Below are positions 1 through 64,000 of a DNA stretch of 64,000 nucleotides, piece by piece (position 1 is the first letter of the stretch; every line of letters begins with the position of its first letter). The DNA comes from Candidatus Multivoradales bacterium. Lineage in GTDB: Bacteria > Acidobacteriota > Thermoanaerobaculia > Multivoradales > JAHEKO01. A program made the position numbers and the translations under genes. The stretch spans positions 384,001 to 448,000 of the forward strand of contig CBDCXM010000008.1 of assembly GCA_965223855.1 (NCBI GenBank), read 5' to 3'. The notes beneath the pieces are model-generated. The model was not told the DNA's origin. It was given only the letters and a program-made list of their open reading frames with translations, and ran no database searches.

Positions 1-210
1 CGCCTGCGGCGTCAGGCCGCCCGTCTCGCCATGGGTCGCGACGACGCCGACACCGCCCTCGACCAACTCCAGACCGCCGTCGACTGGGCGCCGTGGGAGG
101 AGGGCTGGCGCCGCGATCTCGCGACGATGCTCCGGTCCCGGGGTCGCTACGAGGAGGCGGCGGAGATAGAGAGCGCGGCGCCCCGCCTCGAGGATCACCC
201 CGCCCCATGA
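1..210 (+). CDS. 3' end of a TPR-like protein (partial)
   Basis: Frame 1 reads RLRRQAARLAMGRDDADTALDQLQTAVDWAPWEEGWRRDLATMLRSRGRYEEAAEIE...*, a TPR-like helical pattern. Its TGA overlaps the next ATG (ATGA 207-210). Confidence 0.6.
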   Translation, partial: RLRRQAARLAMGRDDADTALDQLQTAVDWAPWEEGWRRDLATMLRSRGRYEEAAEIESAAPRLEDHPAP

Positions 211-1871
211 AGCGCCCGGGGCCGCTAGCTCTCGATCGTCTTCTCCCGGCGATCTTCGTCGCGGTGGCGACCGCACCCACATCCGCTGCCGACTGGTTCG
301 TCGACGTGGCAGCCGATCGCGGCATCGAGTTCCGCCACGAGGACGGACGGACGGGAGCCAAGTACTACATCGAGACCGGCGGCAGCGGTGGTGGGTGGAT
401 CGACATCGAAGGGGACGGTGATCCCGACCTCTACCTAGTCAACGCAGCCCCCGGCCCCGGCGCGACCTTGAAGACGGAACCCCGCAACGCGCTCTACGAG
501 AATCGCGACGGCCGATTCGTCGACGTCACAGAGGCGGCCGGCGTCGGCGACCCTTCCTTCGGCACCGGCTTCTGCGTCGGCGACGTCGATCGGGACGGCC
601 GAAGCGACTTCCTTCTGACCAACTACGGCGAAGACCGCCTCTTCCTCAACGCCGGGGACGGTCGGTTCGAGGAGATCGGCGCCAGGGCCGGCGTCGCCGA
701 CGGCCGCTGGGGCGCCTCCTGCAGCTTCGGCGACCTCGACGGCGACGGCGATCTCGATCTCTACGTCACCCGCTACGTCAGGTTCTCCTACGACGAGAAC
801 CCCTACTGCGGCGATCGCGCCCGAGAACTGCGGGCCTACTGCCGACCCGATGTCTTCCGGGGAGAGCCCGACTCCCTCTACATCAACCAGGGAGACGGCA
901 CCTTCCGCGAGGAGGGAGAGGCTCGGGGTATCCATCAGGGAGCGGACGAGAAGGGCTTCGGCGTGGTCCTCTCGGACCTCGACGACGACGCGGACCTCGA
1001 CATCTACGTCGCCAACGACGGCACCCCGAACAGGCTGTACGTCAACGACGGGAACGGCCGCTTCACCGAGTTCGGCCTCCTTTCGGGCACCGCGCTGAGC
1101 CGGCGCGGCGCCCCCGAGTCGGGCATGGGTGTGGCGCTCGGCGACTACGACGGGGACCTCGACCTCGACCTCGTCGTCACCAACTACTCGATGGAATCGA
1201 ACGCCTTCTATCGCAACGAGGGAGGTCTGGACTTTTCCGAGGTCTCGGCGCCGGCCGGTCTCAAGGAGGCCTCCTACCCTTTCGTCGGCTGGGGCGCGGC
1301 GCTCTTCGACTACGACAACGACGGCGATCTCGACCTGGCGGTGGCGAACGGCCATGCGATCGACAACATCGAGCAGTTCGAATCGATCCTGACCTACGAA
1401 CAGAAGAACCAGCTGTTCGAGAACCGCGACGGCGTGTTCGTCGAAGTGACCTCGCAGGCGGGCGCCGCCTGGCAGGTCGAACGTGCCAGCCGCGGTCTCG
1501 CCGTGGCCGATTGGAACAGCGACGGGCGGCTCGACCTGCTGGTGACCAACACCAACGCTCCTGCCGAACTGCTCGAGAACCGCGTCGGGAACGCGCACCA
1601 CTGGGTCGGCATCGAGCTCGTCGGCGGTCCCGCGAACCGGCCGGCGCTGGGCGCCCGGGTCGTCCTCACCGCAGACTCCAGGCGCCAGATACGGGAAGTC
1701 GCGAGCGGCGGCAGCTTCCTCGTCCAGGGGGACCTGAGACTCCACTTCGGTCTGGCGGGCTACTCGGGCGCGGTCGAAGCCGAGGTCCGATGGCCGGACG
1801 GCAGCGTCCAGAAGGAGACTCTCGCCAGGGTCGATCGCTACTGGCGCATCGAGCGCCGCGGGAACGAGTAG
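207..1871 (+). CDS. CRTAC1-family protein (FG-GAP/VCBS repeats + ASPIC/UnbV domain)
   Basis: Signal peptide, repeated DxDxDGDxDL Ca-binding motifs and a C-terminal 'GARV...SGGSFLVQ...LHFGL...VRWPDG' UnbV signature. Start moved to ATG 207. Confidence 0.9.
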   Translation: MKRPGPLALDRLLPAIFVAVATAPTSAADWFVDVAADRGIEFRHEDGRTGAKYYIETGGSGGGWIDIEGDGDPDLYLVNAAPGPGATLKTEPRNALYENRDGRFVDVTEAAGVGDPSFGTGFCVGDVDRDGRSDFLLTNYGEDRLFLNAGDGRFEEIGARAGVADGRWGASCSFGDLDGDGDLDLYVTRYVRFSYDENPYCGDRARELRAYCRPDVFRGEPDSLYINQGDGTFREEGEARGIHQGADEKGFGVVLSDLDDDADLDIYVANDGTPNRLYVNDGNGRFTEFGLLSGTALSRRGAPESGMGVALGDYDGDLDLDLVVTNYSMESNAFYRNEGGLDFSEVSAPAGLKEASYPFVGWGAALFDYDNDGDLDLAVANGHAIDNIEQFESILTYEQKNQLFENRDGVFVEVTSQAGAAWQVERASRGLAVADWNSDGRLDLLVTNTNAPAELLENRVGNAHHWVGIELVGGPANRPALGARVVLTADSRRQIREVASGGSFLVQGDLRLHFGLAGYSGAVEAEVRWPDGSVQKETLARVDRYWRIERRGNE

Positions 1872-3463
1872 TTCCTGTTGGCCGGCAGGCGCTCCACCCG
1901 GAGCGTCCTTCCCTCCGCCTCGATCGTGACCGAGAACCCTTCGGCTTCGCCGAGACCGAAGAGCGCTGTCGGCTGACTCGATGACTGGTAGCTCTCTCCC
2001 CGGCGGATGAAGCGGCGCCGGGTCAAGCCACCGGTCGTCACCGCCACCTCGACCCCGACGCCCGGCACTTCGATCGCCACCCATGAGGCGTCAGCGGGCG
2101 TGGTTTCGAAGATCCGCGCGTCGTCGTCGTTGAACGACACCGCCACCGCTGGCGAGCCGTCCCGGTCGTGGTCGAGGAGCGCCAGTCCGCGACCGACCCG
2201 CGGCGTCGCGAGGACCTCAGGAGAGCGAAGGGTGAAGCGGCCCGCACCGTCGTTGACGTACCAGTGCATCGGTTGGCGCCAGGTCAGGCCGTCGTTGAGC
2301 TGCTCGACGTTGTCGATCACGTGGCCGTTGGCGACCAGCAGGTCGAGGTCTCCATCGAGATCGCCGTCCAGGAAGTGAGTGCCGAAGCCGAGCACCGGCA
2401 GCGAGGTGGCAGCCAGCCCGGCGCCGGCCGTCGCATCCAGGAAGCCGAACGGCCGTCGCAGGTAGAGAGTGTTCGTCTCGAGCGTCAGGTTCGTGACGAA
2501 GAGATCGTCCCGGCCATCGGCGTCGACGTCGCCGATCGTCACACCCATCCCCGCTTCGGTGGCGCCGAGGTCGTTGACCGCCACTCCGCGCACGATGCCG
2601 ACCTCGCGGAACCCACCGTCTCCCAGGTTCTCGTAGAGGAAGTTGGGGGTCGAATCGTTGGCGACGTAGAGATCGGGTAGACCGTCGTCGTTGAAGTCGA
2701 GTTCCGCGGCGCCGAGCCCCTTGCCAGAGGGATCGACCAGCCCGGACGACTCGGTCGCGTCGACGAACCTGCCGCCCCCGACATTCATGAAGTACCGATC
2801 GGGCGACATCGGGTAGGTGTCGGGGTGGCAGTACACCGTGATGCCGACGAGTTCGGCGTTGCACTCGACATGCTCCTCGACGCGGTAGTCGAGGTAGTTG
2901 ACGACGTAGAGGTCGAGGTCGCCATCGAGATCGGGATCGAAGAAGACGGCGCTGCTGCTCCAGGAGGGGTCCGCCACGCCCGACTCGGAGGCGACCTCCT
3001 CGAAGGTCCCGTCGCCGCGGTTGCGGAGCAGCTCGTTGGGGCCATACTGCGGCAGGTAGAGGTCGATCCAGCCGTCGCCGTCGTAGTCGCCCGCCACGAC
3101 CCCCTGACCGTAGCCGCCGACACCGGCTGCTCCCGCCTCGAGCGTCACATCGACGAATCGTCGCCCTTCGACGTTGCGATACAGCCGATTGCCGCCGCTC
3201 GCCGACTCCTCGACCAGTGAGCCGGACTGCACGAAGTAGAGGTCGGGCCAGCCGTCGCCGTCGTAGTCGAGGACCGCCACCCCGGCGCCCATCGTCTCGG
3301 GCAGGTAGCGCGTCTCGGTGGCGCCGCGGCGGTGGGTGAAGGAAAGCCCGAGCTCGGAAGTGAGGTCGCGCCACTCACTTTGCGCGGAAGCCGAGCACAC
3401 TGCCACTACGAGGGCGGCTGCCACCCGCGGCACAGGCCGGTGAGCGTGCTTGCCGGTCCTCAC
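1838..3463 (-). CDS. CRTAC1-family protein (FG-GAP/VCBS repeats + ASPIC/UnbV-like C-terminus)
   Basis: 'YLPETMGAGVAVLDYDGDGWPDLY', several DxDxDG repeats and 'GESYQSSSQPTALFGLG'. GTG start at 3463 overlaps the upstream stop (GTGA). Confidence 0.88.
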   Translation of the reverse strand: MRTGKHAHRPVPRVAAALVVAVCSASAQSEWRDLTSELGLSFTHRRGATETRYLPETMGAGVAVLDYDGDGWPDLYFVQSGSLVEESASGGNRLYRNVEGRRFVDVTLEAGAAGVGGYGQGVVAGDYDGDGWIDLYLPQYGPNELLRNRGDGTFEEVASESGVADPSWSSSAVFFDPDLDGDLDLYVVNYLDYRVEEHVECNAELVGITVYCHPDTYPMSPDRYFMNVGGGRFVDATESSGLVDPSGKGLGAAELDFNDDGLPDLYVANDSTPNFLYENLGDGGFREVGIVRGVAVNDLGATEAGMGVTIGDVDADGRDDLFVTNLTLETNTLYLRRPFGFLDATAGAGLAATSLPVLGFGTHFLDGDLDGDLDLLVANGHVIDNVEQLNDGLTWRQPMHWYVNDGAGRFTLRSPEVLATPRVGRGLALLDHDRDGSPAVAVSFNDDDARIFETTPADASWVAIEVPGVGVEVAVTTGGLTRRRFIRRGESYQSSSQPTALFGLGEAEGFSVTIEAEGRTLRVERLPANRNYSFPRRSMRQ

Positions 3464-4455
3464 GTGCCGGTCAGGGAGTCCCAGAGCTCGACTGCATCCG
3501 GCGGAGGGCTCCCCCGCTGAAACAGGACTCGCAGGAGCTCGCGCGCCTCGTCGGTCCGCCCACTGCCGGCAAGCTCCCGAGCGAGATCGATGCGCACTGC
3601 CGAGTCCTCCGGGTGGGTAGCGAGGTAGCTCCTCGCATTGTCGAGGCGATCCTCCTCGGTGCTCAGGGTGGTGAACCTCTCGAAAGCGGCTGCCGCCTCC
3701 GACTCCCTGCCGAGCCGCTGAAGCACGACCGCGCGGTTGTAGACCGCCCCCGCATGCCACGGATGGAGAGCGACGAGGGCGTCGAGGGCTGCCAGCGCCT
3801 CGTCGTATCGTTCGAGACGGGTGAGAGCAGCCCCGAGCCCGAGGCGAGCGTCCGCCGAGCCGGGCTCGAGCGCCGTCGCCTTCTCGAACATCGGCAGTGC
3901 CCGCTCCGGGTTCCCGCTCTCCTGGTAGACCTGTCCCAGGGCGAGCGCGCCCGAGGCCGTCAGCTCGCCGCTCGCAGCCACACGCTCGAGCTCGGTTCGA
4001 GCACGCTCGAGATCTCCCACCGCTCTCGCGGCATGGGCGAGGTTGATCCGCCACGCCGGCCGATCATCGATCGCCAGCGCCCCCTCGAGCTCTGCGATCG
4101 CCTCGCGGTAGCGGAAGAGCGAAGCGAGCGCCTCCGCGAGGTCACGTCGCCACATGGCGCGGCCCGGCCTCTGCTCGACTGCCCGGCGCAGTTCGCGTTC
4201 GGCCTCCCCGAAACGCCCCTGCCTCAGGAGTGACAGACCGAGGAGATAGCGGCCCGCAGGGGTCTCGCGCTGCCCGAGCGCCGCCCGCGCCCACTCTTCC
4301 GCCTGCCAGGAACGACCCTGTTCGATCTTCGCGAGGACGTCCTGCGCCGTCACCCGCCTTCCCTCGGCGGCAGCGCCGAGCAGCGGCCGAACCGGAGGCC
4401 CGAGGAGCACGGCTGCGAGGAGCGAACCAGCGGCAAAGAGACGAGAGCGGAGCAT
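3460..4455 (-). CDS. Secreted tetratricopeptide-repeat protein
   Basis: Signal peptide followed by repeated TPR motifs (YLLGLSLLRQGRFGEAE, ALGQVYQESG, LGLGAALTRLERYDEA). Confidence 0.85.
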   Translation of the reverse strand: MLRSRLFAAGSLLAAVLLGPPVRPLLGAAAEGRRVTAQDVLAKIEQGRSWQAEEWARAALGQRETPAGRYLLGLSLLRQGRFGEAERELRRAVEQRPGRAMWRRDLAEALASLFRYREAIAELEGALAIDDRPAWRINLAHAARAVGDLERARTELERVAASGELTASGALALGQVYQESGNPERALPMFEKATALEPGSADARLGLGAALTRLERYDEALAALDALVALHPWHAGAVYNRAVVLQRLGRESEAAAAFERFTTLSTEEDRLDNARSYLATHPEDSAVRIDLARELAGSGRTDEARELLRVLFQRGSPPPDAVELWDSLTGT

Positions 4456-4518
4456 CGTCGGGACGATAGCAGTCCCCCACTGACGACCCGGATAAGGGGA
4501 CTGCTAGTCTGCCGCGCG

Positions 4519-5088
4519 ATGAACACACAGGCGCACGTCGTCGCGGGATTGTGGTGCTTCGGGCGCCGGCGGCAGCCGGAGCTGGCGTGGCCGCTCGCGA
4601 TCGGAGGCCTGCTTCCCGACGCGCCGATGTTCGTCTTCTACGCCGTGCAGAAGATCCGCGGCGTTGCCGAGGCGACGATCTGGACCCAGCGCTACTTCGA
4701 CTCCGGCTGGCAGACGTTCTTCGATCTCTTCAACTCCCTCCCGCTCATGGCGCTGGCCGCCCTCGTCGCCTGGCGATGCAGACTTCCGGCGCTCATGGCG
4801 GTCGTCGCGGCGATGGCGCTCCACGCGCTCCTCGATCTGCCGCTCCATCACGAGGACGCTCATCGCCACCTCTTTCCATTCTCGGACTGGCGCTTCGCCT
4901 CCCCCATCTCCTACTGGGATCCTGCACGCCACGGCGCGATAGCGTCCCTGGTCGAGATCATCGGCGTGGCCGCGGGGATCGCCGTCGTCTGGCGTCGTTT
5001 CCCGCAACGCTCCGTCCGCGTCCTGCTCGGTCTGATCGCCGCCAGCTACATCGCCTACTTCGGCTACGTCTTCACGGTCTGGGTGTGA
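4519..5088 (+). CDS. Membrane-bound metal-dependent hydrolase-like protein (YdjM-like)
   Basis: MNTxAH N-terminus, 'PD' motif, 'HALLDLPLHHEDAHRHLFP', 'SPISYWD', several TM helices. Confidence 0.6.
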   Translation: MNTQAHVVAGLWCFGRRRQPELAWPLAIGGLLPDAPMFVFYAVQKIRGVAEATIWTQRYFDSGWQTFFDLFNSLPLMALAALVAWRCRLPALMAVVAAMALHALLDLPLHHEDAHRHLFPFSDWRFASPISYWDPARHGAIASLVEIIGVAAGIAVVWRRFPQRSVRVLLGLIAASYIAYFGYVFTVWV

Positions 5089-5089
5089 C

Positions 5090-6133
5090 GTGCTGACTTC
5101 CGATTTCGACTTCGATCTTCCCGAAGATCGGATCGCTCAGGAGGCGGCTCCCAGGGGAGAGAGCCGGCTCTTCGTCACCTCGGAGCAGGGAACGGCACGG
5201 CACCAGGTCATCGGTGACCTCGCCGACCTGCTGAAGCCGGGCGACCTCATGATCGTCAACGACACGCGGGTCATCCCGGCCCGTCTTTTCGGCCGGCGCT
5301 CGACAGGCGGTCGTATCGAGATCCTCCTCGTCGAGAAGTCGGCAACGACCGAATGGACGGCCCTGGTACGGCCCGGCAAGAGAGCCCGGCCGGGCTCCGT
5401 TCTCCTGTTCGCCGACGGCCTCGAGGCCGAGGTCCTGGAGAAACTCGACGACGGCCGCCACCGACTCTCCTTCTCCGTCCCGGTCGAGCCGCACCTTCCG
5501 ACCCAGGGGCAGGTCCCGCTCCCGCCCTACATCCGGCGACCGGCGAGCGAAGCGGACGAGGAGCGCTACCAGACGGTCTATGCGGCCGCCGACGGCGCCA
5601 TCGCCGCGCCGACGGCCGGCCTCCACTTCACACCTGAACTGCTCGACCGGTTGCGCGATATGGGCGTGATGATCGAACCCATCACGCTCCACGTCGGCAT
5701 CGGCACGTTCAAGCCGGTGACCGCCCGACTGGTCCACGAACACGCGATGGAAGAGGAGCGCTACACCATCCCCGAGACGGTCTCCCACGCCGTCGAGGCG
5801 ACTCGGACAAGAGGCGGCGCGATCGTGGCCGTCGGCACGACGGTCGTCCGGGCGCTCGAGAGCGCCGCCCTCCCCGACGGCAGCCTGCGCTCGGGCGACG
5901 GGCGCACGTCGCTCTTCATCACCCCCGGCTATCGCTTCCGAATCGTCGACCGTCTTCTGACCAACTTCCACCTCCCCCGCTCGACGCTGTTGATGCTGGT
6001 GAGCGCGTTCGCAGGAAGGAAGCGAGTGCTCGCCGCCTACCGGGAGGCGGTCGCCGAGGGCTACCGCTTCTACTCCTACGGTGATGCCATGCTGCTCGAT
6101 CGCGACCGTCGCTCCCCGAGCGGCCGCTACTGA
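5090..6133 (+). CDS. queA: S-adenosylmethionine:tRNA ribosyltransferase-isomerase
   Basis: FDFDLPEDRIAQ, VNDTRVIPARL, PLPPYI, YQTVYA, AAPTAGLHFT, TNFHLPRSTL, YRFYSYGDAM. Confidence 0.97.
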   Translation: MLTSDFDFDLPEDRIAQEAAPRGESRLFVTSEQGTARHQVIGDLADLLKPGDLMIVNDTRVIPARLFGRRSTGGRIEILLVEKSATTEWTALVRPGKRARPGSVLLFADGLEAEVLEKLDDGRHRLSFSVPVEPHLPTQGQVPLPPYIRRPASEADEERYQTVYAAADGAIAAPTAGLHFTPELLDRLRDMGVMIEPITLHVGIGTFKPVTARLVHEHAMEEERYTIPETVSHAVEATRTRGGAIVAVGTTVVRALESAALPDGSLRSGDGRTSLFITPGYRFRIVDRLLTNFHLPRSTLLMLVSAFAGRKRVLAAYREAVAEGYRFYSYGDAMLLDRDRRSPSGRY

Positions 6134-6134
6134 T

Positions 6135-6521
6135 CTAGCGGCCGCGGGCGAACGAGACGGGAACACAGAAGAAGATGCCGAAGATCGCGCTGGCCCATAT
6201 CGGCGCGAGCGGCACGCTCTGCTGCTGGGCGAGGGGTGCCGTCGCCCAGACAAGGGCGAGCACGCTGGGTGGCGCCAGCAGATAGACCGGCAGGAGCCGA
6301 CGACGCACCGGCTTGCCGAACGGACGCCGCCGAACCACGTAGAGATTGCCGAGAGCCCAGCCGAGGAGACCGGCGAAGCCGTAGAGCGGGTAGAGCCCCA
6401 CCCTTCCGTATCCCGCCAGGCCGCGACCGGCCAGGAGCGAGATCGCGGCGATCGCCCAGAGGACGACTCCGGTGACCGCCAGCCAGGCCTCGAGTCGCAG
6501 CTTCGGGGGGCGGCTAGCCGT
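6135..6521 (-). CDS. Small integral membrane protein downstream of gcvH (start uncertain)
   Basis: About four hydrophobic segments in the ORF 6135..6569. The likely start overlaps the gcvH stop; the in-frame codon at 6519-6521 is ACG. Confidence 0.55.
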   Translation of the reverse strand, partial: TASRPPKLRLEAWLAVTGVVLWAIAAISLLAGRGLAGYGRVGLYPLYGFAGLLGWALGNLYVVRRRPFGKPVRRRLLPVYLLAPPSVLALVWATAPLAQQQSVPLAPIWASAIFGIFFCVPVSFARGR

Positions 6522-6894
6522 GGTTCGTGAACTCCTCGTACTGCTCGGCCGACATGAGCTCCTCGGCATCGGCGCCCTCGGCGAGGCGCAGACGCACCAG
6601 CCAACCCTCGCCGTGCGGATCCTCGTTGACCTTCTCCGGTGCCTGCTCGAGCTCCTCGTTGACGGCGATCACTTCGCCGGCCAGCGCCGTGTAGATCTCG
6701 GAGACCGCCTTGACCGACTCGATCGTCCCGATCTCGTCGCCGGCCTCGAAGGTCGATCCGACCTCCGGCAGCTCGACGAACACCACCTCGCCCAGCTCGT
6801 CCTGGGCGAACGACGTGATGCCGAGCGTGCACTCGTCACCGTCGACGTCGAACCACTCGTGCTCGTTGGAGTAGCGAAAGTTCTCCGGATACAT
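6514..6894 (-). CDS. gcvH: Glycine cleavage system H protein
   Basis: YSNEHEW, GITSFAQDELGEVVFVELP, lipoyl motif IESVKAVS, VNEDPHGEGW. Confidence 0.97.
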   Translation of the reverse strand: MYPENFRYSNEHEWFDVDGDECTLGITSFAQDELGEVVFVELPEVGSTFEAGDEIGTIESVKAVSEIYTALAGEVIAVNEELEQAPEKVNEDPHGEGWLVRLRLAEGADAEELMSAEQYEEFTNHG

Positions 6895-7135
6895 TCTGTT
6901 CCCCTCCCTTGGAGCCGACAGTCTAACCTGCTCGTCGCGAACCGCTCCCTGGCCTGCGGACTCTGCGAGGTCTCGTCGCGAGAGGCGAAGCGCCCGTCGG
7001 ATCGGGCCACTGGCGGCGACGAGCCACGCGGGCGCACCTTCGGCACGTCGAGGAGCCTGGACGGACCGAGAGGGCGGGCGATCCGACCGGTCAGCAACGG
7101 GACTCGCGAACTGTGCAGGCTCGTCCCGAGCGCCG

Positions 7136-8248
7136 TCAGGCGCGGCGATAGAACGGCAGCTCGACCACCCGTGCCGGGATCCGCCGGCCTCGGACTTCGA
7201 GCTCGACTTCGGTGCCGGCCGCAGCGCTTGCCGCCTCGACCCTGGCGATCCCGAGCGCCTTCTCGAAGGTCGGGCTGAAGGTCCCTGACGTCACCTTGCC
7301 GACCCTCGCGTCACCGGAGAAGACCGGGCTGCCTTCCCGAGCGATCCCCCGACCCGTCACCTCGAAGCCCGCCAGCAGGTGGTCGACTCCCGCCTCCCGC
7401 TGCTCGACCAGCGCCTCCATGCCGAGGAAGTCTCCCTTGTCGAGCTTGACGGTCCAGTCGAGGCGAGCCTCCCAGGGAGTCGTCGTGGCATCGAGCTCGT
7501 GGCCGTAGAGCGCCATGCCCGCCTCGAGGCGGAGGGTGTCGCGCGCCCCCAGTCCGGCCGGTACGAGCCCCGACTCCGCCCCCTCGTCGATCAGGGCATC
7601 CCACACCTCGGGAGCGTCCTCCGGAGCGAGATAGAGCTCGAAACCGTCCTCGCCGGTGTACCCCGTCCGCGAAAGCAGTGCTTTGCGGCCTGCCACCTCC
7701 CCCTGCTCGAAGCCGTAGTAGCGAATGCCGGCGAGGTCCGACCCGGTGAGCCGCCCGAGGAGCTCGACGGAGCGCGGGCCCTGCAGTGCGAGGAGAGCCG
7801 TGTCGTCCGAAATGTCCTCGACCGTGGCATCCGGCGGGCAGTGACTCTCGACCCAGGCCAGGTCGCTCTCCCGGTTCGCTGCGTTCACCACGAGCATGAA
7901 CTCGCTGCCGCCGAGCCTGTAGACCAGCAGGTCGTCCAGATAGCGGCCGCGCTCGTCGAGCAGGGCGCTGTAGTGCGCGCGACCCACCTTGAGCTTTGCG
8001 ACGTTGTTCGGTGTCAATCGCTGGAGGAACGCTTCGGCACCCTCGCCGGAGACACGGAACTCCCCCATGTGCGACACGTCGAACAGGCCGGCCGCGGAAC
8101 GCACCGCCCGATGCTCGTCCATCACGCCGGCGTACTGGACGGGCATCTCCCAGCCGGCGAACGGCACCATCCGCGCGCCGTGAGCGAGGTGCCGTTCGTA
8201 GAGTGCGGTGCGGCGCAGGAGGTTGTCGTCGGTTGGGGTCGTCGTCAT
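7136..8248 (-). CDS. gcvT: Glycine cleavage system aminomethyltransferase T
   Basis: [48 protein letters not shown]. Confidence 0.97.
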
Positions 8249-8400
8249 GGCGCGGACCCTATCAGGCGCCCTCACCGTCGTTGGTAAGTGCCAGCATCGC
8301 AGACACTTATGGGAGCCGCCGAATCGGACGAGCGGGAATGTCTGCGGAAAACCGGCGCACCGGCAGGAAACGCGCTGTTTCGTTTCGTAACGAATTCACG

Positions 8401-8520
8401 TAAACTATTGATCTGAAACAACTAACAGCGATTCTACCTGTCGATGGCTGACGGGGCAGTCGATCCGAGCCTTGACACCCTTCGTTCGAAGGACGTCCCT
8501 TTTGCACAGTGTTTTCCACA
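8401..8520 (+). promoter_or_regulatory. AT-richer intergenic block with an IHF-like site, a -35 TTGACA and two DnaA-box-like 9-mers
   Basis: GATCAATAGTTTA on the minus strand (8401-8413); TTGACA 8472-8477; TTTTGCACA 8500-8508; TTTTCCACA 8512-8520. Confidence 0.45.
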
Positions 8521-8683
8521 AGCCCGAACGGCTCTCCAAAGGAGGCCAAACCAGCATGGACAAAGAGAATTCCGAGCGCTTCCAGCTCCATGACTGATGG
8601 ACCGCAGCGAGGCCCGCTCTTCCGGTAAGACCGGCGGCGGCTCTCTCGCTGGTGGACCGCAGGTGGAGGAAGACGCCGAGCGA

Positions 8684-9835
8684 TCAGGCCGCCGCAGGAA
8701 GGCGCGTGCGACCGGCGACGACGTCGAGCTCGCGAGCGAAGTCGCTCGCCACCCGGCTCCACGACAACGGCTCGACAGCGCCGCGCGCTCTCTCCCCCCA
8801 CGTACGCCAGAGCGCCCGTGGCAGCGAGCCGACACGGCGTGTCGCCCGGATGAACGCCTCCCGATCGCCCGAATCGACCGTCACACCGTTCTCGCCATCG
8901 ACGACCAGCTCCCCGGCCGCCGCCTCGGCGAAGGCGACCACCGGCACTCCACTGGCCATCGCCTCCGGGACGACGTTGCCGTAGGTCTCGGTCAGGCTCG
9001 GGAAGAGCAACAGGTCGGCGGAGGCGTAGGCCTCGGCCAGCGCGGTTCCCCTCAGGACACCGGTGAAGGTGACATCGCGGTGGCACTCCCGCAGCCGAGA
9101 CGTCTCGGGCCCGCCTCCGACCAGAACGAGACGGGCTTCGGGGAGCCGGTCCTGCAGCGCGCGGAACGCCTCGACGGCCAGGTCGATGTTCTTTTCCGGC
9201 GCCATCCGTCCCACGTGCAGCACGATCGGGGCGTGCTCTGCGCCGCTCCATTCGCGCCGCAACGTCTCCGATCGCCGGTCGGGCCGGAACAGCTCCCCAT
9301 CGATCCCCCGTCCGGAGCAGACGACGCGCTCGAAGCCGCGCTCCTCGAGCTGCCCCCGGAGCTCCCGCGTCGGGACAAAGGTCCGATCGGCGCGATTGTG
9401 GAACCAGCGCAAGTACCGGGACACCAGTGTCTCGGCGATGCGGGCTCCGTAGTGACCGGTGTAGCTGTCGAAGCGGGTGTGGAAAGTGGTCGTCCACGGC
9501 AGACCGAGCCTTCCCGCAGCGATCGAAGCGGCGAGACCGAGCGGCCCGGGGGTCGAGACGTGGACGACGTCGGGGCGGTTCGTCCGCCAGAGGCCGGAGA
9601 GCTTGCGAGGGCAGAACTCCCCGAAGGAGAGCTCGGGGTAGCGGGGAATCGGGCGTCCCCGCACCAGCCTGACCTCGAACCGCCGATCGAAGTAGTGCAC
9701 CTCGCGCCTCTGTCGCGGACGGACGATCTCGACATCGACGCCGAGGTCGGCGAGGCAGGTCGCCAGCGAGTGAACCGTTCGGGCGACGCCGTTCACTTCG
9801 GGCGGGAAGGTTTCGGTCACGAGAGAAAGTCGCAT
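8684..9835 (-). CDS. GT4 (GT-B) glycosyltransferase
   Basis: MRLSLVTETFPPEVNGVART, VGRMAPEKNI, YASADLLLFPSLTETYGNVVPEAMASGVPVV. Start is coupled to the PAP2 stop (TGATG). Confidence 0.93.
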   Translation of the reverse strand: MRLSLVTETFPPEVNGVARTVHSLATCLADLGVDVEIVRPRQRREVHYFDRRFEVRLVRGRPIPRYPELSFGEFCPRKLSGLWRTNRPDVVHVSTPGPLGLAASIAAGRLGLPWTTTFHTRFDSYTGHYGARIAETLVSRYLRWFHNRADRTFVPTRELRGQLEERGFERVVCSGRGIDGELFRPDRRSETLRREWSGAEHAPIVLHVGRMAPEKNIDLAVEAFRALQDRLPEARLVLVGGGPETSRLRECHRDVTFTGVLRGTALAEAYASADLLLFPSLTETYGNVVPEAMASGVPVVAFAEAAAGELVVDGENGVTVDSGDREAFIRATRRVGSLPRALWRTWGERARGAVEPLSWSRVASDFARELDVVAGRTRLPAAA

Positions 9836-10341
9836 CACAGAGAGACTCCGAGCCAGGCGACGCAGGCGCCGAACAGGGCACCGCTCAGGACATCGCTGGG
9901 ATAGTGCAGGCCGAGGGCGACTCGCGACAGGGCGATCGCCGCCGCCAGCGGAAGAAGGAGGATCGCGAGCCAGGGAAGCTGCGCGGTCAGGACAAACGTG
10001 AAGGCCACTGCGTGCATCGTGTGGCCCGAGGGAAAGGCGTACGGGTCGAGCGGCGCCACCGTACAGACGATCCGCTGCTCGACGACGAACGGTCGGGGCC
10101 GTGCCGTCGCCGACTTGATGAGGCGATAGCTCAGATGGTTCACGACACCGACGGCGGCGAGCCGAACTGCGAGGTCCCATGAGCCGTAGAGTGGTGAGAG
10201 GAGAGTCGCCGCAACCCAGAGCGGCCCGTCTCCGACCCGGCTCGCCAGGCCGAAAAGACGGCGCCCCCTTCCCGACACCGACTCGTGAAACCGGGTGCAC
10301 AGAGAGGAATCGAAGCTCTGAAGTCGAGCCCAGGCGGTCAC
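9835..10341 (-). CDS. PAP2-family membrane phosphatase
   Basis: KSATARPRP, FPSGH, SRVALGLHYPSDV (C1/C2/C3 motifs). Confidence 0.92.
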   Translation of the reverse strand: MTAWARLQSFDSSLCTRFHESVSGRGRRLFGLASRVGDGPLWVAATLLSPLYGSWDLAVRLAAVGVVNHLSYRLIKSATARPRPFVVEQRIVCTVAPLDPYAFPSGHTMHAVAFTFVLTAQLPWLAILLLPLAAAIALSRVALGLHYPSDVLSGALFGACVAWLGVSL

Positions 10342-10435
10342 GGCGTCGTCTCCACGCGAGAAAGATAGGAGCGACCGGTGACGTCGCCGCGAAGACGCTG
10401 CGACGGTCCCGCTTCGAGACTACGGCGATGTGGCG

Positions 10436-12715
10436 TCAGGAACCGGGAAGCTGCCGCCAGGCGCCGCCGGTCTGGAGCAAAAGCTTCTGTGCGTCGACCT
10501 TCGAGCCCTCTCGCGGCACCGGCTCGTAGCTGCCGTCAGGCAGCAGCCGCCTCGCCTTGCGATTGTCGGCGACGTGGCGGAGTAGGACGTCGTCGCGCAG
10601 GGCTGCCCTGAGGGCCTCGTTCTCGATCGGGAACAGCACCTCGACCCGGCCGTCGAGATTGCGCGGCATCAGGTCGGCACTGCCGAGCAGCAACTCCTCC
10701 TCGCCGCCGTTCCTGAAGTAGTACATCCGCGCGTGCTCGAGGAAGCGCCCGACGATCGACGTCACCCGGATGTTCTCGGAGACGCCGTCGACGCCCGGGC
10801 GCAGGCAGCAGATGCCTCGTACCTGCAGCTCGATCTCCACTCCGGCCTGCGATGCCTTGTAGAGCGCCTTGATGCACTTCTGATCGACCAGCGAGTTCAT
10901 CTTGAACACCAGCCGGCCGCCGCCCTGCTGCTTGTGTACCGCCACCTCACGCTCGATCCGCGCCAGCAGGGCGTTGCGCATCTCCTGCGGCGCGACGATC
11001 AACTTGCGGTAGTCGTGCTTCTGCGAGTAGCCGGTGATCGCGTTGAAGAGGTCCGAGACATCTTCACCGACTTCCGGGTCGTCGGTGAACAGTCCGAGGT
11101 CGGTGTAGATGCGGGCCGTGATCGGGTTGTAGTTGCCGGTTCCGAGGTGGACGTAGCGCCGGATCCCGTCCTCCTCCCGGCGCACCACCAGACAGATCTT
11201 TGCGTGGGTCTTGAGCCCCATCAGTCCGTAGACCACGTGAACGCCCGCCTCTTCGAGGGCGCGAGCCCAGACGATGTTGCGCTCCTCGTCGAAGCGAGCC
11301 TTGAGCTCCACCATCGCCGAGACCTGCTTGCCGTTCTGCCGCGCGTGCATCAGCGCTCGCACGATCGGCGAGTTGGCGCCGACCCTGTAGAGCGTCTGCT
11401 TGATCGCCACGACGTCCGGGTCGGAGGCGGCCTCCTCGAGGAACCGCACGACCGGCTGGAAACTGTCGTACGGATGGAAGACGACGATGTCCGAGCTGCG
11501 GATGGCTTCGAACATCGACTCCTCAGGGGCCAGCGCCGGGTGGAGGGTCGGCTGAAACGGCGCTTCCTTGAGCTCCGGAAAGTCGAGATCGTAGAGCTCC
11601 ATCAGGCCCGAGAGCCCCACCGGCCCGGTGGTATCGAACACCTGATACTCCTGGAGTCCCAGGTTGTGAACGAGCAGGTCGCGCACCCGCTGGGGAGCAT
11701 CCGCCTCGATCTCCAGCCGGATCGCCGAGCCGAAGTGACGCCGTTCGACGACGTCGGCCATCGCGGTCAGGAGGTCTCCCGCCTCGTCCTCTTCGATGTC
11801 GAGGTCGGCGTCGCGGGTGACGCGAAACGTGTAGGCGTCCCGGATCTCGATCCCCGGGAAGAGCAGATCGAGGTTCGCGGCGATCAGGTCCTCCAGAAAC
11901 ACCAGCCGGACCCGCGGAACGCCGTCCCCCGGAAGCAGCGGCGCCCGCTCGTCCGTGACCTCGAGGAACCTAGGCAGACTCAGTGGCACCTTGACGCGCG
12001 CGAAGCGCTCGATCTCGTCGTCCTCGAGGACGACGGCGAGGTTGAGCGAGAGACTCGAGATGTGCGGAAACGGATGGGCGGTATCCACCGCCAACGGCGT
12101 CAGGATCGGCGAGATCTCGGTGCGGAAGCGCTCCCGCAGACGCTCCTGCTCCCCCGGTTCGAGAGCGGCGAAGGTCGCGAACGAGACGCCCGCCTCCGAC
12201 AGCTTCGCTCTCACCTCTTCCCAGCACCGGCGACAGCGCTTCAGGAGCGGCTCGAGCCGCTCGCGGATCGCCGACATCTGCGCGATCGGCGTCATCCCGT
12301 CCGGCGGCGCAGTGACGACGCCGGTCTGCATCTGCCGCCGCAGTCCCGAGACCCTGACCATGAAGAACTCGTCGAGGTTGGAGCCGAAGATCGACAGGAA
12401 CTTCGCCCGATCGAGCAGCGGCGTCTTGCCCGACTCCGCCTCCTCCAGTACCCGCTCGTTGAACGCCAGCCAGGAGAGCTCGCGGTTCAGGTAGTAGGTC
12501 GAGTGTCCGAGCTTGCGCTTGGGCTTGGGCTTGGGTTGCGGCTCGGGCCTGGCTTGGGACGCGGCCCTGGCCTCTTTCTTCGGCCCGTCGGACTCCTCGG
12601 TCGAAGCGGCCATCTCGGGCGAGAGCTCGCTCGAGGACGCATTCGCAGGCTCCTCCCGGGCGGCGATGGCCGCCGGGATCGGCTCGGGAGCGGACTCGGG
12701 TCTCGTCTTGGACAT
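10436..12715 (-). CDS. ppk1: Polyphosphate kinase 1
   Basis: YLNRELSWLAFNERVL, SNLDEFFMVRV, HPFPHIS, IKQTLYRV, VELKARFDEE, KTHAK, GRFLEHAR. Confidence 0.97.
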   Translation of the reverse strand: MSKTRPESAPEPIPAAIAAREEPANASSSELSPEMAASTEESDGPKKEARAASQARPEPQPKPKPKRKLGHSTYYLNRELSWLAFNERVLEEAESGKTPLLDRAKFLSIFGSNLDEFFMVRVSGLRRQMQTGVVTAPPDGMTPIAQMSAIRERLEPLLKRCRRCWEEVRAKLSEAGVSFATFAALEPGEQERLRERFRTEISPILTPLAVDTAHPFPHISSLSLNLAVVLEDDEIERFARVKVPLSLPRFLEVTDERAPLLPGDGVPRVRLVFLEDLIAANLDLLFPGIEIRDAYTFRVTRDADLDIEEDEAGDLLTAMADVVERRHFGSAIRLEIEADAPQRVRDLLVHNLGLQEYQVFDTTGPVGLSGLMELYDLDFPELKEAPFQPTLHPALAPEESMFEAIRSSDIVVFHPYDSFQPVVRFLEEAASDPDVVAIKQTLYRVGANSPIVRALMHARQNGKQVSAMVELKARFDEERNIVWARALEEAGVHVVYGLMGLKTHAKICLVVRREEDGIRRYVHLGTGNYNPITARIYTDLGLFTDDPEVGEDVSDLFNAITGYSQKHDYRKLIVAPQEMRNALLARIEREVAVHKQQGGGRLVFKMNSLVDQKCIKALYKASQAGVEIELQVRGICCLRPGVDGVSENIRVTSIVGRFLEHARMYYFRNGGEEELLLGSADLMPRNLDGRVEVLFPIENEALRAALRDDVLLRHVADNRKARRLLPDGSYEPVPREGSKVDAQKLLLQTGGAWRQLPGS

Positions 12716-12773
12716 GGCGAAGCCACGTATTGTCTCGCACTTCGGCCGGAGGGCGTGTTACAACCACGGGACG

Positions 12774-13322
12774 ATGGCCCCTCGACGCCTCCTGCTGCTT
12801 CGGCACGGCAAATCCGACTGGCATGCAGACTACGGCAGCGATCACGATCGTCCGCTGGCTCCGCGAGGGGAGCGTGCCGCCGATCTCGTCGGCCGATGGC
12901 TGCGGCGGGCCGGGAGGATTCCCGATCTCGCGCTCACCTCGAGCGCCCGCCGTGCCCGCGACACCGTCTATCGGGCGGCGACGAGCGGCGAATGGCCGTG
13001 CGAGATTCGAGAGCTCGACGAGCTCTACATGACTTCGGCGGCCGGCGCACTCGCCGTGGCGGCCGGAACGCCCGCGGAGATCGACACGCTCCTCCTCGCC
13101 GGTCACCAGCCGACCCTTTCGTCTCTCGCAGCCCTCGCGATCGGCGGCGGCGAGGTACGCATGCCGACGGCGGGCCTCGCCTGTCTGCGACTCGAGTCGG
13201 GCGGCATCGGGCACGGCGACTGGGCCGCGGCTCGGCCGGGCGCCTTCGTCCTCGAGTGGCACGTGATTCCGAGGTTGCTCGAAGCGGTCGAGTCGAGCGC
13301 CGAGAACGAACCGAAGGACTGA
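12774..13322 (+). CDS. sixA: SixA-type histidine phosphatase
   Basis: LLLLRHGKSDW, DHDRPL, SSARRARDT, GHQP. Confidence 0.85.
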   Translation: MAPRRLLLLRHGKSDWHADYGSDHDRPLAPRGERAADLVGRWLRRAGRIPDLALTSSARRARDTVYRAATSGEWPCEIRELDELYMTSAAGALAVAAGTPAEIDTLLLAGHQPTLSSLAALAIGGGEVRMPTAGLACLRLESGGIGHGDWAAARPGAFVLEWHVIPRLLEAVESSAENEPKD

Positions 13323-13402
13323 GGCAGCGAGAGCCCCGGCGACGAAGGCCGGAGTCGCGAAGAAGGGGACGGCGAAGGAGGCTCGCTGAGCCTCCGGCGA
13401 CG

Positions 13403-14923
13403 TCAGTCGGCTCGCGTCGCGGTCGAGACGGCCTCGACGACGAGCGGTCGACCGAACGCGGCGTCGAACAGCTCGGCGTGCTGGCCCGCCTCCCACAGCT
13501 CGACGGTCGGAGTCTCGGCAGCGGTGAGCAACAGGCGAACCGCGTCCTCTTCCACCCTCACCTCGACATTCGAGACCCTTCCGGCGCGGCTGCGTTCGAG
13601 GCTCTCCGCCATCCGCAGGCAGGCGGTCATCTGCTGCAGGCTGAGGAGGTCCTCTTCCTCGAGAATCTCCTCGTAGCCGAGGATCTTCGGCGTCCCCTTG
13701 CGGTGGTAGCGCACCAGCAACGCCAGCAGTACCTGCTCACGATGCGAGAAGCCGGGGAGGCCTGCCGAGGTGATCACGTAGGCGCCGTGCTTGTGGTGCC
13801 GGTAGTAGTCGAGTTGCGTGCCGATGTCGTGGAGTGCCGAAGCCGCCGCCAGCAGCTCGAGATCGCGGTCGCCGAGCTCGTGGAGCGGCGACAGTCCGTG
13901 GAACAGGGCACGGCTCAGCGTCGCCACACGATCGGTGTGCTCGAGCGGCTGCCGGTGCCGCGCGGCGAGGTTGGAGACGGTGAAGCGCCGAACGTCGTCG
14001 ACAAGGTGCGGAGGCGGCAGGAAGTGCCGATACATCGCCCCCTCCCGCACCCCGTGCCCCGAAATCTCGATCGCCTCGAGCCCCGCGTTGCGAACGATCC
14101 AGCGGTAGACGAGAGCGCCCGCCACGAAGATGTCGGCCCGGTACGGCCGGATACCCGCGGTCTGGATCCGCTCCTCGAGCGTCATCGCCAACAGCTCCTC
14201 GGTGATCGTCTCGAGCCCCTCACGGGTGAAGCGGTAGCCATGGAGCACCGCCAGCGGATAGTTGCGCCGCTTCATCTCGAGGCGGGCCAGGTTGCGAACC
14301 GTGCCGCCCATGCCGATGAGGGGCAGCTCCGAGGCCTTCATGCGCGCCATCAGCGGCCCGAGGTGATCGGCGACGAAGCCCTCGAGTGCCGCGACCTCGA
14401 CGGCCGACGGCGGGTCGCTCGCGAGGAAGCTCTCGGTCAGACGCACCGCTCCCAGCGGGTACGAGGCGCCGTTCTTGTAACGCCGATCCTCCATGCGCGC
14501 TATCTGCGCGCTGCCGCCGCCAAGATCCATCACCCAGCCGTCGTCGACGTCGAAGCCGTTGGCCGCCGCCAGGACTCCCAGCTCGGCCTCCTCGGTGCCC
14601 TCGAGCACCCTGACCGCGAAGCCCTGCCGCTCGATCGGACCGAGCACCTCTTCGCGGTTCGAAGCGTCGCGCACCGCGCTCGTAGCAAGGATCTCGAGGT
14701 CGTCGAGATGGGTCGCACGGGCGAAGTCCTCGAACAGCTCGACCGCCGCGAGCGCTCGACCGACCGCCGCCGCCGTCAGGCGGCCGTCGCGGGCCAGTCC
14801 CTCTCCGAGGCGTACCGGCTCACGGATCGCCTCGACCATCCGCACGCTCGATTCCTCCTCGAACTCGAACACGACGAGACGTGCGGTGTTCGAGCCGAGG
14901 TCGGCGATACCGACCCTTCGCAC
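13403..14923 (-). CDS. ppx: Ppx/GppA exopolyphosphatase with C-terminal HD domain
   Basis: [36 protein letters not shown]. Confidence 0.92.
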
Positions 14924-15090
14924 GCGCCAGTTATACACCACCCCGGCGGTCCTTCCGGCGCCGCTTCTCTGCTAGCCTCGGAAGCGTCCTTCGACGCCCG
15001 CCGCGCGCCCTCGGCGCGCCCCCGGTCGGCAGGACCGACCGCCTCCCCGGGGCGCCATTCGGCAGCGTCTTCTTCACGACGGGAATCCCC

Positions 15091-18000
15091 ATGACCGACT
15101 CCGCGAACGAGAGCTACAAGCCCCGCCATCCGATTCGAATCGTCACGGCCGCGTCGCTCTTCGACGGCCACGACGCCGCCATCAACATCATGCGGCGGAT
15201 CCTCCAGGCGTCGGGGGCGGAGGTGATTCACCTCGGCCACAACCGGTCGGTCGCGGAGATCGTCAACTGCGCGATCCAGGAGGACGTGCAGGCGGTCGCC
15301 ATCACCTCCTATCAGGGCGGCCACATCGAGTACTTCCGGTACATGCACGATCTGCTGCGCGAGGCGGGTACCGACATCAAGATCTTCGGCGGCGGCGGCG
15401 GCACCATCCTCCCCTCGGAGATCGAAGAGCTTCACGACTACGGCATCGCCCGGATCTACTCGCCCGACGACGGCCGCAAGCTCGGGCTTCAGGGGATGAT
15501 CGACGACCTGCTCGAGCAGTGCGACTTCCCCACCATCACGCCGCCGCTCGACGGCCATGTGTCGACGCTGCCGAAGGGCGACGCGCGATCGATCGGCCAG
15601 CTCATCTCGCTGGCCGAGAACTACCCCGAGGAATCGCGGGCACTGACCGCAGCCCTCCAGCCGATGCTCGAAGAGAAGAGCGTCCCGGTGCTCGGCATCA
15701 CCGGCACGGGCGGTGCCGGCAAGTCGTCGCTCGTCGACGAACTGGTGCGGCGCTTCCTCGTCGACTTCGACGACAAGCGGATCGCCGTCATCTCGGTCGA
15801 TCCGTCCAAGCGGCGCAGCGGCGGCGCGCTCCTGGGCGATCGCATCCGGATGAACTCGATCGACCACCCGCGCGCCTACATGCGCTCTCTGGCGACGCGC
15901 CAGTCGAATCTGGCCCTGTCGAAGCACGTTCAGGCGGCGATCGACATCGTCAAGGCGGCCAACTTCGACCTCGTCATCGTCGAGACGTCAGGCATCGGCC
16001 AGTCCGACACCGAGATCGTCGAGCACTCCGACGTCTCTCTCTACGTGATGACCGCCGAGTACGGCGCCGCGACCCAGCTCGAGAAGATCGACATGCTCGA
16101 CTTCGCCGACGTCATCGCGATCAACAAGTTCGACAAGCGCGGCTCGCTCGACGCTCTGCGCGACGTCCGCAAGCAGGTGCAGCGCAACCGCAACAGCTTC
16201 GACACCGCGCCAGAGGATCTGCCGATCTACGGCACCATCGCCTCGCAGTTCTCTGATCCCGGCACCAACCGTCTCTACCGCGTGCTGATGGACGCTCTGG
16301 TCGAGAAGACCGGGGCACCGCTCGAGTCGAGCTTCGAGATCACCGAGGCGATGAGCGAGAAGCGCGCCCTGATTCCTCCGGAGCGGGTGCGCTATCTGGC
16401 GGAGATCTGCGAGGAGAGCGAGCGCTACGACGCCTTCGTGCGCGAACAGTCGAACCTCGCCCGGCGGATGTACCAGCTTTCGGGCACGATCGAAGTGCTG
16501 CGCGCCAACCTCGGCAGGAAGACGCTCGAGGTGGTCGAGCCGTCGGAGGGGACCGAAGACTCGACCGTCCACGTCATCCAGCGTGAGGAGAGCGAGCCGG
16601 AGTATCTGGGCGACCTGATCGAGCGCTACAACGAGCTCGAAGCGCGGCTCGACCCCGACTGCCGCCGCCTGCTCGCGGAGTGGCCGGCGACGGTCGAGCG
16701 CTACAAGGCGGACCAGTACCGGTTCGAGGTTCGCGGCAAGGTGATCGAGCAGAGCCTCTATCGCGAATCGCTGTCGCACCTCAGGATCCCGCGCGTCTCC
16801 CTCCCCCGCTACAGGGACTGGGGCGACATCCTCCGCTGGCTCCTGACCGAGAACGCGCCGGGGATGTTCCCATACGCCGCCGGGGTCTTCCCGCTCAAAC
16901 GGCAGGGGGAGGACCCGGCTCGGATGTTCGCCGGCGAGGGCGGCCCGGAGCGGACCAACAAGCGCTTCCACTACCTCTCGCGCGGCATGCCGGCGAAGCG
17001 GCTCTCGACCGCCTTCGACTCGGTCACCCTCTACGGCGAGAACCCGGATCCGCGCCCGGACATCTACGGCAAGGTCGGCAACTCCGGCGTCTCGATCGCC
17101 ACGGTCGACGACGCCAAGAAGCTCTACTCCGGCTTCGATCTCGCCGACCCCACGACCTCGGTGTCGATGACGATCAACGGCCCGGCGCCGATGATCCTCG
17201 CCTTCTTCATGAACGCCGCCATCGACCAGCAGTGCGAGCGCTACGTCCGCGAGCAGGGGCTCGAGCGGGAGATCGACGACAAGATCGACCGGCTCTATGC
17301 CGCCCGCGACGCCGGGCGTCCGCGCTACCAGGGGGAGCTGCCGGAGGGCAACGACGGGCTCGGCCTGCTGCTGCTCGGTGTCTCCGGCGACGAGGTGCTC
17401 CCGCGCGAGACCTACGAGCAACTGAAGGCCGAGGCGCTCACCCGGGTACGCGGCACCGTGCAGGCGGACATCCTCAAGGAGGACCAGGCCCAGAACACCT
17501 GCATCTTCTCGACCGAGTTCGCGCTACGAATGATGGGCGACATCCAGGAGTCGTTCACCCGCAACCGGGTGCGCAACTTCTACTCGGTGTCGATCTCCGG
17601 TTACCACATCGCCGAGGCGGGGGCGAACCCGATCAGCCAGGTGGCGTTCACGCTGGCGAACGGCTTCACCTTCGTCGAGTACTACCTGGCGCGTGGGCTC
17701 GACATCGACGACTTCGCGCCGAACCTGTCGTTCTTCTTCTCCAACGGGCTCGATCCGGAGTACGCGGTCATCGGGCGGGTGGCGAGGAGGATCTGGGCGA
17801 AGGCGATCCGGCACCGCTATGGCGGCAACTCGAGGTCGCAGAAGCTCAAGTACCACATCCAGACCTCGGGCCGGTCGCTCCACGCCCAGGAGATCGCCTT
17901 CAACGACATCCGCACCACGCTGCAGGCGCTCTACGCTCTCTACGACAACTGCAACTCGCTTCACACCAACGCCTACGACGAGGCGATCACGACGCCCACT

Positions 18001-18549
18001 GAGGAGAGTGTCCGCCGGGCGCTGGCGATCCAGTTGATCATCAACAAGGAGCTCGGGCTCTCCTTCAACGAGAACCCGCTCCAGGGCTCGTTCATCATCG
18101 AGGAGCTGACCGAACTCGTCGAGGAGGCGGTGCTCGCCGAGTTCCGGCGCATCTCCGAGCGCGGCGGCGTCCTCGGAGCGATGGAGCGGATGTACCAGCG
18201 CACCCGGATCCAGGAGGAGTCGCTCTACTACGAGTCGCTCAAGCACTCCGGCGAGCTGCCGATCGTCGGCGTCAACACCTTCCTCGATCCGCAGGGCTCG
18301 CCGACCGTGCTGCCGGCGGAGGTGATCCGCGCCACCACCGAGGAGAAGCGGTACGCGATCGAGTCGCTCGAGGCGTTCCACGAGCGCAACGCCGAGACGG
18401 CCCCGGAAGCACTCGACAGCCTGCGGCGCGCGGCGATCGAGAACGGCAACCTCTTCGACACTCTCCTCGAGGTCACCAGGGTCTGCAGTCTCGGCCAGAT
18501 CTCGGGCGCGCTCTACGAAGTCGGCGGCCGCTACCGCCGCAACATGTAG
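15091..18549 (+). CDS. icmF: Fused isobutyryl-CoA mutase / MeaI GTPase
   Basis: N-terminal B12-binding domain ([14 protein letters not shown]), P-loop [13 protein letters not shown], and a C-terminal mutase barrel with 'RMFAGEG' (Phe, ICM-type). Confidence 0.95.
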
Positions 18550-19097
18550 CTCCTCTTTTCGCCGAGGCGCTTCGCAGCCGACCTCGCGGCGCGTCGGCGA
18601 TCGACGACGGGCACCCGGCGCGCCGAGCGCTCGGGCCGCTCCGGCTGCGGGTCGATCGGTTCAAGCTGGAGAGCCGGACTGAGGTAGGCCCAGGGATAGT
18701 CCTGCCAACCGGCGCATCTCCCGGTGGCGAGTACGTTGGCGAGCAGGTAGCGGGCAACCGGGCGCGAATCACTCGCGCGATCGAGCCGGCCCTCGAAGTA
18801 GGACGGCTGCCACAGCGGCCCGTCCCAACCACGGCTCCAGGCGATGCGGGTCGAGGCCGCCTTGAACGCCTCTACGAAGCGGTCGAGATCGGCGCCGTCG
18901 GTCAGCAGCCAATGCAGGTGATCGGGCAGCAGGAGCGCCGCCAGCGTCCGCCGCGAACGTCTCACGGCCTCGAAGACCGGCAGCGCGATCCCCGTCCGCT
19001 CGAAGACCTGTGCCCCGCGATCGGTTCGAAGGGTCAGGTGCACCGGCAATGACCCGGCCCTGCCATCCCGGCTGCCGCCTCCCCCGGAGCCGTCCAC
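18531..19097 (-). mobile_element. REP-associated tyrosine transposase (RAYT / IS200 Y1 HUH family), possibly degenerate
   Basis: VHLTLRT, HUH motif 'LPDHLH', 'FKAAS', 'LWQPSYF', 'ARYLLAN', 'WQDYPW'. GTG at 19097 has GGAGG 8 nt upstream. Confidence 0.75.
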
Positions 19098-19352
19098 CCG
19101 CCCGTCCTCCCGAGTTCGACAGAGCGGCTTTCCGCTGCGTTCGACTCCGTGATTCGTCTGACTCGAAGCGCTCACATCAGGACAGACGCGAACCGTTCGC
19201 GGAACCTTGCACGTCGGACGAGCAGGCACCGGGAAAGACCAGGCGAGTGATAGAAAACACCTCTCCAACGACCGATCGGCCCGGTCCGCCTTCGCGACCG
19301 ACCCGAGACACCACCGAGGCCGCCCGGCACCAGGCGGCGGTCACCATTCCCG

Positions 19353-21326
19353 ATGAAACCGCCCTCCGACTCGCCCCGACACGCCGACTGGCGGCAGCGC
19401 GTCGAACAGGAACTGCGCGGCGCCGACTTCGACGCCACCCTCGTGAGCCGCCCCTACACCGGCATCGAGGTCCAACCGCTCTATTCGCCTGGCACCTCGA
19501 CGGCGGGCACCTCGACGGCGGAACATTCGCCTGGCACCTGGACGGGGCCTGTGGTGGCGGGGGCGCTCGGGTGGCACTCTTGTTCGCTGCTGGAGGCTCC
19601 TTCGATCGCACAGGTGCGGCGGCAGTGGGAGGACGACGCCGCCGGAGGGAGCACTGCGGCCTGGCTGCGGTTCGATCTCGCCACGCGTCTCGGCCTGACG
19701 ACCACCGACGGCACCACGGACGGCATTCCGCTGCGCAACGTCGAGGATCTGGAGGAGTGGTTCGGCGACGGCCTGTCGATCGACACGCCGTGGATCCTCG
19801 ACGCCGGGGCCAACGCCCTGCCGGCTGCGCTGACTTTCCTCGCCTTCGCCGACTCGCGCGGAGCACAGCGCGCCTCGCTCGAGCTGCACTGCGGTCTCGA
19901 TCCGCTGACCGCACTCGCCACCGACGGCGAGCTTCCCGGGCCGCTCGACGCGCTCAAGGCGGAGATGCGACAGCTCACGACCTTCTGCGACGCCGTGCTC
20001 CCGCGCTCGACCGCGCTCACACTCTCCACGGTGCCGATCCACGAAGCCGGCGGCGACCCGGTCGACGAGCTCGGCTGGCTGGCGGCCGCCCTGGTCGAAA
20101 CCCTGCGCTGGATGGACAGCGAGGGGGTCGAGCCCGCCACGGTCGCGCCGCGCGTGCTCCTGCGGCTCACCGCGGACACCGACCTCTTCGGCACGATCGC
20201 GAAACTGAGAGCGGCGCGGACGCTCTGGCAACGCGTGCTGACGGCGTGCGGGGTCGACGAACCGCCGGCTCCGCTCCTTCACGTCGTCGGCGGCGATCGG
20301 ACGCTGACCCGCCGCGATCCGTGGGTCAACATGCTGCGGGCGACCTCGCAGGGCGTCGGCGCGGTGCTCGGCGGGGCCGGCTTCGTGACCGTGCCGAGCT
20401 GGGATCGGCCGCTGGGATCCGCCTCGACGAACGGACGGCGCCTTGCCCGCAACACCCAGTCGATCCTCGGCCTCGAATCCGCCCTCGGCCGGGTCGCCGA
20501 TCCCGGTGCCGGGTCCTACTACCTCGAGGCACTGACGGATCAGTTCGCCCGCGCGGGCTGGCAGCGCATGCGGGAGATCGAGGCGCGCGGCGGAGCCTGC
20601 GCCGAACTCACCTCGGGGCGGCTCGCCACGACGCTCGCCGAGCAATGGAGCGCGCGTGCCGACCAGCTGGCGCGACGGGAGATCGCGATCACCGGAGTGA
20701 GCGAGTTCGCCAACCTCGACGAGCGGGTACCGCAGCCCGCGTCGCCCGCGGCCTCCGAACGCACCGTGCCCGCGCACGGCTGCGACGAGGAGGATCTCGA
20801 ACTCGCCTCCGCCCTCGACCGCCTGTCCGTATGGTGCCGCTGCGCCGCCTCCGGAGCCTCGATCGCGGAGCTGTCGCAGGCTCTCGACCGTGCGCCGAAC
20901 GAGGACTCCCCGGCGCCGCGGGTCGAGCCGTTGCCGCGCCAGCGGGACGCAGCGGCCTTCGAGGCGCTCCGGGCGCGCGCCGAGTCCGCTCCGCAACCGC
21001 CGCTCGTCCACCTCGAACGCCTCGGCCCGCTGCGCGAGCACAAGGCGCGCGCCGACTTCGCCCGCCGCTTCTTCGCCGCCGGCGGCATTGCGGTGGCCGA
21101 GACGGACGCCTACGACCCCGCCGTCACCCCGATCGCCTGCCTGTGCGGCACCGACGACGCCTACGCGACCTCGGGCGCCGACGACGCCGCCCGGCTGCGC
21201 GCCGCCGGCGCCTCGACCGTGCTCGTCGCCGGTCGCGCGACGGCGCTCGGCGACCCCTCGGCGGTCGACGGCGAGCTCCATCTCGGCGCCGACCTCCCGG
21301 CACTGCTGACGAGGCTCCTCGGATGA
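19353..21326 (+). CDS. mutA: Methylmalonyl-CoA mutase small (beta) subunit
   Basis: [56 protein letters not shown]. Lacks the DxH cobalamin motif. Confidence 0.85.
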
Positions 21327-23449
21327 CGAGCTTCCCGGACTTCCGCCGTCTCGACTACGACGACGTCGCGACCACCCTGCCCACGCAATGCGACCGCACC
21401 GCCTCCCCGACGCCGGAGGGCATCGACCGCTGGTCGCACTACCAGCCGGGAGACCTCGCCGCCGTCGATCACCTCGGCTCGATGCCGGGCGAGGCGCCGT
21501 TCGTCCGCGGCCCGTACTCGACGATGTACGTCCGCCGCCCGTGGACGGTGCGCCAGTACGCCGGCTTCTCCACCGCCGAGGCGTCGAACGCCTTCTACCG
21601 CCGCAACCTCGCCGCCGGCCAGAAGGGGCTGTCGATCGCCTTCGACCTGGCGACTCACCGCGGCTACGACTCCGACCATCCGCGGGTGCGCGGCGACGTC
21701 GGCATGGCCGGCGTGGCGATCGACTCGATCCTCGACATGCGGATCCTCTTCGACCAGATCCCGCTCGACCGGATGAGCGTCTCGATGACGATGAACGGCG
21801 CGGTGCTGCCGATCCTCGCCCTCTACGTCGTCGCCGCCGAGGAGCAGGGGGTCTCCCCCGACCAGCTCGCGGGCACGATCCAGAACGACGTGCTCAAGGA
21901 GTTCATGGTCCGCAACACCTACATCTACCCGCCGGCGCCGTCGATGCGGATCGTCTCCGACATCTTCGCCTTCACCTCGCGGGAGATGCCGCGCTTCAAC
22001 TCGATCTCGGTCTCCGGCTACCACATGCAGGAGGCGGGAGCGACGCCCGACCTCGAACTCGGCTACACGCTCGCCGACGGCATCGAGTACGTGCGCGCCG
22101 GGGTCGCCGCCGGGCTCGACGTCGACGCCTTCGCGCCGCGGATCTCGTTCTTCTTCTGCATCGGCATGAACTTCTTCGTCGAGATCGCCAAGCTGCGCGC
22201 CGCCCGGCTGCTGTGGGCCGAGCTGATGCGGGAGTTCGAGCCTGAGAACCCCAAGAGCTCGATGCTCCGCACCCACTGCCAGACCTCCGGCTGGTCGCTC
22301 ACCGCCCAGGACGTCCACAACAACGTCGTCCGCACAGCTATCGAGGCGATGGCGGCGACTCAGGGGGGCACTCAGTCGCTCCACACCAACGCCTTCGACG
22401 AGGCTCTCGCGTTGCCGACCGACTTCTCGGCCCGCATCGCCCGCAACACCCAGATCCAGCTGCAGCAGGAGTCGGGCACCTGCCGGGTAGTCGATCCGTG
22501 GGGCGGCAGCTACTACGTCGAACGGCTGACCCACGATCTCGCCGAGCGCGCCCGCGCCCACATCGCCGAGATCGAGGAGCTGGGCGGCATGGTGAAGGCG
22601 ATCGAGCAGGGGCTGCCGAAGCTCAGAATCGAGGAGTCGGCCACCCGCGCCCAGGCGCGCATCGACTCCGGCCGCCAGACGATCGTCGGCGTCAACCGCT
22701 ACCGCCCCCAGTCGGAGGACGAGGTCGACGTGCTGGTGGTCGACAACGACGAGGTGCGCCGCGCCCAGATCGCACGCCTCGAGCGGCTGCGCGCCGAGCG
22801 CGACGACGCCCCGGTGCAGGCGGCTCTCGACGCCCTGACGGCAGCCGCCGAAGCGGGCGACGGCAACCTGCTCGAACTGGCGATCGGCGCCGCCCGTGCG
22901 CAGGCGACCGTCGGCGAGATCTCGGCCGCGCTCGAGAAGCCGTGGGGGCGGCACCAGGCGGTCGTGCGCTCGATCTCCGGCGTATACAGTGGCGCCATGG
23001 GCGAGTCCGACGACCAGGTGCTCGCGGCGCGCAGGAGGGTCGAGGCGTTCCACGACGCCCACGGCCGCCGGCCGCGCATCCTGATCGCCAAGATGGGCCA
23101 GGACGGCCACGACCGCGGCCAGAAGGTGATCGCCACCGCCTTTGCCGACCTCGGCTTCGACGTCGACATCGGCTCGCTCTTCCAGACCCCCGAGGAGACC
23201 GCCCGCCAGGCGGTCGAGAACGACGTCCACATCGTCGGCGTCAGCTCGCTGGCCGCCGGTCATCTGACGCTGGTGCCCGAGCTGCGCGAAGAGCTCGACC
23301 GGCAGGGTCGCGACGACATCCAGGTGGTCGTCGGCGGGGTCATCCCGCCCAAGGACTACGAGGCGCTGCGCGAAGCAGGAGCGGCGGCGATCTTCGGCCC
23401 CGGGACCGTGCTCGCCGAGGCGGCGCTCGAGCTGCTCGAAGGGCTCTGA
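21323..23449 (+). CDS. scpA: Methylmalonyl-CoA mutase large (alpha) subunit
   Basis: [14 protein letters not shown] (Tyr), [38 protein letters not shown] 21323 overlaps the mutA stop. Confidence 0.97.
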
Positions 23450-23450
23450 G

Positions 23451-24455
23451 GTGTCCGCTTCCGGGGAGCGCGCAGCCGGCCGGCCGATCGATCTGCCAGC
23501 CCTCGCGCAGGCGATCGCGGCCGGCGACCGCACCGCTCTGGCGCGCGGCATCACGCTCGTCGAGTCGAGCCGCGAAGCCGATCAGGAGCGCGCCTGGGAG
23601 CTGCTGCAATCGCTGCAGCGGGCGCGAGCCGGCACCGAGACGACCCATCGCATCGGCATCTCCGGCCCCCCGGGGGTCGGCAAGTCGACCCTCATCGACG
23701 CGCTCGGCCTCGAACTGATCGAACGCGGCCACCGCATAGCCGTGCTGGCGATCGACCCGTCGAGCAGCCGCTCGGGCGGCAGCATCCTCGGCGACAAGAG
23801 CCGCATGGACCGGCTCGCCCAGGCCGAGGCGGCCTACATCCGCCCCTCCCCCAGCGACCTGGCGCTCGGCGGCGTTACCCGCCGCACCCGCGAGGCGATG
23901 TTCCTGTGCGAGGCGGCCGGCTTCGACCGCGTGCTCGTCGAGACGGTCGGCGTCGGCCAGTCGGAGACCGAGGTCGCCGGCATGGTCGACACCTTCCTCG
24001 TGCTGGTGCAGCCGGGCTCGGGCGACGAGCTCCAGGGGATCAAGAAGGGGATCGTCGAGCTGGCCGACGTGCTGGCGGTCAACAAGGCCGACGGCGACCA
24101 GGCCGGCGCCGCCCGCGAGACCGAGGCCGAGTACTCGTCGGCGCTGCGTTACCTGAGGCCGGAGGACCCGCACTGGCAGCCGCGCACGCTCAGGGTGAGC
24201 GCCCGCACCGGCGACGGCGTCGCCGAGCTCGTCGCGGCGCTCGCCGACCACCGGAGCGCGGCCCTCGAGTCGGGCGCCTTCGAGCTGCGCCGCCGCAGTG
24301 ACGTCGAACGCTGGATCCGCCACCTCGCCGAAGAGCGGGTGCTCGCCCGCTTCCGCGCCGACTCGGAGGCCAGAGCGCGCCTCCAAGCCGCAGCCGACCG
24401 GGTAAGCGACGGCCTCCAGCAGGCGGGCGACGCGGCACGCGACGTCGCCGGCTGA
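23451..24455 (+). CDS. meaB: Methylmalonyl-CoA mutase-associated GTPase
   Basis: GPPGVGKST, DPSS..SGGSILGDKSRM, VETVGVGQSE, GDELQGIKKG, NKAD. Confidence 0.95.
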   Translation: MSASGERAAGRPIDLPALAQAIAAGDRTALARGITLVESSREADQERAWELLQSLQRARAGTETTHRIGISGPPGVGKSTLIDALGLELIERGHRIAVLAIDPSSSRSGGSILGDKSRMDRLAQAEAAYIRPSPSDLALGGVTRRTREAMFLCEAAGFDRVLVETVGVGQSETEVAGMVDTFLVLVQPGSGDELQGIKKGIVELADVLAVNKADGDQAGAARETEAEYSSALRYLRPEDPHWQPRTLRVSARTGDGVAELVAALADHRSAALESGAFELRRRSDVERWIRHLAEERVLARFRADSEARARLQAAADRVSDGLQQAGDAARDVAG

Positions 24456-24658
24456 GTCGGCTCGACGGGTCGGCTGCTGGTTCGTCGACCTCCCTTGCGA
24501 GACTGGGCCGTGAAGTGGGCGTGCGATCGGGCCCCGGCCCACGGAAGCAGTCCCGTGCACCCATACTGACAAGAGGCGTAGTGTCTATGGTAGCCAGGTG
24601 CTCCAGCACGCTCGGTTCGATGCCTCGTGCCGGAGCTGCCCTCGAAGGAGGACCACCG

Positions 24659-26785
24659 ATGAAGAAGTCAACGTGGCTGTCTTGGACCGCGATCTCCCTG
24701 ACGACCCTCGCCGGCGTACCGCTGGCAGCCAGCGAGGGCACCCCGTGGGACGAGCAGCAGGACTGAGTACTCCCTCCCGGCACGCCAGCACCGACGACGC
24801 CAAGCAGGCTGACGGCAGCCGACCTGAAGATCGTCCATGAAGACGCGCTGATTCCCGTGGCCGGAGGCTACGAACTTCGCGTGAGGGAGTGGGACGAGAG
24901 CAACTTCATGCAGGGTCTCGACTTCTGCGATGCGAACGCTCCCTTCCGCGATCAACCGAGAGTCAAAGGACCGTCTTCTAGGTGCAGCGCGTTCCTGGTA
25001 GGCCCGAGTCTCGCCATCACCGCGGGCCACTGCATCTCACCCGAAAGCGGCTCCCCGAGACAGGTGAGCTACAGCTGCTCGGAACGCTTCGTGGTCGCCG
25101 GCTTCGCAGATCTGTTCAGCACGCCCCTGGACGAATTGATCTTCGTTCCTTCCGCCAACGTGAGGCAGTGCTCCATGGTGCGTATCGACGCCCTCCAGGG
25201 ACCCGCCAGCGACGAACTCTTGGCGCCGTCTGGAACTGTGGTAGACGACTACGCGGTGCTCGAACTGATGACTCCTTTCGACGACATCCTCCCGTTGGTG
25301 CCCGAGACGTTCATCGAGTCTGCCGAGGGCGCCTCGGTCGCCCTCATCGGCCACCCGCAGAGAATCCCAATGAAGATCGAGACCTCAGTGCTCAATGCCG
25401 ATCGAGACTTCCTTGCCCATGTGCTCCACGGGCATTCGGGCAGCGCGGTAGTCAGTCTCGAGACGGGGAAGGTCTTTGGCAACGCGGTGGGAGCAACGCC
25501 CGGTCTTTGGACCGATTTCAACGGGCCGGATGGAATACCCGGAACGAGCGACGACTGCGTGTCGCTGGACTTTGCCGGCCCCGGGGTCACGACGACTTCC
25601 AACCTCGCCCCGGCTCTTGCTCCCTTCATCGACCCCCTCGGGCTGCAACTCACGATGCCGAGCAGTGGCCAGGTCGTGGAGTACTACGGGCCGCCGACCA
25701 ACGGCGCCGACTTCAATCTGTGGAACACCACCCTCAGCGTTCCTGACGACAGCCTACCGGACGGTGTAACCGAGCTTGCCTGGGCCATCGACAACAGCGC
25801 CGGACTGTTCGACATCAGCGAGACTGCAGGAACCCTGCCTGAAGGCTCCTCGGTGAATCTGCTCTTCCAGCCGGCCAACGCCCTGATCGGTGGCCAGGGA
25901 GTCCACGAGGTTGTGCTACCGATCTTCGATTACACCTACGAGACGCGCGAGCCGCTCGTCCACCGCGTCCACGTCGGTGTCGACGGGTTCACGGTATGGC
26001 CGGAAGACAGCTTCGACGGCGAGGGCCTGGGGGTCGAGGACGGGGAGACCATGACCTACACTGCCTCGAACCGCTGGTGGGTGGACCAGGACATGCAAGT
26101 CGAAGCCACCGCTCCGTGGATGGAGTTCCTGGGTCCGGGTGGAGGCAGCCCGGTGCCAGGCGACACGCCCCTTCCGTTCACGCTCACGCCGGCGCATGGC
26201 ATCGTCGCTCCCACGTTTCCACTCGAGGTTTCGATGAACTGAGCCGGAATGGCCCCTGACGTCTACGTCGGACAGGTGACGTTCACGTCACTGGATGCCG
26301 GATCTCCGGCGATCACGACAACGCTCGACACGCGATTCGACTACTGCCGCCAGAAGACCGTCGACGCCACGGCACCCCAGCAGTTCTCACTGGCGCCCTC
26401 GGGAGGAGAAGCTACTCACACGCTGACCGTCGCGCCCGGCCCTGGTCTCACGATCGGGGACGTCGATGTTGTGGTCACGGCAACAGGCCAGCTGCCGGGA
26501 CCGAACCCTTCGAAGCCACCTTTCGGGTTCTTCTTGCGCACGCCGGGAGGAGTCGAGATCGAGCTCAACGACCACAACACGAACTTGCAATCGAGCCAGT
26601 TCCTTTATGACGATGACACCAATCCAGGCTTTGAAGGCCTGTTCAATCTCAACGGCCAAACGTCCGCCGGGACCTGGACCCTAAGTTTCAAGAACGCTGA
26701 CACAGCCGTCGAGACCGTCACGGTCAAGCTCTCCCGCTTCGAAATCCGCATCCACCATCAAGGCGTAACGACCTGCACGCAGTAG
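24659..26785 (+). pseudogene. Secreted trypsin-like serine protease with BACON-like and proprotein-convertase P domains, interrupted by two in-frame TGA codons (pseudogene or readthrough)
   Basis: SD AAGGAGG then ATG 24659 with a signal peptide. TGA at 24764-24766 and 26240-26242, both in the same frame; final TAG at 26783-26785. Catalytic triad TAGHC / DYAVL / GHSGS. P-domain 'IGDVDV...LRTPGG...LNGQTSAGTWTL'. Confidence 0.75.
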
Positions 26786-26794
26786 AGTCTGAGA

Positions 26795-28138
26795 GTGAGA
26801 CCCTCGATTGCACTCGTTCCGTTGTCGTGGGTGCTGGCGAGCCTGTGTATCGTCTCTCTCCTTGCGGCTGGTAAACCCGAACCCCCACCGTGGCTCAACG
26901 AGGGGGTCCTCGTCGGCGTGGACGTCCAGCCGCACTACACCTTCGGGCAAAGCGTCGCCATCGGTGGCGGCGATACCGTGGCGGTGGGGGCTCCCGACAT
27001 GGTCGTCGAGGACGTCATCACTGGCGGTGCCTACATCTTCGCCAAAGAGAACGGCGCCTGGGTCGAGCAGTTCAAGTTCGAACCCGACGATGGCAACGAG
27101 AACGACGAGATCGGCTGGTCGGTGGCCGCTGACGGAGACCTCGCGCTCGTCGGCACTCGCCGCGGACTCGTGGGAAGCCAGACCGGGCAGGGAGCCGTCT
27201 ACGCCTTTGCGCGCAGCGGTGGGGTCTGGCAGCAGACTCAGAAGCTGACCGCCTCCGACGGCGACGAGCAAGACTGGTTCGGCACCGCCATCGCACTCGA
27301 CGGAAACACAGTGCTGGTCGGGGCACCCCGCAAGGACATCGATAAGCAAGAGCAAGGTGCTGTCTACGTTTTTGCGAGAGCCGGGAACTCGTGGGTCGAG
27401 GAGGCAAAGCTCTTCGATCCCAATGGCGACTTCTCCGATGCTTTCGGCCTGCAAGTCGCCCTCGACGGCGACCGAGCGCTGATCGGCGCCGAGGCCGCCA
27501 ACATCAACGGCAACACCAACCAGGGCGCCGCCTACGTCTTCGACCGAGTCGGCACCACGTGGACCCTGACCCAGCGGCTGCTCGCCTCCGAGCCGGTCAC
27601 GCACCTCGACCAGTTCGGCTCCTCGGTCGCGGTCGACGGCGACCGGATCCTCGTCGGCGCCGAACGAGCGCCGATCGGTGGGCTCAACCGCCATGGGGCG
27701 GCGTTCTTCTTCGAGCGCCAGCCGAACGGCACCTGGAAGGAGACGCAGCGGGTGCTCGCCTCGAACGCGCAGGCGGAGGGCAACTTCGGTCGTGCGGCGG
27801 CACTCGAAGGGGATCTGGCGCTGATCGGCGGCAATTCGATGGGTAGTGCTGAGCAGGGGACGGTCTACGTCTTCCGCCACGTCGCCGGGGAGTGGGTCGA
27901 GGAGCAGCAGATCCTCGCGCCGCAGGACCCGAGCGCCTTCGACGGCTTCGGCCAGTACATTGCGCTCGACGGCGAGCGCGCCGTCATTGCCCATCGTGGA
28001 TACCTCGCAACCGGCGGCGTCTGGGTGCTGCGTGACGGGCACGTCTTCGCCGACGGCTTCGAATCCGGCGACACCGCCGGCTGGAGCGAGACAGTGGGGG
28101 CGAGCGGTTCCCGAGTGCCGGGCCGGCGCCGCCCTTGA
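26795..28138 (+). CDS. Secreted FG-GAP repeat beta-propeller protein with C-terminal FADGFESGD motif
   Basis: Repeats of FG.SVA.DGD..LVGA...GAVYVF; 'KLTASDG'; C-terminal VFADGFESGDTAGWS. Confidence 0.88.
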   Translation: MRPSIALVPLSWVLASLCIVSLLAAGKPEPPPWLNEGVLVGVDVQPHYTFGQSVAIGGGDTVAVGAPDMVVEDVITGGAYIFAKENGAWVEQFKFEPDDGNENDEIGWSVAADGDLALVGTRRGLVGSQTGQGAVYAFARSGGVWQQTQKLTASDGDEQDWFGTAIALDGNTVLVGAPRKDIDKQEQGAVYVFARAGNSWVEEAKLFDPNGDFSDAFGLQVALDGDRALIGAEAANINGNTNQGAAYVFDRVGTTWTLTQRLLASEPVTHLDQFGSSVAVDGDRILVGAERAPIGGLNRHGAAFFFERQPNGTWKETQRVLASNAQAEGNFGRAAALEGDLALIGGNSMGSAEQGTVYVFRHVAGEWVEEQQILAPQDPSAFDGFGQYIALDGERAVIAHRGYLATGGVWVLRDGHVFADGFESGDTAGWSETVGASGSRVPGRRRP

Positions 28139-28170
28139 GAGCTTTGAGACCTGGCTAGAGCCGGGCTGCT

Positions 28171-28929
28171 CTACTCCACCGCCTCGACGCTGAGCGTCGA
28201 GATGTGGAGATTGAGGTGGTGGTTGACCCGGAAGCCGACGAGGCCGTCGGTCAGGGTCTCGGCACGGGCCCGACGCGCCACCTCGGTGCCGTTGACGGAG
28301 AACACCACCTCCGGCCCGCGCGCCTCGATCGCCAGCACGTTGGTCGCCGTCCCCTCGGTCTCGGGGCCGAAGGTGACGATCGCCTCCGAGGCGGTCCAGT
28401 CCTGGAGCACTTCGGTCGCCTCACCCGAGCGCCGCTTGAGCAGGAACTCGCCCGAGTTGCGGAGCACGAAGTAGTCGTAGTTCGGCTCGTCGCCGTCGAG
28501 GCCCGAGCCGCCGAAGAAGAGGCCGAACGCCTCGGTGCGCTCGCCGGGATCGAAGAGATGGATCTGCGACTCGATCCGGAAGTCCCCCGCCGCCCGGCTG
28601 CCGGGGTGGTGGAAGATCGCCCGCGGCCCGGTAGTGATGTGCCAGCCGGGGACCATGGCGACGAAGAAGATGTCGGCGGCATCGGCATCGGCGCCCACGA
28701 CCACTGCGTCGTCGGGCCGATCGAGGCGGACGGTCCAGTCGGGTGGCACCTGGAGGTTCTCGCCGACCGGCTGGTCGGGATCGGGGGCGGCAATCTCCTG
28801 CGCGGCGACCCCGGCTGCAAGGGCGGTCAGGACGACCCCCGCGAGGGCCAGAACGGACACGAGGAGCCGGCGGGCTCGAACGTCGGAACGGGTGCCGGAT
28901 AGGGCGTCGGGTCGGGCGGTTGTGGACAT
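28171..28929 (-). CDS. Secreted hypothetical protein (beta-sandwich / lectin-like)
   Basis: SD GGAGG, signal peptide, 'MVPGWHITTGP', 'EAFGLFFGG', 'GLVGFRVNHHLN'. Confidence 0.65.
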   Translation of the reverse strand: MSTTARPDALSGTRSDVRARRLLVSVLALAGVVLTALAAGVAAQEIAAPDPDQPVGENLQVPPDWTVRLDRPDDAVVVGADADAADIFFVAMVPGWHITTGPRAIFHHPGSRAAGDFRIESQIHLFDPGERTEAFGLFFGGSGLDGDEPNYDYFVLRNSGEFLLKRRSGEATEVLQDWTASEAIVTFGPETEGTATNVLAIEARGPEVVFSVNGTEVARRARAETLTDGLVGFRVNHHLNLHISTLSVEAVE

Positions 28930-29217
28930 GGAGGCCTCCTTGCAGCGGCGGCCTCGGATCGGCCGCCTTCTCGGGCTGGGCGCCGACAGGCTAGGTTCGG
29001 CAACGGCGTTCGGTCAAGCCCGGACCGGCTCGGCGCGGCGTGGTGCCTGGGGTCACCCGGTTCGGGGGGCTGCCCGAAGAACGTACCGAGTGAACGGCGT
29101 CATTGAACCCTACGACTCACTCCTTCGTAGAATGGGCGCCGACTCACCCGGCACCGCAAAGACTCCACAACGAAGCCGGCTCAACCGATCCATCCATCCA
29201 CTCAGGAGATTCACCGT

Positions 29218-29835
29218 ATGCATCGTTCCACCCTCCGTGTCCTCGGCGCGCTCGCCGCCTTCGCCGTGCTCGCCTTCGCCGGCCAGAGCGCCACCGCCGC
29301 CTCGTGGACCGTCGACAACGCCCATTCCGAGGTCAACTTCTCGATCAACCACTTCTTCACCCCGGTCACCGGCGGCTTCGGCGAGTTCGAGATCGACCTC
29401 GACTACAACGAGGACGACCCTGCCGCCTCTTCGGTCAGCGCCACCATCCAGGTGGCGAGCGTCGATACAGGCAACGAGCGCCGCGACGGCCATCTGAAGA
29501 CCGGCGACTTCTTCGACGCCGAGACCTACCCGACGATCACCTTCGAGAGCACCTCGGTGCGCGCCGAGGGCGACGGCCTGGTGGCGACCGGCAACCTCAC
29601 CATCCGCGACCAGACGAGTGAGGTCGAGCTACCGATCCAGATCCTCGGCGTTCAGGAGATCCCCGAGGAGATGCGCGAGCGGATGGGCGGCAGCGAGAAG
29701 GTCGCCGGCTTCAAGGCCGACCTCGCGATCGACCGCGGCGACTACGGTGTCGGCAGCGGCAACTTCGCGGCTACGCTGGTCGTCGGCGGCGAAGTGAGGA
29801 TCGAGCTGCTGGTCGAGGCGCACCTGCGTCCCTGA
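29218..29835 (+). CDS. yceI: YceI-family periplasmic lipid/polyisoprenoid-binding protein
   Basis: WTVDNAHSEVNF, SVDTGNERRDGHLKTGDFFD...YPTITF, GNLTIR. Confidence 0.93.
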   Translation: MHRSTLRVLGALAAFAVLAFAGQSATAASWTVDNAHSEVNFSINHFFTPVTGGFGEFEIDLDYNEDDPAASSVSATIQVASVDTGNERRDGHLKTGDFFDAETYPTITFESTSVRAEGDGLVATGNLTIRDQTSEVELPIQILGVQEIPEEMRERMGGSEKVAGFKADLAIDRGDYGVGSGNFAATLVVGGEVRIELLVEAHLRP

Positions 29836-29861
29836 CGCCGGCCCAGTCCGAAAGAACTAGA

Positions 29862-29894
29862 GCGGTCGCACCGGCTTCGGTGCGGCCGTTTCGT
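29862..29894 (+). terminator. Hairpin terminator after yceI
   Basis: GCGGTCGCACCG-GCTT-CGGTGCGGCCGT followed by TTCGT. Confidence 0.6.
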
Positions 29895-29991
29895 GTCTGC
29901 GCCCAGAGCACAGGGCTCTCGAGCCAAAGACGGCTCCTTGCTACCCGGGCACAGTCAGGACTCTTTGGTGAGTTGGTGATAATGTGAGTCC

Positions 29992-30225
29992 ATGGCACGG
30001 CTCACCATCACTCTCCCCGACGACCTCCACCAGGCGCTGAAGCAGGCCTCCGCGAGGCGGCGAAAGACGATCGGCGACCTCGTGTGCGAGAGCCTGACGG
30101 CCTACGGCATCAAGCCGGAGGAGGAGGTCCGGGCGCTGATCGAGGCCGCCCGACGACGGTCCGGGCTTTCCGGGGAGGAAGCGGTGGAGCTGGCGCTGGC
30201 CGAGACGCGGGCTCACCGCGGTTGA
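29992..30225 (+). CDS. Ribbon-helix-helix (CopG-like) antitoxin
   Basis: MARLTITLPDDLHQALK RHH pattern, 77 aa, directly upstream of a PIN gene. Confidence 0.8.
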   Translation: MARLTITLPDDLHQALKQASARRRKTIGDLVCESLTAYGIKPEEEVRALIEAARRRSGLSGEEAVELALAETRAHRG

Positions 30226-30653
30226 GCAGCTCCCGGCCGGCGGTCGTCGATACCAACGTCGTCGTCTCCGGCCTCCTGTCGCCGGAGGGTGGAGCGCCAG
30301 CAACGGTTCTCGACGCTATGGTCTCGGGTGAGCTGAGATTCGCGGTGTCGGTGGAGCTGCTGGCCGAGTACCGCGCGGTGCTGCTGAGGCCCCGAATCCG
30401 GAGCCGTCATCAACTCGGCGCGCCGGCGGTCGACGTACTCCTCGCGGAGCTGGCGCGTAACGCCGTCGTCGTCGATCCCGTTCGCTCCACGCTCGAAGCG
30501 CCGGACACAGGCGACCAGTTCCTTCTCGACCTCGTCGCCACGCTCGAGGGCACCGTGCTCGTCACCGGCGATCTCGCGCTGCTCGAGGCCGGGCTGCCCA
30601 TCCAGGCTTTCTCCCCGAAGGCATTCCTGGAGTCAGCTCGGTGGATCGACTGA
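30222..30653 (+). CDS. PIN-domain toxin (PIN_3 / TIGR00305-like)
   Basis: VVDTNVVVSGLL, LLAEY..VL.RP, D..D.FL, LVTGD..LL. TTG start overlaps the antitoxin stop. Confidence 0.85.
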   Translation: MSSSRPAVVDTNVVVSGLLSPEGGAPATVLDAMVSGELRFAVSVELLAEYRAVLLRPRIRSRHQLGAPAVDVLLAELARNAVVVDPVRSTLEAPDTGDQFLLDLVATLEGTVLVTGDLALLEAGLPIQAFSPKAFLESARWID

Positions 30654-30732
30654 AGCGCCAGATCTTCACCCTCACGAGCAGCGCGGCGTCGTCTACCGGA
30701 CTCACTTGACCACTCTCGACGCCTTCTGTCAC

Positions 30733-30871
30733 CCTCCTCCCGGCGACGGTCCTCGCCCAACCTCTTCGACCCTCCCCCGGCGGGGGTCCCTGCGAGGCAA
30801 AGGGGGGCATACTCCCGGATCGGCAACCTGAGTCCTTCGACCCGGGTCGCACCGCGCCGCCGGGGGCGAGG
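30733..30871 (+). ncRNA. Candidate structured 5' leader RNA (multi-stem)
   Basis: Nested stems found by eye: 30737-30745/30858-30866, 30755-30758/30805-30808, 30761-30764/30794-30797, 30768-30774/30782-30788, 30826-30834/30839-30847. TTGACC at 30706-30711 upstream. Confidence 0.5.
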
Positions 30872-30900
30872 CGGCGACCCTGTGTCTGAAGGAGATTCGG

Positions 30901-31566
30901 ATGCCGAAGAACAAGGACTTGAAGCGCCGTGTGCGCGAGCGCATGGAGAAGACGGGCGAGTCGTACGCCGCCGCCCGCGCGCAGTTGATCGACCGCAAGG
31001 CGAAGCTCGAACAGGAGCGCTACGCCGAGCTGGCGGAGATGAGCGAATCGTCGGTGGTGCGCGCCACCGGCCGGGATTGGAGCTGGTGGGTCGATACCCT
31101 CGACGCCGCCGGCGCGACCGAGCTCGCGCACCGCGAGGTGGCGTTGTGGGTGCACGAGGAGCACGGCGTCTCTCCCTGGTGGAGCCAGCAGGTCGTCGTC
31201 GGCTACGAGCGGATTCGCGGGCTCCGCACCGTCGGGCAGCGGCGCGACGGCGGCTTCGACGCCAACAAGAGCCGCACCTTCCCGGTCGCCGTGGAAGTGC
31301 TCTTCGAAGCCTTCGTCGATGAGGGAACACGGAGCCGCTGGCTGGGCGACCTACCGTGGAGCGAGCGCGCCTCGCAGGAGAACCGGTCGCTGCGCCTCGA
31401 CGTCGAGGAGGGGCGGATCGCCGCTCTCTGGTTCACCGACAAGGGGGCCGGGAAGTCGAGCGTGCAGGTGCAAGAGGGCGGCCATCCGACCAAGGTCTCG
31501 GCCGAGGCCGCGAAGAGCCGGTGGCAGGAGCGCTTCGACGCGCTCGCCCAGCAGTTCGTGACCTGA
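30901..31566 (+). CDS. Hypothetical protein: basic 'KRRVRERMEKTGESY' N-terminus, DUF4287-like middle, SRPBCC-like C-terminus
   Basis: SD GAAGGAGA; 'ATGRDWSWWVDTLD', 'HGVSPWWSQQVVVGYE', 'KSRTFPVAVEVLFEAF...RWL'. Confidence 0.75.
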   Translation: MPKNKDLKRRVRERMEKTGESYAAARAQLIDRKAKLEQERYAELAEMSESSVVRATGRDWSWWVDTLDAAGATELAHREVALWVHEEHGVSPWWSQQVVVGYERIRGLRTVGQRRDGGFDANKSRTFPVAVEVLFEAFVDEGTRSRWLGDLPWSERASQENRSLRLDVEEGRIAALWFTDKGAGKSSVQVQEGGHPTKVSAEAAKSRWQERFDALAQQFVT

Positions 31567-31720
31567 CCGCGACTCAGCCGGCCGAAGCCGGGATCGAAGC
31601 GCTCGGCTCGCGAAGCTGCGGGGCTCGCTGGCGGCGCTCCGATAGGCTCGGGGCCGTTCCGAGTTCAACGTCTTCCGAAGCCGCCGCCCTCCCCAGGGGG
31701 CGGCGGAAAGGAGTCCGCCG

Positions 31721-34700
31721 ATGTCGCCCAAGCTCCCGCTCACGACGCCCTCTCCTGCCCTACCGGTTGCCGCGCTTCTGTGCGCGGCCCTCCTGACGGC
31801 AACCCTGCTCTCGACCGCGCCGGTCGCCGCCGACGACCACGCCCTGACGATCGACGACATCGTCTCCCAGCTGCGCCTGCGCAGCATCGGCCCGGCGATG
31901 ATGGGCGGCCGCATCGCCGACATCGCGATCCACCCCGACCGTCCCCACACCTGGTACCTCGGCGTCGGCTCCGGGGGCGTGTGGAAGACGACCAACTCCG
32001 GCACCACCTGGGCGCCGATCTTCGACGACCAGCCGTCGTACTCGATCGGCTGCGTGACGATCGACCCCGCCAACCCGGACGTCGTCTGGGTCGGCACCGG
32101 CGAGAACGTCAGCGGGCGCCATGTCGGCTGGGGCAGCGGCGTCTACAGGAGCGACGACGGCGGCGCCTCCTGGCGAGCGATGGGCCTCGAGTCGAGCGAG
32201 CACATCGGCCGCATCCTCGTGGATCCGCGCGACTCCGACGTCGTGCTGGTCGCCGCCGAAGGTCCGCTGTGGTCTTCGGGCGGCGAGCGCGGCGTCTACC
32301 GCTCGGCTGATGGCGGTTCCACCTGGGAGCGGGTGCTCCACGTCGACGACGACACCGGCGCCACGAGCCTCGAGCGCGACCCCAGCGACCCGGACGTGCT
32401 CTATGCCGCCACCTACCAGCGCCGGCGCTCGGTGTGGTCGCACCTCGCCGGCGGACCGGGGTCCGGGATCCACAAGTCGACCGACGGCGGGCTCACCTGG
32501 ACCCAGCTCGAGAGCGGCCTCCCCTCGGGTGACATGGGGAAGATCGGCCTCACCGTTTCGCCCGTCGACCCGGCGGTCATCTACGCCACCATCGAGGCGC
32601 ACGAGGACGAGCGCGGCTTCTACCGTTCGGTCGACCGCGGCGCCACCTGGACGAAGCGCTCGAGCTATCTCTCGAACGGCACCGGCCCGCACTACTACCA
32701 GGAGATCTACGCCTCGCCTCACGACGTCGATCACGTCTACCAGATGGACGTCTTCCTCCACCAGACGCTCGACGGCGGCGCCAACTTCGAGATCGTCGGC
32801 AACGGCCGCGAGAAGCACAGCGACAACCACGCGCTGTGGATCGACCCGGGAGATGCCAATCACCTGCTGATCGGTACCGACGCCGGCCTCTACGAGAGCT
32901 TCGACCGCGGTACCACGTGGCGCCATACGCCGAACCTGCCGATCTCGCAGCTCTACAAGCTCGCCGTCGAGCAGACGACGCCGTTCTACGACCTGCTCGG
33001 CGGCGCACAGGACCTCGGCACTCTCCACGGCCCGGCGCGCAGCCGCAGCCGCGAGGGGATCCGCAGCTCCGAGTGGTACGTGCCGCTCGGCGCCGACGGC
33101 TACTCGTCGGCGTTCGACCGCGAGGACTCCGATCTGCTCTACATCGAGTGGCAGGTAGGGCGCCTGGTGCGCTACGACCGCAAGAGCGAAGAGATGATCG
33201 ACATCCAGCCGCTACCGGCGGCCGGCGAGCCTGCCGAGCGCTTCAACTGGGACGCCCCGGTACGCACCAGCCCGCACTCGCCGACGCGGCTCTACTTCGC
33301 CTCGCAGCGGCTGTGGCGGAGCGACAACCGCGGCGACTCGTGGACGGCGATCAGCGGCGACCTGACCCGCGGCGAGAACCGCTACACCCTGCCGATGGCG
33401 GGGCGCGTCCAGAGCGTCGACGCGCTCTACGACAACACCGCGATGTCGTGGTACGCCACCGTGACGTCGATCGCCGAGTCGCCGCTCGACGAAGCGCTCG
33501 TCTACACCGGCAGCGACGACGGCCTTGTCCAGGTGACCGAGGACGGCGGCGACAACTGGCGGCGGTGCTCGCTGCCGCGGGAGATTCCCGAGCGCTCGTT
33601 CGTCAACGACCTGCGCGCCTCGCAACACGATGCCGACACCGTCTTCGCGGTGCTCGACAACCATAAGGAGGGAGACTTCCGGCCGCTCCTGATCGAGAGC
33701 CGCGACCGCTGCCGCAGCTGGCGGTCGATCGCCGGCGACCTGCCGGAGGCGTCGATCCTGTGGGCGGTCGACGAGGACCACGTGTTGCCGGAGCTTCTGT
33801 TCGTCGGCGCCGAGCACGGTCTGTGGGCGACCCTCGACGGCGGCGAGCGGTGGATCGAGCTCTCGGCCGGCGTGCCGACGATCTCGTTCCGCGACATCGA
33901 GATCCATCGCGAGCGCAGCGACCTCGTCGCCGCGACGTTCGGCCGCGGCATGTACGTGCTCGACGACTACTCGCCGCTGCGCGAACTGGCGAAGGGCGGC
34001 GTCCCCGACGAGGGCTCGCTGTTCCCGGTCAGGGACACCTGGGCCTACGTGCCGACGGTGCCGATGCAGGCTCCGGGCAAGCCGACCCTCGGGAGCACCG
34101 ACTACGCCGGCGAGAATCCGCCGCAAGGGGCGCTTCTGCGCTACCTCGTGACCAGCGACACGCCGACCGCCGCCGAGCGGCGGCGCGAGGGCGAGTCGGA
34201 CGGGGACGGCGACGTCTCCTTCCCCGGTTGGGAGACGTTGCGCGAAGAGGCGCTCGAGTCGGCTCCCGAGGTCCTGGTGACGATTCGCGACGCCGAGGGG
34301 GATCCGGTGCGCCGCCTGGCCGGTCCGGCTACCCGCGGCCTTCACACTCTCTCCTGGGACCTGCGCCGCCAGGCGGCCGACCCGGTCGAGCTCTCCCCGC
34401 CCTCCTTCCGCCCGCCGTGGGCGGGCGAGCGGCAGGGGCCGCTCGTCGCACCGGGCTCCTACTCCGCCACCCTCGAACTGTTGACCGCGGACGGCAGCGT
34501 GCCACTGGGCGGTCCGCAGGCGTTCGAGGTCCATGCTCTCGCCGGCCGCTCTCTGCCGAGCGACTTCGCCGCCGCGGCGGCGTTCCAGGAGCGCACGGCG
34601 GCGCTCCTGCGCGACGTCGTCTCCGAGGCGCGGGAGCTGGGCCGTCACGAAGAGGCGGTCGCCGCCTGGCGGGCGACGCTCGAGGAGACCCCCGCGGCGA

Positions 34701-35011
34701 CGGCGGAGATGTTCGGCCGGCTCGAGACGATCCGTCGCGAGCTCGCCGCCCTCCGGCTGGACCTGCTCGGGGACTCGCTGCTCGGTGAGTACCGCGAGCC
34801 GTCGGCGCCTTCGATCGCCCGGAGGGTCCGCCAGGTGGAGGGCGGTCATTGGGAGACGCGAGAGCGTCCGACCGCTACCCAGCGCTCGAGCCTCGCGATC
34901 GCTGAGGCGGCTTTCGCCGCCCTTCTCGAGCGCCGCGCTGCCCTCGTGAGGGAGGTGATCGAGCCCTTCAGAAAGGACCTCGAGGCGGCCGGAGCTCCCT
35001 GGATCCCCTGA
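31721..35011 (+). CDS. VPS10/BNR(Asp-box)-repeat glycosyl-hydrolase-like secreted protein
   Basis: [14 protein letters not shown], repeated S/TxDxGxTW Asp-boxes, [23 protein letters not shown]. Confidence 0.88.
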
Positions 35012-35214
35012 GAGTCCAGCTCCTCCCGGAATCCCGGCTCTGGAATCGTCACTTGCGAGACGATGACTTCCGTGGGCAAGTCAGGATAGGATCCGCTTGG
35101 CCTCGGGGCCTCCCGCCCCTTATCCGGAACGGTATCGTCCTCAGGCCGGAAAGCAGTCCAGTACAACGAGGGCCGATCTTTGCGTCGAGCACTCACAATC
35201 AGGAGTTATCAGCA

Positions 35215-35421
35215 ATGAGCAGCACAGGTACAGTCAAGTGGTTCAACGACGCCAAGGGCTTCGGCTTCATCACGGTCGACGAGAGCAACGAAGAGTGCTT
35301 CGTCCACTACAGCGCGGTCCAGGGGAACGGCTTCAAGTCGCTCGCCGAGGGTGATCGCGTCCAGTTCGACCGGGTCCAGGGCCAGAAGGGTCCGGCGGCG
35401 GAGAACGTCGTCAAGATCTGA
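35215..35421 (+). CDS. cspA: Cold-shock protein
   Basis: [37 protein letters not shown]; SD AGGAG. Confidence 0.95.
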
Positions 35422-35440
35422 CCGCCGGTCAGAGGACTTC

Positions 35441-35482
35441 AAGACGGGCCGTCCCGAGCGATCGGGGCGGCCCGTTTTCTTT
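35441..35482 (+). terminator. Rho-independent terminator after csp
   Basis: ACGGGCCGTCCCGA-GCGA-TCGGGGCGGCCCGT followed by TTTCTTT. Confidence 0.85.
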
Positions 35483-35731
35483 GGGCCGCCCGAAGCAGCC
35501 GACAGCGGTGCTACGATCCTTCCAGCTCCTACACGAGTCACCGAAATCATGACTTCGCCCAGCCCGCATGATCCGCGAGATCCTGTCGCGAAAGGTCGAA
35601 GTGCCCGTCAGATCGGGCTACTCGCAGCGACGAGACCCAACGGGCGTACCGGCAGTACGTCGAGGAGCGAGGAGTGAGGACGGCCCGAGACGGCGGGCAA
35701 CGTCGCCCTTGCAGCAGGGACCTCGTGAATC

Positions 35732-37095
<1,364 letters not shown>

Positions 37096-37099
<4 letters not shown>

Positions 37100-38601
37100 C
37101 CCTGGCGGCGCGCATCGCCCTCGGGATGCTGCTGCTGGTAGGCCTGCTGGTCGCCCTCGCCACCTGGCAGCTCCGGGCGATGGACCGGCTCGCCGAGAGC
37201 ACCGGCCACCTCGCCGGCGACGGCCTCGAACTGCGACGCCAGCTGCAGGAGCTGCGCTCGGAAGTCGTGGGGCTCTCCGAGTTCACCGCGCGCTTCAGCG
37301 TGTTGCGGGACCCAGCCTACTCGGCGGAGCTCGCCGAGCGCCGCGTCGCGACCGGCGAACGGCTCGAGACGATCGCCTCTCTGTCCCTGTCAGGGCTCTC
37401 GCAAGCCGCCTCGGCACTCGAAGAACGTTGGAAGGAGTACGCGGTACCGGCCGGGCGCCGGGAGGAGGCGCTCCTGCGCGGCCGCGGCTCGGCGAGAGAC
37501 GAGCTCCTCCGCTCCCTCGACGACATCGTCGATGCGATCGAGGCGCTCGACTCGATCGTCGATCGCGAGCAGGCGACCCTTGCGCTCTCGGCCGCCGACC
37601 AGGCCGCTCGGGCACGTGGTCTGGCTGCCGGCGTCGTCGCCCTGGCGCTGCTGGGAGGGCTCTTCGCCACCCTGATGGTGGTGCGCTCTGTCGCCGTCCC
37701 GATCGGGCGACTCCGGGAGGGCGCCCTGACGCTCGGCGGCGGCGACCTGACCCATCGCGTACCCGGCGACGGTCCTCCGGAGATCGCCGCGCTCGCCTCC
37801 GACTTCAACGCCATGGCGGATCGCCTCGAAGAGCTCGAGGAGCTCAAGCGCGGCTTCGTCGCGACGGTGTCGCACGACCTCAAGTCGCCTCTCGCCTCGA
37901 TCCGCGAGACCCTGACGTTGCTTCTGGACGGCTCGCTGGGAGCCGTGAGCGAGGAGCAAAAGGAGATTCTCGAACTCCAGCGCGGCTCGGTCGACCGCCT
38001 GACCCGAATGATCCACGACCTGCTCGACCTGGCGAGCCTCGACGCCGGAGGGCTCGAGATCAGAAGGTCGCCCGAGGACCTCGTCGCCGTCGTCCGTCGG
38101 GTGCTGCTGGAGATGCAGCCTCTCCTGAAACCGAGCGGACTGTCGGTCGCCACCCGGTTTCCCCCGGAGCCGGTCACCGCCCTCGTCGATGCCGAACGCC
38201 TCCACCAGGTCGTACAGAACCTGCTGACGAACGCGATCGACCACTCGCCTGAGGACGGCGCGATCGAAGTGACCGTCGATCGATCGGTGTCCGAGGGCAG
38301 AGGTCGGGAGGAGCCCGGCGTCTCCAATCCACGCCCGAGCCCGGGCGGCGTGCTCGTGGCGATCGGCGACCGGGGCCCCGGCGTTCCCGAGGCTCACAAG
38401 GAGCGGATCTTCGACCGGTTTCACCGCCTCGATCGATCGATGGGGGCGAGCAAGGGGACCGGGCTCGGCCTGCCGATCGCCCGCGCGATCGTCGCGGCGC
38501 ACGACGGCCGGATCCGGATCGAGGACCGCCCGGGCGGCGGGAGCGTTTTCGTCGTCGAGCTGCCGGCGGCACCGGATCCCGCCGACTCCCGAAGCGACTG
38601 A
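37096..38601 (+). CDS. HAMP-domain sensor histidine kinase (GlrK/QseE-like)
   Basis: Two TMs, HAMP, H-box VSHDLKSPL, NLLTNAI, DRGPGV, GTGLGL. GTG overlaps the regulator stop. Confidence 0.92.
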
Positions 38602-38622
38602 TTCTCGGGCACAATGGCGGGA

Positions 38623-39105
38623 ATGGACCACCCTCGACATCCGAGTCGCCGCCTCGTGCCGCTGGCGCTGCCGATCCTGCTCCTGGTCGCCGGCTGCGCG
38701 GGAGTTCTGCGAAAGAACAGCTCGGCGCCCGAGGGGGTCGCGCCCGAATCGGAGCAGACGGCGGCGCAGCGACCTGCGGACCCGAGGGCTCGAGCCGCGT
38801 CGCTGCTCGGGGAGCGCCGCTACGCAGAGGCCGCGAACGTCTGGATCAACTGGGTCGATGCCAACCCGCAACACGACGAAGCCGACATGGGCCTCCTCGA
38901 TGCAGCCGTCGCGGCACTCGCGATGCCGAGGGGAACCGGAGTCGCGACGGCCCGCGCCACCCTCGCCCGGCTGGTGCGTGACTATCCGTCGAGCCCGGTA
39001 AGGCAGGCGGCCGAGACGCTCCTGCGTTCGTGGAGCGATCTCGACCGCCTGCAACGCCAGCTCGCCGAGATCAAGAAGATCGACCTCGGCGAGCCGGACG
39101 GGTGA
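38623..39105 (+). CDS. Lipoprotein, QseG/YfhG-like
   Basis: Lipobox LVAGC, helical body, C-terminal coiled coil 'LDRLQRQLAEIKKIDL'. Confidence 0.65.
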   Translation: MDHPRHPSRRLVPLALPILLLVAGCAGVLRKNSSAPEGVAPESEQTAAQRPADPRARAASLLGERRYAEAANVWINWVDANPQHDEADMGLLDAAVAALAMPRGTGVATARATLARLVRDYPSSPVRQAAETLLRSWSDLDRLQRQLAEIKKIDLGEPDG

Positions 39106-39127
39106 GGTTGGACTCAGAGGGCGGAGG

Positions 39128-39817
39128 TCAGCGGACCTTCGCCTTCAGCAGCACGTCGACCCTGCGGTTGAGGCGGCGGCCGCTGTCGCTGTCGTTCGAA
39201 GCTACCGGGTAGCCCTCACCGTAGCCGAGAGCGGTGACGCGACCGTCATCGACGCCTCCGCCGACGAGCAGCGTGCGAACCGCTCCTGCGCGCCGTTCGG
39301 AGAGCTGCAGGTTGTGTTCCTCGCTGCCGGTCGAATCTGTGTGCCCCTGGACGATGACCGCGGTCTTGGGGTACTCGGCGAGCACGCCGGCGACGTTGTC
39401 GACGCTCGCGCGGCCGCCGGCATCGACGATCGCCGAGTCGACGGCGAAGAGCACGTTCGAATCGAACCTCACCATCAGCAGGTTCTCTCCGAGGCGCTCG
39501 ACCGTAGTCCCCGGAATCCTCGCCAGGGCCTCTTCCTGCCGGTCCATGTAGACACCGACCCCGGTCCCGATGGCGGCACCGATCGCGGCACCGGCCAGGA
39601 TCTCGTCGGCCTCCCGCTCACCCTTGAGGATCGCGGCGGCCGCACCGGAGGCGGCGCCGATCGCGGCGCCCTTCTTCGTCTTGTCCCGCTCGGTCGTGTA
39701 CGGGCCCCGTACGCCGGCGCACGCCTGGGTCAGGAGACCGAGCGTGCAGGCGGCGGCGACCGCCCCGAGAAGACGTCTTCGAAAGTGCTGAGTGGAACTG
39801 CTGCTGCTGTTGAACAT
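39128..39817 (-). CDS. OmpA-family lipoprotein with glycine zipper (YiaD-like)
   Basis: Lipobox TQAC, GAAIGA repeats, YMDRQE, GHTDSTG, NLQLSERRA, NRRV. Confidence 0.92.
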   Translation of the reverse strand: MFNSSSSSTQHFRRRLLGAVAAACTLGLLTQACAGVRGPYTTERDKTKKGAAIGAASGAAAAILKGEREADEILAGAAIGAAIGTGVGVYMDRQEEALARIPGTTVERLGENLLMVRFDSNVLFAVDSAIVDAGGRASVDNVAGVLAEYPKTAVIVQGHTDSTGSEEHNLQLSERRAGAVRTLLVGGGVDDGRVTALGYGEGYPVASNDSDSGRRLNRRVDVLLKAKVR

Positions 39818-39844
39818 GATTCTGTCCTCCTTGCCCCCTTGAAG

Positions 39845-39860
39845 AGCAAGCTGCATGCCG
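39845..39860 (-). promoter_or_regulatory. Sigma54 -24/-12 promoter
   Basis: Minus strand CGGCAT-GCAGC-TTGCT, upstream of SD AGGAGG and ATG 39817. Confidence 0.75.
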
Positions 39861-39918
39861 AGCACGAGATGTCAGGCAGCCATTGGCGTCCCGCCGATCC
39901 GGGCTCCGGGTGTCGAGC

Positions 39919-39962
39919 GCAGACCGGGAAGGATCTTCCTGCAGACCGGGCGAACTTCCCTG
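39919..39962. promoter_or_regulatory. Tandem palindromic enhancer (bEBP UAS candidate)
   Basis: GCAGACCGGG repeated at 39919 and 39941 (22-bp period), continuing into GGAAGGATCTTCC and GGGCGAACTTCCC. Confidence 0.55.
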
Positions 39963-40050
39963 CCCGAAGGCCCGGGGAGTCCGCAACCGGGGGAGACCCG
40001 GGCCGGAAGAGGCCAGCGGCCTTCAGGGAGGTCGGCGAGCGGGCACGCTT

Positions 40051-40066
40051 TGGCACGTCTCCTGCT
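40051..40066 (+). promoter_or_regulatory. Sigma54 -24/-12 promoter
   Basis: TGGCAC-GTCTC-CTGCT upstream of SD GAGGAGG and ATG 40127. Confidence 0.8.
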
Positions 40067-40126
40067 CTCTTCCTTGTTCGACGCCGCTCGACGGCGAACG
40101 GAAATGTGACCACGAGGAGGTAGTTC

Positions 40127-40798
40127 ATGACATCCCAACCCCATCCGAACCGAAGCACACTCAGCAACAGCCTCAGGGCCTTCACCGTTCTCTCTCTTGT
40201 CGGTGTCGTCCTCACCGGCTGCGCCAGCCACAAGTTCGTCCGCAAGCACGACGAGACCGTCCGCGCCGACATGAGCGAGGAGATCGGCAACGTCGCCTCC
40301 GGCCTCGAGCAGACGCAGGGTGATCTCGCCGCACTCGATGACACCGTCACCGAGCAGGGCGAGCAGATCGACGAGCTCTCACAGACCAGCCGCGAAGCGC
40401 TCGAGCGGGCGCTCGCCGCCGGCAAGCTGGCCGAGGGCAAGTTCCTCTACGAGACGCTCCTGACCGACGACGCCGTCAAGTTCGGTTTCGAGAAGGCGTC
40501 GCTCTCCGACGAGGCGAAGCAGGCCCTCGACGGGTTCGCCGCCGAGCTCCGGGAGCGGGACGAGAACGTCTACGTCGAGATTCAGGGGCACACCGACTCG
40601 ACCGGCAACGACAGCTTCAACCTCGAACTCGGCGAACGGCGCGCGGAGAGCGTACGGCGCTACCTGAGCCTCGAGCACGGAGTGCCGCTCCACCGCATGG
40701 GCGTCATCTCCTACGGTGAGACGGCGCCGATGGCGGACAACCAGAGTCGAGAGGGTCGGGCCAGCAACCGACGCGTCGCCCTCGTGGTCCTCCGATGA
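40127..40798 (+). CDS. OmpA-family lipoprotein with coiled coil
   Basis: Lipobox LTGC 'ASHKFV', coiled coil, GHTDSTG, LGERRAESV, SYGE, NRRV. Confidence 0.92.
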   Translation: MTSQPHPNRSTLSNSLRAFTVLSLVGVVLTGCASHKFVRKHDETVRADMSEEIGNVASGLEQTQGDLAALDDTVTEQGEQIDELSQTSREALERALAAGKLAEGKFLYETLLTDDAVKFGFEKASLSDEAKQALDGFAAELRERDENVYVEIQGHTDSTGNDSFNLELGERRAESVRRYLSLEHGVPLHRMGVISYGETAPMADNQSREGRASNRRVALVVLR

Positions 40799-40853
40799 CG
40801 CAGCTCAGTTTCCCGGCCCAATAGACCGGGATCCGTTGCTGTCCATCCTCTCC

Positions 40854-40887
40854 GGGGATCCGGCCTTCAGGCCGGGTCCCCATTTTT
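40854..40887 (+). terminator. Rho-independent terminator
   Basis: GGGGATCCGGCC-TTCA-GGCCGGGTCCCC followed by ATTTTT. Confidence 0.8.
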
Positions 40888-40917
40888 CCGTCCGGCGGTG
40901 GCGTGCCGCCTCGGGCG

Positions 40918-41418
40918 TCAGCTTTCGCCGTCGCCCTTGCGTCCGCGAATCGAGTCGGAGAGGTCCTCGAGCGTCTCCTTCGCCGCATCCCTGGCACCGG
41001 AGGCGACATCGGCCGCCGAGCGACCGACCTCACGCGCCTTGTCGAACACTCCACCCTCCTCGGTGAAGGTGTCGCGGACCTGGCCGCTCCGTTCGCGTGC
41101 CGCCCGCCCCATCTCCTGCGCCTTGTCGACCACCGCATCCTTGACGCCGGAGACGGTGTCGGCGGCGGCTTCTCCGACCTCGCGTGCGCGATCGACCGGG
41201 CCACCCTCTTCGGTGAGTGATGCCTTCACCTCGGAGCCGCGCTCGAGGGCAGCACGTCCGAGGTCCTTCGCCTTGCCGACTGCCGACTCCATCACCTCGG
41301 CCGCGTCCTCCTTGAGGTCGCCCGCCTTCTCGGCGGCCGCGTCGGCCAGCTCCCCCGCGGTTTCACCGGCGTCGGCGGCCGCATCCTTCATCTTGTCCCA
41401 GAGTCCCTTGTCGCTCAT
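40918..41418 (-). CDS. LEA/hydrophilin-like repetitive helical protein
   Basis: SD GAGGAG; rich in A/E/K/D/G; internal duplication KAKDLGRAALERG..TEEGG / KAQEMGRAARERS..TEEGG. Confidence 0.7.
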   Translation of the reverse strand: MSDKGLWDKMKDAAADAGETAGELADAAAEKAGDLKEDAAEVMESAVGKAKDLGRAALERGSEVKASLTEEGGPVDRAREVGEAAADTVSGVKDAVVDKAQEMGRAARERSGQVRDTFTEEGGVFDKAREVGRSAADVASGARDAAKETLEDLSDSIRGRKGDGES

Positions 41419-41503
41419 CTTGTTCTCCTCGGGTGGTTGTCGGCAGACAGTTTATCGGCGACCGCGATCTCGCCATGCCTCGGGCGCCACAACGAGTGGC
41501 GCG

Positions 41504-43273
41504 TCAGACGATCGCTGCCGCCGCGGGTTCGTCGCGGCGAAGCGGCAGCGTCACCGTGAAGATCGAGCCCTCGCCCAGCAGACTCGAGACTTCGATCTCC
41601 CCTCCATGGAGGTTGACCGAGTGCTTGACGATCGCGAGCCCGAGGCCGGTCCCGCCCTCGTTGCGGGCCCGACCACGATCGACCCGGTAGAAGCGCTCGA
41701 AGAGCCGCGGCTGCGCGTCGATCGGAATTCCGCGCCCGGTGTCCTTGATCTCGAGCTCCAGAGCGTCGCCCGCCCGCTTCGCCACCACCTCGACTCTGCC
41801 ACCGACCCGGTTGTACTTGATCGCGTTCTCGACCAGGTTGAGGCACAGCTCGTCGAGCGCCACACGATTCCCTTCGACGACGAGCCCCTCCTCGACCGCC
41901 AGCGAGACCAGCACGTCCTTCTCGCGCGCCACGGCGCCGAGGACTTCGATGGTGTCGCGCAGAACCGTCTCGATCTCGACCGGTTCGAGTTCGAGAGTCT
42001 GGTGAGCCGACTCGAGTCGCGACAGCGTCAGAAGATCGTCGAGCAACGCCTGCAGGCGGCGACACTGCTGGAGGATGCGATCGAGGAAACGCTCCCGCAC
42101 TTCCGGCTCGACCCCGGCTCCCTCCTGGAGGGTCTCCGCGTAGCCGCGAATCGCCGCCAGCGGCGTCTTGAGCTCGTGAGAGACGTTGGCCACCAGGTCG
42201 CGGCGCACGCGACCCATCTGCACCAGCGCCGAGATGTCTCGCGCCGCAACGACGGCGCCGCTGGCGTCGCGCAGCATCGAGCTGGTGACGGCGACCCAGC
42301 GTTGCGCCGGCTCGCGGACTTCCAGCTCGGCGGAACGGGTCTCTCCCGACTCGAGGGTGCCGGCGATCATGTCTTCGATCTCGGGCCTGTGGGTCAATTC
42401 GAGGGCCGACATCCCCGCCACCTCTCCCTTGACCCGGAACAGTTTGCGGAATGACGGATTGGCTGTCACGGCGCGACCCGCCTGATCGGTGACGAGCACC
42501 CCCTCCGACATGCTGGCGCCGACCACCTGAAGGTGGCTTCGCTCCGCCTCGGCGACCGCGATCTGCTCGTCGATCCTGCGTGCCAGCCGGTTGAGAGCGG
42601 ATCCGACCCGCTCGAGCGATTCCTCGCCATCGACCTCGAGGCGATGATCGAGCTCCCCACGGGCGATTCGGTCGGCACCGGTCACCAGCTGCTCGAGCGG
42701 TCCGAAGAAGCGAAGGTTCAGCCACGCGGCGACCAGAGCGAGCGTGGCAAGGCTGACGAGAACGACCGTCCACAGGAGGCCGGCCATCCGCTGGCGCAGG
42801 TTCCTCAGCGTAGAAAGAGACTTGCCGAGGCGAACGACGACCACGTCGCCATCACCGCGGCTCAGCGCCTGGGCGACGAAGACGTAGGTCGCGTCGAGCG
42901 TCGCCGACCTGCGCACGCCGACACCGCGTCCCGAGCTTCTCGCCTCGACGACCTCGGGGGCCGCTGCAACACTGTCCACCTGGTCGCCGTCACGTCCCCA
43001 GCTGTCCGCCAGCACAGACCCATCGCCGCCGATGACCGTCAGTCGCAACGAGCGATCGCGAATCAGCCCCTGAGCCCACTCATCGATCTCGATCCCAGCG
43101 TCGAGCTGCTCTCGCACCAGCGGGACGATGACCGACAATGTCGCATCGAGGTCGTCCGCCGCCGTGCGCTCGACGATATCGATCATCGAGCGCCACAGAA
43201 GCGGCAGTCCCACGGCAAGGGCGACGATCGCTGGAGCGAGGACTGCTACGAGGACGCGCGGAGAGACTCTCAT
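41504..43273 (-). CDS. phoR: Phosphate regulon sensor kinase
   Basis: TM-HAMP-PAS, VANVSHELKTPL, RLFERFYRVDRGRAR..GGTGLGLAIVKH; located in the pst operon. Confidence 0.9.
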   Translation of the reverse strand: MRVSPRVLVAVLAPAIVALAVGLPLLWRSMIDIVERTAADDLDATLSVIVPLVREQLDAGIEIDEWAQGLIRDRSLRLTVIGGDGSVLADSWGRDGDQVDSVAAAPEVVEARSSGRGVGVRRSATLDATYVFVAQALSRGDGDVVVVRLGKSLSTLRNLRQRMAGLLWTVVLVSLATLALVAAWLNLRFFGPLEQLVTGADRIARGELDHRLEVDGEESLERVGSALNRLARRIDEQIAVAEAERSHLQVVGASMSEGVLVTDQAGRAVTANPSFRKLFRVKGEVAGMSALELTHRPEIEDMIAGTLESGETRSAELEVREPAQRWVAVTSSMLRDASGAVVAARDISALVQMGRVRRDLVANVSHELKTPLAAIRGYAETLQEGAGVEPEVRERFLDRILQQCRRLQALLDDLLTLSRLESAHQTLELEPVEIETVLRDTIEVLGAVAREKDVLVSLAVEEGLVVEGNRVALDELCLNLVENAIKYNRVGGRVEVVAKRAGDALELEIKDTGRGIPIDAQPRLFERFYRVDRGRARNEGGTGLGLAIVKHSVNLHGGEIEVSSLLGEGSIFTVTLPLRRDEPAAAAIV

Positions 43274-43279
43274 TCGGGA

Positions 43280-43966
43280 TCAGGCCCGGAAACGATATCC
43301 GACCCCGATCACCGTTTCGATCCTCCTCGCCTCGTCGCCGAGCTTGCTGCGCAAACGACGCACGTGGGTATCCACCGTGCGGCTGTCGACGTCGCTTGCG
43401 TACCCCCACACCTCGCTGAGCAGCCCGTCGCGGGTCTGCACCCTGCCGGCGCGCTCCATCAGCAGGCGCAGCAGCCGGAACTCGGTGGCCGTCAGACGGA
43501 CTTCCTCCCCCTCGATCGTCACCCTGTGCCCCGGCACGTCGAGAGCGATGCCGCCGGAGCTCAACTCCTCCGAATCACGCTCCTCGCCGCCGCCCCGCCG
43601 CAACACCGCCCTCACCCTCAGCAGCACCTCGCGCGGGCTGAACGGCTTCGCCACGTAGTCGTCGGCACCGAGTTCGAGTCCGACGATGCGATCGATCTCT
43701 TCGCTCTTGGCGGTCAGGACGATCACGGGGATGGTCGAGAGCAACTCGTCGCGCTTGAGCACCCGCAGCACCTCGAGACCATCCATGCCGGGCAGCATCA
43801 GGTCGAGGAGGATGAGCGCGGGCCGGCTCGCCTCGATCGCAGCGAGCGCCCGATCGCCGCGATCGACCCTCGTCGTCTCGTAGCCGTCCCGCTCGAGGTT
43901 GTATTCGAGGATCTCGGCGATCGACGCCTCGTCCTCGACGATCAGAATCCGCTCAGCGTCCGCCAT
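43280..43966 (-). CDS. phoB: Phosphate regulon response regulator (OmpR/PhoB)
   Basis: LDLMLPGMDG, GADDYVAKPFSPRE, LTATEFRLL, SRTVDTHVRRLR. Confidence 0.9.
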   Translation of the reverse strand: MADAERILIVEDEASIAEILEYNLERDGYETTRVDRGDRALAAIEASRPALILLDLMLPGMDGLEVLRVLKRDELLSTIPVIVLTAKSEEIDRIVGLELGADDYVAKPFSPREVLLRVRAVLRRGGGEERDSEELSSGGIALDVPGHRVTIEGEEVRLTATEFRLLRLLMERAGRVQTRDGLLSEVWGYASDVDSRTVDTHVRRLRSKLGDEARRIETVIGVGYRFRA

Positions 43967-43975
43967 GGCTCGCGA

Positions 43976-44842
<867 letters not shown>

Positions 44843-44877
44843 CTCGTCTCTTCCGGGGGCGTCAGTATACGGCCGGA

Positions 44878-45729
<852 letters not shown>

Positions 45730-45731
45730 GG

Positions 45732-47039
45732 CTACCACTTCTTCTCCGCGCGGTTGCGGATCGCCACCGCGGTCGCATTCATCAGCACCAGAAAGCCGAG
45801 CAGGACGAGGATCGCAGCGGACGTCTTCGCAACGAACGCCCGCTCCGGGCTGTCCGCCCAGAGGTACACCTGCACCGGCAGTACCGTGGACGGGTCGGTC
45901 ACCCCCTGCGGGATGTCGACGATGAAGGCGACCATGCCGATCATCAGCAGCGGCGCCGTCTCGCCGAGAGCGCGGGCCATGCCGAGAATCGTGCCGGTGA
46001 GAACCCCCGGCAGCGCCAGCGGCAGGACGTGGTGCGCGATCACCTGCATCGGCGACGCCCCGAGCCCGTACGCCGCCTCGCGAATCGACGGCGGGACGGT
46101 CTGGAGCGCCACCCGGCTGGCGATGATGATCGTCGGTAGCGTCATCAGGCTCAGCACCAGGCCGCCGACGAGCGGCGCCGAGCGCGGTAGATGAAAGAAA
46201 TTCAGGAACACCGCCAGGCCGAGCAGCCCGAAGACGATCGACGGCACCGCCGCCAGGTTGTTGATGTTGATCTCGATCAGGTCGGTCCAGCGGTTCTTGG
46301 GGGCGAACTCCTCGAGATAGACCGCCGCGGCGACACCGAGGGGGAACGAAAGCAGGAGGGTCACCACCATGGTGTAGAACGATCCCTTGAGCGCCGCCCA
46401 GATGCCGGCGAGCTCGGGTTCGCGTGAGTCGCCCGAGGTGAAGAACGTGGTGTTGAAAGAGCTGCGCACCATGCCCCGCTCCTCGAGGGCGTCGAACCAG
46501 CCGATCTGGGCATCGCTGACGCGGCGCTCGGTCTCCGGCACGTCGCGCGGGATGTCACCCTTGGCCAGCAGGTCGAGGTCGTCGGATGCCGGCACCCAGA
46601 AGGTGCGCTCGAGACCGATCGAGCCCGGGTTGGCGACCACCTCGTCCTGGATCTGGTAGGCGGCGCCGTTGCTGACCAGCCCGGCGAGCTCGCGGCGCTC
46701 CCCGCGCATCATGACGTCGGGGAACTGCTCGCGAAGCGCTTCTCTTACAAGGGCTGCGTAGTTCGCCGTCGCCAGAACCCGAGGATCACGGTTCCCCTCG
46801 GGGTCGATCACCGCCGGGTCGAGCGTTACGTCGAGCCGTACCTCGGTCTGGGTGAAGGCGCCGGAGGCGCGACTGACGATCGTGAAACCGAGGAAGACGA
46901 GGAACGACACGGCGAGCCAGAGCGCGCTTGCGCAGAGGAAGCGGAATCGCCGCTCGCGCGCATAGCGCTTCGACAGCCGGGCGCGCACCGCCTCCGTCGT
47001 CAGGGCGCCACCGGCTGTGGCGGTCACTGCGTTACTCAT
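45732..47039 (-). CDS. pstA: Phosphate ABC transporter permease
   Basis: [37 protein letters not shown]. Confidence 0.95.
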
Positions 47040-48411
47040 ATTGCTCCCGGTAGCGCCGCACGACGTAGAGCGCGACGACGTTGAGGGCGAGGGTGACGAT
47101 GAAGAGCACCAGCCCGAGGGCGAACGCGGCGAGCGTCTTGGCGCTGTCGAACTCCTGGTCGCCGACCAGCAGAGTCACGATCTGCACCGTGACGGTGGTG
47201 ACGGCGGCCAGCGGGTTGGCGGTCAGGTTGGCGCCGAGGCCGGCGGCCATGACGACGATCATCGTCTCACCGATCGCCCGCGAAACCGCCAGCAGCACGC
47301 CGCCGACGATGCCGGGCAGCGCCGCCGGCACGACGACCCTGCGGATCGTCTCCGACTGCGTGGCGCCGAGCCCGTAGGAGGCCTCTCTGAGCCCCTGCGG
47401 CACGGCGCTGATGACGTCGTCCGAGAGCGACGACACGAAGGGGATGATCATCACCCCCATTACCGCTCCGGCGGCCAGAGCGCTCTCGGAGGCGACATCG
47501 AGCCCGAGCGACTCCCCCCAGCCGCGAATCACCGGAGCGACGGTCAGGGCGGCGAAGAAGCCGTAGACCACAGTCGGGATGCCGGCGAGGATCTCGAGCA
47601 GCGGCTTCGCCGCCTTGCGAAAGCGCGCCGAGGCGTACTCAGACATGTAGATCGCCGCGAGCAGGCCGATCGGCACCGCCACCACCATGGCGATGAAGCT
47701 GATGAGGAAGGTGCCGGCAAAGAGCGGCACCGCGCCGAAAGCGCCGGAGCTGCCGACCTGGTCGGCTCGCAGCGCCGTCTGCGGGCTCCACTCGAGCCCG
47801 AACAAGAACTCCTTCCACGACACGAGCTGGAAGAAGCGCAAGGACTCGAACAGCAGGGAGAGGACGATGCCGACAGTCGTCAGGATCGCGATCAGCGAGC
47901 CGATCATGAGGATGGTCCGCGCCACCCGCTCCACACGTTGCATCGCCGCCATCTCGCGCTTGACGCCTCGCAGCGCAAAGGCGAGACCGAGGAGGGCAAA
48001 CGCTCCAATCAGTGCCGCCCGGGCGATCGAGCCGAGGCGGTCGAAACGCCGGAAGTTCTCGGCCGCCTGCGTCAGCGCCGCATCCGCCTCACGGCTCGCG
48101 GCGTCGCCGCGGGCGAGATTGCGGGCGTCGTTGAGGTAGAGGCCGAGGCGATCGTCGGGCAGTTGCTGAACCTCGGCCGGCAGTCCGGCGACGACCGCAT
48201 TCCGAACGATCTGCGGCTGCAGCGCCGTCCACAGCGCGAGGATGATCACGCAGGGGAGCAGGACCCACAGCGCCACGTAGGAGCCGTAGTAGCCCGGCAG
48301 CGACGTCAGTTCCTTCGGATGGCCGACCAGGCCCAGCGCCTTGCGGCGCCCGAACTGATAGCCGAGTGCCGTCAGAACGAGCAGCCCGGCCAGTAGCCAA
48401 AGTGTTCCCAT
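47032..48411 (-). CDS. pstC: Phosphate ABC transporter permease
   Basis: WSPQTALRADQVGSSGAFG, LEILAGIPTVVYG, SRAIGETMIV. Confidence 0.95.
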   Translation of the reverse strand: MGTLWLLAGLLVLTALGYQFGRRKALGLVGHPKELTSLPGYYGSYVALWVLLPCVIILALWTALQPQIVRNAVVAGLPAEVQQLPDDRLGLYLNDARNLARGDAASREADAALTQAAENFRRFDRLGSIARAALIGAFALLGLAFALRGVKREMAAMQRVERVARTILMIGSLIAILTTVGIVLSLLFESLRFFQLVSWKEFLFGLEWSPQTALRADQVGSSGAFGAVPLFAGTFLISFIAMVVAVPIGLLAAIYMSEYASARFRKAAKPLLEILAGIPTVVYGFFAALTVAPVIRGWGESLGLDVASESALAAGAVMGVMIIPFVSSLSDDVISAVPQGLREASYGLGATQSETIRRVVVPAALPGIVGGVLLAVSRAIGETMIVVMAAGLGANLTANPLAAVTTVTVQIVTLLVGDQEFDSAKTLAAFALGLVLFIVTLALNVVALYVVRRYREQYE

Positions 48412-48429
48412 CGAGATCTCCGAGACTAC

Positions 48430-48471
48430 AAGAAAGAAATGGGCCGCCGGGTCCGAGTTACCCGGCGGCCC
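48430..48471 (-). terminator. Hairpin between pstS and pstC
   Basis: 12-bp stem GGGCCGCCGGGT/ACCCGGCGGCCC with a TTTCTTTCTT tail on the minus strand. Confidence 0.8.
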
Positions 48472-48477
48472 GATGCC

Positions 48478-49509
48478 TTACTTGACGTTGCCGGCCAGAG
48501 AGCGGGCGTCGGTCGTGACCGTGCTGCGCTCATCGGTGGGCAAAGGGATCAAGCCGGCATCGGCGAGATAACCGTCCTCGCCCCAAGCTCTGTCCGAAGT
48601 GAACTCGTTGATGTACTCGGCGATGCCGGGAATCACGCCGACATGGGCTCCCTTCACGTAGAAGAAGAGCGGGCGGGAGACCGGGTAGTCGCCGGAGGCG
48701 ATGTTGTCGAAGGTCGGCTCGACGCCGTCGACCAAGGAGCCCTGGACCTTGTCCGAGTTCTGGTCGAGGAAGCTGAAGCCGAAGACGCCGAAGGCGCTCG
48801 GGTTGGCCTCGAGCTTCTGCACGATGAGGTTGTCGTTCTCACCCGCCTCGACGTAGGCGCCGTCTTCGCGGATCGAGTGGCAGATCGCCTTGTAGCGGTC
48901 CTTGTCCGAGTTCTTGAGCTCGGCGACCCACTCGATCTTCTTGCAGCCGCCCTCGAGGGCGAGCTCGGCGAACGCGTCGCGGGTTCCGGAGGTCGGCGGC
49001 GGGCCGAGCACCTCGATCTTGACCGCGGGAAGCGAAGCATCGACGTCCTTCCAGGTCTTGTAGGGGTTCGGCCTCAGCTTGCCGTCCTCGCCCGGGACGT
49101 CCTTGGCGAGCGCGAGGAAGATCTGCTTGCGGGTCAGGGTCGCCTGGTCGGCGGAGCGTGAGTTGGCGAGCACGATGCCGTCGTAGCCGATCTTCACCTC
49201 GGTGATGTTCGTGACGCCGTTGCCCTGGCACAGCTCGACCTCGGAGTCCTTGATCGCGCGCGAGGCGTTTGTGATGTCCGGATGCTCGACGCCGACACCG
49301 GCGCAGAAGAGCTTCAGGCCCCCGCCGGAGCCGGTCGACTCGATGACGGGAGTCTTGAACGAGGTCGAGCGACCGAACTGCTCTGCGACCTTGGTCGCGA
49401 ACGGGTAGACCGTCGATGAGCCGACGATGCGAATCTGATCGCGCTGCGCCTGGGCGGCGCCGGCGATCGCGACGAGAGCGGTCAGGGTGAGAAGAGTGAT
49501 CTTCTTCAT
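48478..49509 (-). CDS. pstS: Phosphate-binding periplasmic protein
   Basis: RDQIRIVGSSTVYPF, ESTGSGGG, SGTRDAF, YPVSRPLFFY. Confidence 0.95.
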   Translation of the reverse strand: MKKITLLTLTALVAIAGAAQAQRDQIRIVGSSTVYPFATKVAEQFGRSTSFKTPVIESTGSGGGLKLFCAGVGVEHPDITNASRAIKDSEVELCQGNGVTNITEVKIGYDGIVLANSRSADQATLTRKQIFLALAKDVPGEDGKLRPNPYKTWKDVDASLPAVKIEVLGPPPTSGTRDAFAELALEGGCKKIEWVAELKNSDKDRYKAICHSIREDGAYVEAGENDNLIVQKLEANPSAFGVFGFSFLDQNSDKVQGSLVDGVEPTFDNIASGDYPVSRPLFFYVKGAHVGVIPGIAEYINEFTSDRAWGEDGYLADAGLIPLPTDERSTVTTDARSLAGNVK

Positions 49510-49607
49510 GGTGGGAAATTCCTTCTCCTGTGAACCGATGGACTGTGGGGGATTGGGGTGGACGTCGAGCGTCCATCGGTAAGCTACAAATCGGCTGAGT
49601 CGCAACC

Positions 49608-49637
49608 GCTACGGCGGTGTTACGGCAGGGTGACAAG
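49608..49637 (-). promoter_or_regulatory. Pho box upstream of pstS
   Basis: Minus strand GTCAC-N6-GTAAC-N6-GTAGC (11-bp period); -10-like TAGCTT at 49581-49586. Confidence 0.75.
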
Positions 49638-49717
49638 CCCCTCCGGGAAAGCCGGCAGGCCGGGGTCGCAGATCGGCGCTGAGACGGTACCCGCCAGCCG
49701 TCGGGCTGTCGGACAGG

Positions 49718-50422
49718 TCAGTGGACGGAGGTGTCCTGCGCCTCTTCCTGTTCCTGGGCCGCCGCCTCGGCCTTCGGATGACGAATGTCGCGCCCCTCGA
49801 CGTAGTAGATGACGTCCTCGGCGACGTTGGTCGCGTGATCGCCGATCCGCTCGACGTTCTTGGCGACCAGCAGCAGGTGAAGCGCCCGGCCGACCGTGTC
49901 CGGGGACTCGATCATGAAGGTCAGCAGCTCGCGGAAGAGCTGCTTGTAGAGCGAATCGATCCGGTCGTCCCGGTCGCAGACGTCGAGCGCGAGGTTGACG
50001 TCGCGGCGCACCAGCGAGTCGAGGCTGTCACGTACCATCTCGGCCGCGATACGTGCCATTGCCGGAAGGTCGATGTAGGGCTTGAGCGGCGGTTCGGCGT
50101 TGATCTGCGCCGCGGACTTGGCGATGTTCACCGCCGAATCACCCATCCGTTCGAGATCGTTGGTGATCTTCATCACGGCGACGAGGAATCGCAGATCGAT
50201 CGCCGTCGGCTGCTGGGTCGCCAGCATCTGGTGACACTCCTCGTCGACCGTCTTCTCGAGTCGATCGACCTCGAGGTCCTGCTGGATGACCGCTTCGGCC
50301 AGCTCATCGTCGCGCTCGACGAGCGAGCGCATGCTGTCGTCGATCATCTTCTCGACTTCGGCGCCCATCCGCAGCAGGTCCTGGCGGATCTTGTCGAGCC
50401 CCTGGTGTAGCGCGCGTTCCAT
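49718..50422 (-). CDS. phoU: Phosphate signalling protein
   Basis: QQPTAIDLR, DLERMGD, ERIGDHATNVAE, GRDIRH. Confidence 0.95.
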   Translation of the reverse strand: MERALHQGLDKIRQDLLRMGAEVEKMIDDSMRSLVERDDELAEAVIQQDLEVDRLEKTVDEECHQMLATQQPTAIDLRFLVAVMKITNDLERMGDSAVNIAKSAAQINAEPPLKPYIDLPAMARIAAEMVRDSLDSLVRRDVNLALDVCDRDDRIDSLYKQLFRELLTFMIESPDTVGRALHLLLVAKNVERIGDHATNVAEDVIYYVEGRDIRHPKAEAAAQEQEEAQDTSVH

Positions 50423-50469
50423 GGTGGGAGGCCTCCTACCTCGATTGTGACATGTCGTGACGGAGCGCG

Positions 50470-50501
50470 AAGAAAGAGGGCGGCCGTCGCGGCCGCCCTC
50501 T
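50470..50501 (-). terminator. Hairpin after the porin gene
   Basis: AGAGGGCGGCCG-TCG-CGGCCGCCCTCT with TTCTT on the minus strand. Confidence 0.7.
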
Positions 50502-50543
50502 GTGAAAGCTCTCGCGGCCCGAGGGCCGCCGGGGCAGGGCGGG

Positions 50544-51737
50544 TCAGAAATCGACCTGCCAGCGCACCAGCACGAACTCCATGCTGCCGACACCCTTGAC
50601 GTCGGCGTCGACGAAGTTGAGCATGAACCGGGTCGCCGGGTTGAGATACCAGTTGAAACCGACCGTCGTGTTGTCTTGCTCGCCACCGCTCACGAGACCA
50701 TCGTTGAGATTGATGCTCGAGACGCGGAAGACGATCTCCATCGCGCCCTTGCCGTCCTTGCCGAAGGTGGTGCTCGGCTTCTGACGGTCGAAGGCGCCCG
50801 AGCTGGTCTTGAACCGGCGGTAGTCGTCGGTCAGATAGAAGCCCGCCTGGGCGTAGTAGCCGTCGAAGGAAGGATCGCCGAAGTCTCGGGAGTCGACATC
50901 CATCTCCATCGTCTCGGCGGCGAACCAGAAACGATTGAAGACACCGGCGACCTCGAGGCCCAAGAGCGTGGCGCTGTCGGCGGCGAAGTTGTCGGTGTTG
51001 ACGAAGCGGGTCGTCAGGTGAGCCTCTGGACGGGTGCGGAAGCGAAAGGTCTCGCCGTTGCCCCGGTCCTTGGAGGAGAAGCCGATCCCGACGTGAATCA
51101 GGTTCTTGCCGTCGTCCTTGTAGATCGGGCGGAAAGCGACCCGACCGGTCAGGTTCGTGTTGTCGCCGTTGCCGCTGACACCGAAATCGTCGGCGTCGTA
51201 GAAGTAGCCGACGCCCCAGTTGACCCGGTCGCCGTTGTTTCCGTGGAAGCCGACGCCCGAGTTGCGACTGGGAGAGAAGGCACCGACCGGCAGCGAGCGC
51301 TCGAGGAAGGCGAGGTACTTGGAACTCGTCAGCTCCTCGAGTGAAAAGTACTCCTTGTAGTGGCCGAAGCGCAGCTCACCGGCACTGTTCTTGATGCCGA
51401 TCCAGACGTCCTTGAAGTCGGCGTCGCCGCCGGCGAAGTCGTACTGAGCCTTGAACTTGATCTTGTCGTAGATCGTGCCCTCGAAGAAAAGGCGGGCGCG
51501 GCGAAACTCGAAGCCGTCCTGCAGATCCTCTTCGTCGAAGACCGCGTCACCGCTGGCAAACTGGTAGTCGGCCATGATCCGGCCGCCGAACTTGAGGCTG
51601 TAGCCCTTTTCTTCGTCCTCGAGCTTGAAGCCGTTGCTCCACTTGAAGGTCGGCTCCGCGGACGCGGCCGGGGCGATCAGGGCCGCGACCGCGAGAAACG
51701 CGAGTGCCGCCGTGAAGACGCGAGATCGATGCAACAT
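50544..51737 (-). CDS. oprP: Phosphate-selective porin OprO/OprP family
   Basis: EFRRARL, SLEELTSSKYLAFLERS, RTRPE, GFNWYLN, C-terminal Phe. Confidence 0.9.
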   Translation of the reverse strand: MLHRSRVFTAALAFLAVAALIAPAASAEPTFKWSNGFKLEDEEKGYSLKFGGRIMADYQFASGDAVFDEEDLQDGFEFRRARLFFEGTIYDKIKFKAQYDFAGGDADFKDVWIGIKNSAGELRFGHYKEYFSLEELTSSKYLAFLERSLPVGAFSPSRNSGVGFHGNNGDRVNWGVGYFYDADDFGVSGNGDNTNLTGRVAFRPIYKDDGKNLIHVGIGFSSKDRGNGETFRFRTRPEAHLTTRFVNTDNFAADSATLLGLEVAGVFNRFWFAAETMEMDVDSRDFGDPSFDGYYAQAGFYLTDDYRRFKTSSGAFDRQKPSTTFGKDGKGAMEIVFRVSSINLNDGLVSGGEQDNTTVGFNWYLNPATRFMLNFVDADVKGVGSMEFVLVRWQVDF

Positions 51738-51917
51738 GGTGAACTCTCCTTGGAACTGGGGGTCTGCCGGGACTGCTTCTTCCTGATGGGGCCTTCTGGT
51801 GTGGCCTTGCGGAGTCAGCCTTCGAGGACAGGACCGATTGGAGTCAAGGGTGTGCGGCGACGAGCCGCGAGGTGAGGGCCCAGAGTAGGGACGCCCCTTC
51901 GCAGCGATGCGGCGGAG

Positions 51918-51938
51918 TTGTTACAGCCGTGCTACAGC
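51918..51938 (-). promoter_or_regulatory. Pho-box-like repeat upstream of the porin
   Basis: Minus strand CTGTAGC-N4-CTGTAAC (11-bp period). Confidence 0.6.
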
Positions 51939-51951
51939 CGGCCGAGCGAGG

Positions 51952-53574
51952 TCAGGGCCGATCGCCGAGATCGAGCACGACGCCGTCGATCGTCTCGCCG
52001 GCGACGGCGCCGACCTTCCACGCGAGCGTCGGCGCGAGATCGACCGTCCTCACCGAGTCGCCGCGCGGCCCTGCCGCGACGCCGGGAGCGAGCAGCATCA
52101 GCGGCACGTGGGTGTCGTATCGCCACGCCGTTCCGTGGCTGGTCGCGACCCAGAGGCTGGAGAGGAAGTACTCGTCGCGCTCGACCATCAGGTCGGGGCT
52201 GCGCTCCGGGTGGAACGAGTTGCGATAGAGCCGCCCCTTCGGATCGCTGTCGACTGCGTCACCCTGAGCCTCGCTCCCCATGAGCTCGGATCGGGTCCAC
52301 ACCTGGCGGACCCCGGGACAGGCAGTGATGAGAGCGTCGGCTGCCGCCTCGACCTCGGCCGCCCTACCCGCCTCGTGTGCCTCGGCCGACACGAACGGTC
52401 CCGGGGAGAGCCAGCGGCCGACTCCGAAGCGCCCCTCCAGCCGGGCGTGGACCCCCTGCATACACAGGACGTCGGCGTCATCGGCTCGCTTGCCCGGCTC
52501 GCCGCGCTGCGCCCGCAACTCGGGAAGCGGCGCGGCACCGTGATCGGCGCTCAGAGCGAGGACGACGTGCTCGAGGCCGATACGGCGGTCGAGCGTCTCG
52601 AGGAAGGCTCCGAAGGTGCGATCGAGCCTTCTCAGAGCGTCGAGATACTGCGGTGAGTCGGGCCCGAAGCGGTGGCCGACGTAGTCGGGCCCCGAGAAGC
52701 TGATCGCCAGCAGGTCGGGCACCGGGTCGCCTCCCAGCGCCTCGGCTCCGAGGACGGTCAGGGCGAGTCGCGCCGTCTGCTCGTCGACGAACGGCGAGTA
52801 GCGGATTTCGCTGTAGAAGCTCTCTCCGGGCACCGGCGTCAGGGCGCCGAAGGTGATCGGAAAATCGGGCTCGAACGGCCCCAGCTCGAACGGCTCGACG
52901 CCGAGCTCCGCCAGCGCACCGTCCGGCACCGGCAACGGTTCCCAGGCGGTGCCGAAATGGGTGTCGAGCGCCCGTTCGTCGTTGAAGGCCTCGAGCCACT
53001 CCGGGTCTTCGTCGAGGTAGTAGCTCGAGCTCTCGAACTCCCCGTCGTCGTCGTCGTAGAAGAGCGCCGCGTCGGCGCCGAAGCCGCCGAGCGCCACCGC
53101 GCTGCGATCCTTGGTCGAGACCGAGTAGACCTTCGACGTCGGGTAGCGCCGCTTCATCCAGTCACCGAGCGACTCGCACAGGAGCCGCTCGGGAGACTCG
53201 ATGTCGTCGTCGTTCTCGGCCGAATAGACCTCGTCTCCCGATTCTCGATCGATCCAGGTGTTGGCGACCATCCCGTGATTGCGGGGCAGGCAACCGGTGG
53301 CGAGAGAGGCATGCCCCGGCGCGGTGTGGGTGATCGCGTGATCGTGCCGCGCATCGACCCAGTAGGCGCCATGGTCGAAGAGGTGACGGAAGCCGCCCTC
53401 CCAGAAGCGGTCGAAGCGCTGCAGGGTCTCTCCGCCGACCTGATCGAGCACCACGAGCACGACCAGGCGGGGCGTACCGGGCTCCGGCGGCGCGGCCGGC
53501 TCGTCGGCGCAGCCGACCAGGGCCAGCAACGTCACCGGCAGGAGAAGGAGGCGCGACAGTCTCTCGGGAAGCAT
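51952..53574 (-). CDS. Alkaline phosphatase superfamily lipoprotein (PafA/PhoK-like)
   Basis: Lipobox LVGC, LVVLVVLDQ, Thr nucleophile THTAPGHA, KDRSA, DYVGHRFGP, SADHG, TSHG..YDTHVP. Confidence 0.88.
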   Translation of the reverse strand: MLPERLSRLLLLPVTLLALVGCADEPAAPPEPGTPRLVVLVVLDQVGGETLQRFDRFWEGGFRHLFDHGAYWVDARHDHAITHTAPGHASLATGCLPRNHGMVANTWIDRESGDEVYSAENDDDIESPERLLCESLGDWMKRRYPTSKVYSVSTKDRSAVALGGFGADAALFYDDDDGEFESSSYYLDEDPEWLEAFNDERALDTHFGTAWEPLPVPDGALAELGVEPFELGPFEPDFPITFGALTPVPGESFYSEIRYSPFVDEQTARLALTVLGAEALGGDPVPDLLAISFSGPDYVGHRFGPDSPQYLDALRRLDRTFGAFLETLDRRIGLEHVVLALSADHGAAPLPELRAQRGEPGKRADDADVLCMQGVHARLEGRFGVGRWLSPGPFVSAEAHEAGRAAEVEAAADALITACPGVRQVWTRSELMGSEAQGDAVDSDPKGRLYRNSFHPERSPDLMVERDEYFLSSLWVATSHGTAWRYDTHVPLMLLAPGVAAGPRGDSVRTVDLAPTLAWKVGAVAGETIDGVVLDLGDRP

Positions 53575-53644
53575 GAGCGGTGAGTATAGGGCGATCCACA
53601 CCGAGGCGGCCTTACAATGCCGGAACCCGACCGAAGGAGATCCC

Positions 53645-56600
53645 GTGACGTTGCGACGCGCCGCTTCCCTGCCGCTGGCCCTGCTGTACCTGCTGCCTTT
53701 CCCAGGCTCGCTGTCCGCCGATGAGGAAGCGCCTCCCGAGCTGAAGCTCGAGTGGCGCTCGATCGGCCCCTACCGGGGCGGGCGCGTCACTACCGTGGCC
53801 GGAGTGATCCAGCAACGCGAGACGTTCTACATGGGGGCCACCGGGGGCGGCGTGTGGAAGACCGAGGACGCCGGAGTCACCTGGACCAACGTCTCCGATG
53901 GCCACTTCGGTACCGGCTCGGTCGGCGCGGTCGCCGTCGCCCCCTCCGACCCCAACGTCGTCTACGTCGGCATGGGCGAGGCCCAGGTACGAGGTGTCGC
54001 CACCTCCCACGGCGACGGCGTCTACCGGTCGCGCGACGGCGGCGGTAGCTGGGAGCATCTCGGTCTCGAGGAGACCCGCCAGATCTCGGCGGTGCGAGTG
54101 CACCCGAGCGATCCGGAGACGGTCTACGTTGCCGCCCAGGGGTACACGGGGCGCGACAGCGCTGAACGCGGCATCTACCGCTCCCGAGACGGCGGCGACA
54201 CCTGGGAGCAGGTGCACTTCGTGTCCGAGCGGGCCGGAGCGAGTTCGCTCTCCATCGACCCCACCAACCCCCGGGTGCTCTACGCCGGCTACTGGGAGCA
54301 CCGGCGCCATCCGTGGAAGGTCGAAAGCGGTGGCCCGGGATCGGGGATCTTCAAGTCGAGCGACGGCGGCGACACCTGGCGCGAGCTCACCACCGGGCTG
54401 CCCGAGCTGATGGGAAAGGTCGGGGTCGACGTCTCCCCCGCCGACCCGCGCCGGGTCTGGGCGATCGTCGAGGCGGAGGAAGGGGGCCTCTTCCGCTCCG
54501 ACGACGGCGGCGAGAGCTGGAAGCGGGTCAACTCGGAGCGGGTGCTGCGTGCCCGTGCCTGGTACTACACCCGCGTCTTCGCCGATCCCATCGACGCCGA
54601 CACCGTCTACGTTCTCAACGCCCCGGTGATGAAGTCGGTCGACGGCGGGCGCACCTTCGAGCGCATCCGCGTCCCCCACGGCGACAACCACGCGCTGTGG
54701 ATCCACCCCCACGACAACACGCTGATGATCAACGGTAACGACGGCGGCGCCAACGTCTCGACCAACGGCGGGCGCACCTGGTCGACCCAGACCAACCAGC
54801 CGACGGCTCAGTTCTACCGGGTCAACACCGACCGGCAGTTCCCCTACCGCGTGTACGGCGGACAGCAGGACAATTCGAGCGTCTCGATCGCCAGCCGCAC
54901 CTTCCACGAGAGCGGTATCGGTCGCGACGACTGGTATCCGGCCGGCGGCTGCGAAACCGCCTACTCCGCCTTCGACCCGGACGATCCTCGCTACGTCTAT
55001 TCAGGCTGTTATCAGGGGTTAATCGGCGAGCTCGACGTCGAGACGGGCCATGAGCGCAGCGTCATGGCCCACGAATTCCTCGGCCTCGGCACCGACCCGG
55101 GCGAGCAGCCGTACCGCTTCAACTGGAACGCCCCGATCGTCGCTTCTCCCCACGATCCGACGACGATCTACCACGCCGCGAACAAGGTCCTCGTGACGCG
55201 CGATCGGGGCGTCACCTGGGAGGAGATCAGTCCCGACCTCACGCGCAACGACCCCGACCTCCACGGCCCCGGCGGCGGTCCGATCACCAACGAGGCGGCG
55301 GGCGGCGAGAACTACAACACCATCCTCTACCTCGCGGAATCGTCGCAGGAAGCGGGGACGATCTGGGTCGGCAGCGACGATGGGCGGGTGCACCTGACCC
55401 GCAACGGCGGTGCCGACTGGAGCGACGTCACGCCGCCCGGGCTCCCCGAGTCGATGATCAACGCCATCGACGTATCGCCACACGACCCCGGAGGAGCCTG
55501 GCTGGCGGTCACCCGTTACAAGTTCGGCGACTACGAGCCACGCATCTACCGCACCGATGACTACGGAGCGAGTTGGGTACGGCTCGACGAGGGCATCGAA
55601 GACGACGCCTGGGTGCGAGTCGTCCGTCAGGACCCCGAGCGGCGCGACCTGGTCTACGCCGGCACCGAGACCGGCTTCTACGTCTCCTTCGACCGGGGGG
55701 AGAGCTGGCGCCACCTTCAGGGCAACCTCCCGGTCGTGCCGATCACCGACCTCGATGTCGTCGGCAACGATCTCGTCGCCGCGACCCAGGGGCGGGCTTT
55801 CTGGATCCTCGACGACCTCGCCCCGCTGCGAGAGTGGCGCGAGTCGCTCCGGGACTCGCCGCTCCACCTCTTCCCGATCGAGACTGCGCTTCGGGTCGGC
55901 GGCGGCGAAGGAGGGGACGGGGTCGGCAAGAACCCGCCGCGGGGCGCTGCGATCCACTACTGGCTCGGCACCGACCTCGCGGAGGAGGAAGAGCTGCGCC
56001 TCGACGTCCTCGACAGCGCGGAGAGGGTCGTGCGCTCCTACTCGAGCCGGCCCGCGGAGTCGGGAGAAGGCGCGGATGAGGACGACTCCACGTCGAAGCC
56101 GTTGCCGTCGAAAGCCGGCCTGCAGCGCTTCGTCTGGAATCTCAGGGGCGAGCCGCTGCCGAAGATCGACAAGCTCCTCGCCTTCGGTGGCCTCGACTCC
56201 TACCGCCTCGGACCCGGCAGCTACACCGTCCGGCTGACCCGCGGGGAGACCTCGGCGACCGCCGAGCTGACGGTCGTACACGATCCGAGGACACCTCTCG
56301 AAGCCACCGACTTCGAGCCCCAACAGGCGCTCCTCGCCGAGATCGAAGGGGCGGCGCGCGAGCTTCTCGACTCGGTGCGGCGGGTTCGAAGCGTGAGAGA
56401 ACAGGTCGAGACGCTGCTCGAGCGCATCGAGCCGTACGACGCCGACGGCACCCTGAAGGAGGCAGCGGACACCTACCTCGAGGCTCTCGACCAATGGGAA
56501 GACCGGGCGGTGCAGAAGCGCCAGGAGACCTTCCAGGACGTCATCAACTTCCACAACCGGCTCAACGCACGGCTCGCCAGCCTGATGGGCACGGTGGACG

Positions 56601-56767
56601 AGTCCGGCCCTCCGGTGACGGCAGGCGCCCGGCGTGCCTGGAGCGAGCTCTCCGCTCAGGCCGAGGAGCTGTCCGTCGAGGTCGCCGAGCTGCTCGGTCC
56701 CCGCCTCGAGTCGTGGCTCGCCCTGCTCGAGGAGCGCGAGGTCCCGCTGCTGATCGTGCCGCGTTAG
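53645..56767 (+). CDS. VPS10/BNR(Asp-box)-repeat glycosyl-hydrolase-like secreted protein
   Basis: WRSIGPYRGGR, Asp-boxes, RARAWYY, HGDNHALW, QPTAQFY, ATQGRAFW; SD GAAGGAG. Confidence 0.88.
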   Translation: MTLRRAASLPLALLYLLPFPGSLSADEEAPPELKLEWRSIGPYRGGRVTTVAGVIQQRETFYMGATGGGVWKTEDAGVTWTNVSDGHFGTGSVGAVAVAPSDPNVVYVGMGEAQVRGVATSHGDGVYRSRDGGGSWEHLGLEETRQISAVRVHPSDPETVYVAAQGYTGRDSAERGIYRSRDGGDTWEQVHFVSERAGASSLSIDPTNPRVLYAGYWEHRRHPWKVESGGPGSGIFKSSDGGDTWRELTTGLPELMGKVGVDVSPADPRRVWAIVEAEEGGLFRSDDGGESWKRVNSERVLRARAWYYTRVFADPIDADTVYVLNAPVMKSVDGGRTFERIRVPHGDNHALWIHPHDNTLMINGNDGGANVSTNGGRTWSTQTNQPTAQFYRVNTDRQFPYRVYGGQQDNSSVSIASRTFHESGIGRDDWYPAGGCETAYSAFDPDDPRYVYSGCYQGLIGELDVETGHERSVMAHEFLGLGTDPGEQPYRFNWNAPIVASPHDPTTIYHAANKVLVTRDRGVTWEEISPDLTRNDPDLHGPGGGPITNEAAGGENYNTILYLAESSQEAGTIWVGSDDGRVHLTRNGGADWSDVTPPGLPESMINAIDVSPHDPGGAWLAVTRYKFGDYEPRIYRTDDYGASWVRLDEGIEDDAWVRVVRQDPERRDLVYAGTETGFYVSFDRGESWRHLQGNLPVVPITDLDVVGNDLVAATQGRAFWILDDLAPLREWRESLRDSPLHLFPIETALRVGGGEGGDGVGKNPPRGAAIHYWLGTDLAEEEELRLDVLDSAERVVRSYSSRPAESGEGADEDDSTSKPLPSKAGLQRFVWNLRGEPLPKIDKLLAFGGLDSYRLGPGSYTVRLTRGETSATAELTVVHDPRTPLEATDFEPQQALLAEIEGAARELLDSVRRVRSVREQVETLLERIEPYDADGTLKEAADTYLEALDQWEDRAVQKRQETFQDVINFHNRLNARLASLMGTVDESGPPVTAGARRAWSELSAQAEELSVEVAELLGPRLESWLALLEEREVPLLIVPR

Positions 56768-56773
56768 GCCGGC

Positions 56774-58957
56774 CTAGCCTCCCTCGCCTCCGACCAGCTC
56801 GGTGAAGATCCCGCACCGGGTCGTCTCGACGTAGAGATCGACCGCTCCGGCCTTCGACAGCGCCTCCCAGCGGAAGATGTCCTCCAGGACGGCCAGCGGC
56901 TCTCCGGCACAGGGCCCCGCCTCGAGGCTCGCCCCTTCCAGCACTCGGCCGGCCCCGACCTCGAAGACGACGTCTCCCCCCGCGCAAAGTGCCTCGGAGG
57001 ACGGAACCTGCGAGGAGCGCCCCCGGAGCTCGGAGCGGAGAAAGGGGCCGAGCTCCGTGTCGGCGGGAAGCCATCCGTCCGCATTGAGGTCCGCTCCCGG
57101 CAGTCGCCTCTCCAGCGCATCGGCCACGACCGCCGCAAACTGACTGTCGTCGCTCACCCGCTCACGGGCGCTGCCGGCAGACATCCACACTCTGGCGGGT
57201 TGCCGGCCGAGCCATTCGGCGGAACCCGGCTCGGGCCCCTCACTCGAGAGGAACGGGAAGTCCCTCGCACGCCTCAGAGCCTCTCTCCCGGGCGGGCATT
57301 CCCGATCGCTGTCGGCCGGCAGGAACACCTGGCCGGAGAAACAACTGTCTAAGACGAGAAGCTGCTGGCGCGCCCGATCGAGCCTGACGAGCGACCACTG
57401 GCGCACCTCGTCCATGCTGACGGCGGCCTGGCGAAAGTCGACCGCCTCTCGGGAGGGGGCATCCACGGGGACGATCCAGCCAACCTCGATGCCCAGCTCC
57501 CGGCTGCGGGTGAGATGTCCGTGCCCCGCGTAGTAGACGACCAGCCGCTCGTCCGGATGGATCGATCTCTCGAGTCGTTCGACGAGTGTCTCCAAATCCT
57601 GCCGGGTCGGGTTGGCCAGAAACTCGACGTCGAAGCTCTGCGCCTCCAGAGCGGAGCGCAGGCGGAGTGCGTCTCGTCGGGCTCCCGGAAGGTCGGGCCA
57701 GTCGCGATACTGCCAGGCGCCGATCACCACGGCGCGGCTGGGACCCGGATAGCCGCGAGACTCCTCCTCCAGCCACGCTTCCACCTCCTCGCGAAGCGAA
57801 TCGCCCGAGACCTCGGGCGCTTCGGCCGCCATGGAGAGGTACCGTCGCGCCGCCTCACGTTCGCCACAGCGAGCGGCGGAAAGCGCGAGCGATACCGCAG
57901 GCGACCCCTTCGCGGCGCCCGGCTCGACCGCTCCCCATGCCGCGAGTGCGCACTCGAGGCGCGGGACTCCCACCAGTCCCACCTCCTCGCAGGACTGGCT
58001 CCGGGCGATCGCCGTTCCGGCGAGGTAGTCGGACGTCGCGAATCGGGCCGCGTCCGGATGGGTGGCATCGTAGCCGCACGAAGGACGGTCCGATGCGCGT
58101 ACGAACGACGCCAGGCGAGGCTCCCAGGCTCCCCCGCCGCCGGGCTCCCGGCCGCGCTGCCGAAGGGACCGCTCGAGCTCTTCCACAAGGCTTCGGGAGA
58201 GGTCCGAGAGCGCTGCCATCAGGTCGACCTCGAGAGCTGCGACCTCCGCTTCCAGGTCGGCGATGTCCCTCGCGATCGGCGTGATCGACGCCAAAGTCTC
58301 CCAGATGTCGCGGTCACCGGGTGGCACCCCTTCGGAGGCGAGCGAAGCAAGCAGCCGGCGGCGGCGGGCGTCGAGCGCCTCGATCGTCGCCGACCAGCGC
58401 TGTGCTCGCCGGAGCCACTCCTCACGCCGTTGCGGCAGGGCGAGCGTCACGGACTCGAGATCGCCGACCCCCGCCTGCGCTCGCGCAATCGTCGCCTCAA
58501 TCCGACGGAGGGTACGCGGGAGAACCACGGCGGCGATCGTGCGATCCGGCGCCAGCTTCTTGAGCCGCCTCGCCTCGTACCGCAGGAGGGTGCCGGACCG
58601 GCTTGAGCTCGCGCCCGCATCGAGCTGCTGCCGGGAGATCTCCCAATGCTCGCTCGCCCGTGCGAAGTCGCCGATCTCGAACAGCGACCAGCCGAGGAAG
58701 AAGTGCGGCAGGAACGGCACCCAGCGCTGACCGTAGACCTGAACGTCTCCCCGGCTGCCGTCGCCGGCCGAGCCTTCGATGGTCTCCTCGAAAAGGAGCG
58801 CCGACTCTCGCCAGCGCCCGAAGTCGAACGCCTCCACTGCCTGGAGGAAGCTTCCGGCCGCGCTTCGCGTGGCTGCGCTGCCCCGATCCGCCGTGCCTGC
58901 CGCGCTCGCCGACAGGACTGCGACCGCCACGATCGGCCAGATCCCGGCCCTCACCAT
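56774..58957 (-). CDS. Exported TPR/coiled-coil protein with C-terminal caspase-like (peptidase C14) domain
   Basis: Signal peptide; TPR-like 'VYGQRWVPFLPHFFLGWSLFEIG'; C14 motifs 'RAVVIG..Y..WPDL', 'YYAGHG', 'LDSCFSG'. Confidence 0.82.
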   Translation of the reverse strand: MVRAGIWPIVAVAVLSASAAGTADRGSAATRSAAGSFLQAVEAFDFGRWRESALLFEETIEGSAGDGSRGDVQVYGQRWVPFLPHFFLGWSLFEIGDFARASEHWEISRQQLDAGASSSRSGTLLRYEARRLKKLAPDRTIAAVVLPRTLRRIEATIARAQAGVGDLESVTLALPQRREEWLRRAQRWSATIEALDARRRRLLASLASEGVPPGDRDIWETLASITPIARDIADLEAEVAALEVDLMAALSDLSRSLVEELERSLRQRGREPGGGGAWEPRLASFVRASDRPSCGYDATHPDAARFATSDYLAGTAIARSQSCEEVGLVGVPRLECALAAWGAVEPGAAKGSPAVSLALSAARCGEREAARRYLSMAAEAPEVSGDSLREEVEAWLEEESRGYPGPSRAVVIGAWQYRDWPDLPGARRDALRLRSALEAQSFDVEFLANPTRQDLETLVERLERSIHPDERLVVYYAGHGHLTRSRELGIEVGWIVPVDAPSREAVDFRQAAVSMDEVRQWSLVRLDRARQQLLVLDSCFSGQVFLPADSDRECPPGREALRRARDFPFLSSEGPEPGSAEWLGRQPARVWMSAGSARERVSDDSQFAAVVADALERRLPGADLNADGWLPADTELGPFLRSELRGRSSQVPSSEALCAGGDVVFEVGAGRVLEGASLEAGPCAGEPLAVLEDIFRWEALSKAGAVDLYVETTRCGIFTELVGGEGG

Positions 58958-60555
58958 CGGTAGACGGCCGCGACGCTGACGATCTCGACCCGCTCCGACA
59001 CGTCGGCGGCGAGATCGATCTGAAAGCGCTGGCGCGACGGCACGATGCCGACGCCGCCGGTAACGTGCCATTCGTCCTCGCCCGGCAGGAACCGCGCCGC
59101 CAGCCGATCCAGCGGGGGTGGGAGGTTGCCGATGGAAGATCCGGGAACGTCACCGTCCGGCTCCAGTTCGAACCTCAATTGATGATCGGGATCACGCCAC
59201 GCCCCCGCCCGAAGCGCCACCTTGTGGCGCTGACCGAGCACGACCTCGAAGCCGAGGCGCCATTCGTCGCCGTCGTCCACAGCGAATCTGTCGAAGCGCG
59301 GCTGACGCGTCGTACACGGTATCGGCGGTTCGTTCAGCCGACCCGATCTGGAGTAGATCCCGCAGTCGGCCGGCGCCAGCACGTTCAGCAGGACGTTGCT
59401 TCGCGGCCGGAGCTGCGAGTACTCGACCCGGGTCCAGTCGACCGATGCCCGCAGGCGCTTGCCAAACCTCTTCGAGGCGCCCAGCGACCACGAGTCGGGG
59501 ACCCGGAAGTCGCCGACTCCGGACAGCGCGACCTCCACCGCCGGATCGGCGGCGTCGGGATTGCCCGTCTCTAGGGCGCGGTCGAGGGCGCCCTGCCCCC
59601 ACTCGAACCGGTACTCGGTGCGGAAGGCGGGAGCCCGCCGGTAAACGGCGCCCACGCTCCAGCTGGCATCCGAGGCCCGCAGCATCACTCCTGCGGACCA
59701 GGAGACCGCACCGTCGTCGGCCGTCTGGAGCTGCCGGTTTGTCTCGTTCCCGGGCACGGTCTCCACAGGTCCTGGGAGCGCTGCGTTGCCACTGCCGGGA
59801 TCGATCGTCAGGTAGCGCTGCATCCGCGAGTCGAGGCGAAGCTCGCTGTAGCCGAGGGTCACTCCGCCCGAGAGCCGTCCCGCACCGATCGTGGCGATCT
59901 CCCGGGCGAGACTCACGCCGGTCGTCGCGATCCGTAGAGAGTAGGTCCCCTCGATCGCCGCCAGCCGGCTTCGCGTCGGACGGTTGGTCCCTGGGCCTCC
60001 CAGAAAGGGACCCTCGCTGCTGATCTCCGAAAGATAGTCCGCCAATGCGTGCCGGAAAAGCGCGAGTCTCCAGCGCTCCCGGTACACGGGTGAGCCGCCG
60101 GCCGAAGAGCCTGGCCGCCGGAAGAGATGGACATACGACGCGAACGCGACGCCCTCTGTAGTGGCGGTGTGGTCGTCGAGGACCGGCGAGTCGCTCGTGT
60201 CGAGACAGGGCGCCGACGGCATCCCCGGACAGAACTGCGCCGCGCCGCTGGCGCTCCCGCGATCGGGGAAGCGGGTGATGTGGCCGTTGCTGCGGAGCTC
60301 GACGGAGACCTCGGGCCTTCTCAACCAGAGCAGCCCCGCCGGGTTGGCGTAGGCAGCGGTCGCGTCGTCGGCCAGCCCTGAGAAGGCCCCTCCCATAGCG
60401 AGGCTGCGAGCTCCGGGAGGTGCCATGCTGAACTGCTGTCCCGCATGCACCTCGTCGTTCGTCTGCGCTCCGAGTGCAGCCACGCCGAGGACCAGCGACA
60501 CCAGGAACGCAGGAACCGGGGCCGACCGCAGGGAGGAGCGTGGACATCCAGGCAT
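58951..60555 (-). CDS. FadL/Toluene_X-like outer-membrane beta-barrel
   Basis: Signal peptide, PGARSLAMGGAFSGLADDATAAYANPAGL, 'PDSWSLG', ALRAG, C-terminal aromatic YRW. Confidence 0.85.
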   Translation of the reverse strand: MPGCPRSSLRSAPVPAFLVSLVLGVAALGAQTNDEVHAGQQFSMAPPGARSLAMGGAFSGLADDATAAYANPAGLLWLRRPEVSVELRSNGHITRFPDRGSASGAAQFCPGMPSAPCLDTSDSPVLDDHTATTEGVAFASYVHLFRRPGSSAGGSPVYRERWRLALFRHALADYLSEISSEGPFLGGPGTNRPTRSRLAAIEGTYSLRIATTGVSLAREIATIGAGRLSGGVTLGYSELRLDSRMQRYLTIDPGSGNAALPGPVETVPGNETNRQLQTADDGAVSWSAGVMLRASDASWSVGAVYRRAPAFRTEYRFEWGQGALDRALETGNPDAADPAVEVALSGVGDFRVPDSWSLGASKRFGKRLRASVDWTRVEYSQLRPRSNVLLNVLAPADCGIYSRSGRLNEPPIPCTTRQPRFDRFAVDDGDEWRLGFEVVLGQRHKVALRAGAWRDPDHQLRFELEPDGDVPGSSIGNLPPPLDRLAARFLPGEDEWHVTGGVGIVPSRQRFQIDLAADVSERVEIVSVAAVYRW

Positions 60556-60656
60556 GTCCGGCGACTCCGACAGGGTGTTGCTACAGTACGTCGATCTCTG
60601 GCAGCTCACGTGAACCACTCCTATCTATCACGCGGGATCGGCTCTTCTTTTCCACC

Positions 60657-61766
60657 ATGAGAGCGACCGGACGGGAGGATCCCTCCCCCACCTCGCGAAG
60701 CGACTTCACCCGCTATCTCAGGGAAGCCGTCGGTGAACCGGGGCCCGACGACGAGTCGGTCGAGCGCTGCTGGGAGGCACTCTCGCGTGCCCTGCAGACG
60801 GAACTCGTCCGCAGGGGGTTGTGGTCCCAGCCGCCGCGCTACGTCGGGATCGAAGGTACCTCCTGGCTCGAAGGCAGGAAAGAAGGGCTCGCAACACCCT
60901 TCGACGAGCTCCTCGCCGACTGCTTCTCCTACATCTTCGTCGATCGAGCCCAGAGCCTGGCGGCGCACCTCGCCACGAAAGTCGGGATCGAAGGACTGGT
61001 GTTCCGCAACATTCGCAACTTTCTCTTCGAGCGCCAGCGCTATCACGATCCGGTCGGATTCCGTGCTTTCGACCTCCTGCGTCGAGGTCTCTCCGAGCTG
61101 ACCGCCGACGGCCGTCTGCACGCTTCCACCCGCAAACTGGGCAATCGAACGCGCATCTCCGTCGCCTCGTCCGATTCCGCCGCCGACGCGGCGCCCGATC
61201 TCGACACGGGAGAGTTGGAATCGCTCGCTCGAGTCGTTTTCGACTCGCTCTTCAGGTCAGGCGACCGATCGGCGGTCCTGTCGGAGCTGGTCCGCCACGC
61301 ACGGAAGCTCCAGCAGTCGGGCGTCGACGGGTACCGCCTGGGAGACCTCGCCGCGGCCGTGAAGGCCCTGGTGCGGGCCAGGTGGTCGGCCGTCGCTCAG
61401 TCGGAGATCGGCGAGAACGACGGCACCGATACTCCCGGCCGAGCGCCGGCTGCGACCGCACCGTCCTCGGGATTCGTCGTGGCGCAGCTCGTGCGCTGCG
61501 TCGAGGGGCTTGCCGACGACCTCGGCTGGGACTCGCAGCAGCTCGACCGCCTCTATTCCGTGTGGCGACACTTCGTCGCCACCGCGGTCGAGTCGGGGGA
61601 CACCAGGATCCCCTCCGCCCGCGCCGCCTCGAGGGCCACCGGAGTGCCTCGCGACCGGATCCCCGAGCTTCGAAGGGCCTTGGGGGGCCTCGTTCGGCGC
61701 TGTCTCGGAACAGACGCGGCGCCTTCCGGAGCCAGTTCGTCGGCCGCGCCCGTTAGTGAGGGATGA
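60657..61766 (+). CDS. Hypothetical cytoplasmic protein, possibly a divergent sigma-70/ECF-like regulator
   Basis: Region-2-like 'FDELLADCFSYIF...IEGLVFRNIRNFLFERQR' and C-terminal HTH-like 'PSARAASRATGVPRDRIPELRRAL'. Confidence 0.5.
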   Translation: MRATGREDPSPTSRSDFTRYLREAVGEPGPDDESVERCWEALSRALQTELVRRGLWSQPPRYVGIEGTSWLEGRKEGLATPFDELLADCFSYIFVDRAQSLAAHLATKVGIEGLVFRNIRNFLFERQRYHDPVGFRAFDLLRRGLSELTADGRLHASTRKLGNRTRISVASSDSAADAAPDLDTGELESLARVVFDSLFRSGDRSAVLSELVRHARKLQQSGVDGYRLGDLAAAVKALVRARWSAVAQSEIGENDGTDTPGRAPAATAPSSGFVVAQLVRCVEGLADDLGWDSQQLDRLYSVWRHFVATAVESGDTRIPSARAASRATGVPRDRIPELRRALGGLVRRCLGTDAAPSGASSSAAPVSEG

Positions 61767-61773
61767 GAGAGCG

Positions 61774-62769
61774 ATGAATCCGCAACCCGATCGACGAGAG
61801 CTCGCGGCGAGAGCGCGCCGACAACTGCGCGCAGCGGCGGGAGGGCACCACGTCGGGCGGGCTCCCGAGCCCGGCTCGCTCGTGGTGTTCACGGAGTCGC
61901 GTCATCCGGTGCAATGGGTCGTGGTGGCAGCGAGCGAGGTACCGCAGGCCACTCTCGAGCTCGTACCCGCCGATCCAGTGGCACTGCTGGGGACCGGTGA
62001 TCTCTCGTCCCGACCCGAGGGGACGGAGTCGAGCCTCACCGTTCGATGCCGATGGGCACGAACGGTGCCGCTCCCCTCTCCCGAGAGCGTCGTCGTCATC
62101 GATCGGCTCCCGCATCAGGACCTGCACAGGATCGTGGCCGAGGCTCGAAGCCCCCGAACTCGCTTCGCCGCGCGAGGCGTCGACGACAGCCACGACTACC
62201 AGGACTGGATCGACGACGTCGTCCAACCGGCAATGGACGAGTTGGAACAGCTCTCGGAAGAACCTCTGCGGCTCGAGCGGCCTCGGCGAGCCGCACGGGA
62301 GGGGGCACGAAGCGGAGCCTGGACCCGGGCATGGACTCGTGCCGCAGCCGCTGCGCTCCTCGTCGGTCTCGGCTTCGCCTGGGGTACCCTCCAGACTCGC
62401 GAGAATCGGCGGGAGGGCGCCTTCGAGAGCACCTTCGTGCCGCTCTCGGCGGTGTCGCCGACGCGGGCCGGTAAGCCCATCGATCCGGCGCCGACCCTCC
62501 CGGCGCCGACCCTCCCGGTGAGCGGCTCGTACAGCCTCCTCTTCGCGATGACCCCGGACTGGAATTCCGATGGCCGGCCGCTGCGGCTCGACTTCACATC
62601 GACCGGGGAGGCGGATTCGTTCGAGATCCTCGAGGTGTCCGAAGTCGCGATCGACGGCCGCGGCTATGTCTCCGTCGTCGTCCCCGCGGAGATGCTGGCT
62701 CCCGGCGAGTGGCAGGTGCACCTTTCGGGCGCGGGCGAGGCGCTCGTCTATCGGTTCCGCGTCGACTGA
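61774..62769 (+). CDS. Bitopic membrane protein, anti-sigma-like architecture
   Basis: Cytoplasmic N-domain, one TM (AAAAALLVGLGFAW), extracytoplasmic beta-rich C-domain ending 'LAPGEWQVHLSG...YRFRVD'. Confidence 0.55.
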   Translation: MNPQPDRRELAARARRQLRAAAGGHHVGRAPEPGSLVVFTESRHPVQWVVVAASEVPQATLELVPADPVALLGTGDLSSRPEGTESSLTVRCRWARTVPLPSPESVVVIDRLPHQDLHRIVAEARSPRTRFAARGVDDSHDYQDWIDDVVQPAMDELEQLSEEPLRLERPRRAAREGARSGAWTRAWTRAAAAALLVGLGFAWGTLQTRENRREGAFESTFVPLSAVSPTRAGKPIDPAPTLPAPTLPVSGSYSLLFAMTPDWNSDGRPLRLDFTSTGEADSFEILEVSEVAIDGRGYVSVVVPAEMLAPGEWQVHLSGAGEALVYRFRVD

Positions 62770-62883
62770 GCCGGCAGCAGCACTTCAGGTGGCAGCGGAG
62801 AGGAAGCGGCGGGTCGGCCCAACGGACGCTCGCCGGCCAATCCGGCGAGCGCTGCCGTTAGGTAGTGGACGGAGGTCGAGACT

Positions 62884-63459
62884 ATGCACGCTACCGCCGT
62901 CACCGGAGTCACCTCGCCTATCGGCGATCTGCCTTCGTCGCAAGGAGTCGAGTCGCCTGCCGGCTGCGGCGACTCACTCGTCGAACAGCTCTACCCTCAG
63001 CTCGTTGCCATGGCGACCCGGCTCATCTCGAGCGAGCCGTTCCACGGAAATCTCGAGGGCGAAGCCCTGGCCCACGAGGCCTATCTGCGCCTGCGACTCC
63101 AGACGACGCGCTGGAGAGGTGCCGGGCACTTCCTCGCCATCGCCGGGAGGATCATGCGTCGCTTGCTGATCGATCGGGCTCGAGCACGCTCCGCCCGCAA
63201 GCGCGGCGGCGACATGATCGTGGTGCGCCTCGACGAACACGCCGAGTCGTCTCCCGCTGCGACGAGCACGACGACGAACCGCTTCGCCATCGGTGAGCTG
63301 GCACGGAGCTCGCCGGAGCTCGCCAGCGTCGCCCTGCTGCGCGCCATCCACGGCTTCACGCTCGCCGAGACAGCGACGCACCTCGGCCTCTCGGAAAGCA
63401 CCGTCGTGCGACGATGGGCTGAGGCCCGCGCGCGCCTCCGGCCCCGGATGGAGCGCTGA
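62884..63459 (+). CDS. ECF sigma factor, TIGR02999 (Sigma70_ECF) type
   Basis: LYPQL, ALAHEAYLRL, HFLAIAGRIMRRLLIDRAR...RKRGG, TVVRRWAEARARL. Confidence 0.85.
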   Translation: MHATAVTGVTSPIGDLPSSQGVESPAGCGDSLVEQLYPQLVAMATRLISSEPFHGNLEGEALAHEAYLRLRLQTTRWRGAGHFLAIAGRIMRRLLIDRARARSARKRGGDMIVVRLDEHAESSPAATSTTTNRFAIGELARSSPELASVALLRAIHGFTLAETATHLGLSESTVVRRWAEARARLRPRMER

Positions 63460-63587
63460 CGAGCACCATCGCGACTCCGCCGTCTCGGCACGCCTCCACG
63501 GGGAGACGCACCACGACCGCAGCGCCGGCCGCCTGACACTGCAGGCCGTTGGTTGCCCGCGAGGCGACTGCGATACCCTCCCCGGCG

Positions 63588-64000
63588 ATGAACGCTCGTC
63601 ACCTCAAGGACGCCGCCAGCGGCCGCATCGAAGTCATCGCCGGCGGCATGTTCTCCGGCAAGAGCGAGGAGCTCGTCCGGCGTCTCAAGCGCGCCGTCAT
63701 CGCCCGCCAGCGGGTCCAGGCGTTCAAGCCGGCGATCGACACGAGACACGACCCGGAAGTGCTCGTCACCCGTGACGATCGGCGCCTCGCCGCCGTCAGT
63801 GCCGAAACCTCTGCCGCCGTCGAAGCCGCGCTCGAAGACGACGTGCAGGTCGTCGGCATCGACGAGGCCCAGTTCTTCGACCTGGAGCTGGTCGAGGTCG
63901 CCATGCGGCTCGCCGATCGGGGCGTCCGGGTGATCCTCGCCGGGCTCGATCAGGACTACCTGCGCCGCCCGTTCGGCCCGATGCCGGCGCTACTGTCGTT
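63588..64000 (+). CDS. tdk: Thymidine kinase (partial, runs off the window)
   Basis: [49 protein letters not shown]. Confidence 0.95.

Follow-up and report, generated by a model that had tools for sequence, protein, structure and literature searches.

Ribosomal-protein leaders, among them the S15/rpsO pseudoknot and the leaders of L20 and L1, mediate autogenous translational repression. In the arginine-rich-motif systems, such as lambda N/boxB, HIV Tat/TAR, and Rev/RRE, a peptide is paired with an RNA hairpin. The translational riboswitches preQ1-II, SAM-II, and NAD+-II combine a pseudoknotted aptamer with sequestration of the Shine-Dalgarno (SD) sequence, and riboswitch-type motifs typically take their names from their gene association. 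Autogenous repression by ribosomal-protein leaders is treated in PMC3616713, and the NAD+-II riboswitch in PMC7749635.

In the window (the whole 64,000-nt stretch of DNA that was analyzed), the gap between the PIN gene, which ends at 30653, and the ATG at 30901 contains a conserved structured leader. Our analysis suggests that this leader and the N-terminal basic peptide encoded behind it constitute an undescribed, transferable self-regulating RNA-peptide module. The main features of the locus are as follows.

30706..30711, + strand: TTGACC, 36 nt before P1, which probably serves as the -35 box of a promoter specific to the leader
30742..30900, + strand: conserved 5′ leader RNA of ~160 nt, from P1 to the last base ahead of the ATG
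30901..31566, + strand: CDS of 221 aa, with the N-terminal peptide, a DUF4287-like helical domain, and an SRPBCC/AHSA1 domain
30901..30990, + strand: conserved basic helical-hairpin peptide MPKNKDLKRRVRERMEKTGESYAAARAQLI, codons 1-30
31054..31197, + strand: DUF4287-like domain, residues 52-99 (Pfam PF14117)
31255..31560, + strand: SRPBCC/AHSA1-fold domain, residues 119-220 (Foldseek against the PDB)

As with ribosomal-protein leaders, a structured and often pseudoknotted 5′ UTR overlaps the ribosome-binding site (RBS) of the gene for the presumed binder, and one leader would serve one gene by feedback. However, a ribosomal-protein leader mimics the rRNA site of its protein, is recognized by the whole RNA-binding protein, and stays paired with a single gene family. 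The putative binder here is a 30-residue tag that can be detached and that occurs on four or more unrelated proteins, with no evident rRNA mimicry. Like the arginine-rich-motif peptides, the tag, which is short, basic, and predicted to be helical, is located at the end of a protein and would act as a self-contained module for RNA recognition. The RNAs of those peptides are small hairpins that serve antitermination or export, whereas this RNA has ~160 nt, two pseudoknots, and an SD helix; the tag itself is predicted to be a hairpin of two helices whose TGESY turn is invariant, and none was found in phage records. The leader shares with preQ1-II, SAM-II, and NAD+-II a conserved pseudoknotted 5′ UTR and a paired SD region, but its genes are linked by a shared N-terminal peptide rather than by a pathway, and no Rfam riboswitch model matches it.

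The first-pass annotation could assign no Rfam family to the leader, and the cmscan comparison agrees. Positions 30400-31800 gave three weak matches to Rfam 15 (4227 models, E ≤ 10), none of them in the leader; 20 homologous loci gave only a tRNA elsewhere at the gathering score; and six loci of other architectures gave nothing on the leader strand at E ≤ 1. A literature search found no published description of the leader.

The leader has a conserved structure that pairs the Shine-Dalgarno region

The sequence of the leader taken singly does not fold better than its shuffles. The minimum free energy is -102 kcal/mol compared with a shuffle mean of -103.5 (z = +0.28), and 118 of 200 shuffles fold as well or better. 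Therefore, the structural signal comes only from the comparison between species. The first-pass annotation had described a highly structured leader before the gene; a conserved structured leader is indeed present, whereas the description does not apply to the single sequence.

In the main alignment of 79 homologous leaders from many phyla (A2, constructed with MAFFT), nine helices covary, including two pseudoknots and an anti-SD:SD helix. The nine helices are paired in 94.3% of cells compared with 87.3% in shuffles, with compensatory changes at 32 of 46 pairs compared with 17.9 in shuffles, and none of 500 shuffles matched the nine-helix score; because homologous leaders share kinship, these counts overstate the number of independent events. 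When the partners were slid, pairing fell to 41-55%. RNAalifold and a mutual-information scan recovered the same helices. In an independent alignment of 100 sequences, which was not fitted to the pseudoknots, the two pseudoknots taken together were 98.3% paired with 9 of 12 pairs compensated, and at most 50.5% of cells were paired when the partners were slid. An R1 covariance model matched 30731-30906 with 130 bits (E 4.7e-29), and this is its sole match in the 4.5-Mb genome; elsewhere it gave one specific match per genome with 100-170 bits across many phyla. Chance folding of a GC-rich spacer without a functional element would be in line with the single-sequence energies, but the compensated pairs, the shuffle scores, and the specific matches across phyla refute it, and we regard its probability as negligible. 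The helices and the core are listed below.

30742-45 with 30754-57, + strand: hairpin P1 (GGCG/CGCC), whose loop holds the 5′ strand of PK2
30748-52 with 30817-21, + strand: pseudoknot PK2 between the P1 loop and a strand right after P4 (GGUCC/GGAUC)
30761-64 with 30794-97, + strand: P2 (CCUC/GAGG), which encloses P3
30768-74 with 30782-88, + strand: hairpin P3 (GACCCUC/GGGGGUC) with the loop CCCCGGC
30775-81 with 30859-65, + strand: pseudoknot PK1, a loop-loop kiss of the P3 loop (CCCCGGC/GCCGGGG)
30794-30803, + strand: invariant core GAGGCAAAGG, made of the P2 3′ strand, the CAAA junction, and the start of P4
30802-06 with 30812-16, + strand: hairpin P4 (GGGGG/CUCCC) with the loop GCAUA
30834..30839, + strand: anti-SD strand CCUUCG, which pairs with 30887-92
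30844-50 with 30874-80, + strand: P6 (GGGUCGC/GCGACCC), which encloses P7, whose loop is the PK1 3′ strand
30887..30895, + strand: SD region UGAAGGAGA, whose first six bases pair with the anti-SD strand

P1 is the weakest helix because only 82.3% of its cells are paired in the MAFFT alignment and a single pair shows a compensatory change; its variants include GGCU/AGCC (L001) and GGCC/GGCC (L022 and L046). In the 79 leaders, all five pairs of PK2 are compensated and 97.7% are paired (96.0% in a model-independent count of the 100 sequences), and RNAalifold also chose this helix unaided. P2 is paired in 99.7% of cells, with one pair compensated (U-A to C-G in six sequences). All seven pairs of P3 are compensated (94.7% paired), and they are the top mutual-information pairs. 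PK1, which in the window can be extended to 9 bp (30774-82 with 30858-66), is 99.5% paired in the 79 leaders with 4 of 7 pairs compensated, and 100% paired in the 100 sequences. P4 is 99.7% paired, with G-C replaced by A-U in six and in two of the 79 sequences, and at one of its pairs (A2 columns 113-121) 64 of the 79 sequences have G-U; the presence of G-U pairs fixes the strand of the leader as +. In the 79 leaders, P6 has 5/5 pairs compensated (86.5% paired) and P7 has 3/3 (90.7% paired). The register given here for P6 in the window comes from direct reading of that sequence, and P7 is irregular in the window. The columns of GGCAAAGG are invariant in 79 of 79 sequences, and this motif sits 98-162 nt before the start codon in 80 of 80 loci. 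The core is retained in the leaders of the hydrolase, Nonomuraea, TPR, and L110 types described below.

The first-pass annotation had picked out several of these elements by eye. Its CCTC/GAGG stem is P2, its two further hairpins correspond to P3 and P4, and the invariant core GAGGCAAAGG is confirmed. Its secondary-structure drawing was largely wrong in other respects. The proposed outer stem CTCCCGGCG/CGCCGGGGG is 64.1% paired compared with 64.2% in shuffles (289 of 500 shuffles reach that value), and the actual partner of its 3′ strand is the P3 loop, with which it forms a pseudoknot. The proposed GCCC/GGGC stem is pairable in 92.7% of cells, which equals the shuffles, shows no compensatory change, and clashes with the covarying P4. 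The structure was also thought to end about 30 nt before the ATG, whereas it takes in the SD region at 30887-92, 8 nt before the ATG.

The SD bases 30887-92 are paired with 30834-39 within the conserved structure, which thereby overlaps the RBS of its gene. The anti-SD:SD helix (CCUUYG:CRAAGG) covaries in the 79 leaders; one column pair of A2 (172-232) is U-A in 35, C-G in 30, and U-G in 5 of the 79 sequences, and RNAalifold found the helix independently. In hydrolase-type leaders, SD pairing is weak (n = 6 sequences). A pairing of the anti-SD strand with CAAAGG of the invariant core was rejected: 86.9% of it is pairable, no covariation is seen, and the variable base tracks the SD and not the core. 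Its role as an alternative switch partner is speculative. No terminator-like site was found in the window.

A TTGACC just 5′ of the structure had been pointed out from the start, and it is probably the -35 box of the leader's own promoter, judging from the homologous leaders: 69 of 99 have a TTG[AC][CA] box 35-41 nt before P1, and P1 follows the end of -10-like boxes by about 7-10 nt. This promoter is putative, because a consensus scan shows no canonical sigma-70 site in the window.

The RNA occurs together with an N-terminal peptide

The window protein starts with MPKNKDLKRRVRERMEKTGESYAAARAQL. Its CDS has 1237 homologues at E ≤ 0.001 among 1840 candidates, and the AF2 model has a mean pLDDT of 90.2, with predicted helices at residues 3-18 and 22-39 that would make the peptide a basic helical hairpin. 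The peptide has the consensus xKDLKRxVRxRMxKTGESYxxAR, and 13 positions are invariant in 28 full-length homologues. Its third codon positions vary freely (entropy mostly 0.5-1.8 bits), and it is therefore conserved as a protein and not as RNA. A search at E ≤ 0.001 found the motif in 3877 representative proteins. Pfam gave nothing for the 40-aa peptide at E ≤ 1, the peptide profile gave only a chance match among PDB sequences (E 0.58), and an ESM Atlas search returned no usable match. Mimicry of bS21 was considered and rejected (hhalign probability 0.1%, and no BLASTP alignment to bS21 of the same genome).

The PF14117 match of the window protein has 24.8 bits in hmmscan (E 2.2e-5; gathering cut-off 27 bits), 26.8 bits in a six-frame search, and 27.2 bits with in-frame neighbors, and many homologues bear a precomputed PF14117 assignment. 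For the C-terminal domain, the top PDB matches in Foldseek are AHSA1/START-like (3rd6_A, E 9.5e-5; 8es5_A, E 1e-4; probability 1.00), and the AF2 model has 25 matches among PDB chains at E ≤ 0.001, every one of which resembles AHSA1, START, or Bet v 1, in line with a helix-grip fold. Some homologues are labeled SRPBCC or YndB at source.

Across many bacterial phyla, the same leader and peptide accompany at least four kinds of protein that are unrelated to one another. In the main DUF4287-SRPBCC family, 100 of 100 sources have one R1 match each, and the core motif is present in 80 of 80 loci, which is not an unbiased test because these loci were gathered partly via the peptide pattern. The RNA also precedes a divergent type of DUF4287 paralogue (2/2), tagged carbon-nitrogen hydrolases of Sinorhizobium, Rhizobium, Microvirga, and Streptomyces (6/6, 51.6-81.5 bits), which sit on rhizobial and Streptomyces plasmids, a tagged 365-aa protein of Nonomuraea (46.5 bits over the 5′ core), and a myxobacterial TPR protein that was reached by an RNA-first search (57 bits). 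These proteins bear out the statement in the first-pass annotation that TGESY-type N-termini stand on varied proteins behind such leaders.

In contrast, homologues that lack the peptide lack the RNA. It was found before none of six hydrolase homologues (best E 0.24) and neither of two intact DUF4287-SRPBCC paralogues (L107 and L114), and the canonical DUF4287 gene of the same genome has no leader, which makes zero of three intact DUF4287 paralogues in total. Two fragmentary DUF4287 matches (L108 and L112) have no RNA either (best E 0.57 over L107, L108, L112, and L114). Although the window protein has a DUF4287-like domain (PF14117) and an SRPBCC/AHSA1 domain (PF08327), canonical proteins with these domains and without the tag, including the one in the same genome, have no leader. 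The RNA goes with the tag rather than with either domain. RNA-first searches gave 14, 5, and 3 matches (21 distinct) in 61, 5, and 101 genomes, and all 21 are followed by an ORF that starts with the peptide, about 85-130 nt past the core. Co-occurrence of RNA and peptide is thus strict, and the pair is portable. As far as sequence comparison tells, the RNA tracks the N-terminal peptide and not the remainder of the protein, in agreement with the one-to-one pairing of a portable RNA element with a peptide that had been proposed at the outset.

The leader is present in one copy per genome in nearly all cases, and a regulon is absent. The 53 mechanically called downstream ORFs form clusters of at most two; there is no conserved operon partner, and only the tagged gene itself would be regulated, as in autogenous control. 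As in autogenous leaders, the structure overlaps the RBS and the leader is confined to tagged genes. As in riboswitches, there is a covarying aptamer-like structure in the 5′ UTR, with the anti-SD:SD helix as a putative expression platform; the genes behind the leader show no common ligand that their products would metabolize or transport. A classical riboswitch, in which the pseudoknotted core would be an aptamer for a small molecule or ion, the ligand would set the anti-SD:SD pairing, and the peptide would have another role, would suit the complex conserved fold with its invariant junction bases (GAGGCAAAGG, CAA) and two pseudoknots, the SD-sequestering platform, the wide phylogenetic spread, and the ligand-binding SRPBCC fold of one downstream domain. 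However, the SRPBCC proteins, the nitrilase-superfamily hydrolase, the TPR protein, and the protein of unknown family downstream share the tag and not a pathway, and untagged homologues of the same enzymes, the single copy per genome, and the Rfam comparison all point away from it. We consider a riboswitch unlikely; if the RNA is one, it would represent a new orphan class whose association with genes is unusual.

Several other architectures were set aside. Among the top 150 peptide matches, those with BacA, DnaJ, 2-Hacid_dh, and Pyr_redox_dim look like frameshifts or short-contig chimeras. In two representative proteins (P0174 and P0225), the tag is fused to Clp_N repeats, and this architecture may be a chimeric gene call. 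The loci closest to the Clp_N type in a protein search of 401 genomes, which was dominated by ClpB/ClpC, gave no RNA match (L115, an ordinary ClpC gene, and L116), and a metagenome scan found the tag in 0 of 80 Clp_N loci. A search of peptide region 1-40 against proteins of 388-2000 aa gave none at E ≤ 0.01, a negative that carries little weight. A blastn search of plasmids with the 5′ core found only the Nonomuraea site, which indicates that the method is too insensitive, and tblastn of the peptide against phage records gave no match. The Nonomuraea record holds two further peptide sites.

Divergent members have altered both partners. The PK1 strands are rewritten in step, to CCGUCGC/GCGACGG in L110 and L111 and to CCCCCGC/GCGGGGG in L254. 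In L110, L254, and the types from Streptomyces, Frondihabitans, and Euzebya, the kissing loops are rewritten and the tags are altered; at tag position 17, K/R gives way to D/E in the types SETGESY, ADTGETY, and ADTGEPY (L229, L235, L237, and L238). The peptide-RNA variants may be mutually orthogonal. Five divergent peptides (SETGESY, ADTGETY twice, AKAGESY, and ADTGEPY) gave no significant R1 match (best E 0.048-0.27), and either these peptides exist without this RNA or their RNA has diverged past the R1 model. In three of the five, a hairpin loop finds a perfect 7-nt partner near -30, as it does in true members, but some match of this sort also arises in 5-19 of 200 shuffles.

A putative self-regulating cassette

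We favor, with a probability of about 0.55, a portable cassette for translational autoregulation: the peptide would bind its own leader, and as part of this reading the 5′ UTR would be a new, widespread cis-regulatory RNA. The leader would be transcribed from its own promoter and fold compactly with two pseudoknots, and its 3′ domain would pair the SD with the upstream anti-SD strand and gate translation initiation. The first ~30 residues of the protein, a basic two-helix peptide, would bind the conserved core of their own leader, and the bound peptide would stabilize the SD-paired fold; repression is the presumed direction. The expression of any tag-bearing protein would then feed back on itself, and promoter, leader, and tag would move jointly as a cassette between unrelated genes and phyla. 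More tentatively, and at somewhat less than even odds, this mobile cassette of promoter, double-pseudoknot leader, and RNA-binding tag may be a plug-and-play homeostat that confers negative feedback at the protein level on any gene to which it is grafted.

Some observations speak against this reading. Neither Pfam (E ≤ 1) nor PDB sequences link the peptide to a known RNA-binding family, and the fold, with many invariant unpaired bases and two pseudoknots, resembles a small-molecule aptamer.

Promoter, leader, and tag might also move as an adjacent block with no interaction between RNA and peptide. The RNA would then be the target of another trans factor (protein, small RNA, or ribosome) or a constitutive or thermosensing gate, and the peptide would be a DNA-binding autorepressor, a localization or partner-binding tag, or a degron. 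Over short evolutionary distances, linkage alone would suffice for the two to occur together; the predicted helical hairpin of the peptide is generic and basic, with no family assignment; and divergent peptides without detectable R1 RNA exist. However, RNA and peptide are each under strong separate purifying selection across phyla, they are still together after transfer to four unrelated genes, the 21 RNA-first matches include no peptide-less leader, and the stretch from the -35 box to P1 shows no conserved operator-like sequence. Co-inheritance without interaction appears rather unlikely to us.

Control by the nascent chain, in which the first ~30 residues would act in the exit tunnel by arrest or pausing and the leader would read ribosome traffic, finds some appeal in a conserved peptide of ~30 aa that is near the tunnel length and always at the extreme N-terminus. 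Against it, a ribosome paused near codon 30-35 would be ~100 nt past the SD helix, where remodeling of the 5′ domain is not obvious, and AF2 predicts a folded helical hairpin. The arrest peptides SecM, MifM, and TnaC act on genes further downstream and are not known as tags of diverse enzymes. This explanation seems very improbable.

If the peptide does bind its leader, the pair would be, to our knowledge, the first natural autoregulatory protein-RNA pair that is built as a small transferable module, in contrast to autoregulation that belongs to a single protein family. The known structured RNAs of bacteria would gain a large and well-supported family, and a very widespread, unannotated N-terminal motif would be accounted for. 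The pair would also provide synthetic biology with a compact peptide-RNA switch of ~30 aa and ~160 nt, one that would already be working in Acidobacteriota, Gemmatimonadota, Myxococcota, Planctomycetota, Chloroflexota, Alphaproteobacteria, and Actinomycetota.

The tagged gene and its surroundings

The 221-aa ORF downstream of the leader (30901-31566, + strand) begins with MPKNKDLKRRVRERMEKTGESYAAARAQL, and a spacer of 247 nt separates it from a PIN-domain gene ending at 30653. In the AlphaFold2 model (mean pLDDT 90.2), the protein opens with a helical hairpin (helices 3-18 and 22-39), after which comes a helical domain; the C-terminal domain has a helix-grip fold and resembles solved AHSA1/START-like structures in a structure comparison. 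A DUF4287 domain at residues 52-99 is marginal (Pfam, E 2.2e-5), its 24.8 bits falling short of the 27-bit cut-off.

Features around the leader
29218-29835, +, YceI-like protein with a signal-peptide-like N-terminus (Pfam, E 1.9e-45)
29992-30225, +, RHH (ParD/CopG-like) antitoxin-like ORF (Pfam)
ends 30653, +, PIN_3-domain ORF overlapping the RHH ORF (Pfam)
30706-11, +, TTGACC box, 36 nt before helix P1
31721-35011, +, 1096-aa ORF with a hydrophobic N-terminus, 155 nt 3' of the tagged gene (ORF call)

The RHH and PIN_3 ORFs (29992-30653) look like a VapBC-type toxin-antitoxin pair placed directly upstream of the putative leader promoter. They are unconnected with the leader finding, and the pair is not kept beside the leader elsewhere, as judged by the differing upstream sequences of other loci. 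Among 80 loci of the main family (tagged DUF4287-SRPBCC proteins), a same-strand ORF of at least 100 aa starts within 200 nt downstream of the tagged gene in 53. These 53 ORFs form clusters of at most two, revealing no conserved operon partner and no conserved linkage of the 1096-aa ORF to the tagged gene. Because no downstream partner is conserved, the leader is predicted to control only the tagged gene.

Covarying fold of the leader

In DNA of 68% GC, stems drawn by eye, as in the first-pass annotation, carry little weight. The ~250-nt spacer has a minimum free energy of -102 kcal/mol against a dinucleotide-shuffle mean of -103.5 kcal/mol (z +0.28), and 118 of 200 shuffles fold equally well or better. 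Taken alone, the fold of the window leader is nothing special; the proposal of a structured leader holds, however, in the conserved, covarying fold found upstream of homologous tagged proteins.

Of 1840 candidates, 1237 are homologues of the tagged protein at E<=0.001; they are ~50% identical over the full length and best conserved in the N-terminal 26 residues. Scanning one genome per species yielded 557 relatives, and the best 80 of these 557 loci, gathered partly via the peptide pattern, form the main-family set (judged by record title, Acidobacteriota, Gemmatimonadota, Planctomycetota, Myxococcota, Chloroflexota, Krumholzibacteriota, Eiseniibacteriota, and others). GGCAAAGG lies 98-162 nt 5' of the start codon in all 80, and the entire 160-175 nt upstream of the ATG can be aligned. 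RNAalifold, a mutual-information scan of all column pairs, and inspection agreed on nine helices.

Helices of the window leader
30742-45 with 30754-57, +, P1 (nine-helix comparison)
30748-52 with 30817-21, +, PK2, P1-loop GGUCC with GGAUC (covariation)
30761-64 with 30794-97, +, P2, CCUC with GAGG (covariation)
30768-74 with 30782-88, +, P3 (covariation)
30775-81 with 30859-65, +, PK1, P3-loop CCCCGGC kissing GCCGGGG, the loop of the small hairpin P7
30802-06 with 30812-16, +, P4 (covariation)
30834-39 with 30887-92, +, anti-SD CCUUCG with the SD region UGAAGG (covariation)
30844-50 with 30874-80, +, P6, which encloses P7 (covariation)

The MAFFT alignment A2 comprises 79 leaders, the window and 78 loci; L002, whose spacer is long, and L025, truncated at the end of its contig, were excluded, and both are matched by the leader covariance model R1. 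Standard pairs occupy 94.3% of 3604 cells against 87.3% in shuffles, and both sides change in 32 of 46 pairs against 17.9. None of 500 shuffles reached any pairing measure; such counts are not probabilities, as the counting tool itself warns, and related sequences are non-independent. Firmer evidence comes from the number of distinct pair types and from the slid controls, in which displacing the 3' partners by 1-3 columns lowers pairing to 41-55%. Chance as the origin of the pattern has a negligible probability.

PK1 and PK2 are especially clean. All five PK2 pairs show compensation, and PK1 changes from A-U to G-C in seven sequences and from C-G to U-A in three. At A2 columns 172-232, the anti-SD:SD helix has U-A in 35 of the 79 sequences and C-G in 30. 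One P4 pair is G-U in 64 of 79, and the G-U pairs thus mark the + strand as the functional one. P1 is the weakest helix (82.3% paired, one compensated pair). In an alignment of 100 hits of the model, fitted to a version from which both pseudoknots were absent, pseudoknot pairing was 98.3% and dropped to 50.5% or less on sliding; 9 of 12 pairs were compensated, and no shuffle out of 500 did equally well. Duplicate loci are apparent (L242-L246 equal L005, L004, L013, L011, and L021, respectively), and 97 of the 100 rows are distinct. No statement made here draws on the genomes flagged as unpublished (G209, G108, and G083).

The CCUC/GAGG stem of the first-pass annotation corresponds to P2, and its A-rich core was also correctly recognized. 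The proposed outer stem CTCCCGGCG/CGCCGGGGG pairs no better than in shuffles (64.1% against 64.2%) and is not conserved; CCCGGCG happens to be present twice in the window, and covariation identifies the P3 loop as the true partner of CGCCGGGGG. Pairing of GCCC with GGGC is possible in 92.7% of cells, without any covariation, and competes with the covarying P4. As a whole, the helix drawing does not survive.

The TTGACC box pointed out earlier is shared: TTG[AC][CA] starts 35-41 nt before P1 in 69 of 99 leaders, and -10-like boxes come after it, ending 7-10 nt short of P1. A consensus scan of the window locus came back without a canonical promoter or terminator. Judged from sequence, transcription probably begins at P1 or close to it. 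Rfam 15 gave no match to the window leader at E<=10, nor to the leaders of 20 main-family loci and six loci of other architectures, in keeping with the earlier failure to assign a family. No prior description of the RNA or the tag peptide was found in the literature searched. The leader is real and widespread, and within the reach of these searches it is an undescribed structured RNA.

Distribution of the leader and the tag

R1 matches once in the window's own genome, 14 times in 13 of 61 related genomes, once in each of five genomes of other phyla, and three times in a Myxococcota sample of 101 genomes. These RNA-first searches gave 21 distinct matches, each with a tag-initial ORF behind it. 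At L087/L109 (G034:C1:624290-624854), the leader is intact (148.5 bits) and the ORF leaves the family frame after ~21 codons (MPKEQDLKRLVRSRMKKTGEARDC...); the C-terminal half can still be made out in a different frame, suggestive of a recent frameshift or of faulty assembly. Genome G022 holds two copies of leader and tagged DUF4287-SRPBCC gene on different contigs (L082 and L094; 164.5 and 120.6 bits); all other genomes examined have one.

When the same 61 genomes were searched with residues 45-221 of the tagged protein, the 13 strong matches coincided with RNA matches. Two weaker-matching, untagged paralogues with intact frames, L107 (Lys/Ala-rich N-terminus) and L114 (no extension), have no RNA, nor do the fragmentary matches L108 and L112 (R1 filters off, best E 0.57 for the four). 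A canonical DUF4287 gene outside the window in its own genome (L225, G000:C8:506379-506549, - strand, 80.3 bits) has neither tag nor leader. Two ~30%-identical tagged paralogues (MTDARKLKAKIRARAERTGESYAAARRHV) lie behind a divergent leader that scores 35.4 and 33.2 bits (E 7e-8 and 2.4e-7) and keeps P1, P2, the CAAAGGGG core, and P3, with PK1 rewritten to CCGUCGC/GCGACGG. About 1 kb upstream of the divergent leader are direct repeats with a period of ~66 nt (L110 85-253), whose matches to Rfam CRISPR-DR9 (21.5-27.5 bits) stay below the gathering score of 45.

In a tblastn search of 72,556 plasmid records, the 36-aa tag turned up at the start of proteins annotated as 'carbon-nitrogen hydrolase family' from Sinorhizobium, Rhizobium, Phyllobacterium, Microvirga, and Streptomyces (L227 is a CN_hydrolase; Pfam E 8.4e-14), and also in Nonomuraea. 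The leader is present at all six tagged hydrolase loci examined (51.6-81.5 bits, PK1 intact). Six hydrolase homologues, 39-50% identical in the catalytic part and with annotated starts that leave the tag no space, have neither tag nor RNA (best E 0.24). The 365-aa tagged protein of Nonomuraea, with a weak hint of DUF1835 (E 0.065), follows the 5' core of the leader (46.5 bits, E 5e-11). The fourth architecture, from an RNA-first match in the Myxococcota sample, is a 57-bit leader before a TPR-repeat protein of 333 aa (MTAQRDLKHLIRDRQAKTGESYSTARAHVM...; TPR_14, E 5.2e-6); in this leader, PK1 is rewritten to CCCCCGC/GCGGGGG. A possible fifth, tag plus Clp_N repeats (P0174 and P0225), is known from protein sequence alone.

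The RNA therefore goes with the tag, not with the protein family. The same pair on four unrelated protein types considerably strengthens the proposal of a portable RNA with a cognate N-terminal peptide, and comparative data present leader and basic hairpin as an inseparable, transferable pair. A small-molecule riboswitch would agree with the look of the fold, but it leaves unexplained both a tag common to unrelated enzymes and the absence of the RNA in untagged homologues; we regard it as quite unlikely.

L230 (NZ_CP021215.1 29748-30355) combines a 51.6-bit leader and a tag with the first ~105 hydrolase residues only; ATA replaces ATG, and the frame stops after 161 codons; the stretch either lacks annotation or overlaps an 'enoyl-CoA hydratase-related' call. 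Five plasmids of Sinorhizobium meliloti or S. medicae are similar (H30-H35, H107-H112), and all of these, L230 included, are apparently decaying copies still retaining the RNA. The leader stretch of L013/L244 (NZ_MKZS01000001.1) is 67% GC, far above that of the cyanobacterium Moorena bouillonii to which it is assigned; its source may be a heterotroph living with the cyanobacterium and captured in the assembly.

The tag peptide and the proposed feedback

Over codons 1-32, third positions vary freely and the amino acids are fixed (for example, R12 is CGC in 56, CGA in 11, CGT in 10, and CGG in 4); the tag is selected as a peptide. Among 1.84 billion proteins, a 36-position tag profile matched 3877 representatives at E<=0.001 and 904 at E<=1e-10; the best 150 matches are mostly main-family fragments. 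Pfam, PDB sequences, and phage records gave no match to the tag, which resembles no known RNA-binding family. Position 17 is Lys or Arg in every RNA-carrying architecture, and Glu or Asp in three of four more divergent actinobacterial tag types unmatched by R1.

Five divergent tags had no significant R1 match. Upstream of three of these five, on Streptomyces, Frondihabitans, and Euzebya plasmids (L229, L236, and L238), a hairpin 112-166 nt before the start has a 7-nt loop with a perfect partner at -29 to -32, the PK1 geometry of true members, although some such match occurs in 5-19 of 200 shuffles. L229 has GGCCAAGG where true members have GGCAAAGG. These hairpins are possibly divergent sister leaders invisible to R1, and we treat them as a lead only.

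Covariation places the SD region in one strand of a helix that belongs to a compact 5' UTR with two pseudoknots, and the leader is thus predicted to gate ribosome access. Control by the nascent chain is very improbable. Leader and tag could also have been co-inherited without interacting; this is hard to reconcile with the purifying selection that each of them has kept separately on moving to four unrelated genes, and we consider such co-inheritance unlikely, though less so than a riboswitch. From the SD helix and the inseparable pair, we infer instead that the tag probably binds its own leader at the conserved core; as the tag leaves the ribosome first, it could act in cis. More speculatively, the invariant core CAAAGG, identical to the commonest SD-region sequence and able to pair with the anti-SD in 86.9% of cells with no covariation, might, when nothing fixes the core, compete with the SD region for that strand. 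The bound tag would stabilize the closed, SD-paired fold, which would impose negative feedback on whatever protein bears the tag.
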